In this document: one piece after another, positions 1 through 64,000 of the stretch
How the letters are laid out: every line of letters begins with the position of its first letter
Numbering within the stretch: position 1 is the first letter of the stretch
NCBI GenBank assembly: GCA_964016885.1
Contig: OZ024745.1
Location: 104,470,001 to 104,534,000, forward strand
Origin: Eledone cirrhosa
Taxonomy: Eukaryota
DNA: 64,000 nucleotides
Direction: 5' to 3'
Translations under genes and position numbers: made by a program
Notes under the pieces: model-generated
What the model was told of the DNA's origin: nothing
The model's database searches: none
What the model saw: the letters and a program-made list of their open reading frames with translations, nothing else

Positions 1-136
1 CATTACTGGTACTTTATTTTATCGACCCCGTAAGGATGAAAGGTAAAGTCAACCTCGGCGGGATTTGAACTCAGACCGTAAAGGGACGTAACTACGCCGG
101 AAAGCATGGCGTCCGACTCTCTACCGATACTGCCAA
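1..136 (-). mobile_element. SINE family A copy
   Basis: Reverse complement of the family A unit. Other copies near 10929, 12890, 14178, 29656, 55413 (+) and 61523-61700 (-). Confidence 0.85.
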
Positions 137-531
137 TAATACGTCATTAATAGGAGCGGTGAAAAACAATTACACGCAAAGACAGGACCACGTTTATGGT
201 ATAAAAGAAGTCGTAGACTAATGTTCTCTTAGGTGGTGCATAGAGACGTTCTCTGGCAATGAACGGAAAAAACGAAGATAATACGTCATATGTGGAGCGT
301 GGAGAAACAATTGCACACAAAGACAAAACCACGTAAATGGTATAGCTGAAGTCGTAGACTAAAATTCTAACTAGGAAACCGAATGATTCTCCACTTCAGA
401 GTTAAGAATAAAGTAAATACAATACAATACAGAGGTAATTGAAATGAAATAAATACATACACGCGTCCAAATACGTACATACACAAGCATACGCGAAAAC
501 ACTCGCCATAGGTATACAAAACCACGCACAT

Positions 532-1000
532 ATTGTTAGGAATACTTTGATTGTTAGGAATACTTTGATTGTTAGGAATACTTTGATGTTGTCAGCAGGA
601 ATAGTCTTGGTTCTCATTGGTCAGTGTGTGTGTGTCTGCGTGTATACAAATATATATATATATATAGTGACGAAACATAAGTCAATTGCATGAACTCATA
701 ATCCTTTATTTACTGCTATATATATTTCGATGATAGCCATTGAATTGCTAAGACCTCATCGGGCAGTTAGTCAGTTCTTAGATATGCCAGCTCTGTGTTT
801 ATAGTGTTGATGGTATCAGAGCCTTGGGACATATGAGCTTGTTAGGAATACTTTGATGTTGTCAGCAGGAATAGTCTTGATTCTCATTGGTCAGTTTGTA
901 GATGGTAGTAGGTTGGTATTTGACCTCAACGAGGCAGTTGGTTCTGTAAGGTTCAAACCGTCAGGCAAGATGACAATAGTTCCACATGACTGATTTTCAC
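532..1000 (-). mobile_element. Penelope-like 3' end with direct repeats flanking a degenerate hammerhead
   Basis: PDGLN motif (GIY-YIG C-terminus-like) near 955-968; ~57-bp direct repeat at 569-625 and 839-895; 18-bp tandem x3 at 532-587; HHR-like motif at 712-767. Confidence 0.5.
712..767 (-). ncRNA. Degenerate hammerhead (core CCGATGA)
   Basis: ACTGC-CCGATGA-G...TAGC/GCTA...C-GAAA-TATATA-TA-GCAGT. Confidence 0.6.
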
Positions 1001-1864
1001 AAAAGGCATTCTTGGTCAGATATATTTTCAAATAAGGTTAATAGTATGAAATAGATACTACAGGTCATTCTTAAATTGAGGAATTTATGTGGAGTGGTGC
1101 TACTGAAAATTATGGTTGGAGTAGAAAGTTTACAAATAAAAAGGCTTATGTAGGTTGGCTTGCACAACATTCACACCCATCTCCACAGACACACACACAC
1201 ACATCCACACATACAAAAAGTACGGTGGTAATACTTAATATAATGGTTAGAGTCCAATACTTAGATAGTTTAGAAAATTTTGAAATAAAAGGTTTATGCT
1301 GGTTCACTTGTACATACACTCACACCTAGCCCCTCAAACACTCACACATCTACACACACAAATCCATGCAGGTGTGTATATATATATATATGCATGCATG
1401 CATGCATGTACGCACAAGTATACACATATATATAAAATATATATATATACACAGAACATACATATACATAAAATATATACATACAAAATTATAAAAAATA
1501 TATATATACATAGAATACACACATACACACAAAATATATACACACGTAAAACATACATATATATATAAATACACACACACATATACACATATATATATAA
1601 AATATATACATACAGATACGCACACATATATAAAATACGCATACATACACATATAAAATACACATATATATACACATGATACATATATACATATATATAT
1701 AAAATCATTGTTTAGATGACTCCTAACCAGTAGAGGATCCGGTGGACCATCCACCATAGGGACCGCAAACTATGGGTGGTTGTTGTTGTCCATTGGTCAT
1801 TGGTACGGGGTGTAGGGGACCTACCCGGAGGGGGGGGGGGCTTGTGGGAGGCTGTAATCGGGGT

Positions 1865-2197
1865 TTATCCATATAGCTTGAGGAAAGTTCCCGTCCTTAG
1901 GTGTCTGCAGGCACCGAATAAGTCGGCCCTTCTGTTTAATAGCTTGGTTCCGCCATGAAGAATCTCGAGTGTCTCACTAAGACAGAGGTTGCAAATACCA
2001 GTCTCGCCTCTGTCTGGGGGAACCTTTCTAACCACGGACCAGACCAGAGAGTGCGGGGTCTTTTCAAGTTTGAGCTTCCAGATCAATTCAGAAAGGGCCG
2101 TACATTTCCTCTTATCTATTCTGTTAAAGGAATGGCGATGGTTATACTACCGAGCTTTGAAGCTCGTCGCTGTGGATCCTATGTAGTGGTGCTCCGC
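1865..2197 (-). mobile_element. Penelope-like element GIY-YIG endonuclease remnant
   Basis: HYIGSTATSFKAR*YNHRHSF...TALSELIWKLK...WSVV...CNLCLSETLEIL...LLNRRADLFGACRH; one in-frame stop; flanked by TA-rich microsatellites. Confidence 0.85.
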
Positions 2198-2201
2198 GTC
2201 A

Positions 2202-2237
<36 letters not shown>

Positions 2238-3667
2238 GTGCGCATCACATTATGGTCTGTTGCTTGTGAAGTAGATAAAAAGAAGCGCTCAACAACCTGT
2301 ATAAATAGTATTATAAATAGCATTATATATTAATAGCATTATATATTAATACAAATAGCATTATATATTAATACAAGATCGGAAGACCTATTCAGTTGAA
2401 TGACGTTTATTTAAAACTGAATCAACAGAATTTGGCCTCCGATCTTCTATTAATATATATATATAATTGTTTCAAATTTTGGCACAAGGCCACCAATTAC
2501 CCAGTACATTATAGTCTAATAATTAAAGAGACATTGAGAAAGAATGAGTACATTAGCAGTACATATGCAAGCGTGTAGGAAGTGCACATGCGTTAGTCAT
2601 ATATATGAGAAGGAAATAAGCAAAGGTATTATGCATATATAGATAAATAAATAAATAAATACTGTATGGTAAGCAAATATGTTAATGTATTAAAATTTAT
2701 GGCGGATGTTGAGAAAATCAAAGTTATTGTAGTCCTTTCCATTACATATGTTAAATTATATTTTAGTTAATGTTTATATTGAATGTTTTAAGTTAGTTAC
2801 AGCAATGGATTGTAAATTGGTCTTATTGTATTCTTATTCATGGATTCATGGATTAGAGTTGTTCAACAGTTTAATTTCCAACGGTTTAATTTCCGGAAGT
2901 GAGTATGAGATCCAAGATTAAGGGGAGCTAATGCGTAACGGGGGTAACTAGCTAGTTAAATTCAATTATTTAAATTCTTTGCTCTAATACACATTATAAT
3001 GTGATACAAGTGAATCTCTATTACATAATGTTATATATTTATACTTAATTTTAAATACAGTGTATTTTCCTATAATACATTAAAGGTCTCATTAGATTGT
3101 TATCTATCCATTACTGGACAAGATATATGTTATGGAAAATTGTATAGCTGTTTATATGTCTAAATAGTTAGATCATTTGTGTAATAATATACATTATTGT
3201 GTTAAAAGTTAATCCCTTATATATAATGGTATTAATTTATATATTTAATTATAAATGTATATATACTTTATTATTATTATATTGTGTTAAAAGTAAATCC
3301 CTTATATACAATGCTATTAATTTAAATATTTAATTATAAATGTATATATAATTTATTATTACCTATTACATTAAATGTCTCTACATATTATATATCCATT
3401 ACTGTATATAATATAATTAAGCTATAGTAGTTATATTAAAAGGTGGTAACTTTATGTTTAATTCTAATAGTTATTGTAGAGTATTTATTTACCTTCCATT
3501 AATTATATATTCAATTATTTACCCACCCCCATGAAACTCATTCACTGACTAACATTAGATATAGCTCTCTTGTTTTATATTAACTGTACTGGGACATACA
3601 TACTACATAATATAAAAATCTATATATTCTCATATTTTATCTTAGAGTATAAAATTATATTATATTC

Positions 3668-4046
3668 CATGTAGGTATCACGACACAAAGCGCACAGCCC
3701 ACACTGTAAAGTGGTCATGTAGGTATCACGACACAAAGCGCACAGCCCACACTGTAAAGTAGTCATGTAGGTATCACGGCACAAAGCGCACAGCCCACAC
3801 TGTAAAGTGGTCATGTAGGTATCACGGCACAAAGCGCACAGCCCACACTGTAAAGTGGTCATGTAGGTATCACGACACAAAGCGCACAGCCCACACTGAA
3901 AAGTGGTCATGTAGGTATCACGACACAAAGCGCACAGCCCACACTGAAAAGTGGTCATGTAGGTATCATGACACAAAGCGCACAGCCCACACTGTAAAGG
4001 GATCATGTAGGTATCACGACACAAAGCGCGCAGCATACACTGTAAA
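3668..4046 (+). repeat. 48-bp minisatellite, ~8 units, running into an RTE-type tail (to 4216)
   Basis: Unit CATGTAGGTATCACGACACAAAGCGCACAGCCCACACTGTAAAGTGGT at 3668, 3716, ... 4004. Confidence 0.95.
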
Positions 4047-4825
4047 TGAGGTTGGTGTTAGGAAAGGCATCCAAGAAACCAAGCCAAAATCAGTTCTGTG
4101 TGCAAGACAAGGTCACCTAACTACCACTGCCTACAACAGGAAAACCCGTCTAACCCATGCTAGTGTGGAAAAATTGACGTAAAACGGTGATGATGATGAT
4201 GATGATGATGATGATTTCATATGAATCTAATATTGAGTGACTCAAAAGACCCAACACTAGGTAGGGATTTAATATAATTTTATACTATTTTAATTTAATT
4301 TAATTTAAACTTTATTTTATTACATTTTATCTTTTATTTCTTCAATTTTACTTTCAAATATATATTTGTACCCATCCATCACAATTCTGACATCAGGATC
4401 ATTAGCATTACTGCTATTAATAATTATCTGGTATGCGTTACATCACTGACTGACCATCTGAGGACTTTCCGAGTTAAACGCAAGACACTGGAATTTGTCT
4501 CCATTCCGTGAGTGCCTGGAAATAAAGAAAAATCCCCATCTTCAATATCTGAATATACATGGTATTGGTTTATAATTCTCCGGACCTTGCAGAGATGAGG
4601 GGAGTCATCACGTCAATCGTTATGGAATGCCAAACCATACTACTTTTTTTACAATATAAACACACACATATAAGTGAGAACTAGATCTATTATTTTAATG
4701 AAAGACTGGCAATAAATGATATATATTTATATTTTATCCATATTTACCCCTAATTTACACTTTTAAAAAATTTATACTTTTTGAATCTATACCTTTTTCC
4801 TAATGTAGATTACACACACACACAA

Positions 4826-4933
<108 letters not shown>

Positions 4934-5765
4934 ATACATATAGCAAGAAACCTTCAGTGTAAAGAAATTAATATACTTTTTATAAGCACACGCATTTCAT
5001 TATGATTAATACCATGGTTGATATATATATTATCTTGTAAAATAATATTTCCCGAAACACAACCAGGTTTGTTAGAATCTAATTCTATTGAAATGCCAAT
5101 AAAAGTTACTGAAATTTTCTCCTTTAGGTAAATTATTTGTGATTTTACTCTAAAATATGATTACTTAGGTACTATGTCAATTTAAACCATTCATAGTCTA
5201 TACTTATTAATACTTATTTAATCGATTTTGTAAGGGTGGAAGCCGATATACACTTGAAGTTGAGTCTGGCGGCGAAGTACCTGTAATGAGTTTATCATGA
5301 ACCAAACGGTTTATTCCGCGCGTAGCTTACATCATAATTAACTGTCAGATCCAATAAGAAATTCCAGTGAAGATAACTCTTCCTTCTAGATAAATCAAAG
5401 TTATTTCCCTTGTAATTTTTCCTCTGAATGTTTATGCAGTTGCGAGGAAGTACTAACCAACGAAGGCTCTATGCCAGTGATTCCCAACGTGGGTTGCACA
5501 CTCCATAGGGGAGCAATTTGAATATAATAGGAGGCAATTTGAAAGTGATATAATACGACCAAACTTCCAGTTACACTTCGTGTTAGTGCTGTCAATGACT
5601 TACTACTGAAAAAAAAGAAATCGACTGGATATCACAAAACGAGGAGATTTAAGGTTAAAACTAACTAAATAAGTGCCTCGAATAAAAACACTTTGTAACA
5701 TACGTCGAGCTGAAGGATCTCACAAAATGACTAACTTGCATTATTTTATCTTCAGCTCAGTGGAG

Positions 5766-7262
5766 GGCGGTGGATTGGCAGTATCGGTAGAGGGTCGGAC
5801 GCCATGCTTTCTAGCATAGTTACGTCCCTTTACAGTCTGAGTTCAAATCCCGCCGAGGTTAACTTTGCCTTTCATCCTTACGGGGTCGATAAAATAAAGT
5901 ACCAGTAATGTACTGGATATTTGCTGGCCTTGTGCCAAAAGTAGAAACAATTATTTTATCTTCGGCTCAGTGAGTTAAGTTGAACTTAAATTGGAAGAAA
6001 AAATTGTTTGCCTAATTTTTAGCTTTGTTTAATTAAAGGATTTCTACTTTATATTTCACTTTTACAAAACTCACTCTGTTTTTATATCTAAAGGAGACAT
6101 AAACATTTTTTTAGATGTTGAGGTGGGACATGGAGCAAAAAATATTGGGACAACTGCACTATGCGGTCATTCAACTTTCTAGAAATAATATACTCCTAGA
6201 TTTGACTGTATGTACAATTATGTTTGTATGTGTCTAACGTAAATTAGAAACATTATTATTAGTAGTGGTGGGCGGTGGATTGGCAGTATCAGTAGAGGGT
6301 CGGATGCCATGCTTTGAAGCATAGAGTTACCTCCCCTTTATGATCTGAGTTCAAATCCCACCGAGGTTAACTTTGCCTTTCATCCTTACGGGGTCGATAA
6401 AATAAAGTACCAGTCACACACTGGGGTCGATTTAATCGACTTTCCTCTCCCCCAAAAGTGCTGGCCTTGTGCCTATATAAGAAACCATTATTATTAGAGC
6501 ATAGTTACGTCCCTCTACGGTCTGAGTTCAAATTCCGTCGAGGTTAACTTTGCCTTTCATCCTTACGGGGTCGATAAAATAAAGTACCAGTAATATACTG
6601 AGTTATTGCTGGCCTTGTGCCTAAAGTAGAAACAATTATTATTAGTAGTGGCGGTGGATTGGCAGTATCGGTAGAGGGTCGGACACCATGTTTTATAGCA
6701 CAGAGTTACGCCCCTTTACGGTCTGAGTTCAAATCCCGCCGAGGTTAACTTTGCCTTTCATCCTTACGGGGTCGATAAAATAAAGTACCAGTAATGCACT
6801 CAGGTAATTGCTGGCCTTGTGCCAAAAGTAGAAACAATTATTATTAGTAGTATCGGTAGAGCGTCGGACAACATGGATTGTGATATATAGTTACGGCTCT
6901 TTACGTTCTGAGTTCAAATCATGCCGAGGTTAGCTTTGTCTTTCATTCTTACGGGGTCGATAAAATAAAGTTCCAGTAATGCACTGGGGTCAATTTAATC
7001 GACTTTCCCCTACCCCAAAATTGTTGGCCTTGTGCCTAAATCAGAAACCATTATTATTAAAGATTCCTAGGGTGGTGGATTGGCAGTATCGGTAGAGGGT
7101 CGGACGCCATGCTTTCCAGCATAGTTACCCTCTTTTACGATCTGAGTTCGAATCCCGCCGAGGTTGACTTTGCCTTTCATCCTTACGGGGTCGATAAAAT
7201 AAAGTACCAGTAATGCACTGGGTAATTACTGGCCTTGTGCCTAAAGTAGAAACAAATATTAT
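5766..7262 (+). mobile_element. Cluster/tandem array of six tRNA-derived SINE copies (family A)
   Basis: Unit GGCGGTGGATTGGCAGTATCGGTAGAG (A box)...GAGTTCAAATCCC (B box)...GCCTTTCATCCTTACGGGGTCGATAAAATAAAGTACCAG...GAAACAATTATT, starting near 5766, 6271, 6498, 6650, 6849, 7071. Confidence 0.9.
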
Positions 7263-7737
7263 TAAAGATTCCTTTCGGTCATCATTGATCATATATTTGT
7301 ACCTCGACAATCGCTCTCCCTGCTGCAGGTTGCCCATGCATGCAAGTCTCCCATCTCAATGTTACTGACGTTGCCTAAGAGAAAAGCAAGGGCCGATACA
7401 GCTTGTTGCCAGTGATGTCACATGTATGCTTAGAACACAAAAGCCTGATAGAGATACTGAAAGCTATCATATCCCACGTTCCAACAATTACACCAATCCA
7501 TCGTCCTGGACTGGTACTTTATTTATCGATCTGGAAAGGCTGAAAGCCAAAGTTGACATCGGCGAGATTTGAACTCAAAACACAAGGTACCTGAACACAT
7601 ACCGCAAAGCACTTTAATCCGAATGAAACAGTTCTAGTCCCGTTTTTCTATTATAAAATAATAAAGATCTCTATACTCTATTAACGAACTGAGTACCTTT
7701 TTTAACTGAGGTCCACTCCCTATATACAGCGGGAATC

Positions 7738-8253
<516 letters not shown>

Positions 8254-8461
8254 CAAAAGTTCTATTTAAATTGTTGAGATACAACAAGTAAATATTTTTA
8301 TAACTGATATAAAGCACTCGACAAGTATTTGGAGTAGATATACGATATTAAATGCGACCGTTACTTTTGGAAGACATCAGGATATCCTGATGTCTTCCAA
8401 AAGTAACGGTCGCATTTTGAAAGAGTACGTCAATGTTTATTTATAAAACTGGTATATATTG

Positions 8462-8526
8462 TATTTTGTCTGATGAAGGCATACCATAATTTAACTTGGT
8501 ATCCTTGAAATATGTATAATGAAATA
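8462..8526 (+). ncRNA. Minimal type I hammerhead, same family as 60194
   Basis: TATTTTGT-CTGATGA-AGGCATACC...GGTATCCTT-GAAA-TATGTA-TA-ATGAAATA; downstream flank homologous to 60255-60295. Confidence 0.75.
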
Positions 8527-8565
8527 AATATGGTTTTATAAATATAGTTTCCATTTGTTAATATC

Positions 8566-8612
<47 letters not shown>

Positions 8613-8737
8613 AAATTTGTTTTATAAATAGTGACATACCCAGGAATCGGAACTTAACGGTTCACGTTCCGTAAGGATAGTGAGAGGAAAGAGGAAAAAT
8701 ATATTTGTTGAATTGCCAACAAATTAAATATCTCTTT

Positions 8738-8828
<91 letters not shown>

Positions 8829-9009
8829 ATACAATAACAGAGATAGCTTAAAGCTAAACTCTGACTGGTAACCATCTCACTCAACAAACATTAGGTTATA
8901 TGTTAATATAAACCCAATTTAAGTGTTTGGGGTGCTAACTATATGTATTGTGTGGAAAGCCAGTTGTATTATTTTATGAGATATAATTAAAGTTAAAATA
9001 TATCTCTCT

Positions 9010-9134
9010 TTCCAAACAATTGTTTCATTATAAGTTTTCTACAAATTAGGAGATTGTTTCCAGTTTATGTAGAAGCCTAACATATATTCGTGTAAGAATA
9101 TATTTAGGTGGGTGCTTATAAATCATCAGTGGAA
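9010..9134 (-). ncRNA. Hammerhead with large branched stem II
   Basis: TTCCA-CTGATGA-T-TTATAAG[two hairpins]CTTATAA-T-GAAA-CAATTG-TT-TGGAA; palindromic stem III ACAATTGT. Confidence 0.72.
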
Positions 9135-9241
9135 GCCCATTAAACTTTGATATAAGAAAAAATTCTTACCGCAGTAAAAAATCGTGTCTGTTAAGCTGCT
9201 CCCTCACGCATCGAATGACCGCCAAATTTGAAATTCCAGCA

Positions 9242-9352
9242 GTTTTTGACTGAGGAAGTATTATAGCGTCACGAAGCGGGAAGGGGAGACAACTAATACA
9301 CGAGAAAAGAAAAAAATAATATTCACGCGGGTTAATTAGTTTTTTCAAAAAC
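9242..9352 (+). ncRNA. Extended hammerhead-like fold
   Basis: GTTTTTGA/TCAAAAAC 8-bp stem I; CTGAGGA at 9250; GTATTA/TAATAC stem II; A/T-rich stem III; 9-nt extra linker before GAAA. Confidence 0.35.
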
Positions 9353-9520
9353 ATTATCAATCCAACGTGTTAAGAACTCAATTGAAGTTAAAAAAATAAA
9401 TGCATGCGTGTATTAATTACACACGCATATAGATATTTTCTTAGGCTAAAAACAGAAGTCATATATATATATATATATATATAGAAAGATTTGAATGGAT
9501 ACAGTTTAGTTGAAAGGAAT

Positions 9521-9640
9521 TTATTGACACGTGTTTCTATAACAGTTACATAACCTAAAACAGCTGCTATCTACAAACTTTTAGTTATGCAGACATTCAA
9601 TATTTCAATGTTATTATTTACTGTCATTTCATCAGAATAA
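9521..9640 (-). ncRNA. Hammerhead with large branched stem II
   Basis: TTATT-CTGATGA-A-ATGACAGT[two hairpins]ACTGTTAT-A-GAAA-CACGTG-TC-AATAA; palindromic stem III ACACGTGT; GUC site. Confidence 0.75.
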
Positions 9641-9647
9641 TATTACT

Positions 9648-9691
<44 letters not shown>

Positions 9692-9760
9692 AAAAAGAGA
9701 TGAAATCGAAAATGCAACTGGAGTCTTATTTTTTTTTTTAAATATATATATTTATTTGGT

Positions 9761-9800
9761 TCCTTTACCGGTTTCGCAGTTCTTCTGCTTTTCAAAAGTA
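9761..9800 (-). ncRNA. Hammerhead-like variant (core TTGAAAA)
   Basis: CTT-TTGAAAA-GCAG-AAGAA-CTGC-GAAA-CCGG-TA-AAG. Confidence 0.5.
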
Positions 9801-9965
9801 GAGTTGAGATGGGAAGGTCTGTGGTTTTTCTCACATCTGTGGTTTTTCTCACATTTAAAAAAAAAAATAAGACTCCAGTTGCATTTTCGATTTCATCTCT
9901 TTTTCTTTATACTTTCACTCGTGTAGGACACCTCGGTTATTTTTCAATTTGTAAAAAAAAAACCT

Positions 9966-10077
<112 letters not shown>

Positions 10078-10213
10078 GTAATTCCGTCGGAAAAAGTCCA
10101 TGAAAAAAGAGTGCTCTATGTAGGTAAGAGAGCTTAATAGTTATGTAATAAACAACATAATGCAATTATTCAATTTTTAAAAAATCCAAGTTCAATAAAC
10201 AGACCAGGATTTT

Positions 10214-10271
10214 TTCATTCTGAGGATTGAAAGCAAAATTTTTTGCTTTTAAGAAACCACTGGTAAATGGA
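10214..10271 (+). ncRNA. Type I hammerhead ribozyme, intact core
   Basis: Stem I TTCATT/AATGGA; CTGAGGA (10220-10226); stem II TTGAAAGCAAA/TTTGCTTTTAA; GAAA (10253-10256); stem III ACC-ACT-GGT; GUA site after 10265. Confidence 0.85.
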
Positions 10272-10301
10272 ATAATTGCATTATGTTGTTTATTACATAA
10301 C

Positions 10302-10416
<115 letters not shown>

Positions 10417-10747
10417 ATTAATTACTCTTTCCTCGAGTGCTTTGTGACAATCTTCGATGATTCGAGTGCTCATCTGCTACTTTCAGCTGTAACTTTGATT
10501 TTACTCATTAATATTATTATTTTTCTCATAGCCTTTATAATTAATTAATTAATTAATTAATTATTTAATTATTTGTTTGATAACCTAGTTGAGAGCTTAC
10601 CTTGGGACTGTGAATAAATCCTTTGTTCAGACTTTTGAATGTACCCGCCAAAGGTTGGTAAACTGATTTTCCTCTTTTTGAGAAATGCCACTTAACCTCA
10701 CTGACAAATTTACGACTACAGTCGAATGGCAGAGTTACCTCAGACCC

Positions 10748-10912
10748 GAAGAACGAAAAACCTGTTGATGAAGGGATATCCCCATTCCAGCTTAGGATGC
10801 ATTACTAACTTGCATATACATTATGCAACTTGGAATGTACCTTCCGCATTGCAGAAACTTATCGAAGATATTTATCAATTAATATCTATAGATTAGGTCC
10901 AGGTTCGTCTTT
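10748..10912 (+). ncRNA. Extended hammerhead-like fold (core TTGATGA)
   Basis: AACCTG/CAGGTT stem I with extension; GAAAC at 10854; GTC site 10897-10899; long stems II and III. Confidence 0.45.
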
Positions 10913-12108
10913 AACCTGTTTGTTTTCGTTCTGAGTTCAAATCCTGCCGAGGTTAGCTTTGCCTTTCATCCTTACGGGGGTTGATAAAATATAGTACCAG
11001 TAACGCAATGGAGTCAATTTAATCGACTTCCCCTCTCCTGATATATATTGTGTAACATTTTTAAGGGAAGCCTGTTATACATATACAAATACATAATTGT
11101 GTTTTACAATCAAATCCACAGGGTTTCATTTTAAAGGATCATGGGACTACATTATCTAACAAGCCAAGCGATTAAGTAGAGCATTCATTGTGGGTTCGCA
11201 GTCCTTAAAAGACCGTAACACTTATTGTCAGATATTTTAAGGGAAATAACTTTTATTTATCGTAATAAAAGAATTATCTCCTATGAAATTTCTCGTTAGA
11301 TTCGACACCTAGTTCAGTATGTTAAACACATCACCGGCAATTCGCCGATAAATTTTCACTGACCACATTAACTACACCAAATTCAAAAACGGACAATCTC
11401 AAGATGTGATATCCTTTGAGCTTGATGTTTATTATAAATATTTTCGATGTCAGTATTTAAATTAGATACAGTCGTAAATTTCGTCATTTTGTGATATCTC
11501 ATTGCATTTTCTTTCATTTTTCTTTTGTAAGTCACAGCTATAAAATAGCATTTCACTATATGGAAAAGGTAAATACTAGTTTTCTTACCAAACGAGTTAA
11601 AATTATGTATTTAGTTTTGGTCCCATCACAGAGCCACATAGTTTAAAAAATATATATAGTTTTAACAGGCACATCATTTTTCCCCTGTCAAATCTTCTTG
11701 GTACTTGATGCACATCTCAGGTAGATCCACAAGCAACGGCTGAGTTGGCGAGGATAGAAATCCCATAAATTTTAAATTAGAAAATCTGTAATTTTAATCC
11801 CTGGCATAGGTTTTCAAATGCCAAATAAAACATTAGGATTTCAATGCCAAATAAAACATTATCACTTACCTCATGCCTAATTAACCAATATAAGTGGGTA
11901 TATACTCTTGTAGAAATATTCTTTTGACATACTTTCATAAATGTATTGAAACATTGTCTTTGAATCAATGAAAGGATGATATTAGTTTTTATATTACTAC
12001 TTAGAGTTTTGTGAATGTGTCACTGCCCATGTAACTAATTACTGAAGTATGAGGCACAACAATATTCTCAAACTAAGCATTATAAATACTTCTGGAATCA
12101 CTTGCATG

Positions 12109-12243
12109 TAGTGCCGGATTTAGCATTGTGCTTAGGTGTGCTTAGGTTGGCCAAGGGGATCCATCTTCCAGCAAAAAAAGTTTTTTGGCGATGAATTCAA
12201 GGCCCAATAGCACAGGGCCACATTTGTCCGAAATCCAGCACTG
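12109..12243. mobile_element. hAT-like MITE
   Basis: TIR AGTGCCGGATTT / AAATCCAGCACT; 8-bp flanking near-duplication CTTGCATG / TTTGCATG. Confidence 0.6.
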
Positions 12244-12492
12244 TTTGCATGTCCAGTGATAGAAGTTTGCAAGTTTCTGATTTGAAAGAGAGAGAAAACT
12301 CAGTACTACAATATCTATAACAATAAATGACAATTTCAGTGTATATATCTACATGAGTTTTCTGGCTTTAGCAAATATAAGTATTAAAATAAACCACAAA
12401 ATCAAATATGTTGGTAGAAGTTCATATCGTTGCTCCATCACAAATGATATTTTATCTTTTAATAATAAGAAATTCCCTAAACTACATGCCCC

Positions 12493-12524
<32 letters not shown>

Positions 12525-13691
12525 TGTTATATTTGAAAATTCATATGGATTTGAATCTCATTGAAGAATCTGTGTTGGACTGTGTCAATCATGAAATTCA
12601 CTCATTCATATACCATCTTTGTTTAACGAAATGGGTCACCATTTTGTAGAGATTAAACAGTGTTGTATTAAACTGCAAAATGAAATATGTCTGTGAGTTT
12701 GAATCATTTGTATATCAAAAGTGTAGTTTTCTCTTTTCATACATTGGTATATATTGATAGATTCATTATGAAATATGAAGGCGCACACACACACACATGT
12801 ACTTGCACAATCAGAAAACCACTCAGAGAACAGTATTTCTGGAATATATATGTATATTGTATTTAAGCACCTTTTGCATTAGATCATTTAGGCAGCAAAA
12901 TGGCAGAGTTGTTAAGGTGCTGGATAGAATGCTTTACAGTATTCGTCCCACCTCATTGCAAGCTCTAAGTTCAAATCCCGTTAGGGTCACGTTTGCCTTT
13001 CATCCTCTCGAGGTCGATAAAAAAAAAAAAAAAAAAAAAAAAAAATACCAGTCCAGTACTAGGGTCAATTATTCTTCTATAGAAAACGTCGGCTGTGTTC
13101 AGACCTGGAGAGGGTTGGGTTCCATCAGGTTTAAAAGTGCCCTAGACACACCATATGACGGTGCCTCTACGATTCCACAAGGACTTATGGGATCTTTATC
13201 CTATCCATTCAGTGAGGAAATTATTCAACATCTTTTAACTGAATGAAGGGCAATGGTGACCTAATGTTCATAGAAGATTTTGCTTTCAAGACGTTGGTGA
13301 TTGCCAGGTGTCCTTCCTATTCCATTCCAGGATGCCTGACTTAGACATTTCTTCATTATCCTTAATGTTCTCATTCTTTCTAGCCTTGGACATCATTAGC
13401 AAGGAAACGTAAACACAAATGCCAATTAATTTAGGAAGTCATACACACTGCTCCTACAGTGGTAACAGATACATAGTAGGTAATATCAGTACCTCTGTTA
13501 CAGTTACTGAAGTTATATAATTTATCTATAGAACTACATTACAACTATGTACAAATCATATACTCTATTGGTTACCAATAAACATATCCCAATACCTGTA
13601 TGCTTACAGTATAGACAAATTACAAATGAATGTAAAGATAGGTTGGATCTAATGTTCACACAGTATTAATGAGCTCTGTGCTACTGCAAAG

Positions 13692-13726
<35 letters not shown>

Positions 13727-15668
13727 ATCTTCAAAGTCAGTTGTATGCAGTGCTAAGTCCTGAAATGATTACCAAAATATACCTCAGGCAGCTATATCAG
13801 AAGCCAGCCCACCATTCCATGATACAGAAAAGCACAGTTCTTGGTATAGTGACTGTGTGACTCCTTCAATTCAATTAGCAGCTGGCAGTAAAACCCAAAG
13901 GTTTATTCAATGAAGATAATTTACTAATTACCAGGTATATCTGGTTTAAAATAGGTACATGATATCTGTGTGTGATGTAAGAAGCTACTAAAAGGGTTAG
14001 TGTCAAGAAGGGTATGTGGCTCTAAAACATTGCCTCAAAAGGTCCTGTTCAACTCATGCCAGCATGGAAAAGTCAACATAAAAACGATGATGATGATGAT
14101 GAATACTGGGTTCAATATAATCGACTATCTATTTCCACCCAAATGCTGGCTTTTGTAACTAAATTAGAAATCATTAAGGGCGGTGGGTTGCCTGTATTGG
14201 TAGAGTGCTGGACAGCATAGAGTTACGGCCCTTTACGTTCCAGGTTCAAATCCTGCTGAGGTTAACTTTGCCTTATGGGGTCGATAAAATAAAATACCAG
14301 TAATGCACTGGGATCAATTTAATCAACTTCCCCTTTTCTTATTACATTCTTTGTTTTTATGGTCTTACATAATTTCCCCACTCAGACACTTACTGCCAGT
14401 TGAAATCACTACAAAAATCAAGGTTTACATAATTATACATTGATAAATCAATCAATAATTATAATTTGAACCTAAGTATATGTGTTTATACTAACATACA
14501 AAGGAGTTTTACATGATCAGTCGACAAGTTAAAAATAGTAGACAAATCCTTCCCAAATTACATTCTACTGCCATAAAATAAGAAAGACACATTGGATAAT
14601 GTAGTCCTAGGTACATTATGTTTGAAACCCAGGGCCACTGTCTGAATAGCACTCTACACTGTATTAATATCACCGTCAGATACTTCAGTAATGTTATGGG
14701 ACTTTGGCACTGCTACAGTTGGTGCTAAACATGCACGCAGGCATATATCTCACACCATGAGCTTGCAACCTTAATAGCTAAGGCCTGGGTGAAACCATCT
14801 CGTATAAATTTAAAATTATTGTAGCATTTTCAAATTACCCCTCTATGGGGCATGTATCTCACATTGGGAATTGTTGCATTAGCAAGCTGTGCACTTGCCT
14901 AGTTTGAACAATATTAGATACCATGCCCATACTCCTGTATATAAATAATAATAATGAAATTATTGTGTACAGTGCTCAGGTGCACTACAACTCATCAAAG
15001 GTGCATGTATAGTACATAGAATAATGTACAAATGTCAGGAAAATGAACAGTGTATGAGTCATGATATAATAATAATAACAATTAAATTATGCCCAAAATA
15101 CGGCGATCTTATCTTAAACCTTACATTCTGTCATATTTTCATATTCTGTCGTATTTTCATATCAAAACAAATCACTATTATATATTCCTTTAAATATATT
15201 TTGTTAAACTTGTTTTACGCAAAACTTCGAGTACCTATTTAAACTCTTAACCTCTGCTCCATCCCATCTTCTACCCCCTACCCATACATCATGCTGGTTC
15301 CTGCCCCCCCCCCCCTCCCTCTCTATACATATAAGATAAAACCCTACCAAAATTAATCAAAATCGCCAACTCGCTATTTCTGGGATGGCTGTTCCCTTCG
15401 GTTCCTTGGGTATAAAGTAACGTTCAAATTTTTCTCGATTCTTCTCTCCATTCGAACCCATTCATTCAATCACTATTCTATGTCCTAATTTCACACTATA
15501 TCATATTTTCACCATTCTATATCATATCTTTTCTCTAAAAATCATATTTTCCCTATCACCGCATTTTCTCTATCGTATTTTCTTAAACAAAACAAATCTT
15601 GTATTTTCGTTTATTGTTAAATTATGCCCAAAATACGGCGATCTTATCTTAAACCTTACATTCTCGCT

Positions 15669-15909
15669 ATGATACAGAAAAGCACAGTTCTTGGTATAGT
15701 GACTGTGTGACTCCTTCAATTCAATTAGCAGCTGGCAGTAAAACCCAAAGGTTTATTCAATGAAGATAATTTACTAATTACCAGGTATATCTGGTTTAAA
15801 ATAGGTACATCATATCTGTGTGTGATGTAAGAAGCTACTAAAAGGGTTAGTGTCAAGAAGGGTATGTGGCTCTAAAACATTGCCTCAAAAGGTCCTGTCC
15901 AACTCATGC
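15669..15909 (+). repeat. 241-bp near-identical duplicate of 13819-14059 at the LINE 5' junction
   Basis: Direct comparison: two mismatches seen, offset 1850 bp. Confidence 0.92.
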
Positions 15910-18900
15910 ACCACCATTATTACGTGGACCAATCATAAGTCAGAGACCCATACTATCGCTTAACTGGTTGCTTTTCGATATGATGGATGGACTACGGAAT
16001 TCTGGAGAGTTGAAGAGAGAAAAATGTGGACGCTCAGCGACAATGCCAAAGATAAAGCCAAATTCACCTCGTGGACGAGAATGCAAGCACTCCTCCTTGT
16101 TTCGGCCCAGGATGGCTAACATAACCCCCTCCCCCCCCGCGCCCCACCGCTCCCACCCTCCAAACGCAATCCAAAACTTCAGAGTTGGTACCATGAATGT
16201 AGGCACCTTAAAGGGTCGCTCTAACGAGGTTGTAGAAATGCTTGAACGTAAGGAGGTCGATGTTTGTTGTATTCAAGAGACCAGGTGGAGGGGAGGGTCG
16301 GCTAGATTCATCGTGGGTAAAGAACGATGCTATAAGCTTTTCTGGGTGGGAAATGACAATGGGTTGGGTGGGGTAGGAATCATGGTAGCAGAAAAGTGGG
16401 CAGATAAGATAATAGACGTAAATAGAGTGAACGACAGAATAATTAAAATAAGACTTGTCCTCAATAAAACTACGGTGACAGTAATATCTGCGTACGCACC
16501 CCAATCCGGACTGCCCGGCGCTATAAAAGACAGATTCTACGAGACACTGATGCTCGCTACCTCCCAAATAACCGACAGTGACTATATAGTTATTGCAGGC
16601 GACCTAAATGGTCACGTTGGACAACATTGTGACGGCTATGACGGAATCCATGGAGGCTATGGGTTCGGTACTAGAAATGAGGAAGGCTCCAGAATCCTGG
16701 AATTCTGCGACGCAAATAACTTAATTATCTGTAACACTAACTTCAAAAAAACGAGACAATCACTTGTCACGAGACAATCACCTATAGATCGGGGGAACAC
16801 ACAAGCCAGGTAGATTATATCCTTACCAGAAGACGTGACAGAGTGTCTGTTGTTAACACTAAATCCCACCCCCATGAAGAATTCACCTCCCAACATAGAC
16901 TGATAATTAGCGACCTCATAGTCAGGACGAGACGTACTAGACAGCGGAAGAGGACTATCCTCAGGAGAAAAATATGGAAGCTAAAGGACCCCATAGCCAG
17001 AAATAAATTTCAAAGCATATTACTTGACGCTTTCGACAGTAAGGAAGAGCAATTAGAGTCGTATAATATAGAGGAACAGTGGGAATTCCTGAGAGCAAAC
17101 CTGCTAACGGCGGCAGACGAAGTCTGTGGCTGGAGCAGGCCTGTAGGTAGGAGGAGAGTAACATGGTGGTGGAACAGTAAGGTGGAGGAGTCAATTAAGG
17201 CCAAAAAGCAGGCTTGGAAAGTATGGCGGGATGGGGGAAGTAGAGAAGACTATCAAGTGGCCAGGAGGGAAGCTAGGAGACAAGTGTACTTCGCAAGAAG
17301 GGAAGCAGAGGAAAGAAAGTTCAAGCATGTTCTACAACGTGAGGACCAAAAACGTGAGGTGTTCAGGATTGCCAGGCAATGTGTCAAGGAAAACCGTGAT
17401 ATTGTCGGGGAGAAGTGTGTACTTAACGATGATGGCATACTTGCCATCACCGACGCTGATAAGAAGGTAGCTTGGAAGTGTCACTACGAAAGGCTTCTAA
17501 ATGAGAAGAACAAATGGGAGAAAGACAGTCTCCCTCAGATCGATCCAATAGAGGGACCAGCAGTGTTAGTTGAAGGTAGTATAATAAGTAAGGCAATCAA
17601 AGATATGAAGACGGGTAAGGCGGCTGGGCCTTCGGAAATAGTTGCTGAGATGCTGAAGGCATCTGGTTTGGTGGGACACACCATGGTCACCCGGATAGTT
17701 AACCAAGTCGTACAGAATGGGGTTGTTCCGAAGGAATGGCGTAGCAGCATCATCGTTAACTGCTATAAGGGAAAAGGAGATGCCCTAGATAGGAGTAACT
17801 ATAGAGGCATTAAATTAATCGACCAGGTCATGAAGGTCACGGAAAAAGTAATAGCGCAACTAATCAGAGAGAGAATTGATCTAGATGAAATGCAGTTTGG
17901 GTTTGTGTCAGGCAAAAGTACCACAGACGCTCTTTTCATTGTACGACAACTACAGGAGAAGTACCTAGCTAAAAGTAAACCCCTATACTTAGCTTTCGTC
18001 GACTTGGAGAAAGCCTTCGACAGAGTCCCCCGTTCCATTATCTGGTGGTCTCTTAGAAAACTAGGTGTTGACGAATGGCTTGTGAGAGCTATACAAGCCA
18101 TGTATAAAGAAACAGTCAGTAAGGTTAGAATTAACAATGAATATAGTGAAGAGTTTAGCGTAAAAGTTGGTGTCCATCAGGGCTCTGTTCTTAGCCCCCT
18201 ACTATTTATTATTGCCCTTCAGGCTATAACAGAGGAGTTCAAGACCGGCTGCCCATGGGAACTCCTATACGCAGATGATCTAACGCTCATAGCTGAATCA
18301 GTGACCGAACTAGAGAAGAAATTCCAAACATGGAAGCACGGCCTAGAATCAAAAGGCCTTAAAATTAACCTGGCTAAGACTAAAGTTCTAGTTTGTAGGA
18401 AAGAAAATAAGGCGGCGGTCCCATCTGGGAAATGGCCATGCTCAGTGTGTAGGAAAGGCGTAGGTAGAAACTCCATTTTATGTCCCAAATGCAAAGTATG
18501 GGTGCATAAAAGATGTAGTGGGATCACAGGTAAGCTAACTAAGAACATAGATTTTACATGTGGCCGGTGCTCTGGTGCAATAAGTAGCAGCAAGTGCCCA
18601 CAAAATACTAGCTCCTTCAACTGCACAGAGGGTTCTATAGAAATAGTGGACAGCTTCCGTTATCTGGGTGACAAAATCAGCAGTGGGGGAGGGTGCTCTG
18701 AAAGTACAGTAGCTAGAGTCAGAACTGGATGGATAAAGTTCAGAGAGCTTATACCACTATTAGCCGCTAGAGGGTTCTCCCTAAAAATGAAAGGCAGGTT
18801 ATACGATGCCTGCATATGAACAGCAATGCTGCATGGCAGTGAGACCTGGGCATTGTGTGCAGAGGATATACACAGACTAGAGAGGAACGAAGCTTGCATG

Positions 18901-19731
18901 CTCCGCTGGATGTGCAATAGTAATATACGTGAACGGTAAAGCATAAACGAACTAAGGAAAAAATTAGAAATAAGAGGGATCAGATGTTGTTTACTCGAGA
19001 GAAGGCTACGTTGGTACGGTCACGTGATGCGCATGAAAGACGACAGCTGTATAACAAAGTGCAGGGCAATAAAGATAGACGGTAGCCACGGAGTAGGCAG
19101 ACCCAGAAAAACATGGGACGAGCTGATAAATTCCGACCTCACACGCTTACACCTCTCCAAGACAATGTCACTGGACCGAGACCTTTGGCGGTACTCAGTA
19201 ATAGAGAAGACCCGCCTTACCTAAATACAAAGTAAAAACCTACTACAGTCAGTAGGCATCTCTATCAAAACACACCCCCGTCCCACCACCTCCACCCCAC
19301 CCACACCGCCCCTTTCAATGTAAAGTTATGTTGGTCCCACAACATCCAGGCCGAAACAAATGAGATCGTGTAGGTGTCACGACAAAAAACACACAGTCCA
19401 CGCTGTAAATGTGGCCGTGTAGGCAACACGGTAAAAACCTCCCAGCCCCACACTGTAAATGTGGTTGGTGTTAGGAAGGGCATCCAGCTGTAGAAAACCC
19501 GCCAGACAGTCCACGCTGTAATGTGGCCGTGTAGGCAACACAGTAAAAACCTCCCAGCCCCACACTGTAAATGTGGTTGGTGTTAGGAAGGGCATCCAAC
19601 TGTAGAAAACCCGCCAGACAGTCCTATGCGAGCAAGACAACCACTCTTGCCTCAAGTGGGAAAACCCCCGTCCAAACCCATGCAAGCGTGGAACACGGAC
19701 GCTAAACCTGATGATGATGATGATGATGATG
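15910..19731 (+). mobile_element. RTE-clade LINE, near full length, disrupted (APE endonuclease + RT + 3'UTR + (GAT)n tail)
   Basis: APE motifs GTMNVGTL, CIQETRW, SAYAPQ, AGDLNGHVG. RT motifs NYRGIKL, QFGF, FVDLEKAFDRV, GVHQGSVLSP, YADD, FRYLG. Frameshift near 16745-16780, stops at 18817 and 18937, ORF end 19224, (GAT)n tail 19709-19731. Confidence 0.95.
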
Positions 19732-20050
19732 AATGAAATATTGTGTACAGTGCCCAGGTGCACCACAACTCATCAAAAAAGTGCATGTACAGTACATAGG
19801 GCAATGCACAAACATCAGTAAAATGAACAGTGCACGAGTCATGATACACACATGTGTGCATGTGTATGGAAGGGGTACATCAGGTGTAGTTTTGGCGTAT
19901 TTCGGGAAGCATGAGTGTCTTAAAGGATGCCATGTCTCGGCAGTTAGCAATTGACGCAGGCAGTTTGTTCCATGCTTCAGCAACTCTGAGCGTGAAAAAA
20001 TATCTACGAAAGTCATTAACAAGTAATATCTCTGAAATGTTGTGGCTAAC
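19732..20050 (-). mobile_element. CR1/L2-type LINE 3' end
   Basis: Minus strand DFRRYFFTLRVAEAWNKLPASIANCRDMASFK, a typical CR1 ORF2 C-terminus. A related 3'UTR piece lies at 14952-15066. Confidence 0.75.
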
Positions 20051-20136
20051 ACATTTGCCCTGCTATCAGGATCTCAGCAGCAGGTTTGATTAATATAAAG
20101 AATTATCTATTTTTCCTTTCAAATTTTATATTCATG

Positions 20137-20167
<31 letters not shown>

Positions 20168-21400
20168 TTTCTATTTCTTTTTCTCTCAGTCACACACACA
20201 TGCATGCATATCTTTACACAAACACTCACAATATATATAATTAAATATATACATACACAGATCAGCACAGAAAATCTATTGGCATAATAAACATGCTTGC
20301 CAAATTTCTCATTAATGTTGGCATGGTTAAGTGACAAATCAAAGGTTGTGTATGTAAAATAACTTTAGGATTTTTTTAAAACTAACATAAGTCTTATGCA
20401 CATGAGTGCGTTTATGCTTACATATAGGTAATCCTCTACATGGTCACTTGACCTACTAGGAATAGCAACCAAACCCCACCTGAATTATACTCTAGTAAGC
20501 AGGGATAACAGTAAAATTACACTGTAGTGTAATCCTATATACTTTATGTCTGAATAAAACAAAAGAAGAATAAATTAAGGTGGTCATGATTGGAACACAT
20601 TTGATCATAGCCCCATTCAGTCATAACAAACAAACAAAAATGCTATACACTACAGGGGCAGTGGAAGCATTTCTGAATTGGGGTGCCAAATTTGGTCAAT
20701 TTAGTTGTAGTGATTAGTTTAGCTATTATAAAATGTCAGCCAATATATAAAAATCTTTGATATGCAACAAACATAACATGTACATAAATTGTAGCACATA
20801 TACAAATAGATGTGTGTTTTGGTAGTTTGGGGAGAAAATATGTACTATGTATTCACATGTATACAGCATAGTTTCAGAATAGATTGAAGTATGGCATATA
20901 TGAGCTAGTTATTTTTTTTCCTTTATGATGTGACCTCAAATAACACAGTGATGATGTTGATGTTGGTGTATGTTTGTGTGTGTATATATGGGAAAAGAGT
21001 CAGGACCCTGATGGCTGAGCTCCAGCTGTTTCGACAGCTAGACCTGAACAGTTCAGGTCTAGCTGTCGAAACGGCTGGAGCTCAACCGTTGGGGTCCTGA
21101 CTCTTTTCTTATTACCCACTCTACTACCTAAGTATCGAATACTCTGGTGCATTATGGTCCATCTGGTTCCTTACCACACTGCCTTTGTTATATATATATG
21201 TATAGGTGGTTCAGTGCATTACTGGTATTGGTACCAAAGCAAGCACTCTATGCACAGGCAGAGAGTATATAATAGAAAAAAAAAGAGCAAATTTTGTTTA
21301 CATATAAAAGATATTTATTGTGTATTGACTTGTTATGCACGTTTTACAGAGGATTGGCTCAAGATCACCCATAGGAGTTATGGACCCAACTTCACATCAC

Positions 21401-21488
21401 CAGTCTGAGGAGCAGATCAATAGTGGAGTCAGATCCATAACTGCTATGGTTACCTTGAGCCAATCCTCTGTGAAACACGCGTAACAAG
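21401..21488 (+). ncRNA. Hammerhead-like motif with long stem II, stem I decayed
   Basis: GT-CTGAGGA-GCAGA...TCTGT-GAAA-CACGCG-TA-AC; lies within inverted repeat 21266-21545. Confidence 0.6.
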
Positions 21489-24400
21489 TCACAATAAATA
21501 TCTTTTTTATGGAAACGAAACATTCTCGTTTTTTCCTATTATATATATATATGCACATATGCACTGCAAGATACATAGTCATACACACACACACTGACAC
21601 AAATATGCACTATGAGATAGTCATACGTATACACACACACGACTGATACATACTAATTGTGGTGCTTACACACACACATACTAACCTATATGAACAATGA
21701 CCAACACATACTGACACATACAAGCATATGCAATGAATCATAGACTGTGATACAAACTCATTGACAAATACTTACATATCAGCACACACATATACACACA
21801 GACTCATTCACTCACACTAACAACAGTCTCATGTATGCATAGACGTCCTAACCCTTAAAAGGGTTAGGACGTCTGTTGGAGTTTGAAACATTTGTCTTGA
21901 CAGTAGTGGTACGGATACCATTGGTGGTACTGTGTCAATCAGTCAGTGTTTTGTGGATAATAATGTGTAGCTCTACAAACAGTTCACTGACCACTGTCCA
22001 TAAGCATACACTGTTATCTCCCTTGATACATCTTCACTCATTGAAACCATGAACTGTTGTTACCACTTTCATTCCATTGATTCTACATACTACATGTGGT
22101 TGCTGTTACCTCTTGTTTACGTTAAATTTGATTCTTCCTAAGAAGTGTATCTTTATTACAGAGTTTCACTTTGCTTACACAATCCTCTGTCATACTTTTT
22201 TTTTCTCACACATACACATACATTATGCTTTACTCATGCTTACCACTTTCTAATATCTATATTAAGCATATTTACACACACTATCAGTACATACTTACAC
22301 ATTGAAATATACACTACAAACTTAAAAGGTGCATTTCAATCCACACATATGGATAAACAATGTACACATGAGTTACTATATCATTTTATATAATATGTAC
22401 ATACAAAAAACACAATTTTAATCGCGCACACACTTACATGTGCATACATACACTTTCATGAAATCACATACAAACCTACACTCACAGCTGCATCTCTTTA
22501 CAAACAACTTGCACTATATTACCGAACTGATAAAACATTTTTTAAGCAAATGTCAATGGGAGAAACACCTTCCTGGAAATTCCTTTTATATAGAATTCTT
22601 TTTGGTAATCATTTTGTTTTTGTCTAGCCCCAGATATATTCTAATTGAGCAAACTTATGATGAAAGGTGTTCTAACAGTAACCATCTCCTCTTTTTGAAT
22701 ATTGTCTATGTCATTTATTATTTAAGATGATTGAGAGTTGAGGAAGATTTGACTGCTGCTTCTAGAAGGTAAAGTGACCACATGGAGCCCCACTTATTGA
22801 CTTGTACATCATTTTGTAGATATTCATTTTTTTCATTCATTTCATTTTACGTCCGCTTTTTCCCTGCTTGCAAGGGTGGGACGGGATTGATTTCTACAGC
22901 TGGATGGCCTTCCTAACACCAACCTCATTTACAGAGAGTGCTGGGTGCTTTTTTGCCGTGGCACCTGCATGACCACTTTGCAGTGGAATGATATGGACCC
23001 CAGTCCCTATCATCTCATTTCTACAGCTGAGTAAACTGGAGCAATGTGAAATAAAGTGTCTTGGAAACAACCATGTGAAATAAAGTGTCTAGGAAACAAC
23101 ACATCACCCGGTCTGAGAATTGAACTCACAACCTTTCGATTGCAAGGCCAATGCTCTAACCACTAAGCCATGTGCCTCCATATAATCAGTATAATGGAAA
23201 ATATTCTTGAAACTGAAATTCTAAACAATATTGGCAGTTTTCAACTTGCATTGATAACTTTTCAAATACTTTTCGAAGTTGGAACTCTCATACGTTTTAC
23301 TGCATGGCTCATTTTGTTTTCTATCATATCCTCAAAGACTTGTAAGCAAAGTTTTGTAGATGGAAACTGTGTTGAAGAGTTTGTTCCTGTTCTTGGGCAG
23401 TAAACTTAAATTTGTTTCCCAGTTTAACATCACCACCTGGTTTTGGGGGTGCCTTTAGCAGAGTTCACTTTCTTAAATGTATTTGGGTCAGCTTTCTTAT
23501 TTGAGGAGAGTAATTTCTTCCGTTCTACCTATTAGTCCCAGAGGTCTTGAAAACTGTCATGGGCATTGGCTTTTTCTTCTCTGACCAGACCATTAAATAA
23601 AAACAAACAAACAAAAAAGTAATCCTTAATTTAATATAAATAATATATTACGCCAAGTTTTAAGAAAAATTGTCAAAGCAGTATTTTGCTTATTTATTTA
23701 TTTTTTTTAGTAAACAAAGAGAACATTTAAATTTGTGTAAACAAAAAATAATTACATTTTGGACACAATTGAAATTTTTTTAATTTGAAAAGTAATATTC
23801 TTTGGAATTGCTTTCCTTTTTCTTTTCTCTTGTTATATTCGTGATTTTAGAGGGAAAAAAATATTTTAAGAGACAGGAGAAGAGAGAAATGTTTTAATGA
23901 AGACAGTTTTTGATATTTTCAGTATAGAAGCACATTGTAAGTGGTCAGTAACCCACAGGATGAGAACATGTATAAGGGAAGAGTAGGATGAAAACAACAG
24001 GCAGAATAGTTACTAGTCAAATATAGAATAGAAATGATGGGAAATAATGGTAAATAGAAGTAGATTAGACTAAGTTGGAGATAAGCCAAGGAGAAAAGGA
24101 ATGAAGAAGAAAGAAATAATCCAGAATATTGAAAGAAGGAATGTAGGAAAGAGATGAAAGATAGATGGGAAGACAGGAAAATAAGAGTGAAAGGAAAAAT
24201 ACATTTTTTTTATTTTATTAATTTCAGAAACATGTTTAGTAAAATATGTGGATTTAACAAACAAATACTGTTCTATTATCATTTGGCATGGGATGGGATA
24301 GGGAGGTCAAAGGTTAGATAAAATATATTTACAAAAATAGAAAAGATTTTAGTTCTTGCATCAGAGTAACACATGACAGACACAAGGTATTTTTTCTACT

Positions 24401-26156
24401 GGTATTTGCTCTATGTGATCCAGACATGAACAGATTGTCTCCTATTATATTTTACTTCTACTAAGCCAGGCCAGGATTATAGTAGTAATAGTAGTATAAA
24501 GCAGTTTCAGATTAGACACCTTGGCATCTGTCTTTAGTTTTTTTATTTTTTTTATTATAAATCATGCTTACTATATGGAAAGTTTTATGAGTCGCTCATT
24601 ACAGAAGAGAATTCCACATTTAGATCAAATATGCTGATTATTGATAACTGCTTATAGTGAAATTGTTGGCGTTTAGTGTATTTGGTATTTATTACAGATG
24701 TTTTGGAAGCATACAAGTAAAAGGAATATGGTTATATACAATCACATATTCAATAGTTTTTTTTTTCTATGTACAAGTATCTATTTTGCATTGATATACA
24801 TTGTGGGATTTACAATGAACCATAATTTAAAAGTAAATGCACCCTGACTAGCCATGGGCAGGTCCTTAAATTAGAAACACATTTTAATGTAATTAAAATG
24901 GAGAGTATGGAACAAAACCAAGTGTAATTCACCATATTTTAATATATTGAAAATCTATTGATTTAAAAAAAAAAGACTATTTTTTAATGATTAATGACAA
25001 ATCTAAGGAACATTGCAATCTAACTTCTCTATATCCATATGTTTGTCTATAAGAAGACTTCCTTCACTCCTGAATGCATCACCCATCCATTTCGATCTCG
25101 AAAATTTAACAAAAATATTTGCATCCTCTAATTCAACCCCTTTCCTAATGGAAGCATTAGTCATGTGATGTTGCCAAGTAATCCACAGCTTTCTCCTCAA
25201 AGCCTTTCAACTGGTGACTTGTGGTAAGAGAAGAACTAGTAGACTAAGAACATGGCTAAGCACAAAGAGGTTGGTGAAGGAAATTGGAGAGATATGGAAG
25301 AAACGGTTTAAGACATAAGTATGTGACATGAGTTCACAAGCACTCTATGCATCTGGAGGGTGCTAGAGGAATAATGTAATGTAATATCTGTATGAAATTA
25401 TTGGATTCAAGTTTTGTATCTAGATTACTCATTTTCAGAGATCACATATTCATGTTACATTAGTTAAAAACAAATTCTAACATTTTATTAAAAAAAAAAA
25501 TAAAATAAAAGATAAAGTTAGTTAAAGCCCATTAAAATTTTTAGACGAGTCATTAAAAATTGACTAAAATGCAGAATGCTTGAGCAACTAAGTTAGCAAA
25601 CAAGCAGATATACAACATATGAGAAATGTCCTCTTACAAAATTACTTTGTTGAAAAAGCAATTTGAGGCATAAGGACAGAAAATTAATTGAGAAATCAAC
25701 AATAAATATATTTAGAAAAATAATGTAGGGGGAAATAATCTAATGTTTTACTGGTTTCAGTGGACTGTGGTCATTGGGTAAAAAAAATTACTGCATTATT
25801 TAAAATTTTTATATATATTTAGCCTGTTGGGAGATCAATCTATAGCAACAAAAGAAGATTTAAAATGTTCATGATCGGTCACAAATAACAAACTACAAGG
25901 AGTCATGCCATTACTTTATTTAGGTGGGTGGGATTTTGGAATGTTGGGCTTTTAAATGTGATAAATTAGTTTTAATTTGAAGGGAATAACCAGATTAATA
26001 TATAAGAAGATTTAGAAATAATGAAAAATAAATTACGTACACACATTCACTCTGATTGTGTAATTTTTTTAAATCTCATAATTCCAGTCACATACATAAG
26101 AGTGTCTTATAATGCACAGTTAGAGAGTTTGAAAGTAGCAAAAGATTAAAGGAAAA

Positions 26157-26496
26157 TCAGTCGTTGGATTTTTTCCTAGGTGGACGGAAAATAGTGCCAA
26201 CAATAAAAAATACTATGATAGTTATATGTCCAATAAAATATATAGATGACCAGTAACGGACTGTATCGTGCCAAGAAAGTAAAAGGAAGCCCATGCAATT
26301 ATAATCAAATCCCCGCATTCGAAAAAACCAGCACACACCATCAAATAATTTTTGTTTTATCGTAGGTTGTTCATCTCTAAATGCTGCTATCATAACTCGT
26401 TCAGCCATCAGTATTGGAGGAACTGTGAGGAAGCTCATGTAGTATCCTGGGTCGACGCCATGCCAGTAAGCACTAACAGCCATTGTCAGAAATACT
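26157..26496 (-). CDS. MBOAT7: MBOAT7-like last coding exon with catalytic His (SAYWHG) and TGA stop
   Basis: tttcAG|A GTA TTT CTG ACA ATG GCT; AVSAYWHGVDPGYYMSFLTVPP...FDYNCMGFLLLSWHDTVRYWSSIYF; stop at 26157-26159. Confidence 0.96.
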
Positions 26497-26995
26497 CTGA
26501 AATGGAGAAAAAAAAAAAAAAAAAATGAATGAAGAGTTGTAGTTATTTATGCTTTTTGTAATTATCACTAGTTGTTTTTTTTATGAACAGAATAAGTATT
26601 TCTTCACCAAATATTGACAAAACTATGTATGTATTTATGTATGTATGTATGTGTGTGTGTATGCATGTATGATCGGTGTCTCCATTGAATTAGTATGCCC
26701 TGAGTGTGGAAAGGTGTGCTTGAGTAAATCTGGTCTCAAGAGCCACAGTCATGTTCAGAGAGAACTATGAACTATGATCTCCATGGTATTGCAAGATGTA
26801 ATGAATGCAGCAAAGAATGTCGATCTGTAGCAGGACTGAAGTGGCAACCTGATGCCAAGGAGATATATAGTTGTTGTCAATGTGCCATGGAGTGCAAGTC
26901 TCTAACAGGCCTGAAAAGCCATATCCAAGTGTCACTCATGTGAATTTGACAAGCAATTGCAATACTTTTAGTGTGAGTTTGCAGCCATCATGTAT

Positions 26996-27048
<53 letters not shown>

Positions 27049-27140
27049 CAGATAGACATATAACATTGTTGGCAGAAAACACAGATTTCTGACATTTGTG
27101 ATCCCTAATTCTTGTTTTATTTTTAATTGATCCATGAATT

Positions 27141-28235
27141 AGTGGGATCACAGGTAAGCTAACTAAGAATATAGATTTTATATGTGGCCGGTGCTCTGGT
27201 GCAATAAGTAGCAGCAAGTGCCCATAGAATACTAGCTCATTCCATTGCACAGATGGTACTATAGAAATAGTGGACACCTTCCGTTACCTGGGTGACAAAA
27301 TCAGCAGTGGGGGAGGGTGTTCTGAAAGTACAGTAGCTAGAGTCAGAACGGGATGGAAAAAGTTCAGAGAGCTTATACCACTATTGGCCGCTAAAGGGTT
27401 CTCTCTAAATATGAAAGGCAGGCTGTATGATGCCTGCATACGAACAGCGATGTTACATGGCAGTGAGACCTGGGCATTGTGTGCAGAGGATATACGCAGA
27501 CTGGAGAGAAACGAAGCTTGCATGCTCCGCTGGATGTGTAATAGTAATATACGTGAACGGCAAAGCATAAACGAACTAAGGGAGAAATTAGGAATAAGAG
27601 GGATCAGATGTTGTTTACTCGAGAGAAGACTACGTTGGTATGGTTACGTGATGCGCATGAAAGACGACAGCTGTATAAAAAAGTGCAGGGCGATAAAAAT
27701 AGACGGTAGCCACGGAGTAGGCAGAGCCAGAAAAACCTGGGATGACTTGATAAATTCCGACCTCACACACTTACACCTCTCCAAGACAATGTCACTGGAC
27801 CAAGATCTTTGGCGCTACAGTCATACAGAAGACACGCCTTGCCTAAGTACAAAGCGAAACCTAGTCAGTAGGCACCTCTAACAAAATACACCCTCCCCAT
27901 CCCACTACTCCCACCCCATCCACACCACCCCCTTAAATGTGAAGTTATGTTGGTACCACAACATCCAGTTCGAAACAAATGAGGTCGTGTAGGTGTCACG
28001 ACAAAAAAACACACAGTCCACGCTGTAATGTGGCCGTGTAGGTAACACGGTAAAAACCTCCCAGTCCACACTGTAAACGTGGTTGGTGTTAGGAAGGGCA
28101 TCCAGCCGTAGAAAACCCGCCAGACAGTCCTATACGAGCAGGACAACAAATCTTGCCTCAAGTGGGAAAACTCCCGTCCAAACCCATGCAAGCGTGGAAG
28201 ATGGACGTTAAACGATGATGATGATGATGATGATG
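27141..28235 (+). mobile_element. 5'-truncated copy of the same RTE family in the last MBOAT7 intron (antisense to gene)
   Basis: Closely matches 18517-19731. (GAT)n tail. Candidate TSD ATGAATT at 27134-27140 and 28233-28239. Confidence 0.93.
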
Positions 28236-29309
28236 AATTCTAAATACAAATTTCAGACTGTTTTTGACAGATTGTAGCATATGTGTGTGACAGATAGACA
28301 AACAAAACATCATTGGCTGTCTTTGAGTCGCAAGTTTTACAGCAGAGTTTTCTCAGAGTTTTCCTTCTAGAATGATATCCAAACAAGAACTAGGGGCCTC
28401 TCTCCCTCTGCCCCCCCCCCCCCACACACACATACACACTTTCTAGGAGGTTGTTATATTTCTCACATAAATGAAAACATTTTTCAACCCATTGTTTGAG
28501 AAGTTTAGTATGGCTGGTTGCCCTTCCTATCGCTAACCATTGTGTAATAGGTCTATTTTATCATGGCCCCAGCACTAAGGAGTTAGCTGATAATTGACTT
28601 GACTGAAGAGTCCTCCCTACCCTATAAGGAAGAAGTGGCATAGAAAGAATGTTATGGGTGTGGTTGAGGGAGGTTGTGATCTAGGATAGTGAGGGGTATA
28701 GTGATGATGTAAGCATCTATGAAGGAATTAAGACTGGTGCCTTAGAATATAAATGGGGTGCAGGTGGTTCATGGTAGGGTTTGGGAAGAACAGTGAGGGT
28801 GAGGATAGTTACAATGGATGTGGGGAGGAATGTGGATGTGTTGGGCCCAAACCAACACAGTCTTCTCTCTTGCACACTACACAGGATTTCTCTTATGATT
28901 ACTTTTTCTCTCAGTTCACTTATACAGCCATGTTCAAAAACAATAACATCACATATCCAACAGATCATATTAGCCTCATTTTGTTCTAACCCTTGCTGAT
29001 CTTCTGCAATCAAATAGCACCTAGTCCACCCTGTAAGGTTGTTGTGCTGGTGCCATGATAAAAAGTACCCAGTCTACTCTGTAAGGTTGTCATGGTGGTA
29101 CCACAATAAATAGCACCCATTCCATGCTATAAGGTTGTTGTACAGATGGCATAACAAAAAGAACCCTGTCCATCTTGTAAGGTTGTCACCATTAGGAAGA
29201 GTAGCCATGCCAAAAAACCTATCGTATGAGGAAGATGCAATCACTTCACTTGTCTGACCCCAAAAATAGACATCAAACAGTGATGATGATGATGATGTTG
29301 ATAACTTAC

Positions 29310-29483
29310 CTAAAAGATTTCATTGGCACTCTACGGTAGACTATATTGGCCAGCCAATACTGCACTGATTTATTCCAGCTGCGCAATGCTTCTTTGGTGG
29401 TAGGTGCCATCTCACAACCCCAGATATACAGGTTGTTTACAGCTTCAAAGTTATAACTAGCTGTTTTTTTGGGGAATGATTTC
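29310..29483 (-). CDS. MBOAT7: MBOAT7-like exon (174 nt) with conserved WN motif
   Basis: ttttAG|G AAA TCA...TTT AG|GTaagt; YNFEAVNNLYIWGCEMAPTTKEALRSWNKSVQYWLANIVYRR. Confidence 0.95.
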
Positions 29484-30308
29484 CTAAAATATAATTAAAA
29501 TATATATATATATCTTTTTAAAATATGTAATGTAATGATTTTATTATGAGTATTAAAAAGAAATCAACACATGCAAGGCAGGATAACAATGAATAAACAT
29601 TAATATAACTTATACTAACATAGAAAAGTAACAGTCAATTGAAGATTATTTTTAAGGCGGTGGATTGGCAGTATCGCTAGAGCGTCAGACACCATGTTTT
29701 ATGTTCTGAGTTCAAATCTCACCGAGGTTTAGCTTTGCCTTTCATCCTTACGGGGTCGATAAAATAAAGCACCAGTAATACACTGGAGTAATTGCTGTCT
29801 TTGTGCCAAAAGTAGAAACAATTATTAGAGTTGAATAATCTGAATTGATGAAACATATAACACCAATGCAGTTAACTCAGTACCCACCAAAAAAGTAGTC
29901 CATGTAAACTCTGATTACAGGATTTCTTGGTTTTGCCAATTTTTGAGGCATTTTATTATTCAGGCCAGCAGTTTAGATGTAAGCATTTCATCTTCAATTG
30001 TGGTGTACGTATTCTACGTTAAGATTAGACTTGAAAAATATGATTATAATTTGAAGGACAGTGCATGTATTGACAAAGACATTAATACTGTAGGGATGAT
30101 GTACAAGTTTTTCTGATGTACATAAATTGATAATGATGATGGTAATGAGGACGATGAGAGGGACTTTAAGTGATATAATAGTATTTAATTAAACTTATTT
30201 CTTTTAACAAGGAATCCCCAGAGAATTGAAGACAATAAAATGGAGACTTTAGTTCAGATAAACTCTTTTATCAATTAAATAGCTAAAATAAAATAGTGTT
30301 ATACTTAC

Positions 30309-30517
30309 ACTTTATGGAGTGCTTTAAGATCAGAAGGTCCCTGACCACATTTTGGTAAAGAGCTGGCAGGATATGCTCCATATGCTCCCATCATGCAAGA
30401 ACACTCTGCTAGAATCCAGGCAATGTAAAGACGCCAGCGGAAGACACAAAATATTGGCATCATATAGAAAAGTCGGAACCATAATGGTTTCTCATAGAAA
30501 TCATCAGTTTTTACATA
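30309..30517 (-). CDS. MBOAT7: MBOAT7-like exon (209 nt)
   Basis: ttttcAG|TAT GTA...AAA GT|GTaagt; YVKTDDFYEKPLWFRLFYMMPIFCVFRWRLYIAWILAECSCMMGAYGAYPASSLPKCGQGP. Confidence 0.95.
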
Positions 30518-31283
30518 CTGAAAAAAAAAAAAAACGGAAAATAAAATACAAAACCAATTTTACAAAGTTACATAAGAAAACTTAAAGAATTTAATAATTC
30601 TTTTCTGAAATGTAATTTTTAAAATCTATATCATAATAAGAGCTGGCTCTATTTGTCTGAATGTCACACAAATATTGACAATATATATAAATTGCTCTCT
30701 GTCAAAAGTGAGGATTATATCTGCACACTTTATTATATGTTTCTCTCACTATATATTATGCAAATTATTCTTCACCAAAAAAAATATACCTAGATACCTA
30801 ACTTTTTTTTCTAGATGTAAAAGTGTAATTATTGATCTGCAAGATCAAATAAATTGTTCCTTGCCTGTAAATCAACTTGAGGAATTTAGTGAAATTTATA
30901 TTCCCAACTCGTGGAAATTTCATTGATGATTTATTAAAAAGTCCTGACTTTCTCACATGGCTACTGAGATAGATGTGACATGATCACAGCTTAAATCATT
31001 CTTATATATGTTTATTGTATATAAACAGATTGTATATGCTGTATGCCTTCATATACATCTTTATTATGAACACACACACATATATTTATATATACGAGGT
31101 TATATGTACGAAGGTTCATAGGCTAACTATGAAGGATTAATGCTAGAGCTGTGAAATGTATTGCTTTCAACTCTTATTATTAATAACTGCATTGTTTCTT
31201 TCCAGGGACTATGTTAACAAAATAAACCTTGTTTGGTTAATCCAAGAGAGTATTTTGGTCAGCTTATGAACTTTTTAGTCGAC

Positions 31284-31371
31284 CCACAGGGTGTCCCCCA
31301 AAAATGTATACATTTTTTTGACCCACAGGGGTGTCCCCCAAAAATGTATACACTTTTTGTGACACAGGGTG

Positions 31372-31413
<42 letters not shown>

Positions 31414-31422
31414 GGTGTCATA
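31284..31422 (+). mobile_element. Reiterated Tc1/mariner-type terminal sequence
   Basis: CAGGGTGTC(CCCCAAAAATGTATACA) occurs four times in direct orientation around a (TA)n tract. Confidence 0.5.
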
Positions 31423-33229
31423 TATATATATATATATTTCTTTTTTTGTTTTTTCCTACTGATGTGTTTATGCTTCCAAACATTCAAACATTGAGTTCTA
31501 TAATAATAAGAAGAAAGATATAGTCAAGTAATCTAAATTTGCTTAGGAATGGCCATGCAATGCAAATTCAAGCTTCTGAAGATTATTGCCAATAGTTAGG
31601 TAATGCATCGAAGTAGAAAATCTGAAATAATGTATACCAAAAGCAAAATACATGCATAATTGGAAAATAGCAAAATGTGAATAAATAAAATGCTGTACAA
31701 AAGATAAGCCAGTGTATATGTTGACCTCATGATTTCCAGCTGTTCCACACTTATAAACATTTCAAGTAGACAAACTTTAAAGATAAATCATGTTCCTAAA
31801 ATTGTTCCATAAGCCTGTGATTGAGAGAGAGAGAGTGTGTGTGTGTATGTGTCTGTGTGTGTTTTTATTTTCACACACTCACCTATTGATTTCTATTTAT
31901 AGAGAAATGAATAACAATTTTAAATGTTTAATACTTTTCAAAATGAATTACAGCATAACAAAATATATACAAAAAAAGCTGAAAATGTAACCATCTCACC
32001 TCTGCACATACCCATGCACAAATATGAAATTGCAGTAAAATACCAATTCCAATAAGGGTTTGAAACAGATAATTTGTATAAATGCCTCGTGATGACAAAA
32101 AAAAGGAAGGAAAAAAACAACATATCTTCTATTCTAAATGAAATGGTTGCAGCTATCAAATGAACTACTTTGGGTTGGCTCCAGCTGAACTTTCTCCACA
32201 CACAGTTTCATCTAACATTCTTAACTTCATTTAATTCTTCTAGCTAAATTCTTTAAGCTAAATTTCTAAGCTCACTCACTGCCGCCCACCAAAATACTGA
32301 AGAAATAAAAAAAGCAAAAGCTAAAATGTTTAAATTCACTCAGATGTAATAAGATAGGAATGTGGACATTATAGTAATCCTGATGTACCATAATTTATCC
32401 GCAATTTAGCAGACAAAGAGTTGCTGCACTAAAAAAAAAAAAAAATGTTTTAATATATTGATAGTGGGATTTGACAGAATTGGTAGAACATCAGACAAAA
32501 TGTAACATTTTGAGTTAAAATCCAGCCAGGTTTCATCATCATCATTGTTTAACTTCTACTTTCCATGCTAACATGGATTAGACCGGTTTGTCCCATTAGA
32601 GGCAAGTTGGTTTGGGTGACTGTGTCTTGCTCATATAGGACTGTTTCTGGCTAGGTTTCTATGGCTGGATGCCCTTCCTAACGCCAACTACATTTACAGT
32701 GTGTGCTGTCGTGTCTCTTACATAACTACTTTACAGTGAGAGCTGCGTGTTTTTTGTTGTGGCACCTACATGACCACTCTATAGTGTGGGCTGAATGTTT
32801 TTGTGATACCAAATTTTCTGAAGGGTGGGAATGTGGCGTCTATAAAATAAGTTGGGGTTGACATCATCTCTCTTACTATTTTACCTATTCCAACTGACAG
32901 GCCGATGCCATACTGGGGCACTGCCAATCAACTGCATTCTTGATATTAGATAGCAGTGGTTTAGCAGAATCAGTTGAGTAGTAGACAAAATGCCACAAGT
33001 TATTCTAGTTACATCTCTTTATGCTCTGAGTTCAACTTCCATCAGAGGTAATTTTCCTTACCTTTCTGGAGTTGATAAGTAAGTGACAATCGATAGTAAT
33101 AGCAGTAATCATTGCTTAACATTTTATGAGTACATTAGAATCGATGTTATAGATATGAGAGAGAGATGTGTGTATGTGATGGGTCTGCTTGTTGTTTAAC
33201 CCCAGTTTAATTCTAATCAAGGTGCTAGG

Positions 33230-33820
33230 TTTGAACAAGTTAAGAAGTTCAAATACCTTGGTTAGTACTAGAGCAGACGGCAGAGGGAAGTTGGGAAATA
33301 AGGGCAATACTAGCAAGAACAGTCTTGAACACACTTAGCAGCCTTTGGAAGGATAGAATTCTTACAAAGTCCACCATAAAGAAAGTAATCAAAACATTAG
33401 TGTGGCCGGTAGCTCTATATAGTTGAGAGTCATGGACTTTAAAGGCATCTGACTTGAAACAATGGAGGGCATTTGAAATGTCATGCTATAGGCGTGTACT
33501 TAGAATTAGCTGGACAGCTCAAAGAACAAATGAATCTGTCTTGGAAGAGATTGCTGCCAATCGACAGTTGGTTGAAGCAGTAAGGAAAAGGAAACTTCAG
33601 TATTTAGGTCATGTCATCAGGACTAAAAATTTGACTACCCAAACCCTTGAGGGACGAATATAGGGGAAAAGGGCCAGGGGATGGCAGATGGACAGATGAT
33701 ATTAAGGAATGGAGAGGAAGTAGTTTGATGGAATGTATGGTAATGGCAAGAGACAGGAAAAGATAGAGAGTGCTGGCCCTTGACCTTCAGATATAAGGAT
33801 GGGATGAGAAGGAAAGAAGA
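33230..33820 (+). mobile_element. Degenerate RTE-type LINE 3' fragment (different family)
   Basis: LEQVKKFKYL; AFEMSCYRRVLRISWT...KRKLQYLGHVIR...LEGRI; GAA-rich tail. Confidence 0.75.
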
Positions 33821-35774
33821 AGGAATTCTAATCAAGCATGTGTTCCAACCATGATCATCCCATCTTATTCTTAGACAATTGATCATTATACAGTGTGTCT
33901 TTTCTTTTTCTAAATTGTTAGGTGTAGTTTCATGGAAATTGCTATCTTATTTACCAAGAAATGGACTTGGTAAATAAGATAGCAAAGCACTGTGCAATTT
34001 CTAAAAACAGATAACTTCAAGTGACATCCTCCATACACATCACATGTTCATACCAGTGCTGTCTCCTCTGTGCATTCTACATCTGATTTCTCTTATATCC
34101 AGCTTTTCTCCCAAATCATTTGTTTTCCATCACACACTCACACCACTATAGAAATATTTGTATGTGTACTTCAGTTTATCCATAAATCAAATTTATGCTC
34201 TGCAATTATGATGGAAATAAATCTGCTAAGCTAGTACAATTATAGATGATTATATTTGCTAACATCAATCAGTGTTAATTTAGGACAAATCTCAAATGGA
34301 AACTAAAGATTAGATAATCCTAAGAAGATTATTATTATTATTATGGAGATTAATCTCTCATACTCACTTCAGTACAAAGTGATGCTTATACAAGCAAGCA
34401 AAGTAATATCAAAGTTACATAAAAGTGACCTTCAGAGATTCTAATTCATTTTGCATCTAAACTGAAACCATTTAACATTTTCTATTGAAAGCAACAAAAT
34501 AATTGAAATCTGAGGAATTGCTGCATACTTCTTACATATGAACTTCATCATTCTGGAGTCGATAAAATAAAGTGCTGGGATCAATTTAATACACTGTTAC
34601 TGTTGAGAATCTGGAATAAATCTTTGTGCTGCTATGCCTCAACAAAGGATTGAGGAATAAACACCAATAATCATGGTATTCCTATTATGTTTGAAAGGCT
34701 TAATGATAGGACAATGCCACTCAAATCCACCCCATCTCTGTATATATATATATGTGTGTGTGTGTGGTGGGGTGCATCTAGAAGCATGCCCAACACAGTC
34801 AACAAAAGAAGACATTATGTTAGATTAGATATTTGTTCATTATAACAATAAATCTAGATTCATTAATTTTGGATTGTTGGGCAACAGTTTCTATTTTGCT
34901 AAGAGACACAAGGAAAATCTACAGAGTTAAACATATTTAGCAAAGAACTGTAACTGAGGATCAAGCTAAGCCTTCATTTCATTCAACTAACTTAGTGTTA
35001 GTATATTTAATGTAGGGAGTATTAGAAAGCTAAATACAAATACTTGTGCAGAGTGGAAAAAACAAAAACAAAATTATCAAGCAAGAACAAATGTTATATT
35101 AATTATTTGGGCAAATAGAGGAGACAGTTCCAGATATATTTTGGTCCTTGAGCACCAATGGAACATAGACTTCACCATTCTAGCCAAACATTCCTAAAAA
35201 TATAGTCACATATAAAAATTGCCTCCTGTGTTTTGTTTGTTTCATTTATCAACTATATATCAACTATATATATATAACCCACGCTAGCGTGGAAGATGGA
35301 CGTTAAACGATGATGGTGATGATGATGATATATATATAATAAAATAATAAAAAAAAATACAAAGGGTAGATTTCCATAATTTATTTTATTGCATAATTTG
35401 CTCTAATACATATTTCTGAGGTGTTATTTTTAATTACATAATACTGCCACCATGCAATTACTGACAACTTCTTCTGACAAAACCTTAGGTAATATATTTT
35501 TTAAAACCTAGTGGTATGGAGATGAACTTATTTTCAATGTTGCTCTTACAAAAGCCCATCTTCATAAAGAGCAACATAAAAAATAAGTCTGCCCGACACC
35601 AACAGGTTGTATTACATAATAAATGTAATATCTAAGATGTTGTCTGAAGCAGTTGTTTCAGTAATTGTGTGATGACAGCATTACATCACAAAAGTACATA
35701 TTACAGTAAATTACATAAAATTAATTATGAAAATCTACACATATTTTTTATTATTTTTGTACGTGTATATACAC

Positions 35775-35818
<44 letters not shown>

Positions 35819-36856
35819 TATATGTGTATATATGTGTGTGTGTGTGTGTGTGTGTTATGTTGGGTCCACAAAACTTCCAGTCCCCACTGTAAAGTGGACC
35901 AGTAGGTGTCACGAGAAAAAGCACCCAGCACACACTGTAAATGTGGTTGACGTTAGGAAGGGCATCTAGCCATAGAAAACCAGCCAGAAACAGTCCTATA
36001 TGAGTGAGACACGGTCACCCGACCCAACTTGCCTCTAAATGGGACAAACCCGTCTAACCCATGCTAGTGTGAAAGATAGACGTTAAAAGATGATGACGAT
36101 ACTCTGTCATGTACTGGTACATCAGAATTGGAAAGAGTGATATGGCTTTGAGTGCTTTATCCTAATTACACTGATCCTAATTACACCATTGTTTCTTGAT
36201 TGGAGTGATACAAACGTAGCCCCAAATAATCAACATTTTATAAGACACACAAAAAAAAATATCTATCTAACTATATATATATTATTAAAGTAACAATAAA
36301 TAATTAAGTTACAACAAACAAGTAAAAACTACAAAGCACAAATGTGTTTTACTATACAATAAAGTTTTCATGTTTGCGACAATGTATTCTATTTGATAGC
36401 AGGCAATATAGATGCTTGGATTCAGAAGACACTTCTGTGATTAATAAAATAAACCCCATTCTGTTTATACATGTTCACACCATTAAGCTACCATCAGGTT
36501 GTATGCCTGATATTTTCAGTCTTTATACTAACACATATACTTTCTCCATCAAATTTACAATCCACTCAAAATTATTGATGGTACTAGACTTTTTGTCTTA
36601 TTATATTATCAATACACAACCTTTTTCTAAATTATTCTATGACTAACTACTATCACAGTCTTTTTTCTTTTCTTCCTCTACCCCGCAGAAACACAATATC
36701 TCAAAAACTTCCTTCTTCTCCAAAATTAAGATTGTACACACATGCACACCTAAACACACAAACATGCATGTTCATACATATTTATATACATAAACATATA
36801 CACACACACACATATATATATCACATCATATACAGGTATATATATATATATATATA

Positions 36857-37741
36857 CGAGGTGTGTCAGAAAAGTTCCAGGACTGATGTCACAAAAGATT
36901 TATTTCAAACCCAAACTTCACACTAAGAGTTTTCTCCTTCAAAGTAATCCCCCTGGAGTATGTAACTGTAATCTTAGCTCTCTGCATCGATCAAACTTTT
37001 TTCTTCATAATTTTATATACATGTCCTCTGTTTCAGGTCGTCAAGCAATGAGCACAGAGCAACGAACAAACTTGAAGTTTCTGGTACGGTTGGGGAAAAC
37101 TCCGTCAGAGATGAGACGATGTCACGCTCACATGTTTTTGAGTGGTTCAAGGTTTAAAGAAGGACGTGAGGACGTGGAAGATGACCCCCAGGAGCGGAAG
37201 GCCCTCAACAACCAAGACTGAGGTCAACGTTGAGCATGTCAGGCAGATGGTGCGTAGCGATTGTCGACTGACTGTTCGACTGATGGCAAATGAGCTGGGC
37301 TTGAATTAGGACAGCGTCTGGAAGATTCTCACTGAAGATTTGGACATGCGGAAAGTCTGCGCGAAGATGGTGCCAAAACTGCTGAACGATGACTAGAAGG
37401 GTCGACACATGCAAGTGTGCCACGACATCTTCGAGCATCTTGAAACCGAACCAGACTTGCTAGGGACAGTCATCACCGGTGATGAGTCATGGATCTTTGA
37501 GTGCGACCCAGAGGGGACCCGTTTTGAAGACGTGGATGACATCAAAAAGGCCGTGACGACGGAACTGTGGAGGATCCCGGAAGAATCCTTCCAGGAGTGC
37601 ATGCAAGTGTGGCAGAAAAGGATGGAAAAGTGCATTAGACTCCAAGGGGTTTACTTTGAAGGAGAAAACTCTTAGTGTGAAGTTTGGGTTTGAAATAAAT
37701 CTTTTGTGACATCAGTCCTGGATCTTTTCTGACACACCTCG
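36857..37741 (+). mobile_element. Internally deleted mariner transposon with 103-bp inverted ends
   Basis: TA-flanked; inverted repeats 36857-36959 / 37639-37741. Transposase remnants EQRTNLKF, DDPRSGRP-like, KMVPKLL, VITGDESWIF, GVYFEG. The central DDD region is deleted near 37512. Confidence 0.93.
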
Positions 37742-37759
37742 TATATATATATATATATA

Positions 37760-38134
37760 ACCACATGGCTTAGTGGTTAGAGCATTGGGCTTGCATTCGA
37801 AAGGTTGTGAGTTCAATTCTCAGACCAGGTGATGTGTTGTTTCCTTGAGCAAGACACTTTATTTCACATTGCTCTAGTTTACTCAGCTGTAGAGATGATA
37901 GGACTGGGGTCCCTATCATTCCACTGCAAAGTGGTCATGGAGGTGCCACAGCAAAAGAGCACCCAGCCCACACTGTAAAGTGGACGTGTAGGCGCCACGG
38001 AAAAAAAGCACCCAGCACTCACTGTAAATGAGGTTGGTGTTAGGAAGGGTATCCAGCTGTAGAAATCAAGCCAGAATCAGTTCCTGTCCCACCCTTGCAA
38101 GCAGGGAAAAGCAGACGTAAAATGATGATGATGA

Positions 38135-38137
<3 letters not shown>
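37760..38137 (+). mobile_element. tRNA-derived SINE family B with RTE-type 3' tail
   Basis: TGGCTTAGTGGTTAG / GAGTTCAATTCTC pol III boxes, CCTTGAGCAAGACAC core, 48-bp modules, GGTTGGTGTTAGGAAGGG...(GAT)n tail shared with the RTE LINE. Reverse copies at 22845-23175 and 46850-47075. Confidence 0.85.
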
Positions 38138-38171
<34 letters not shown>

Positions 38172-39849
38172 AATAAATTAATGGAGCCATAGTCTCTCGT
38201 TATTCCCTGTCAATAATGTGCTCAAAGGAAGAGAAATCCTGAGCTCTTTAAAATACAATATGTTGAAAAGGTAACACACTAGAGAGATAGTACGCCATCA
38301 ATAAAACAGGGAAAAACCACCAGTGTATGGAATCTAGAACCTATGAAAGGCAGGGTAGACATAGAATAATTAAAAATATAAATTAAAATGTATATACGCA
38401 GCTCTATAACTATATAACACACATGTACAAATCCAAAGAGTTCTGTTTCTCCAGGAAGTTGTTGACTGAAATGGAATAGCCCATGGTTAATCAGCATGGG
38501 CAAGGCCATATTTTTCAGACAACTCTAAGAGAATCTAAAGCGACCGTCCAGCTACACATGGGAGAGAGATGTCACAGCGTGTTTAGAGCAGTGAACCAGT
38601 GGTATCAGAGGGACGAGCTGCTAGAAAGGGCAGCCCCAAAACCACTCAGAGAAGTGTGCTCAACCAAACAGAGAGAGAGAGGAAAGACTGTTGTAAGGAA
38701 CGAAATATTAATAACGTCCATCTTCCACGCTAGCATGGGTTAGACGGGTTTGTCCCATTTAGAGGCAAGTTGGGTCGAGTGACCATGTCTCATATAGGAC
38801 TGTTTCTGGCTGGTTTTCTACAGCCCTTCCTAGCACCAACTACATTTACAGTATGTCCTGGGTGCTTTTTAACATGTCTTTTACATGACCCCTTTACAGT
38901 GTGGGCTGTGTGCTTTTTGTCATGACACCTACACACACACACACTCATACAATATCCATTATTATTGGAGTGGCTAGTTATGCACCATGTCATCTGTATG
39001 AAAATATGGCTGAACTTGGATTCTTGGAAAAAGAACAAAGCTCCATAATTCAGATGATTCTGGTGTCTGAGGCAATAAAAAATCTGTAAGGCCCTCTTAA
39101 AATGTAAAGGATGAACAGTGATACAAATTTCATCATCATCATCATCATTTTACATCCGCTTTTCCCTGCTTGCAAGGGTGGGACAGAAATAAGTTCATTG
39201 ACAGAAATAACAAGTTCATTCACCTTCCCCTTATTTTTGGTGGTTTCCCTTTACAACTTTGCCAACAAGCAAATAGCCAGTCAAAATAACCTTTAAAGTT
39301 CCAATCAGGAAGAGAAAACACATTCATACACACACACATAAATTTACAACACAGCATTGGAGAAATGTATTCAAAATAGCAGCAGATCTGACTGGGTGTC
39401 TTCTCTTCCTATTGCAAGGGAGAGAAACGAGTGAAGATGTGAAACATATTTTGTTACTTTTTCCTTTTTTTTTGTAAGTACAACAGGCACATATTGAAAT
39501 CATGCAACAAGATCACAACAGAGAGAAAATACAAATATACAGGCTCAATACAGAAATATTATGCTCAAGTTTTTCTAGTTTTCCAAAAGAAAACAGAGAC
39601 ACTCAATGGTGGCTTGTGCTAGGTAAGAAAAAGATTTTCAATGGAAAATATTCAATAACGTTGAAATTTAAATAGGAGAAAGGGCTTTTATTGAAGCAAT
39701 ACATTTTACAACTAGAAGTCTTGCAATGGAAAGCATATGCCCCTTCCACAAGAAGCAAAAGGGCAGATGCTCCAATCTGCTTGGATGAAAACTGGGGCAA
39801 GGCATAATGATCAAGTGATAATAAATAATGGAAGCAATGTGTGTGTGTT

Positions 39850-40262
39850 CACCACTTACGCCTGACCTTTCAGCCCATTTCTAGGTGAGACCACCCACCT
39901 TGTTTGTAACCTTCTTTCAGTTCCTATCCAGGATAGGCCATCGAAACCAGGTGACATGTCCATGACACAACTATACACTGTCAATCTTATCTCAGCTGCC
40001 ATTATCTGTTTTCTGTAACAACCCACCTTTGTTGTAAACTGCAGCAGGCCTATGAGGTAAGCACTAAAGTCTACCATCTTTCTTCCACCACTGTCTCCAA
40101 ACAAATGGGCAAAATACAACAAGGAAATAACACACATCTACTTGGAATGGAACAGCATGCTTCTACAGTGGGATGTTCAAGCCCTAATTGTGGTTTGTTT
40201 ACACATCACACCTCTGCCACCTACGTCCATCAAATGGCTTTCACGTCCCTGTGTCTAAGAGC
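39850..40262 (-). mobile_element. Degenerate LINE (RTE-like) 3' fragment
   Basis: Decayed C-terminal RT-like peptide ending in a GRP..RW-type motif; many lesions. Confidence 0.45.
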
Positions 40263-40771
40263 ATGCATCTTAGTTCTGATAACATAAACTTAATTTTGTT
40301 TTGAAGAATTGGACAACTGCCATTTTCTCTATGAGCACATTGGTCAAAATGCTTTTTCTAATCATTTTTTTTAATCTGTTGATTGGATCCCCTATAATAG
40401 TTCTATATTGCTAATTATTTGTTATATCCTAGCAATTCTACACTTCACTAGTTCACTAATCTGTAGGCTTTAGTACAAAAAACATGTTCAACTTCCAGTG
40501 GCCAGGTCCTGTCTGTGCAGTGTACCATTTAAGTTGATCTTGCAGATTAATAATAAGGATTTCTATATAGACACAAGACTATAAACTTTGAAGGAAGGAA
40601 GTGTCAACTATATTGATCACAGCATTTAATTGGTACTTATTTTATCAACCCTGAAAGCATGAAAGACAAATCAACCTCAGAATATAAATGGATGTAACTA
40701 AATACCGATGGGTATTTTGTCTGCCATTTAGTATTTACAACAACAACAACAGTATAACAAATTATCCTTAC

Positions 40772-40923
40772 TTTGATACTGAAAAAATATGACATGGTGA
40801 AATACCCAAGTGCAATGATTGGTATAAGAGATAATCTGCGTAACATTGGTTTAACTGTTTCAATGTCTTCGGTGTCTGATTCATGAAGCATATCATAATA
40901 TGTACGGTACTTCATATATGGAC
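40772..40923 (-). CDS. MBOAT7: MBOAT7-like exon (152 nt)
   Basis: ttgcAG|GT CCA TAT...ATC AAA|GTaagg; GPYMKYRTYYDMLH...YFFSIK, containing the MBOAT 'GP' motif. Confidence 0.93.
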
Positions 40924-43699
40924 CTGCAAATAATGAGACAGCAATAGTATAAGTACAGCATCAAGTGTTATTAATATAAATCTCAGAATATATTGGAATA
41001 AAAAACTGATTTTGAAAGAATGCCTGTGAAAGGGGAATTGTGGAGTTGAAGCATTGCCCAGTTGTGTTGTTATTTAGCCCTAGGTCAGTCCTGATCCAGC
41101 AGACCTTATTTATGATCAATGGCATTTCAACTGTGACCATTCCGTCTATTTTTGACCAGATATAGTGGATTACCCTATTCAATGAGTATGTCCCTTTCTT
41201 AATACATTAGAGAGTGAAATGATAGAACAACTCTGAAGAGATTTACTCATTGACTCAGAGTTAATGAAGTTAGTGAAATGAAATCAAGAAGTACCAATTA
41301 AGAACTGAAATCTGAGTTTGCAAAGAACTTGCTGTTGCTTTCACAACACCTGAGAATAGTCAATCCAATTGAAATGTCAGGGAAGTTGCTCAAATAAGTT
41401 AATACATTTATATATTTGAGAATAACAGGGAAAGATGTGAGATTAAAGAAAGAAGTAAAATGCCAGGTCGCAACAATTTAGCAAAATTAGATTTTGTTTA
41501 GAATAATATAAAAATTTCAATAACAACAAAAATTTGGTTTTTAAAAGAAACAGTAATTACAACTGTAGTTTATGGGTACACATCGGGAACATTTTATATT
41601 GAAAGTGAGACAAAAGATCATGGCTTTTTAAATGAAATGTTTTAGAAAAATGTTTCATATTCAACAGAGAGAACATAGAACTAACAAGAGTGTTAATAAA
41701 GTAATTGTTGGGAAGACTGCAAACGATAAAACTCTTCTGTCAAATGTCGAAAGACAAAAAAAAATTGAAGTGATTTAGTCATATAACATAACAATAAGAT
41801 GATGGAGCAACAGCAAGGAATGGACTGAGAGGAAGTTGGAAGGAAACAAGAAGTTGGCTGATTGTTGGGAAAGATAGAGGGAGGTGGTTACATGTCTTGC
41901 TGTACACCTATGGCATTTCTAGACTATGGATTTTCATTGATTGAAATCCATATAATATGAGCTGAAAATTATAGATAAAGCACTTAGATAATGAATGCCT
42001 ACTTTATTGATTTTTGTGTAAATAAGATACTGTTTTGAGAAGAAAATAAAATAATTTTAAAAAAATATGATTTTGTACATGATATACAGTAGATCCAAAT
42101 ATATATATACATTTTTCTTTTATACTGATTTTGATACATCTTGATACTATTCTTAGTAAAGTATTCTGACATCAAATATTTTGGGAGATTAATGAATAAT
42201 TTAGCATAATTAATAATAGAGGTACAACTTTGTCCTTGAGATAACCAAAGTCAAACAAGAATGACAATAGGTGACCCTGGTGAATGAAATGGGAAATAAA
42301 ATTCATTAACTATTCACTAGTTTGACAAATATACCCAGCTATTGGTAGTGACATCATCACTGAAACAACATTGAATTCAAGAAACTGTTTTCTTTAATTA
42401 AAGTTTGTATTCAAAGAATTCTAACTGACTATTTATTTGCTCTTATAGTATCTATTATTGATTTAAGCTGAAGTAGAATTTCATCAAATTATAAACCTAG
42501 TTCAAAAACTTAAATCATTGTTGATGCATTAGTAATACCTTAGAGAGTATGTGTTTGTTCTGACTCAGCTACAGAATTATTACTTTATAAATATGTAATA
42601 TATATCTATATATGTTATCTTTTTCATGCTGGCATAGGTTGGTTAGGTCATCATGTTCTTATTTGGAGTTACTAATTTTCTAAATGGGTAGCCTGCAATG
42701 TGATTTCTAGAGTCCATGTCTCACCAATTTTGGCATGGTTTCTGCAGATGTCCTTCCTATCACCAACCACTTCAAGGAGCACACTGAATGCATTTTATCA
42801 TGCTACTAGCACAAGAAAAGGTTGTCCTATGCAAGAAATGATAAACAGTCCCCTTTATATAGTATCAGTTTTTATTTAAAACCACTGTCCTCCTAGATGA
42901 ACAACCTGCAATGCAGATTGTGCAGTCTCTCTTGTTTGACACAAGGAAGCAAATTTTGGGGAGAGGTGTAGGTAATCTAATTGACCAAAGCATTTAATTA
43001 GGATATATTGCATGAATCCTGAATAGATGAAAAGCTAAGTCAAACCCAGAGATTTTTTAACAAAATTCCCCAAGGAATTCCATCCAGTGCTCTACTAATT
43101 CTGCTGATTCATCGCCTTTTTATAAATATATGTGTAGGCATAACTGTGGTTAGCTATTTTGCAACCATGCAGTTCAGGATTTGATCGCATAGTGAAACAC
43201 TTTATGTAACTATAGCCTCAAGTTGACAAATATCTTGTGCGTGGAAAGAAACTATACACAAGTCTATGTATGTATGTGTATATATATTGAGGAAAAGTAA
43301 GATTACTCGAGGATTTATTTCCCACATGGTTTTATTTATTGGAGCCATATCACTTTAAGAGTGGAGAAGATATCTTAAGAAAGTTACTAATGTACTTTAC
43401 GAACCTGAGATCAAATTTTTGCTTAAAATCTTAAAGCTTCGGAGTTAAAAGTTGTTAAAATCAGATCATTGCTGAATAAAGACAATACACAAAAGTGTGG
43501 GTCTGTATAAAATCAACATTTCGCACCACGTTTCTAAACATATAAGGTTCCTTGTGCTAAATAGACAAAACAAAAATGAGCAAATAGGAGGAAAACCACC
43601 AACAAAATGAGTAAAACAACAATCAGACAAGCATAGTAAAAGATGGTGTATTAAATCTAGTAATTAAGTTCTACAGCTTCTACATTATGTTTGATATAG

Positions 43700-44660
43700 T
43701 CTTCTTCTTTGCTCACCTATTCCGGGGAGGATCACGGGAGCAGAGTCCTTAAGCATACCTTCCAGTGCGCCCTGTCAGGAGCAAATGTCTCCTATTCATC
43801 TAGTCTGAATCACCAAATGAGACTAGCTGAGCTTATGGATGTTATCAAACCATTTTGTTGGAGCTCTACCCTAGGGTCTCCTGCTGGTTGGTTTTGCTCA
43901 TGAAATCTATCAAGTAATTCTTTCCTGAGAGATTCTGACCACATGTCTGTAGTATTGGAGCTGTGATCTCTCAATTCAGAAAAGTAGTAGCTCTACCTGG
44001 AGTGACTTACTGATCTCAAACTATGCACTCTATTGAGTAATGTTACTCCAAAACCCCCTCGGAGGAACTCTAGTTTGGCCACTTGTATTCGTGATCACAT
44101 TCTTTTAGTCATTACCCAAGATTCATGACCATAGGTAAGGGTTGGTATGAATACCAAATTGAAGGTAGCAAATTTGACTTTTACACCTATCCCCTTTCTT
44201 CTGATAACTGAATGCTAAGCTGGCACATTGTAGCAACTCCTGTAGTTCTTGCACTTAATTCAGCTTCATGCCTTCCACCACTTGTGAACACAGCTCTGAG
44301 ATACTTGAATTTCTCCACCTGCTTCAGTTTAACTCCCCTCACAAGCTTCCTTGAGAGGATGAGCGTTTCAGTCTTTGTAGCACTAATTTTCATTCCTGCC
44401 ATGCAGCACACAGCAGAAAACCTATCACCTTCTGAACATTCCAGCTGACTAATCTTACACCCACCAGTCTTGATACCACTTCCAACCTTGCTGTGCATGT
44501 CAATCCTGTCCACAATGATTATGAACAGAAGAGGTGACAGTACACACTCTTGAGCACTTTCGATTTAGCACTATTTTCCCAAACAAATAAATAGACATTT
44601 GTATAGAGACAAGAAGCTATCCCCAGATCCCATACTCCAACAGAACCTTCCACAATTCTA
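43700..44660 (-). mobile_element. Degenerate RTE-type LINE 3' fragment
   Basis: GMKISATKTETLIL...LKQVEKFKYLRAVFTSGGRHEAELSAR; (GAA)n end near 43700. Confidence 0.75.
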
Positions 44661-44979
44661 TATCTGAAAAGATTAATTGCTTTTTCTTCCCCCTTTTCTT
44701 TTTTCCTTATGATATATCTTGTCTAGAAAGAATGCTATATTTTCTTAAAATCACTTAAAACTATATCAACTAATTTTTGCTGTTGTAGACCACAACTAGT
44801 TTCTGCAAATGCTGGAATTTATTTACAAAGAAACAACAACCACACTGAGTGAACTTGCATTCAATTTCAGTCTTGCTGAATCTAACAAGAAATATTCTTC
44901 TCGGTAATAGAAGCAGATGACATTTTAAATTTTACCATGTGTTGTCATATCAACAGATCAATAGAAGATAAACTCGTAC

Positions 44980-45130
44980 CTGCCAGCAGACCCATGTAAC
45001 AATAGGCATAGCTGAAGATGTCTGTCACACCGGGGTTGACATTCTGATAAAGCTTCAATAATTTGTTATTAATTTCTCCCTGTCTTGGTGGATACTTTGT
45101 ATCATGAATTTCAAATGCAAGGCCAATCAT
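44980..45130 (-). CDS. MBOAT7: MBOAT7-like exon (151 nt)
   Basis: tttcAG|ATG ATT GGC...GCA G|GTacga; MIGLAFEIHDTKY...DIFSYAYCYMGLLAG. Phases 0/1 fit the neighbouring exons. Confidence 0.93.
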
Positions 45131-45157
45131 CTGAAATTTAGATTAAAATGAAAATGT

Positions 45158-45204
<47 letters not shown>

Positions 45205-48200
45205 AAAAAATTACAGATGTACAATTTTTTTTCTACTTTTATTTGGGTGGAAAGTTTGGCATGGCACCCAGAAACCTGTAAAAGCCATGGCCACTATCCC
45301 TCTTCCGATTAATTTATAAAATATTTTAAAAAGGCAAGTTAAATATACAGATACACAAAACATATAAAAACACGTGGCAAATGTATAGATTGTGCATAAC
45401 ATTTTCTCCAGATGAATCAGAATACATTTTGTAAATTACTCAGTTATTTTATACTATATTTTACACACTACTCTTTTATCCATTTTCTTTTTTGTTTGAT
45501 ATGGAATGTTTTTTTTTCTAATATTTAGTCTGAGAGTGGGTGAGGAGAGCCATAACCTTTGTTGGCTGTCTGTAGCAAAAAATATGAGTAGAGATGAAAG
45601 GATTAACTGAAGTGTTTAGCATAGGTTTTGGAGAATGAGACTGGGTAAGGATTATGAGAGGAAGAGATGAAGAGTGTACCATAGAGATGGAATTAAAATG
45701 TTAAGCAATGTGCTAGATCAGAAAAGCAGGGACAGTTGTTGTAGAAGAGATGGAATATATGGCTCACTGGTGTGTTAATGGTTGTAGCTTATTGGTGAGT
45801 GGGGTTGGTGTCTGCCTATCAGTTGAAAGATTTTATTTGGGATGTGATCTAGAAAATTTGCATTCATGTATATGTATGTGAGCATAGTAGCTGCTCTGTC
45901 CAAGACATGTGATCAATATTGTATGGGGACCACGCAATCCAGATGTTCTCAAGTTCTCAGAAGCATTGATGCTTGGCAAAAAGTGTCAAAGTTGAATGTG
46001 GATGATGCCTGATGATACACACTGTGATGAAGTGGCTTGACAGGAAACTTCTGAGACAAGAAATGACTGCGACCCATTTGTGACTAACTTTCATTACTAT
46101 ATTTCTAATGAAAGACGCAGCCTATGATTTTCACAAAATATGAAAATAATCAAGAATTTGGAAGGATTTAGTAATATAACTAAATTTCTAATTATTAAAC
46201 TAGTGTTTGGGGCAAGTTTTGATAGAAACACTTTAAAATAAACAGTTTTACTTTGTAGAACCAGGGCAGCTTTAGACAGTTTGGCACAAAAAGAGTTAAT
46301 AGAATATTCATGGTTGTTTTCATCACTAATGAAATGTTGGAAATGAGAGTAAATGGGAGTTGGTTTCAATTGCCAAAAATTATTGTTAATGGTAATGACT
46401 TTTTCTTTTGATAATGGGTGTAATTTTAATTGTTTAAACATTTTTAGGGTTCAGTACATTAAGTATGTAAGATCCCATATGTTATTCATGCAGAAAGCAT
46501 GCCTGGAATTTTTCCATTCTGAATTTGCTGAATCAGTGAATCCTATTTTTCATTCAAAACCTATACCTTCTCTCAGTGTTTTAAAGGTTGGGTAAGTACA
46601 GCGAAGAATGCTTCACTAAGAAGCTCCAATAAGAACAAAACATATCTTTCACTAAGGAGCTCTAATAAGAGCAAAACATATCCAGAGTTGTCATCATACA
46701 TACCAAAGATCAGACTCACTCTCCATTGCAAGTTCCCATTCAGTTTTTAATTAATTTGACTCCATTGAAAAGAATTATCATTAATGTTAATAATTTTTCT
46801 TTTCATTATGAGTATAAATATCAAAAGTGCTCATAAACTTAAATATACATCATCATCATCATTTCATCATTTCATTTTACGTCCGCTTTTTCCCTGCTTG
46901 CAAGGGTGGGACGGGAACTGATTCTGGCTTGATTTCTACAGCTGGATGCCCTTCCTAACACCAACCTCATTTACAGTGAGTGCTGGGTGCTTTTTTGCCG
47001 TGGCACCTACACGTCCACTTTGCAGTGGAGTGATATGGACCCCAGTCCCTATCATCTCATTTCTACAGCTGAGTAAATATAATAATAACTGCTACTATTG
47101 GGACATACACAGTTAGAAAATGTGTTGCAGAAATACTCAGTTGTGTCACCCACAACTATACAGTTGTTGTCTTGAACTCTCCCATTGTTTCTCATTAAGC
47201 AGCATTTACTCAGTCCCAACACATTATCTCTGGATAGCGTTGTTGTTGTTGTTGTTTAGCTCTAGATCAACCCTGCATTCAATGGCATTTCAGCTATAAC
47301 CAGCCCATATTTTGTACATCTATTACTACATTGTCACGTGTCCTTTGTTTTTGATAAAGATTAAAGATGAAAGGGTGTGATTTAAGGGAATTTGGCTGCT
47401 ATTTCTAGCAGATTAAATCTCTGTGTTGAGACTTTTTCATTAGCTCTTATGCACAACATTGCCTCTCTTTATGGGTGTTTTAGTTAGTCTTAGTACTGTG
47501 TTTTGTAATCAGCTGATTATCATCAACACTTTTGAAGCTGTTGTTATAAGAGCATCTAGGTGGTCTACTCTATCTAGGTGATTTCAGTACTTTTTCAGTT
47601 ATATTTTGAAGATATTTCAATATATGGCACATGGTTACAGCATGTATTTCCATAGATATGCTGCAGGGTGCCTGTTTGGAAATTCTCTAAAATGTTGACA
47701 TGGTGAGTGTAGTAGGTTGGTTCAGTTTGGTAGCTAAACAACCTTAGTGTAGACACGAATATATTTATTTATTCATAAGCATTTCCAAAGGTAGGTGACG
47801 GACAATTTTTAGTTGATCTTTTTGGCACTCATTTCCATTAGTACAAACAGGGATGGTTTAAAAAAACACTACATAGTCACAATGAGATCTTCTAAAAGGA
47901 TGCTACATCCCGTTACAACAGTTTGAAACCAAGAAATACAGGATCCAATTTGAAGTTTCCAAATTCATTTCAGCTTGCCTCTCTTTGCTGACATCCACCC
48001 AACCTTCTGTGTTGTTTTTTTTAGTGAGAGAAGAAACAAAGTATTGAACAATATTATTATGCTATACATGCACACATACCCTCATAACTGTGATATTATT
48101 GAAAAAATGAATAAGAGAAAAAGAAACTTTATACTATTAAGGTAACACAAAGAAGTCAAAGTATAAAAAAATCATAAATCTTGGAAATGATGAGATGTCA

Positions 48201-50228
48201 ATATGCATATTTCATTGAGTATAGAGTATTAGACTATTGTAAAGAAAACAAAAGAGATGTCTATCCTATGACCTCCAATGTAAAGCTAGAGATCAATAAA
48301 CCTGATTTCTAACAGATATTTTACACAATTTCAACTTTGATTGAAAGCTAAAAATTTGATAGCAACTAAGTAGTTTTTAAAAATATTTTGAGGTTTCTTA
48401 ACATCTTTATATGCTTTCCCAGTATTAATTTCCATTGAATGGGTTTGCAAATCAGTCATGAAGAATTATCAAGAAATTGTTCTTACCACTAAATGACCTT
48501 CCTCAACCATGAAATTGAGATGATTTTATGTTTTGACAGTGCAATTCAATCTGAAAATTGAGACGTATTTCAACCATCAAATCAATTATACATCTCACTA
48601 GTAGTTTTATAACAGAGTATAATGAGAGAAAGTATGTGGATGCTTGACATGCTAGAAATAGCAAATATGTCTCCCTGAAATCAAATCCCACTGTCTTAAA
48701 TAAGAAAAAATACATTGGAATTATAGATATCCTTAAAAAGATGGAGTGGTCATAGCTAAAATGCCTTTGATCAAAGTTTTGCTCAATATTTATTTGAAAA
48801 TTATCGGTAGTGTCTTTCATTAGAAATATGGTTATGAAAAGAGTGGTGTTACAAATTGTTAGCATGGGTGATTGAGGATGATAGGCTAACCCATGCTTTG
48901 GTAACTATAGCCATATATGCCCAGTTGTCCTATTATATTTAGTTGGTTTGTATACTAACATATATGATAAATATAATAGTAATGACATGAACAAATCAGA
49001 TCAAGAGGGTTACAAGGAAGAAAACTATCTGAAATGATATAATAAAAAAACATATTCAATGACGATGCACAGAAGAGGGTATTATTATTATATATATATT
49101 TTTTTCATTTTGTTTGTAAAAATTAAATTGAAATGAAATATATCAGATTTTGACAACAATTCGATTTTATTAAATAATATCGCCAGTATAATCATTGAGA
49201 ATTTTGTCAGTTTTATATGCCCATTTTTCTTGCTTTCTCTCTCTCTCATCCACACACATGGCTTTTGATAGTTTTGACTTTACTAAATTATGTATAGAAT
49301 TCGACAGACAGTCTAAATTGTCATCATTTAATATCCATTTGCTCATTCTGCCATGAATTACACAGGTCTACAAAACAACACATCTGGTGCCATCTCATCA
49401 TCATCATCATTGTTTAACATCCACTTTCCATGCTAGCATGGGTTAGATGGGTTGTCCCATTTGAGGCAAGTTGGGTCAGATGACCATGTCTTGCTCATAC
49501 AGAACTGTTTCTGGCTTGGTTTCTACACCTACCTCCCTTTTGATGATGAAGTGCTGAAGTTAAAGCATTACTACACCAGCTCCTGCATTTCTTGCACTAA
49601 ATCAGCCTCCTGCCTTCCATCATTCATGAAAACTGCACCAAGATCCTCAAACTTCTCCACATGCTTCAACTCATCAAGGGTCACTTTCCAGATATTGCTA
49701 GATTCATGTGATTTCCATTACTTCTTAAATACTACCTAAGATGGAGGTGTATGTGTGAAGAAACAGAAAAAATATTGCTAGTTGAATTATCTCTTGAAAT
49801 AAAAGAAGTATCTAATGAAACTAACCCTTTAGTGGAGTTTCACCAAATTCTCTCTACCATACAAGCACTAACACAGAGTAAATAGCATTTAGCCCTTTTG
49901 ATATCAACCTAGACCCCAACCACATCTGGTCTATAAAACAAAACCACCTCAAGTTCTGTGAAGCAAAATCACCAATTTTTTAAAAGTTGCTATTTAAGTT
50001 AAACTTTCCAACATAATTTGATATAAGAACCTTTTAAATTATGTTGTTATAAATATCACCTTAATAACGAAATATTTAATAATTTTATTAAATCTCTCCT
50101 AAATTCTCCAAAAATTAAATGAAACACAGTCTATGTTATTAGAAATAAGGTTAAAGATATTTTGCTTGTGATGGGGACAAATATATGATATTTTAATGCT
50201 ATGAATAAGGATGATGAAAATAGCAAAA

Positions 50229-50299
<71 letters not shown>

Positions 50300-50886
50300 A
50301 TTTCAAAAAAAATAATAAATGATATTTAGAGCAGAAATGGACCAAAAATGATGACTTACAATGAATAGTTCAGGTTATTGACTAAAAACAGATTTGCTTT
50401 TCATCCTTCCAGTATTGGGAGATCAACTATTCCTTCGAACCTCCATATCAATAGAGCTTATCTCTGGTTTAAGGTACCTCTAATAACTGAAATCCATTAA
50501 TATTTCTAAGCATGTAAGTAAATAATAGTAGCATAGGCATTAAAATATCTGATTGCAAATATTCTAGATTTCTAATTTGTTGCCATAGCCATTCTATTTT
50601 AGGTAATTAGTCTAGATAGAGCACAAAGTTACTTCAGTCAACCCTGTTCGTACGCTTGTTTTTAAAGAAGATTAATTAGCATTGCCATTCACATTTAATT
50701 GTAAAATAATCAAGATCATAATCACCAGCCTTATCTTTAGAGTGTATATTTACATTATTAAAACCTACATCATATTTTAGTGTCTGATTGACATTTGCTA
50801 TCTTATTTTGGGATATGTACATGACCTCTAATTTAATTCAAACTAGGACCTTGATATTTAATCCAATGGTACTTGATAGTACCGTG

Positions 50887-51210
50887 TAGGCGCATGGCTT
50901 TGTGGATAGGATATTCAGCTCACAATCATAAGGTCATGAGTTCGATTCCCGACGGCGTGTTGCGTCCTTGAGCAAGACACTTTATTTTGCGTTGCTCCAT
51001 TCCACTCGGTTGGCAAAAATGTGTAGTAGCTGTGATTCGAAGGGTCAGCCTTGTCACATTCTATATCACGCTGAATCTCCCTGAGAATTACGTTAAGGTT
51101 GTGCGTGTTTGTGGACTGCCCAGTCACTTGCACATTAATTTAATGAAGAGGCTGTTCCATTGATCGGATCAACTGGAACACTCGCTGTCGTAACCGACGG
51201 AGTGTCATCA
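50887..51210 (+). mobile_element. tRNA-derived SINE, family B-like head with a different 3' body
   Basis: TGGCTTTGTGGATAG / GAGTTCGATTCCC boxes and TCCTTGAGCAAGACAC core; 3' half unlike the RTE tail. Confidence 0.75.
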
Positions 51211-52240
51211 CTTGATAATCTATAAAGAAAATGTATGTGTGAGTGTGTGTATGTGTGGGAACTTACACAAATTCATCATCATCAGCAGCAACATTATCAT
51301 ACTGTGCATTTTACAGTGTTACTTTTTTTGTAGAGAGTGTGTATATTTTTAGCTGTAGGTTGTTTTCAAGAGTATTTATTTTTAATATATAGTTAGTATA
51401 TATTGTGGTTGTGAAGAGAGACAATTTTTCATGGAGACTATGGAAGACTGGTGAAAGGTGTCAATATATGTGTGGAAGAAGTTAATATTCTTAAGATTAA
51501 AAATAAGTAAAAGTCAATATAATCTGTATAGAAATGTACAACAAATGACTGCATATAAAAGTGCAGACAATATAGCAGATAGATGAGAGTATATAAGGGA
51601 GGATGATAAAGAAAAAAGTTGCGTCCGTTATATTATAACATTTATTACATCGCTTATATAAACATTCATATATTTGCATTGTTATATAAGGTTTATATTT
51701 CCATCGCTAATTTTCTCCTAATGCAGTTTGTATATAATATCATCACTTTTAAATGTATCATGGATTACTTTACTGATTACAGAAGAGAGTGTAACACAGT
51801 CTCTCTTCAATTTCTGTGCATATTCTCAATTACGATTTTATTTGACGTATCATATCTAAATGCATATATATTTGCGTATAATATCAATATGCACAGTACA
51901 CATATACTAGCAGAAAACCACCCGAAGGGGGCTTTTTCCTCTAGTATATATAATAAACAAAAGACAATTACTTTAGACAATCCCAAGTAACTGTCCTTCG
52001 TTTATTATAATTATAATAAAACTCCAGATAAACATATACCATTGAGTGTTTGATATCTGTTATATAAAAGTCAGCTGATTCTAAATCAACTAACTCTTTT
52101 TCATTGAACATATATATATATATATATATAAGTATGGTACCAGGTAAAACTAGGCAGGAAGAAGTGATCAGAAGGAGAAATTTGTTGTAGTCGTCTTGGT
52201 GAATATCTTAGGGACGGAGAATATCTTGGTCTGGGGTTCA

Positions 52241-52321
<81 letters not shown>

Positions 52322-53174
52322 ATTATATATATATATAAGTATGTATACGTACATACATATATGTATACAGACGTACAGTAGTATGTATATATATACATAC
52401 ATGCACACATATATATATGCACGTATCGGTTTACCGAACATTTATTATAATGCTCGGTTTGTTTGTTTGTAAACAAACAAACAGCCCGAATTACGCCGTA
52501 CAGTGTTTAGGCAACCATGTCACCTTTTTGTTCAACACTGACACAGGAACGATGTACTAGTTTCAAGCTTATTAGCTATTGTCAGCATCGTATACCTTCC
52601 TGCCAGATGGTTGAACATCTGAAAGTATATACTTTCGTTATGCATATTAACGGCTGAGCAGCCTAATTTGCATATCGAGTGAGTTCAGTCGGCCGGTGTG
52701 CCCGGCCAACTGAACTAGCAGAGCAGTGTTTTCCAGCTAGAATACACTACTAATGATTGCAAGTTCAGACTCTACTAAGCTCATTGAATTGTGTCATTTC
52801 CACACCACAAAAAAAAAGGAAAGCATATTATTTATCTTCCTTTACCATCTTACTTCACAACTGAATGGTTAGCAACAGGAAGGATGCTGAAGTGTATGAA
52901 AAATAGCTTCAACAATATATATTCATATATACACAATTCCAATCCACCCAATTGTTTGGTGCGATACAAAGATACATAGAGGGAGCCTCTAGTTGACTTG
53001 CAAGAAATAGCAGCCAAATCTTACTCAAAACATACCCCCATCATCATACATTGGACAATTATAGCTAAAGTACCTTTGCTCAAAGATCTGTACAAAGCAA
53101 CCTAACTTGTAGAGTCAAATGTCATTATCATGATCACCATGCCAAACAAAGGATCAGAAAAACCCTTTAGTTGT

Positions 53175-53652
53175 GTCAAAGACATGACAACCTCCCTAGT
53201 GTTAGTGATCTACATAATAAACACAACCCAGTACACTCTATAAAGTGATTGGTGTTAGGAAGGACATCCAGCCATAGAAAACCTGTCAAACAAAGGGCTG
53301 GAAGGACTTCAATTCCATCAAGAATATAATAACTTCCCTAGTGTTGATGATCTACACAATAAAATGCACCCAGTACACTTTGTAAAGGTGATAAGAAGGG
53401 CATCTAATTGTAAAAAACCTGCCAACAAAGGGTTAGGAAGACTCTTCAGTTGTGTTCAAGACATGGCAACCTCTCTAGTGCTGGTGCTACAATAAAAGGC
53501 CCTTGGCAGAATGTGAGAACTTATGTAAGCGATATGCAGACCCCAGCTCACCTTAATGATTAGTAGTTCTGCTTGAGTACTGACTTGTTCTGTGAAAACC
53601 TGTCCAACCGTTGATAGTAGGGAAGATGGTTGTTAAATGATGATGATGATGA
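53175..53652 (+). repeat. ~140-bp degenerate tandem x3 of an RTE-tail SINE/UTR segment
   Basis: Repeated AACCTCCCTAGTGTT...CCCAGTACACT...AGGAAGGACATC...AAAACCTG...AAAGGG; ends in (GAT)n. Confidence 0.6.
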
Positions 53653-56600
53653 AACATATGTCTATATTTGATGTAGTTGTTCTTTAGACTTGGTTCAGCT
53701 CTGACTGAGCAAAAATATAATCACTGTCATATTTTTTAAAGATGGTATCACCACTAACAATATTACTTCAATATATTCTGTTTTGACAGAACCAATACAG
53801 TGACAAGCAAAATGATTTACTGTAATTAGTTACATACCTATATGTTCCCATTTTAAATGTTGCTGAGATCTAGTTTAACTTTCATTCTTCTGGATAGGGG
53901 AAGGATGATAAAATAAGCACTAGTAATATACTAAGGTCAATATAATTAACTGTTACCAGGGGGAAAAAATACACCACACATCATGGACTATCGTGCCTAC
54001 GTTAGAAATCAATATTATAATCTTTCCTAACATATCTTCAAGTTTCAATTTAATAATATTTTTATTTGCTTTTATTTTTTCTCTCCTACTGCACTCCTAT
54101 TTCACTGCAGTCAATAAAAGTAACAACATTACCAGCAATTTTCTTGTTGTATGCTCAATAAGACTTTCAAAATTTTAAGTAAATGTTTATTGCATTCACT
54201 TTTCATTCTGAAGTATATTATGTTGCCTTGTCAATTTCAATTATGTTTTGCTGCTTTAAAAAACAACAACAACGAAACAAACAAACAAACATTATCAATT
54301 CACTTTCTCACACATTCCACCTCTTTCCTCATCTACTATAACACACACAACACACCTGCTAACAATTGTTTTGTTTGGATTAACAGATGCACTTAAGTAA
54401 ACAAATTCAAATTCTTTCAAATGAGTTTTCCCCCTATTCATACAATACTACTGCTGTATAAAGTGATGTATAATTAAACATGTCAGCTTTTAATGGTGGT
54501 AGTGGCGGTGGTAGTGGAAAGAGCCGATGGGAACAAAATTAGAACACCATATTTCTGATTACGTGCTTTTCTAATGAGCCTTAGAGAAGAGAGATGAATA
54601 TGCAGGTATGTAATGCAAATGGAGTATATGAGTAGGGTTAAGAAAGTGAAGGAAGAGGGTAGAGAGTAAAAATAGGAGGATAAGGGTTTAGGTTAATACA
54701 CTTCATGTCCCCCTTACATGCAAACATTTTTCATTTTGGTTTAAGCATTAGGTTCACTTGTACCACATTTTCAGTAATACTTTCTATTAAGTCTATTCAA
54801 AGCTTCCTTTACTTAGTAATTAGTAATTTTGTCATTGCTCTAGTTCATTGTGATTTTAGGTGACTTCCAACAATGGTTAATGTCTAGGTTGTTATAGTGA
54901 GTCCAAAAGGAAACAAATACACGACTGTCAATTTACTGTTTGAAGCACTGCTATCTATCTTGATTGTATATCATGGTTCTCTTGTATGATACTTAACAGT
55001 CTATTCTAAATGCATGTTAAAATAGACTTAGCAACCCTACACAATGTCAAAAAGCTCAGTTCGCTGCAGCTGGACTTACTAATTTTATTTGGTTATTGTA
55101 TGTTTTAAAAGAGATATAAGTTATTTACAGCAAAGAAATAAACCCAAATGTTTCTATCTAAATCCTCATTATATCAACAATATCGGTAACACAAAGTAGA
55201 GCAGTGTAAGTTATAAGAATCCACTGGAAGGATGTACATAAGGAACTTTCCTTATATATTGATGTCAGAGACACAGAAACCATACAGAACAGAGTTTAGT
55301 ATGTTAAGTCTCACAGACAAGAAACACAGATTAATTAATCTTTACACACCTTACTAACTCTTAGCAGCATATAAAAAATAATGCCAATATGAAGCAAATT
55401 ATATAATCATTGGGGCGGTGGATTGGCAGTATTGGTAGAGGGTCGGACGCCATGCTTTGACGTATAGAGTTACGGTCCTTGCTATTCTGAGTTCAAATCC
55501 CGCTTTTCATCCTTACAGGGTCGATAAAATAAAGTACCAGTAATGCATTGGGTAATTGCTGGCCTTGTGCCAAACGTAGAAACAATTATTTCACCTCAAT
55601 AGAGATTTTATCAGCCCTGCCTCAACAAAGACTGTGTAAAAATGTGCTATAAAATTAAGATATGCCAATGGGTATATATAGTCTTCATAAAAAGAATGGT
55701 TTAGGTAGCATTGCAACCATGTTTGACAAATCACCCACTTTGGTAAACTGCATTGATGGATTCCAGCTTCCGAACAAAGACAGCAATTCACATGAATAAA
55801 CAATCAGAATTTACTTCTTGAAAAGAGTATTTTTGAATCAATACTATATAGTTAACAATCCATTTACTATGTTGAAATGCTGAAATACAAACTTCTTTTT
55901 CATTTGGTGAAAGATACCACACATGTTATAGAGCAGGTGTCTTACAGCTAGAGCTCTTTCATAATCACAATGAATCATTCATAACAACATGAGTTTAATC
56001 TAATTTCTGGATTGAATAATACAGTAACTGGTGTTATCTATGGACATAATAAAAGAAGCAGATATCTGAATTTATACTTTGTAGGCCAATAATCTAGAAC
56101 TTTAGAAGAGCATTTTTTAAAAAAAAGTGGATACAAAATTCAAGCCACTAATTTAAGTTTTCCAAAAGTTAGTAAATATACCATGACAGAAAAACAAATG
56201 TCAAAATGATAAACAAGAATCAAATGTGCATCAAAATTTAAGGAATTGTTAATATACAATGAACCAATATCTTAATTGGTAGCTCTAATTATATCTTCCA
56301 TCAGAAGGAAAAATGTAAGACCCAAACTAATATTGAAAAGTGTAGGCTAGTAACAGCAAGAATAAAAGAGTTCTTTTAGTTTATCTTTACATATTTGCCA
56401 TTCATTACTATATTTTTAATAAAAAAGACTGTCTATGATTTTTGATTAATTTTGAAAATAATCTAGAATTTAAGAAACTTAGTAATATATCAGCTGTTTT
56501 CATTATTAAACAAGTGTTTGTAACATAAAGGTTCTTACATAAAATTATAATAGAAGTTTTATGATGATGATGATGAGATAAACCATATCCCTGCATGTTG

Positions 56601-56864
56601 TAAGTAACTAAAAAAGTTGGTGTTAGGCAGGGTGTCCAGCTGTAAAATGTCTCAAAAAGTCCTGTCCAACCCATGCCAGCATGGAGATGTGGTTACACAA
56701 ACTATGATTATAATGATAAACACATTAAAACAAACAATTTTATATCATAAAATTAGAATTGGTTACAGGCAGATTGGTATCATAAAGTTAAAATAACAAT
56801 ATTTTAGTAAATAAACCCGAAATAGGGAATTATAAAGAACTTCATAGGATTAATAATAACTTAC

Positions 56865-56991
56865 TCGCAATGTTAAAAACAGTTGAACTGCATTAGCAAA
56901 AGCAGGTGGTGCTGGGAAACCAAACCAAGATGCTGTACGGAAGAAGGCCAAGTAAGTAAAGCACCAGAATAAACTAACAATGTGGCAGTAT
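56865..56991 (-). CDS. MBOAT7: MBOAT7/LPIAT1-like acyltransferase, most 5' coding exon seen (127 nt)
   Basis: ttccccAG|A TAC TGC...TTG CGA|GTaagt; translates (R)YCHIVSLFWCFTYLAFFRTASWFGFPAPPAFANAVQLFLTLR, matching the recalled MBOAT7 segment SCHALALAWTFSYLLFFR...FTNAVQLLLTLK. Confidence 0.92.
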
Positions 56992-59900
56992 CTGGGGAAA
57001 AAAAAAGGAAAAGAAAAAACAATTGAAAAAAGAGCATATAATAAAAAAATTACAGAGCATATTTATGTATATGTGTGTAATAAAATTCTGTTTTTCATAT
57101 ACAGACACTGCTATGAGAAGGAAGGAATATGTAATATTCTAAATATGACAAGCTACCTGTTATTTTCAGGCCAGATGTTGCATGGGGAGTGGGGTGGACT
57201 TTGTTTCAATTATCTTTATGCAGTTTTTGCTCACTGTCTCTCAGATGTGAAGTAAATGGTGAAGAACTGTATGATTCAATTTGCATTAAAATAAAAGAAA
57301 TTATATAATCGAGAACATGTCATAAGTATTGCACTACTGTATGACAATGATAATTGAATAATGAAAGGAGAGCAGATGCAGTAATAATATTCACATAGCT
57401 ATTAAACCTGTATCAATTTGTCAAAATGTGTACTGTAACTAAAAGAAAGGTTAATTTAGAAAAGATGGAAAGATAGAAATGTAATGCCTGACACAGAATT
57501 GCTAATGAGTATTTTGAAATCTCCCAAACAATTCTAACTACATTAAAACAAATTCTTTATTTTAAGTAACATGGAGGTTAGTTAGAGTAGGGTAGATTTG
57601 TTATGAGCTTGAAGAGATATGTCTGCTTTTTCATGCAAGCATGGATTGGGTAGGATGTTATAGACGAAATTAGTACTTAATTGGAGCTGCCCTCTTTGAC
57701 AGGTCAAGGGACAGAGTCTTATTCAGATACATTCTATTTTAACATGGTTTCTACAACTGGATGCTCTTCTTAATGCCAACCATTATACAGAATGTACTGG
57801 ATGCATTTTATCATAGCACTAAGACTCAAAAGACTGTTGTGTCTTTGCTTTGATGAAACTGATGAGTCCTCTCTACTCTTTTGGCATGATTTCTATGTCA
57901 ATCATTTTGCAGAGTGTACTGGGAGCATTCTAACATGTCACCAGCACTAGAAAGGTCATCATGCTTTTAATATGATTGTAAAGTTCTCTCTACCTTATGT
58001 TATTGCTATTGGAATAAGTTTAGAAAAGAAAAACCAACTATTAACTTTTAAAATATAACTTATAAACATGGAATTTTTTTATCTCTATTAGTCAACACCT
58101 CTTTAAGTTGTCTTATCATCCATATCCTTTCTATGTCTCAGTCATCTAGGATATTACAATACTAGGCTTTGATGAGGAGGTATAATAATGTCTAGAGTTG
58201 CCACTGAACTTGCCTAAGATCTGACTCACCCCTCACTGTTTTTCCCCCATTTTTAATTAAATTGGATTTCAGAGCCATATCCCTTGCTTTTCTTGACAAG
58301 AATTAACCACTAGAGCTAACGTATCTTGTTCACTTCACTGAGGTTGTAATCTTAATTGATTATGCATGTTTTTGGCTCCCTACATTATGTTATCCCTCAC
58401 ACACTTAACATTAGACAACTAGAGAACGTCTACATGGTAGCCAAACTTGTTGGAAATAGCTGCTATATCTCTTTCAACCATCTTTAAAAAAAAGGACACA
58501 TTGGTCAATGTAATCTTAAATAGCTTAAGTCTGAACAAAAAGCCAAAATATAAAAAAATGAAAGCCCCCAAACCTCTGCAAAACTAGAATACCTTTGATC
58601 ACAAGTCAACAATAATACTTCTACATGAATGAGCCAAAGAAAGATCATCTATGTGAGTATTGGACCTGCTAGAAATAACAACTAAATCACCCTCAAATCA
58701 CACAGTATTGTCTAAAAAAAAAAAAAAGGAAGATATAGCATAGTTGTAGATTGACAATGTCTGAAAAATAAAATTTGGAATGATCATCATAGCTTTCATT
58801 ATAGCTCAACTTGACCAGGGCTAATTTAATGCTAAAGAAAAAACAAAAAAAAGCAATGCCATTTATTTGAAAAGACCTGCTAATTCATGAGTTTGTTCCA
58901 TCATTTTGGTTGATAGTGAAGAAAATTGCTGTCGAAAAGATAATCAACCATTTCAAGTTCAGATTTGATAAATATTCAGACAACATTAACACCAAAACAA
59001 TTTTCTTACAAGCAGCTGAAAGATATTTTCTCTCTCTCTCAAATGCACACATGCACACCCACACCACACCAAACCACACACAAAAACAAACAAACAAAGG
59101 CACCATTTAAAGTTTCAATTTAAAAATAGAAATAGCTTTCACCATATTTTTGACTAAAGAAATTTTAGCCTGATAGTGGGGTTTAGAACCCTCTAAGAAA
59201 TGGAAAAAGATAAGTATTGTAATTTTTTTTTTTTTTTTTGCTTATAAAGTCTGTCCTATAATTCATTACTTAGTCATTCTAACCACATGTCTGTAGTACT
59301 GAAGTAGCAGCAGCCCTACTTGGAGCAACTCTCTGATCTCATAGTTAAGCAACATATTGAATAATATTACTCCAAAGACCCCTGGTTATTTGAAATGCAG
59401 TAATAAATGGGTTAATGCTAAGCTAGCTCAATATTATCATATATCCAACATGAACAATGATAGAAAACATTAATAATTCTCCCAGCTAGACAAACATTGG
59501 TATATGTCAGCAGATCAATTCACAAAAAAAGAAGTTTGAATATATTATAATTTCTATGGATAAAATTCATCATCATTGAAGTGACATGAACATAAAAAAG
59601 ACACATGCTTGCACAAGCACACACAAATGTATATATGTGTGTGTGTATGTATGTGTGTATATATACACACACACATATATATACAATGTAGATATCGATA
59701 TATAATATTGACTTGTTGACCAATAACCCCTTGATGCAAATTTGGTACTAAAATACTAAAAGCAGAGGGAACTCACATAAATATTGTTATAGACACAATT
59801 TGAATATCTTGCATAAAAAACATAATCAATTAGAACAATGAAATATTACCTATATTATATTAGCAATATATAGTTCTAATAAATGTTCATACAACATTGT

Positions 59901-60002
59901 TTCTGGTTCTAAAGAAACACAATGTTTATATATATACATATATATATATATATATTTTCAATGATATTAAATAAATGGAAACTATATTTATAAAACCATA
60001 TT

Positions 60003-60063
60003 TATTCTATTATATATATTTCAAGGGTTCCAAAACTTTGGTACGCTCTCATCAGATAAAATA
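60003..60063 (-). ncRNA. Minimal type I hammerhead, inverted twin of 60194-60254
   Basis: Reverse strand TATTTTAT-CTGATGA-GAGCGTACC...GGAACCCTT-GAAA-TATATA-TA-ATAGAATA. Confidence 0.75.
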
Positions 60064-60193
60064 CAAAGTTTGTTTTATAAATATTGACATATCCAGGAAG
60101 CAGATCTTAATGGTCCAAGTTTTTGATTATCCAGGAAAAACTTGAACCGTTAAGATCTTCCTGGATATGTCAATATTTATAAAACAAACTTTG

Positions 60194-60254
60194 TATTTTA
60201 TCTGATGAGAGTGTACCAAAGTTTTGGTACCCTTGAAATATATATAATAGAATA
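60194..60254 (+). ncRNA. Minimal type I hammerhead (palindromic stem III)
   Basis: TATTTTAT-CTGATGA-GAGTGTACCAAA/TTTGGTACCCTT-GAAA-TATATA-TA-ATAGAATA. Confidence 0.8.
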
Positions 60255-60390
60255 AATATTGTTTTATAAATATAGTTTCCATTTATTTAATATCATTGAA
60301 TATTATACTCCAGAAAACCTGTCAAGTGCTTTGAATCAGTTATAAACATATATATTTTTTGAATTACCAACAAATTAAATATCCCCTTTG

Positions 60391-60457
<67 letters not shown>

Positions 60458-60626
60458 ATATGCTATATTTATATATATATCTGCTATATTGTGACTACAA
60501 CTTCAGTTTATACATATTAATATATATGTGTGGGTGAGATCTTGAATAGTATTGAAGATATAGAATGAGGGAGACAAGGAGTGCTGGGAGGGATCAAGGA
60601 TAGTATAACGATAATCTGAATAGTTA

Positions 60627-61302
60627 CTAACAGCTATGACAAGGTAATTTGGTACCAGCTGCACAACTTGCTAATACCACTGTCCAATGCATTTTCTCAT
60701 GTTGAGTAGTCTTAACAGTAATAGTTTTAGTACCTTTTATGCTTGTAGTTTTCTTGCTTGAAACATCAAACGTTAAAGGAGTTCTGTCTATGTTTGATAT
60801 TTTAGACAATTCAAAACAAGTTTCTTTTCTCAACACTATAATATAAAAATGAAAAGCACAAATTTTCTTCTAAAACTCATTGGGCATTCTTTGAACAATT
60901 TTTATTTTAGTTCTCATAACTAGGCTTTTGTGCTTCATGAAATGATTACACCAAGATGTATGACCAGTAAAATTTTCCAAATTAATATTACCTAGACCTG
61001 CAATCTTCTTCGCTTTAGAAACGATCAGATTTACAGAAACAGAAATTCCTGGTTTTCTCTGATCTGCAACCCAATCATAAAATTTATTTTCAAGATCTTA
61101 TTTTACTTTTTCTTCTTCAGAAATTGCATTTATCACCTTTAATCATTTTCACATTTTCTTGACTGAGCCAAGAATGAGTCATTTTTTTCTTTCTATTGGT
61201 AGAGGGCCAACATATCTTTCAGCCACTCCATGATCTTTTGTATAATCTCTAACATAGTTTGAACTGAAATGTGTATGACAGTCTATTTTCTTTAAACATC
61301 AT
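60627..61302 (-). pseudogene. pogo/Tigger-like transposase fossil (CENP-B-type HTH + start of DDE domain)
   Basis: LENKFYDWVADQR...SWCNHFMKHKSL; ISNIDRTPLTFD...KGTKTITVKTTQHEKMHWTVVLASCAAGTKLP; stops and frameshifts. Confidence 0.8.
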
Positions 61303-62054
61303 ATGGAGTGAAAAAAGAGAAAACTATTTCACTTCCTTCCTTTAAGTAGGCCTAATTCAATTGTTCTTTTACAACTCAAAGAGTAATGTATATAGTTATG
61401 TTTTTTTAGAAGAAATATATCAATATTGGTATTAATCAGGTCTTAAACTAAATTAAACTATGCATACCCTAAATATACAGTTATATTTATACATAACTTG
61501 TGTATAGTCAACATATGTATTAATAATTGTTTCTACTTTTGGCACAAGGCCAGCAAATACCCAGTACATTACTGGTACTTTATTTTATCGACCCCGTAAG
61601 GATGAAAGGCAAAGTTAACCTTGGCGTGATTTGAACTCAGAATGGCAAGAGGCGTAACTCTATGTGTCAAAGCATAGTGTCCGACCCTCTACCAATACTG
61701 TAATAATAATACACCAACACATACATATCCAGTTCTAGTTCTTGTCTGATAACCTTGTGATAAACAGGTGAAACTCCAGAATAAAAGACTTACTATTTAA
61801 CGTTAATAAAATGAATATATATATATATATATATATATATTTTTTTCATTTCATTTTACGTCCGATTTTTCCCTGCTTGCAAGGGTGGGACGGGAACTGA
61901 TATATATATATAATGTCTGTGTGTGTGCGTATAGGAAGCAGGCAGATTTTGACATCAAATTTTAAAGTAAAAATTTATATTTTATATGCAAGAAGATACA
62001 GTATATATATATATATAAACACACACACACACACACACAAACATATATGTATCA

Positions 62055-63460
62055 GCATCATCATCATCGTTTAACATTCATTTTTCCATGCTAGCATGGG
62101 CTACACGAGTTGTCCTTTTATGAAACTGTGACTTGCTCATACAGAAATATTTCTGGCTTGGTTTCTATGGCTGAATGCACTTCTTAAAGTCAACCACATT
62201 TACTGTGTGGACTGAGTGCTTTATGTCATGTCACCAAGGTTGGGCTGTGTGCTTTTTGTTATGTCACCATCATGACCACTTTACAGAGTGGACTAGGCAT
62301 TTATTGTCATGTAGCTGCCATAACCACTCTGCAGGGTAGACTGGATGGCTTTGTTGTGTCAATAACATAATCACCTTACAGAGCAGACAGGATGTCCTTT
62401 TTGTGTCACAAACCTGACCACTCAACAGGGTGAACTAGGTACCTTCTGTCATGCCACAAACACAACTACTTTACAAAGTGGACTGGGTGCCTCATGCCAC
62501 ATCCTCAACCTTACAGGGTGGACTGGATGCTTTATTTGTCATGTCACCAGCACAACTACCTTGCAGGGAGGCCTAGGGGCTCTTTTGTCATATTACCTTA
62601 CAAGGAAGACAAGGTGCTCTTTTGTCATGGCACCAACATGAGCATCTTACATGGTGAACTAGGGGCTTTTGTTGTGTTACCAGTATGACAATCTTACAAG
62701 GTGGACTGAGAGCTTTCAGCCACCCCAGCAGCACTGTAAGGGAGCTTTCCATCTTGTATACATGAATTGGTAAAGAGAGGTGCATCAGATGTGGGAAATG
62801 GTGGTGGGGAAGGGGTGTGTGTATGTAGGGTGATGATTGGAGAGGTAGGTCTAGAGTGGGGTAGGGGTTGCTTGTATGCAGGGTGGTCATTGGAGAGGTA
62901 GTTCTAGGGTGGGGGTACTTAGTTGGTGAAGGGTGGAGTGTTAAGACATAGGAGGAGTATAGAAGGGAGAGAAGTGATGCATACAAGAGACCACTAGATG
63001 TTGCTTCATCCCATTCACATAAAAAGGCAGGTCTTCTGCAGTACTGTACAACACCAGAGATAGCGATCCTGTGTCATCACCTTTGAGAAGGGTAATAGTC
63101 TGAGGTCAGCTTCTATCACCTTGTCCCAAATTTTTCCTAGTTCTTCCTATTCCATAGCTTCCATCAACTTTGAGCAGCCTGCACCTTTTTATACAGCTGT
63201 CATCCTTCATATGTATCACATGTCCATACCACCACAATCTTTTCTCCTGCACACTGCATCTGATCCCACTTATGTACAGTTTCTCTCTTAGTTCATTTAC
63301 GCTTTACCAGTCATGTTTATTACTATTACACATCTATCGGAGCATGCAAGCTTCATTTCTTTCCAGTCTTCATAGGTCCTCTACACACAGCACTCAGGTA
63401 TTGCTGCCATGCAGCATTGCTGGTCGTATACAAACATCATACAATCTGACCTTCATTTTG
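62055..63460 (-). mobile_element. Older, diverged RTE 3' fragment with modular tandem-repeat 3'UTR
   Basis: Minus strand reads RLYDVCIRPAMLHGSNT*...RLERNEACMLR, followed by ~41-bp modules (62200-62720) and a (GAT)n tail near 62077-62090. Confidence 0.8.
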
Positions 63461-64000
63461 ATATATATACATGCACACACATACATATATATACACACAC
63501 ACACATATATATATGTATAAAATAAATGGATCTCCATTTGCTTCTAAGACAAGTATTCACTTATTCAATCAACCAAGCTGCCTGCTAATTGAATTAGCAT
63601 GTAAGTGGACAAGTATTCCTTAGACACAAATACCCTTAATGTAATCTTTAGGCAGAACTAGCAAATCAGAAAGACACACTGTGATAAGGCTGGCACTTTG
63701 AATTACAGGTTTAGTACGCCTAACAGACTTCCACACATTTTCAATCAATCTAATTTAACACACAAGGTTATGGTAAAAGACACTTGTGGAAGATGTCTCA
63801 CCATGCAGTAGGATGGAACCCAGAGGCTTGTGATTGCGAAGGGAACTTATCAATCACTCAGCCATGTCTGTGTCTGTGTCTGTATATATATAATTGGTGT
63901 TGGATGCTTAAAGCGTCCGTATGAGGTAGGCCGTATGAGCACTCGATATTTTCATAGAGCAGAGTATGATATCACAGAAAAAAAAAGAATCAGCGTTGCG

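Follow-up and report, generated by a model that had tools for sequence, protein, structure and literature searches.

Adjacent repeat pieces with predicted type I hammerheads of long stem II, one of them branched, in the genome of Eledone cirrhosa

Type I hammerhead ribozymes of minimal size are found in Penelope-like elements (PLEs), where slow cleavage in vitro has been described (Cervera and de la Pena, 2014, PMC4209133), and the descriptor given in the supplement to that work allows a stem II of 3-7 bp with a loop of 3-10 nt. In the study of Craig et al. (2021, PMC8557442), an octopus member of the Hydra clade is listed, namely Hydra-1_Obim, and the longest loop-2 entries of file S2, at about 30-35 nt, belong to spike-moss elements. 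The same source mentions “half cores” with a 35-50-nt spacing in Naiad; these hint at earlier glimpses of motifs with a long stem II. Metazoan non-LTR retrozymes have been proposed to be non-autonomous PLE derivatives (PMC7229834; bioRxiv 10.64898/2026.07.22.740005). In pseudoknotted hammerheads, Watson-Crick pairing keeps stems I and II parallel, replaces loop-loop contacts and speeds cleavage (Perreault et al., 2011, PMC3088659). Full-text literature searches brought up no title or abstract opening that mentions a PLE hammerhead with a branched stem II or one above 80 nt, and Arkhipova 2017, Lunse 2017, Repbase and further supplements might bear on this point.

The stretch of DNA considered here (hereafter the window) spans 64,000 nt of a 3.0-Gb genome in which TA microsatellites are abundant. 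Within the window, two repeat pieces lie side by side on the minus strand, i.e., (i) a piece of family A (8822..9463), which is 5'-truncated and retains 642 nt of a ~980-nt non-coding tandem unit, and (ii) a piece of family B (9481..9660), which corresponds to 180 nt of the pseudo-LTR (pLTR) of a Hydra-type PLE with (TA)n on either side. The family A piece shares 96% identity with the unit of array L067, and its 3' end is the usual one for the family and abuts a (TA)n tract (8740..8825) that is the likely insertion target; a second tract (9654..9688) borders the family B piece on its 5' side, and a short TA run (~9461-9480) separates the two. Beyond simple repeats, blastn comparison of family A with E or B families returned no homology, and families A and B are likely unrelated high-copy repeats, neighbours here through probably separate insertions. 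Both pieces carry a predicted self-cleaving hammerhead, and we consider it quite probable that the hammerhead of the family B piece derives from a PLE and is unbranched, and that the one of the family A piece derives from a repeat probably dependent on Penelope and has a branched stem II. Elements of families A and B went unreported by Tandem Repeats Finder and a general repeat search; stretches of both, in small shares only, are present in contigs from two DNA sequencing runs bearing other organism labels, and a metagenome pattern search for related elements gave 84 matches with 0 confirmed.

Scanning of the window with a hammerhead descriptor retrieved three type I hammerheads, at 9129 (minus strand, stem II domain of 96 nt), 9635 (minus strand, 91 nt) and 10220 (plus strand, 26 nt), all within less than 1.3 kb. 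Motif 1 (9010..9134) is composed of stem I (9134-9130/9014-9010), the core (9129-9123), stem II (9121-9115/9034-9028), GAAA (9026-9023) and a palindrome (9023-9016), with a cut predicted from the hammerhead consensus at 9015/9014, and exhibits U.U at the first position of stem II. Motif 2 (9521..9640) exhibits A.A at this position and is composed of the core (9635-9629), stem II (9627-9620/9546-9539) followed by one long irregular hairpin, and a palindrome (9534-9527), with a predicted cut at 9526/9525. For both motifs, the cores, stems I-III, mismatches and 8-nt palindromes are found where the first-pass annotation had placed them on the minus strand. The type I features are all present, namely a CUGANGA plus GAAA core, an NUH site, three stems and an open stem I, together with the short stem I, 7-8-bp helix II and palindromic helix III of PLE minimal hammerheads; on these sequence features, motifs 1 and 2 are type I hammerheads with intact cores for which self-cleavage is predicted. 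The stem III palindromes have a pairing energy of about -12 kcal/mol as dimers and about 0 as monomers. While CTGATGA alone occurs at chance level in the window (11 against 10.65), the full motif is beyond chance, its descriptor having given 348 matches versus 0 in the reversed sequence over 1.29 Mb of partly overlapping loci, the complement version being the identical control and not a second one.

With a published loop of 3-10 nt and stem II domains of 96 and 91 nt, both motifs fall outside the descriptor for PLE hammerheads, and Rfam returned no match at the gathering threshold and no hammerhead among the 27 matches at E<=10; as such, the expectation that length-limited searches would miss them is borne out by a descriptor confined to 3-7 bp and by Rfam alike. 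An unpaired first position of stem II had also been presented as part of the shared architecture and is indeed present in both window copies, but it is not a fixed trait, being ruled out as such by Watson-Crick pairs in 8/27 family A representatives and 9/12 family B rows. The same annotation had overlooked that both motifs belong to high-copy repeats.

Several other features occur in the window. The third hammerhead (10214-10271, plus strand, stem II of 26 nt) lies within an imperfect inverted repeat (10137-10304), and a fragment of a Hydra-type endonuclease frame is located at 1871-2194 (minus strand), with no hammerhead detected behind it. A LINE-like element (15851-18819, plus strand) has an endonuclease-like frame, an RT and a PHD-like finger, with 3' pieces of it at 27228-27881 (plus strand) and 63132-63459. 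Also present are what is likely the final coding exon from a gene for an MBOAT acyltransferase (26157-26546, minus strand), SINE-like repeats clustered at 5764-7270 with further copies scattered, and a 48-nt tandem family (3668-4046, 27978-28076 and 29012-29186). Among the collected loci, L075 bears an LTR-retroelement-like copy (76-2959, plus strand) in which protease, RT, RNase H and integrase-like frames were recognised by eye.

The stem II domain of motif 1 opens into a three-way junction made of hairpin a (9076..9108, minus strand) and hairpin b (9037..9074, minus strand). The two hairpins announced by the first-pass annotation were obtained in 1,898 of 2,000 sampled folds of motif 1 and in 77/77 distinct stem II domains of family A, a family whose exact pattern has 2,468 matches in the genome against 0 in the reversed sequence. 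In an alignment of 27 representatives (<96% identity, out of 78 distinct sequences), the branched structure pairs 90.3% of cells, against 36-44% when slid, and RNAalifold recovered both hairpins unprompted. Two-sided changes affect 13 of the 39 pairs, every helix being represented, e.g., 6/13 pairs in hairpin a (84% of cells paired), the inner part of which is unevenly aligned across representatives, and 2/7 pairs in the outer helix of hairpin b (97% paired); as a counterweight, most of these changes require no more than 1-2 events when mapped on a tree built from the 3' flank. The palindromes of stem III covary too (A-U in 14 and G-C in 12 of the 27), and 10 core columns are invariant, an invariance that is biased because 134 matches had been chosen for their intact core.

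The junction further extends to A', an older and decayed branched kin of family A (loci L332-L361; 56 candidates). The covariance model of family A matched, with E=5e-7, a divergent locus that proved to be a member of A', and it matches 18 of 30 A' loci at E<=0.1; in 30 decayed copies of A' stem II and both hairpins are kept with other sequences, at 86-90% paired per helix. Since A' keeps the junction despite different helix sequences, the three-way junction is well supported for both A and A'; as judged from the alignments, a covariation-backed two-hairpin three-way junction is likewise well supported as the structure of the motif 1 stem II.

For motif 2, the same junction of two hairpins had been drawn, as the expression of a structural subclass conserved between the two motifs. 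Two hairpins can be drawn there, and across 12 family B rows this drawing pairs 94.6% of cells, its hairpin 1 tolerating three one-sided changes. With the core held open, however, its energy is -14.7 kcal/mol compared with -22.3 kcal/mol for a single hairpin, i.e., worse by 7.6 kcal/mol, and out of 2,000 sampled folds 1,990 show one hairpin and 0 show two. In the second hairpin of the drawing, two pairs are broken in 8 and 9 of the 12 rows, whereas 99.1% of cells stay paired with the single hairpin; single-hairpin folding is also the outcome for 15/15 family B domains and for 11/11 long domains (85-116 nt) outside families A and B (2/2 in B2, 8/8 in C and 1/1 in D). The compensatory changes that homologues were expected to show exist in family A, in all helices, but not in the 12 rows of family B, where two-sided changes are absent under either fold, so that the case for an unbranched domain rests on energy and breakage. 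From this modelling, an unbranched domain with one long hairpin is the best reading of motif 2, and a conserved two-hairpin junction shared by both motifs appears very improbable. What stands of the proposed subclass is its retention in A and A', motif 2 being read as unbranched and unmatched by the family A covariance model at E<=1.

The exact pattern of family B has 2,481 matches in the genome versus 0 in the reversed sequence, and in 6/7 family B regions examined, flanking ORFs of 342-697 aa are present. The family B ORF contains RWK, DKT, YRDD, CxCx5C and a YVGST endonuclease motif (RT plus GIY-YIG), and CxxC and CxH of a C-terminal GIY-YIG were read by eye. At locus L063, the family B motif occurs in sense on both sides of a long ORF, plus as an inverted 5' copy, and the family inserts in (TA)n with a pLTR and an inverted 5' copy. 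Comparison of the ORF with Pfam gave no family at E<=0.1, and 62 related proteins, mostly unnamed, share 30-44% identity with it; the clade call thus rests on motifs and look-alike proteins. On this reading of the sequences, family B is an autonomous Hydra-type PLE, motif 2 being its predicted pLTR hammerhead. Copies of family B, including that of L063, have their 3' end at either of two places, 54 nt or ~163-167 nt past GAAAC, and the resulting “tail” of ~110 nt compares with the 30-40 bp stated for PLEs in PMC8557442. Hammerheads of a related kind, termed B2, occur at 2216-2336 (minus strand) and 7244-7365 (plus strand) of locus L099, which adjoins the window; their stem II is unbranched and 90-91 nt long, and one of them sits behind a Hydra-type ORF ~70% identical to that of family B.

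Across the collected loci, 29 hammerhead clusters have stem II domains of 13-116 nt, to which a doubtful 147-nt singleton adds, and in this genome stem II length varies continuously over that 13-116-nt range. Given how the domains of this census fold, a long stem II is a general trait of these elements, and only A and A' show branching. B2, like one of the C copies, is located 600-730 nt past a Hydra-type endonuclease frame. Family C hammerheads (L017, L011, L068, L192, L194, L240, L250 and L253) have an unbranched stem II of 97-116 nt that recurrently starts with a mismatch, 2 bp and a mismatch, and one C-family variant contains a plain internal duplication.

Family A units are non-coding, with no similarity to 64 PLE-type proteins, and form head-to-tail arrays with one type I hammerhead per unit. 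In 111 copies, i.e., distinct contexts in a non-random sample where one array is counted more than once, (TA)n lies 174-211 nt downstream of the ribozyme in 86, the 5' ends are variable and a same-strand neighbour is found at 697-1009 nt in 25. Fixed 3' ends combined with varying 5' ends are the pattern expected under target-primed reverse transcription. Among the 150 candidates scored out of ~59,800, none was found to be an autonomous partner of family A, and 50 Hydra-type endonuclease loci together with L200 and L201 exhibit no continuous link to it. Of the candidate pairs L015/L200 and L091/L201 and the locus L247, L200 and L247 are inserted in TA tracts and L201 is without link; L188, L200 and L247 proved to be nested insertions, L184 a segmental duplication, and in the Neptune-like family of L062 the hammerhead-like end is a distinct one. 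Family A is likely a non-coding parasite, namely a non-autonomous repeat dependent on Penelope. A very young PLE family (L100-L129) has open frames of up to ~1,200-1,300 codons at 100% identity and, at its 3' end, a hammerhead core with an apparent long stem III.

In families where a stem II of 6-7 bp opens to a loop or junction, the strand following stem II complements the leader preceding stem I. This complementarity of 4-7 bp, the sequence of which differs by family, recurs in six E families, which are mostly non-coding tandem units of ~480-570 nt with a stem II of 48-56 nt (L282-L331, L054, L056 and L255); the genome contains 13,224 matches to a pattern with a 46-58-nt domain, against 25 in the reversed sequence. 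Once three rows with truncated flanks and flanks with TA runs are excluded, mean complementary runs are 4.0-6.6 bp in E1-E6 and 4.1 bp in A, versus 3.0-3.5 bp in B, B2, C and H, and the purine-rich E leaders pair across E families too. In 29 sequences of E1, 94.5% of cells are paired over the five pairs of the candidate pseudoknot; A-U takes the place of G-C in 5/29 rows at one pair and in 1 row at another, the former change requiring up to 4 events when traced on a 200-nt-flank tree that may overcount them. Such a pseudoknot is judged likely in the E families on the basis of these alignments.

In motif 1, the candidate strands are 9135..9139, immediately upstream of stem I, and 9109..9114, the junction strand after stem II (both minus strand), and 4 bp would be retained in the window copy. 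Across the family A representatives, 77% of the cells are paired and the three central G-C pairs are kept in 24-26/27 rows, with two-sided change in 0/6 pairs; conservation of the strands reaches 0.94 compared with 0.58-0.68 for three other unpaired stretches, another loop strand being at 0.81. The commonest variant pairs no better than shuffles (P=0.47), an all-against-all scan of family A columns was dominated by relatedness, and in A' 79% of cells are paired versus 22-49% when slid. In motif 2 and families B2, C, H1 and H2, the pairing is not above background. As such, the pseudoknot is plausible in family A, and it would lend indirect support to the tertiary-contact role once suggested for the insert.

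Regarding the way these elements may operate, transcripts of tandem units or of pLTR-ORF-pLTR arrangement would bring two hammerheads to pair via the palindromic stem III, and the paired hammerheads would cut the transcripts to unit length. A PLE protein would then reverse-transcribe the units into (TA)n, acting in trans on family A. A long stem II would be tolerated given its orientation away from the core, and the family A junction strand may pair with the stem I leader, thereby replacing the usual contact of loop 1 with loop 2.

The long domains could otherwise be neutral expansions, through local duplication in AT-rich RNA, whose folding is kept only to spare the core, in which case neither branch nor leader complementarity would have a role. 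While the length continuum, the internal duplication of the C-family variant, the variable loop sequences and the lack of covariation in the family A pseudoknot are all in line with such expansion, the junction is kept from the much older A' to A, the candidate pseudoknot strands are more conserved than the other unpaired strands compared, and the leader-loop complementarity recurs with different sequences in the six E families; the neutral account is rather unlikely to be right. It could also be that the motif is retained chiefly as a structured site for PLE-protein binding or template handling, with slow or dispensable cleavage. The poor cleavage of published PLE hammerheads in vitro (PMC4209133), the protein requirement of an Anolis PLE hammerhead, whose cleavage is dispensable for in vitro insertion (PMC11167929), and the first-pair mismatch of both window copies would fit with it; against it count the invariant core columns of family A, subject to the bias toward intact cores, and the covarying pseudoknot of E1, which suggests that an active fold is tuned. 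A role of this sort, essentially in binding, is deemed unlikely, the more so of the two. Returning to the preferred reading, i.e., two adjacent pieces with predicted self-cleaving hammerheads, it can tentatively be carried further: more than 15,000 copies may represent an undescribed class of animal hammerheads in which the loop or junction of a long stem II pairs with the stem I leader, cleavage is efficient and the extra hairpins are recognised by a helper Penelope protein, a proposal we see as possible and still short of an even chance.

As the published PLE descriptor tops out at a stem II of ~24 nt, thousands of the hammerhead copies of this genome would escape it and be invisible to such a search, and where elements have been described as devoid of a hammerhead, this ceiling may in some cases be the reason. 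If the proposed class is real, long-stem-II pseudoknotted hammerheads are systematically missing from animal hammerhead counts. Family A offers a branched hammerhead of natural origin, and family E adds a pseudoknot that covaries; simple cleavage assays would suit both, and the two families bear on whether and how the slow hammerheads of Penelope type gain activity in cells.

With respect to the PLE hammerheads of Cervera and de la Pena (2014), as far as their descriptor and motif descriptions go, the present motifs are alike in their type I core, stem I of 4-5 bp, helix II of 7-8 bp, a helix III whose palindrome implies dimers, and locations in pLTRs and solo truncated copies; motif 2 lies in a PLE pLTR as in that work, and for motif 1 no ORF-bearing partner was found. 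They differ in loop 2, of 3-10 nt in the descriptor against a domain of 91-96 nt here, branched in family A, and in the conserved G10.1-C11.1 pair, in place of which the window copies have U.U or A.A. Family B shares with Hydra-clade PLEs as described in PMC8557442 the RWK, DKT and CxCx5C motifs and the C-terminal GIY-YIG, in addition to (TA)n targets, a hammerhead near the 3' end and inverted 5' copies, but the Hydra hammerhead loops of file S2 are of 3-10 nt, in contrast to the 91-nt hairpin of family B. Like the metazoan non-LTR retrozymes of PMC7229834 and bioRxiv 10.64898/2026.07.22.740005, family A consists of non-coding head-to-tail units with a type I hammerhead; its units of 697-1009 nt compare with ~300 nt in the former source and 51-972 nt in the latter, and unlike in retrozymes, most of its copies are solitary and 5'-truncated and their stem II is giant and branched; the family is known here from DNA. 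The U10.1.U11.1 mismatch of motif 1 is also described by Perreault et al. (2011, PMC3088659), whose pseudoknot involves loop I and a stem II tail and is mostly microbial, whereas the candidate partner here is an internal loop or three-way junction within a long stem II, in hammerheads of animal retroelements. Compared with known PLE hammerheads, what appears new is how large stem II is, together with the junction of family A and the candidate pseudoknot.

Follow-up and report, generated by a model that had tools for sequence, protein, structure and literature searches.

A fold-back insertion with two opposed hammerhead motifs, likely from a Penelope-like element, in a likely MBOAT7 intron

The unit at 59957-60392 very probably consists of two 5′-truncated 3′ ends of a high-copy hammerhead repeat, joined 5′-to-5′. 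This repeat is likely a dead Penelope-like element (PLE), probably of the Hydra type, and its host site is likely an intron of MBOAT7. All positions refer to the window, which is the whole 64-kb stretch of DNA that was analysed. At 436 bp, the full unit is larger than the 344-bp fold-back first reported. The embedding in (TA)n that had been described for the fold-back holds for the full unit and not for the fold-back itself, since a 92-nt tail intervenes on the right. The parts of the unit and the microsatellites around it are as follows.

59927..59955, no strand assigned: left (TA)n target microsatellite (TRF period 2, 14.5 copies)
59957..60124, minus strand: left arm, an inverted 5′-truncated copy of the element 3′ end, which ends at the proximal terminus without a tail and is sense in the MBOAT7 pre-mRNA
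60003..60063, minus strand: minimal type I hammerhead motif from the descriptor scan, with a predicted cut after 60011 and a private A-A mismatch in helix II (60029)
60125..60135, plus strand: spacer of 11 nt at the meeting point of the two 5′-truncated ends
60136..60300, plus strand: right arm, a forward 5′-truncated copy of the element 3′ end
60173..60273, plus strand: outer AU-rich helix, which lengthens helix I around the ribozyme inside one arm (z -3.5 for 60166-60282)
60194..60254, plus strand: minimal type I hammerhead motif from the descriptor scan, with a predicted cut after 60246
60301..60392, plus strand: one-sided tail of 92 nt that runs to the distal terminus (depth 1.4-2.3e5 in sequencing run X1) and is common to 8254-8353 (minus strand) and 8699-8745 (plus strand)
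60393..60457, no strand assigned: right (TA)n(TG)n target microsatellite, directly 3′ of the tail

The fold-back is present in the sequence. Alignment of the left arm (168 nt) with the reverse complement of the right arm (165 nt) gives 165 columns with five mismatches (59997/60260, 60029/60228, 60045/60212, 60111/60149 and 60115/60145) and one 3-nt indel, which agrees with the original prediction of two arms of ~165 bp with few mismatches. The 11-nt spacer between the arms is probably in part extra 5′ sequence of the right arm. As RNA, the hairpin has a minimum free energy of -232.7 kcal/mol on the plus strand and -228.3 kcal/mol on the minus strand, and none of 100 shuffled sequences folds equally well on either strand.

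The descriptor scan recovers precisely the two hammerheads that had been proposed, 60194-60254 on the plus strand and 60063-60003 on the minus strand. A stricter descriptor gives four hits in the window (the 60-kb pair, 8470 and 10220) compared to none in 200 Markov-1 resamples of the window. Both 60-kb motifs have the core CUGANGA and GAAA, the pair A15.1-U16.1, H17 and helices I to III that identify a type I hammerhead. In the plus-strand copy, helix I has 8 bp, helix II has 3+7 bp and helix III has 2 bp within an 8-nt AU palindrome. The earlier description of both motifs as complete is correct for the core nucleotides, which are all there, and overstated for the helices. Helix III consists of two A-U pairs with a predicted pair probability of 0.0005-0.0009, which does not indicate a stable monomer. 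The pair 10.1-11.1 is G-U in both 60-kb arms and A-U in the 8.4-kb copy, instead of G10.1-C11.1. Moreover, the minus-strand copy has the A-A mismatch in helix II, at a position (60029) where the family letter is A in 50725 of 52489 units of depth in run X1. Intermolecular pairing through the 8-nt palindrome of helix III is predicted at -3.2 kcal/mol. There are no two hammerheads on the same strand at 60 kb, and with one sense motif per strand there is therefore no dimer partner in cis.

The sequence of helix II varies between the 60-kb and 8.4-kb copies, with pairing retained. At 60022-60027, loose ends in runs X1 and X11 reveal subfamilies that have a wholly different helix II on the same core flanks, and such replacement is the pattern expected of a selectively maintained structure. 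In the search against Rfam, no hammerhead family matches at the gathering threshold or appears among the 24 matches at E<=10. The sole strong matches were to generic miRNA-hairpin models, and these were rejected with scores far under gathering.

Abundance of the repeat was compared at 80% likeness in 4 of 13 sequencing runs (X1, X4, X7 and X11). In X1, summed contig depth is 1.4e5-2.3e6 across most of 59972-60379, compared to 5.8 in the unique right flank, as measured on a contig identical to it, and in X11, 28,306 of 12.5 million RAD reads match the element; summed depth in these two runs is not copy number, and we infer only roughly that the family has on the order of 10^4 copies. Runs X4 and X7 yield just 7 and 1 matching records. 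Depth in X1 declines towards the centre of the unit, from 1e5-1e6 in the arms to 7.6e3 at 60108-60141 and ~550 at 60127, and the drop to 7.6e3 is what one expects if dispersed copies are often truncated at the 5′ end. The A>G and T>C counts of X1 were also considered as a sign of RNA editing, which was rejected because they resemble those of the DNA run X11 and thus point to family divergence.

The family has two termini. In the sequencing runs, 33 contigs of other copies enter (TA)n at 60303, the proximal terminus, and the distal terminus lies at ~60392, with other copies continuing to 60392-60395. In the element sense given by the truncation gradient, the predicted cut site precedes the proximal terminus by 54 nt and the distal one by 146 nt. 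Frames 5′ of the ribozyme have open stretches of <30 codons. The tail contains a short bulged hairpin motif at 60307-60327, which is unstable alone (z +0.6 at 60307-60327, with further z values of -0.3 and -0.1). This tail motif is counted 4 times compared to 0.07 expected, a count that is inflated because the pattern was built from three of the four hits. An isolated tail-hairpin motif is also seen at 63938-63965 (minus strand), ~70 nt before a TA run and inside the same putative MBOAT7 intron.

Joints between parts of the unit are also seen in other contigs. Among the 15 listed of 42 joints, 14 lead forward out of the left arm, either to the right arm itself or in its direction, which suggests inverted joins at other loci, and the internal inverted repeat of the element can mimic some of these. 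Four listed joints from other contigs fall at 60121-60128. These joints, and the depth that persists at 60127, mean that the centre junction may have been inherited by a palindromic subfamily and not formed at the 60-kb site.

Family copies within the window were found by nhmmer and pairwise alignment. They comprise the 60-kb unit and two further insertions.

8254..8567, no strand assigned: second family insertion in mirror layout, with a tailed minus arm from which the ribozyme is deleted and a plus arm with a hammerhead at 8462-8526 that ends in (TA)n
8604..8745, no strand assigned: third family insertion, an inverted upstream piece plus the last ~45 nt of the tail, which is a non-overlapping inversion in (TA)n

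At the centre of 8254-8567 is a 33-nt perfect inverted repeat, and the plus arm stops at the equivalent of the proximal terminus. All three insertions of the family identified in the window show inversion, and two of them pair a tailed with an untailed arm. Upstream of 60166, the 8.4-kb and 60-kb copies have different sequences. No direct tandem copy of the family was found within the window with TRF or with nhmmer and pairwise alignment.

A second hammerhead family is seen at 10110-10445. Its motif at 10213-10272 (plus strand) has a 4+1+4 helix III like that of the Hydra table, and the hammerhead arm ends in (TA)n ~38 nt past the cut site. An inverted copy of 40 nt at 10137-10176, with 39 of the 40 nt matching, enters a tail motif at 10133-10110 (minus strand), with the fold-back at 10137-10304, and a tail-like motif at 10424-10442 (plus strand) lies beyond microsatellites. 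Another fold-back, 21241-21545 (arms 21266-21545, 75% identity), has one arm that ends in (TA)n and one that enters the same tail motif. It is older, lies ~4.6 kb past the MBOAT7 stop codon, and no intact hammerhead core was seen in it. At least four fold-backs in the window have the tailed and untailed layout (59957-60392, 8254-8567, ~10110-10304 and ~21241-21545), and they apparently represent three families.

Further repeats occur in the window. A GC-richer palindrome of 117 nt (20992-21108, 91%) adjoins a short TA run. A perfect 59-nt inverted repeat (9685-9743 and 9853-9911, 109 nt apart) lies right after (TA)n, and near it there is a relaxed hammerhead-like match at 9640-9567 (minus strand). 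At 15851-19224 (plus strand) there is a frameshifted LINE with AP-endonuclease, RT and a PHD-like finger (Pfam), and a 1-kb LINE 3′ fragment in the last MBOAT7 intron (27140-28130, plus strand) is 91% identical to it. We take both to be RTE-like. A 48-nt repeat is presumably octopod SINE-like.

The geometry of the 60-kb unit points to how it may have formed. The 3′ ends of the two arms point outward and abut (TA)n, with each of the two family termini represented once, which is the expected product of two primed, early-terminated and joined cDNAs. In such a process, the RT/GIY-YIG protein of a PLE, supplied in trans, would cut both strands in (TA)n. Each target 3′-OH would then prime reverse transcription, one from the proximal and one from the distal initiation site. 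Both cDNAs would terminate early and be joined in the middle, and the fold-back would thus be a by-product of integration. A snap-back copy of a single cDNA is less likely, as it would not have to stop exactly at the proximal terminus. The arms have diverged by ~1.5% each, which suggests an insertion age of a few million years if there has been no conversion (a distance of 0.09 corresponds to 25 Myr in the calibration of PMC13282606).

Family abundance, the inverted copies in the window and published PLE layouts all support the original prediction of a Penelope-like insertion with an inverted partial copy. Membership among the PLEs is likely by analogy of architecture, namely the 3′-end hammerhead, the adjacent inverted 5′-truncated copy, the one-sided tail, the 5′ truncation of copies and the (TA)n target. 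The direct partial tandem of PLEs (pLTR-ORF-pLTR) is absent from the 60-kb locus, as expected of a truncated copy. Insertion into (TA)n is a trait of the Hydra clade, and it is also found in Naiads and others, so it is non-diagnostic by itself. The clade is otherwise recognised by its RT/EN motifs (DKT, RWK and CxCX5C, with no CCHH) and by phylogeny. Among PLEs, the Hydra clade is probably the best fit for the 60-kb element, which is known from its non-coding 3′ end alone. Pattern scans for the family in metagenome and viral contigs gave no matches, and they linked no RT/endonuclease ORF to it.

A Hydra-like GIY-YIG remnant is seen elsewhere in the window, at 1865-2146 within 1865-2200 (minus strand). 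It is 5′-truncated, has an in-frame stop and adjoins (TA)n, and the region 1865-2200 shows 43% identity to two proteins with Hydra-clade-like motifs. The remnant at 1865-2146 has no match in Pfam and no nucleotide match to the 60-kb family by nhmmer. For the Hydra-like protein P0031, there was 1 pattern match in viral contigs and 28 in genome contigs, and no relative was confirmed among them.

Other origins of the palindrome have to be weighed against two PLE ends. It could be an assembly or read fold-back artefact of one arm; palindromic structures are known to trouble assemblies (PMC8557442), and among the contigs listed from four sequencing runs none spans the hairpin centre or the entire stretch. 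However, each arm differs from the family majority at places of its own (60029, 60111 and 60115 in the left arm; 60212, 60260 and the 3-nt gap in the right arm), two of which are C-to-T at CpG. In addition, the left arm stops at a true terminus of the family and other loci show the same layout, so an artefact is extremely improbable. Both arms also share non-majority letters at 60007-8 and 60249-50, which means that they come from one source or were homogenised later. A near-perfect long inverted repeat in a TA context, with several contigs that have a common junction near 60128, would also suit a non-autonomous MITE-like DNA transposon that inserted at TA and whose long terminal inverted repeats fortuitously contain hammerheads. 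Such an origin is very unlikely, because the ends are not symmetrical (the tail is one-sided only) and the centre is not fixed. Depth at the centre is 20-300 times below that of the arms, the centre of the 8.3-kb copy (8.38 kb) is different and its layout is the mirror image, and at 8.6 kb the inversion is of the non-overlapping kind.

The repeat could also descend from a non-LTR retrozyme (hammerhead repeats of 200-400 nt in tandem, with a circular RNA intermediate) and have been dispersed through reverse transcription by a PLE enzyme, with no coding parent of its own. The size of ~265 nt, the low GC content and the type I hammerhead with palindromic helix III would be in keeping with this, as would the failure of the pattern scans of metagenome and viral contigs to lead to a parent ORF, and an origin from PLE pLTRs has been proposed for retrozymes (bioRxiv 10.64898/2026.07.22.740005). 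Direct tandem copies, however, are absent from the window, helix II is of the long PLE type, the pair of termini and the tail motif look like those of PLE 3′ ends, and the 8.4-kb and 60-kb copies diverge upstream of 60166, all of which make a retrozyme derivative unlikely. The joining of two truncated PLE 3′ ends is the preferred reading.

The unit lies near coding sequence of MBOAT7, which has six coding exons on the minus strand of the window, from 56993-56862 (aa 73-116) to 26501-26160. The last coding exon has 95% identity to an Argonauta protein, which points to an octopod host.

56862..56993, minus strand: exon for aa 73-116, the furthest upstream of the MBOAT7 coding exons in the window, with a pyrimidine tract and an AG acceptor before it

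The element sits 2,964 nt upstream of this exon. MBOAT7 aa 1-72 are absent from the window, where the best six-frame score is <=46 compared to 101-158 for control exons, which in a collinear assembly places the first exons past 64000. This supports the earlier placement of the unit in an intron, with the upstream exon beyond 60.3 kb. Judging from the sequence, the element likely lies in an MBOAT7 intron >7 kb long; other MBOAT7 introns in the window reach ~11.7 kb. Because MBOAT7 is on the minus strand, its pre-mRNA would carry the left-arm ribozyme in sense.

It had been proposed that the antisense arm is made first and sequesters the ribozyme, and the folding model shows this to be physically right. 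The active fold carries a predicted penalty of 85-87 kcal/mol in the full hairpin, compared to 6.3-6.4 kcal/mol (a fold probability of ~3e-5) in the single arm, and 12 of 12 nascent minus-strand prefixes from 60096 to 59986 are predicted to be paired at the 3′ end; nearest-neighbour energies ignore tertiary contacts and proteins. In the MBOAT7 pre-mRNA, the emerging sense ribozyme would zip into the ~165-bp duplex and no cleavage would follow. The ribozyme would be poor as a monomer anyway, so that the insertion would probably be near-neutral. The duplex would likely be edited by ADAR and discarded with the intron. Action of ADAR or Dicer on the hairpin is plausible by analogy. A single arm need not be inert, since an axolotl monomer with a 2-bp helix III cleaves and the PAc hammerhead is protein-assisted.

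It had also been proposed that masking explains tolerance, and in its strongest form this would mean that the insertion persists because the antisense arm masks a harmful active ribozyme, with selection in favour of intronic fold-back copies. The ~85 kcal/mol by which the full hairpin disfavours the active fold and the 3′ pairing of all 12 minus-strand prefixes are consistent with this. It would also agree with the depletion of retrozymes from Xenopus introns (bioRxiv 10.64898/2026.07.22.740005), with the measurable cleavage of some monomers with a 2-bp helix III (PMC7229834) and with reports that fast ribozymes can abort splicing (as cited in PMC2995048). However, the predicted active fold of the single arm is already rare at ~3e-5, the MBOAT7-sense copy has the broken helix II pair (60029), and no further sense copy is available in cis to form the dimer. 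Moreover, introns cleaved by hammerheads are spliced normally (as cited in PMC2995048), and fold-backs of the same layout recur beyond the coding span of MBOAT7, at 8.3, 10.2 and 21.4 kb, sites that may themselves be transcribed. Masking is therefore an improbable reason for the persistence of the insertion, and in the folding model it is probably needless for tolerating it.

In the openly accessible literature, no prior description of the family, of the masking idea or of the tail motif was found. The kind of arrangement is already in print, as inverted Penelope copies, as opposite-strand hammerhead pairs and as siRNA from Penelope inverted repeats, and the 60-kb unit is most likely an ordinary PLE fold-back insertion. 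The single locus carries little weight, since most likely it is just the end of a dead retrotransposon within an intron. It illustrates PLE integration geometry neatly, with two termini and two outward 3′ ends, and it fits the priming on both strands seen in vitro. Should the layout prove as common across the genome as in the window, PLE fold-backs could be a sizeable substrate for ADAR and Dicer in octopus introns, and the common tail hairpin would be a candidate recognition signal for the RT of Hydra-type elements. A broader and speculative proposal is that octopod Hydra-type PLEs routinely prime at two sites marked by a conserved bulged tail hairpin, at both ends, and that many thousands of ribozyme-silencing fold-backs are a main, hitherto unassigned octopus source of long dsRNA and intronic hyper-editing; we regard this as rather unlikely. 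In PMC5625713, the frog signal is explained by a palindromic repeat and octopus is omitted from the repeat annotation. Self-complementary (TA)n microsatellites could alternatively explain much of the octopus dsRNA signal.

Craig et al. 2021 (PMC8557442) describe PLEs with an adjacent inverted 5′-truncated copy and a tail of 30-40 nt at one end, and a Hydra clade that targets (TA)n, carries hammerheads and includes an octopus Hydra family. The Hydra-clade PLEs Penelope-13_HM, Hydra-1_Obim, Hydra-2_Ajap and Hydra-1_Crog resemble the 60-kb element in the (TA)n target, in the U before GAAA and in a sense hammerhead that lies within ~100-200 nt of the 3′ end. In Penelope-13_HM, an inverted 5′-truncated copy places a hammerhead on each strand, as it does in the 60-kb fold-back. 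By eye, the proximal end is rich in TA in three of six Hydra consensi (File S7), and a short bulged-hairpin motif comparable to that of the 60-kb tail comes after it. The 60-kb element differs in the helix III segment, which is an 8-nt AU palindrome compared to mostly 9 nt in the Hydra clade, and in the tail, which has 92 nt compared to 30-40 nt. By eye, the hammerhead table of PMC8557442 has no matching row, Hydra-1_oBim included, with the U before GAAA common to both, and a short-motif search of the supplement consensi found none of the family motifs. An 11-nt word 5′ of the ribozyme (60142-60152) recurs, by eye, in the 3′ UTR of Hydra-1_Amil, which may be chance.

Minimal metazoan PLE hammerheads are described by Cervera and de la Pena 2014 (PMC4209133), including dual motifs that lie on opposite strands at a distance of 100-700 bp; one minimal PLE motif by itself gave no detectable cleavage in vitro. 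These hammerheads share with the 60-kb pair a long helix II, a short palindromic helix III and massive dispersal as truncated copies. Helix I has 8 bp and an outer helix at 60 kb compared to 4-5 bp in these hammerheads, and the pair 10.1-11.1 is G-U or A-U in the 60-kb family compared to a conserved G-C. In the present parse, the 60-kb hammerhead also lacks the bulged base between 9 and 10.1 that they have. Non-LTR retrozymes (PMC7229834) are likewise short non-coding repeats with a type I hammerhead suited to dimer folding, and in monomer form an axolotl hammerhead with a 2-bp helix III reached 22% cleavage in 1 h. Retrozymes are arranged as direct tandem repeats, whereas the 60-kb unit pairs two inverted copies and has a single sense ribozyme on each strand. 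In human cells, hammerhead cleavage within an intron is compatible with splicing (PMC2995048, citing others).

Self-complementary insertions that form long dsRNA without a distant partner are also known. These include Penelope inverted repeats, which are matched by siRNAs (PMC3681739), and a palindromic frog Harbinger repeat, which is heavily edited by ADAR, as is lizard Penelope (PMC5625713); the 60-kb hairpin resembles both kinds of repeat. The dsRNA potential of octopus is exceptionally high in PMC5625713. The ubiquitous editing of cephalopods is located in introns, 3′ UTRs and repeats (PMC9068888), and 31 recently active Penelope-like families are reported from O. vulgaris (PMC13282606), in the available part of which ribozymes are unmentioned.

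The closest parallel for the proposed integration is PAc (Anolis Poseidon), whose PLE protein cuts and extends both strands, with two RT start sites that bracket the tail, and whose hammerhead is protein-assisted and dispensable for insertion (Frangieh et al. 2024, PMC11167929). The ORF of PAc begins at the hammerhead and its tail has 30-40 nt, whereas the 60-kb element has no ORF after the ribozyme and a tail of 92 nt. Both have two 3′ termini around the tail and an AT-rich target, and cutting and extension of both strands, as in PAc, would give the outward 3′ ends seen at 60 kb.
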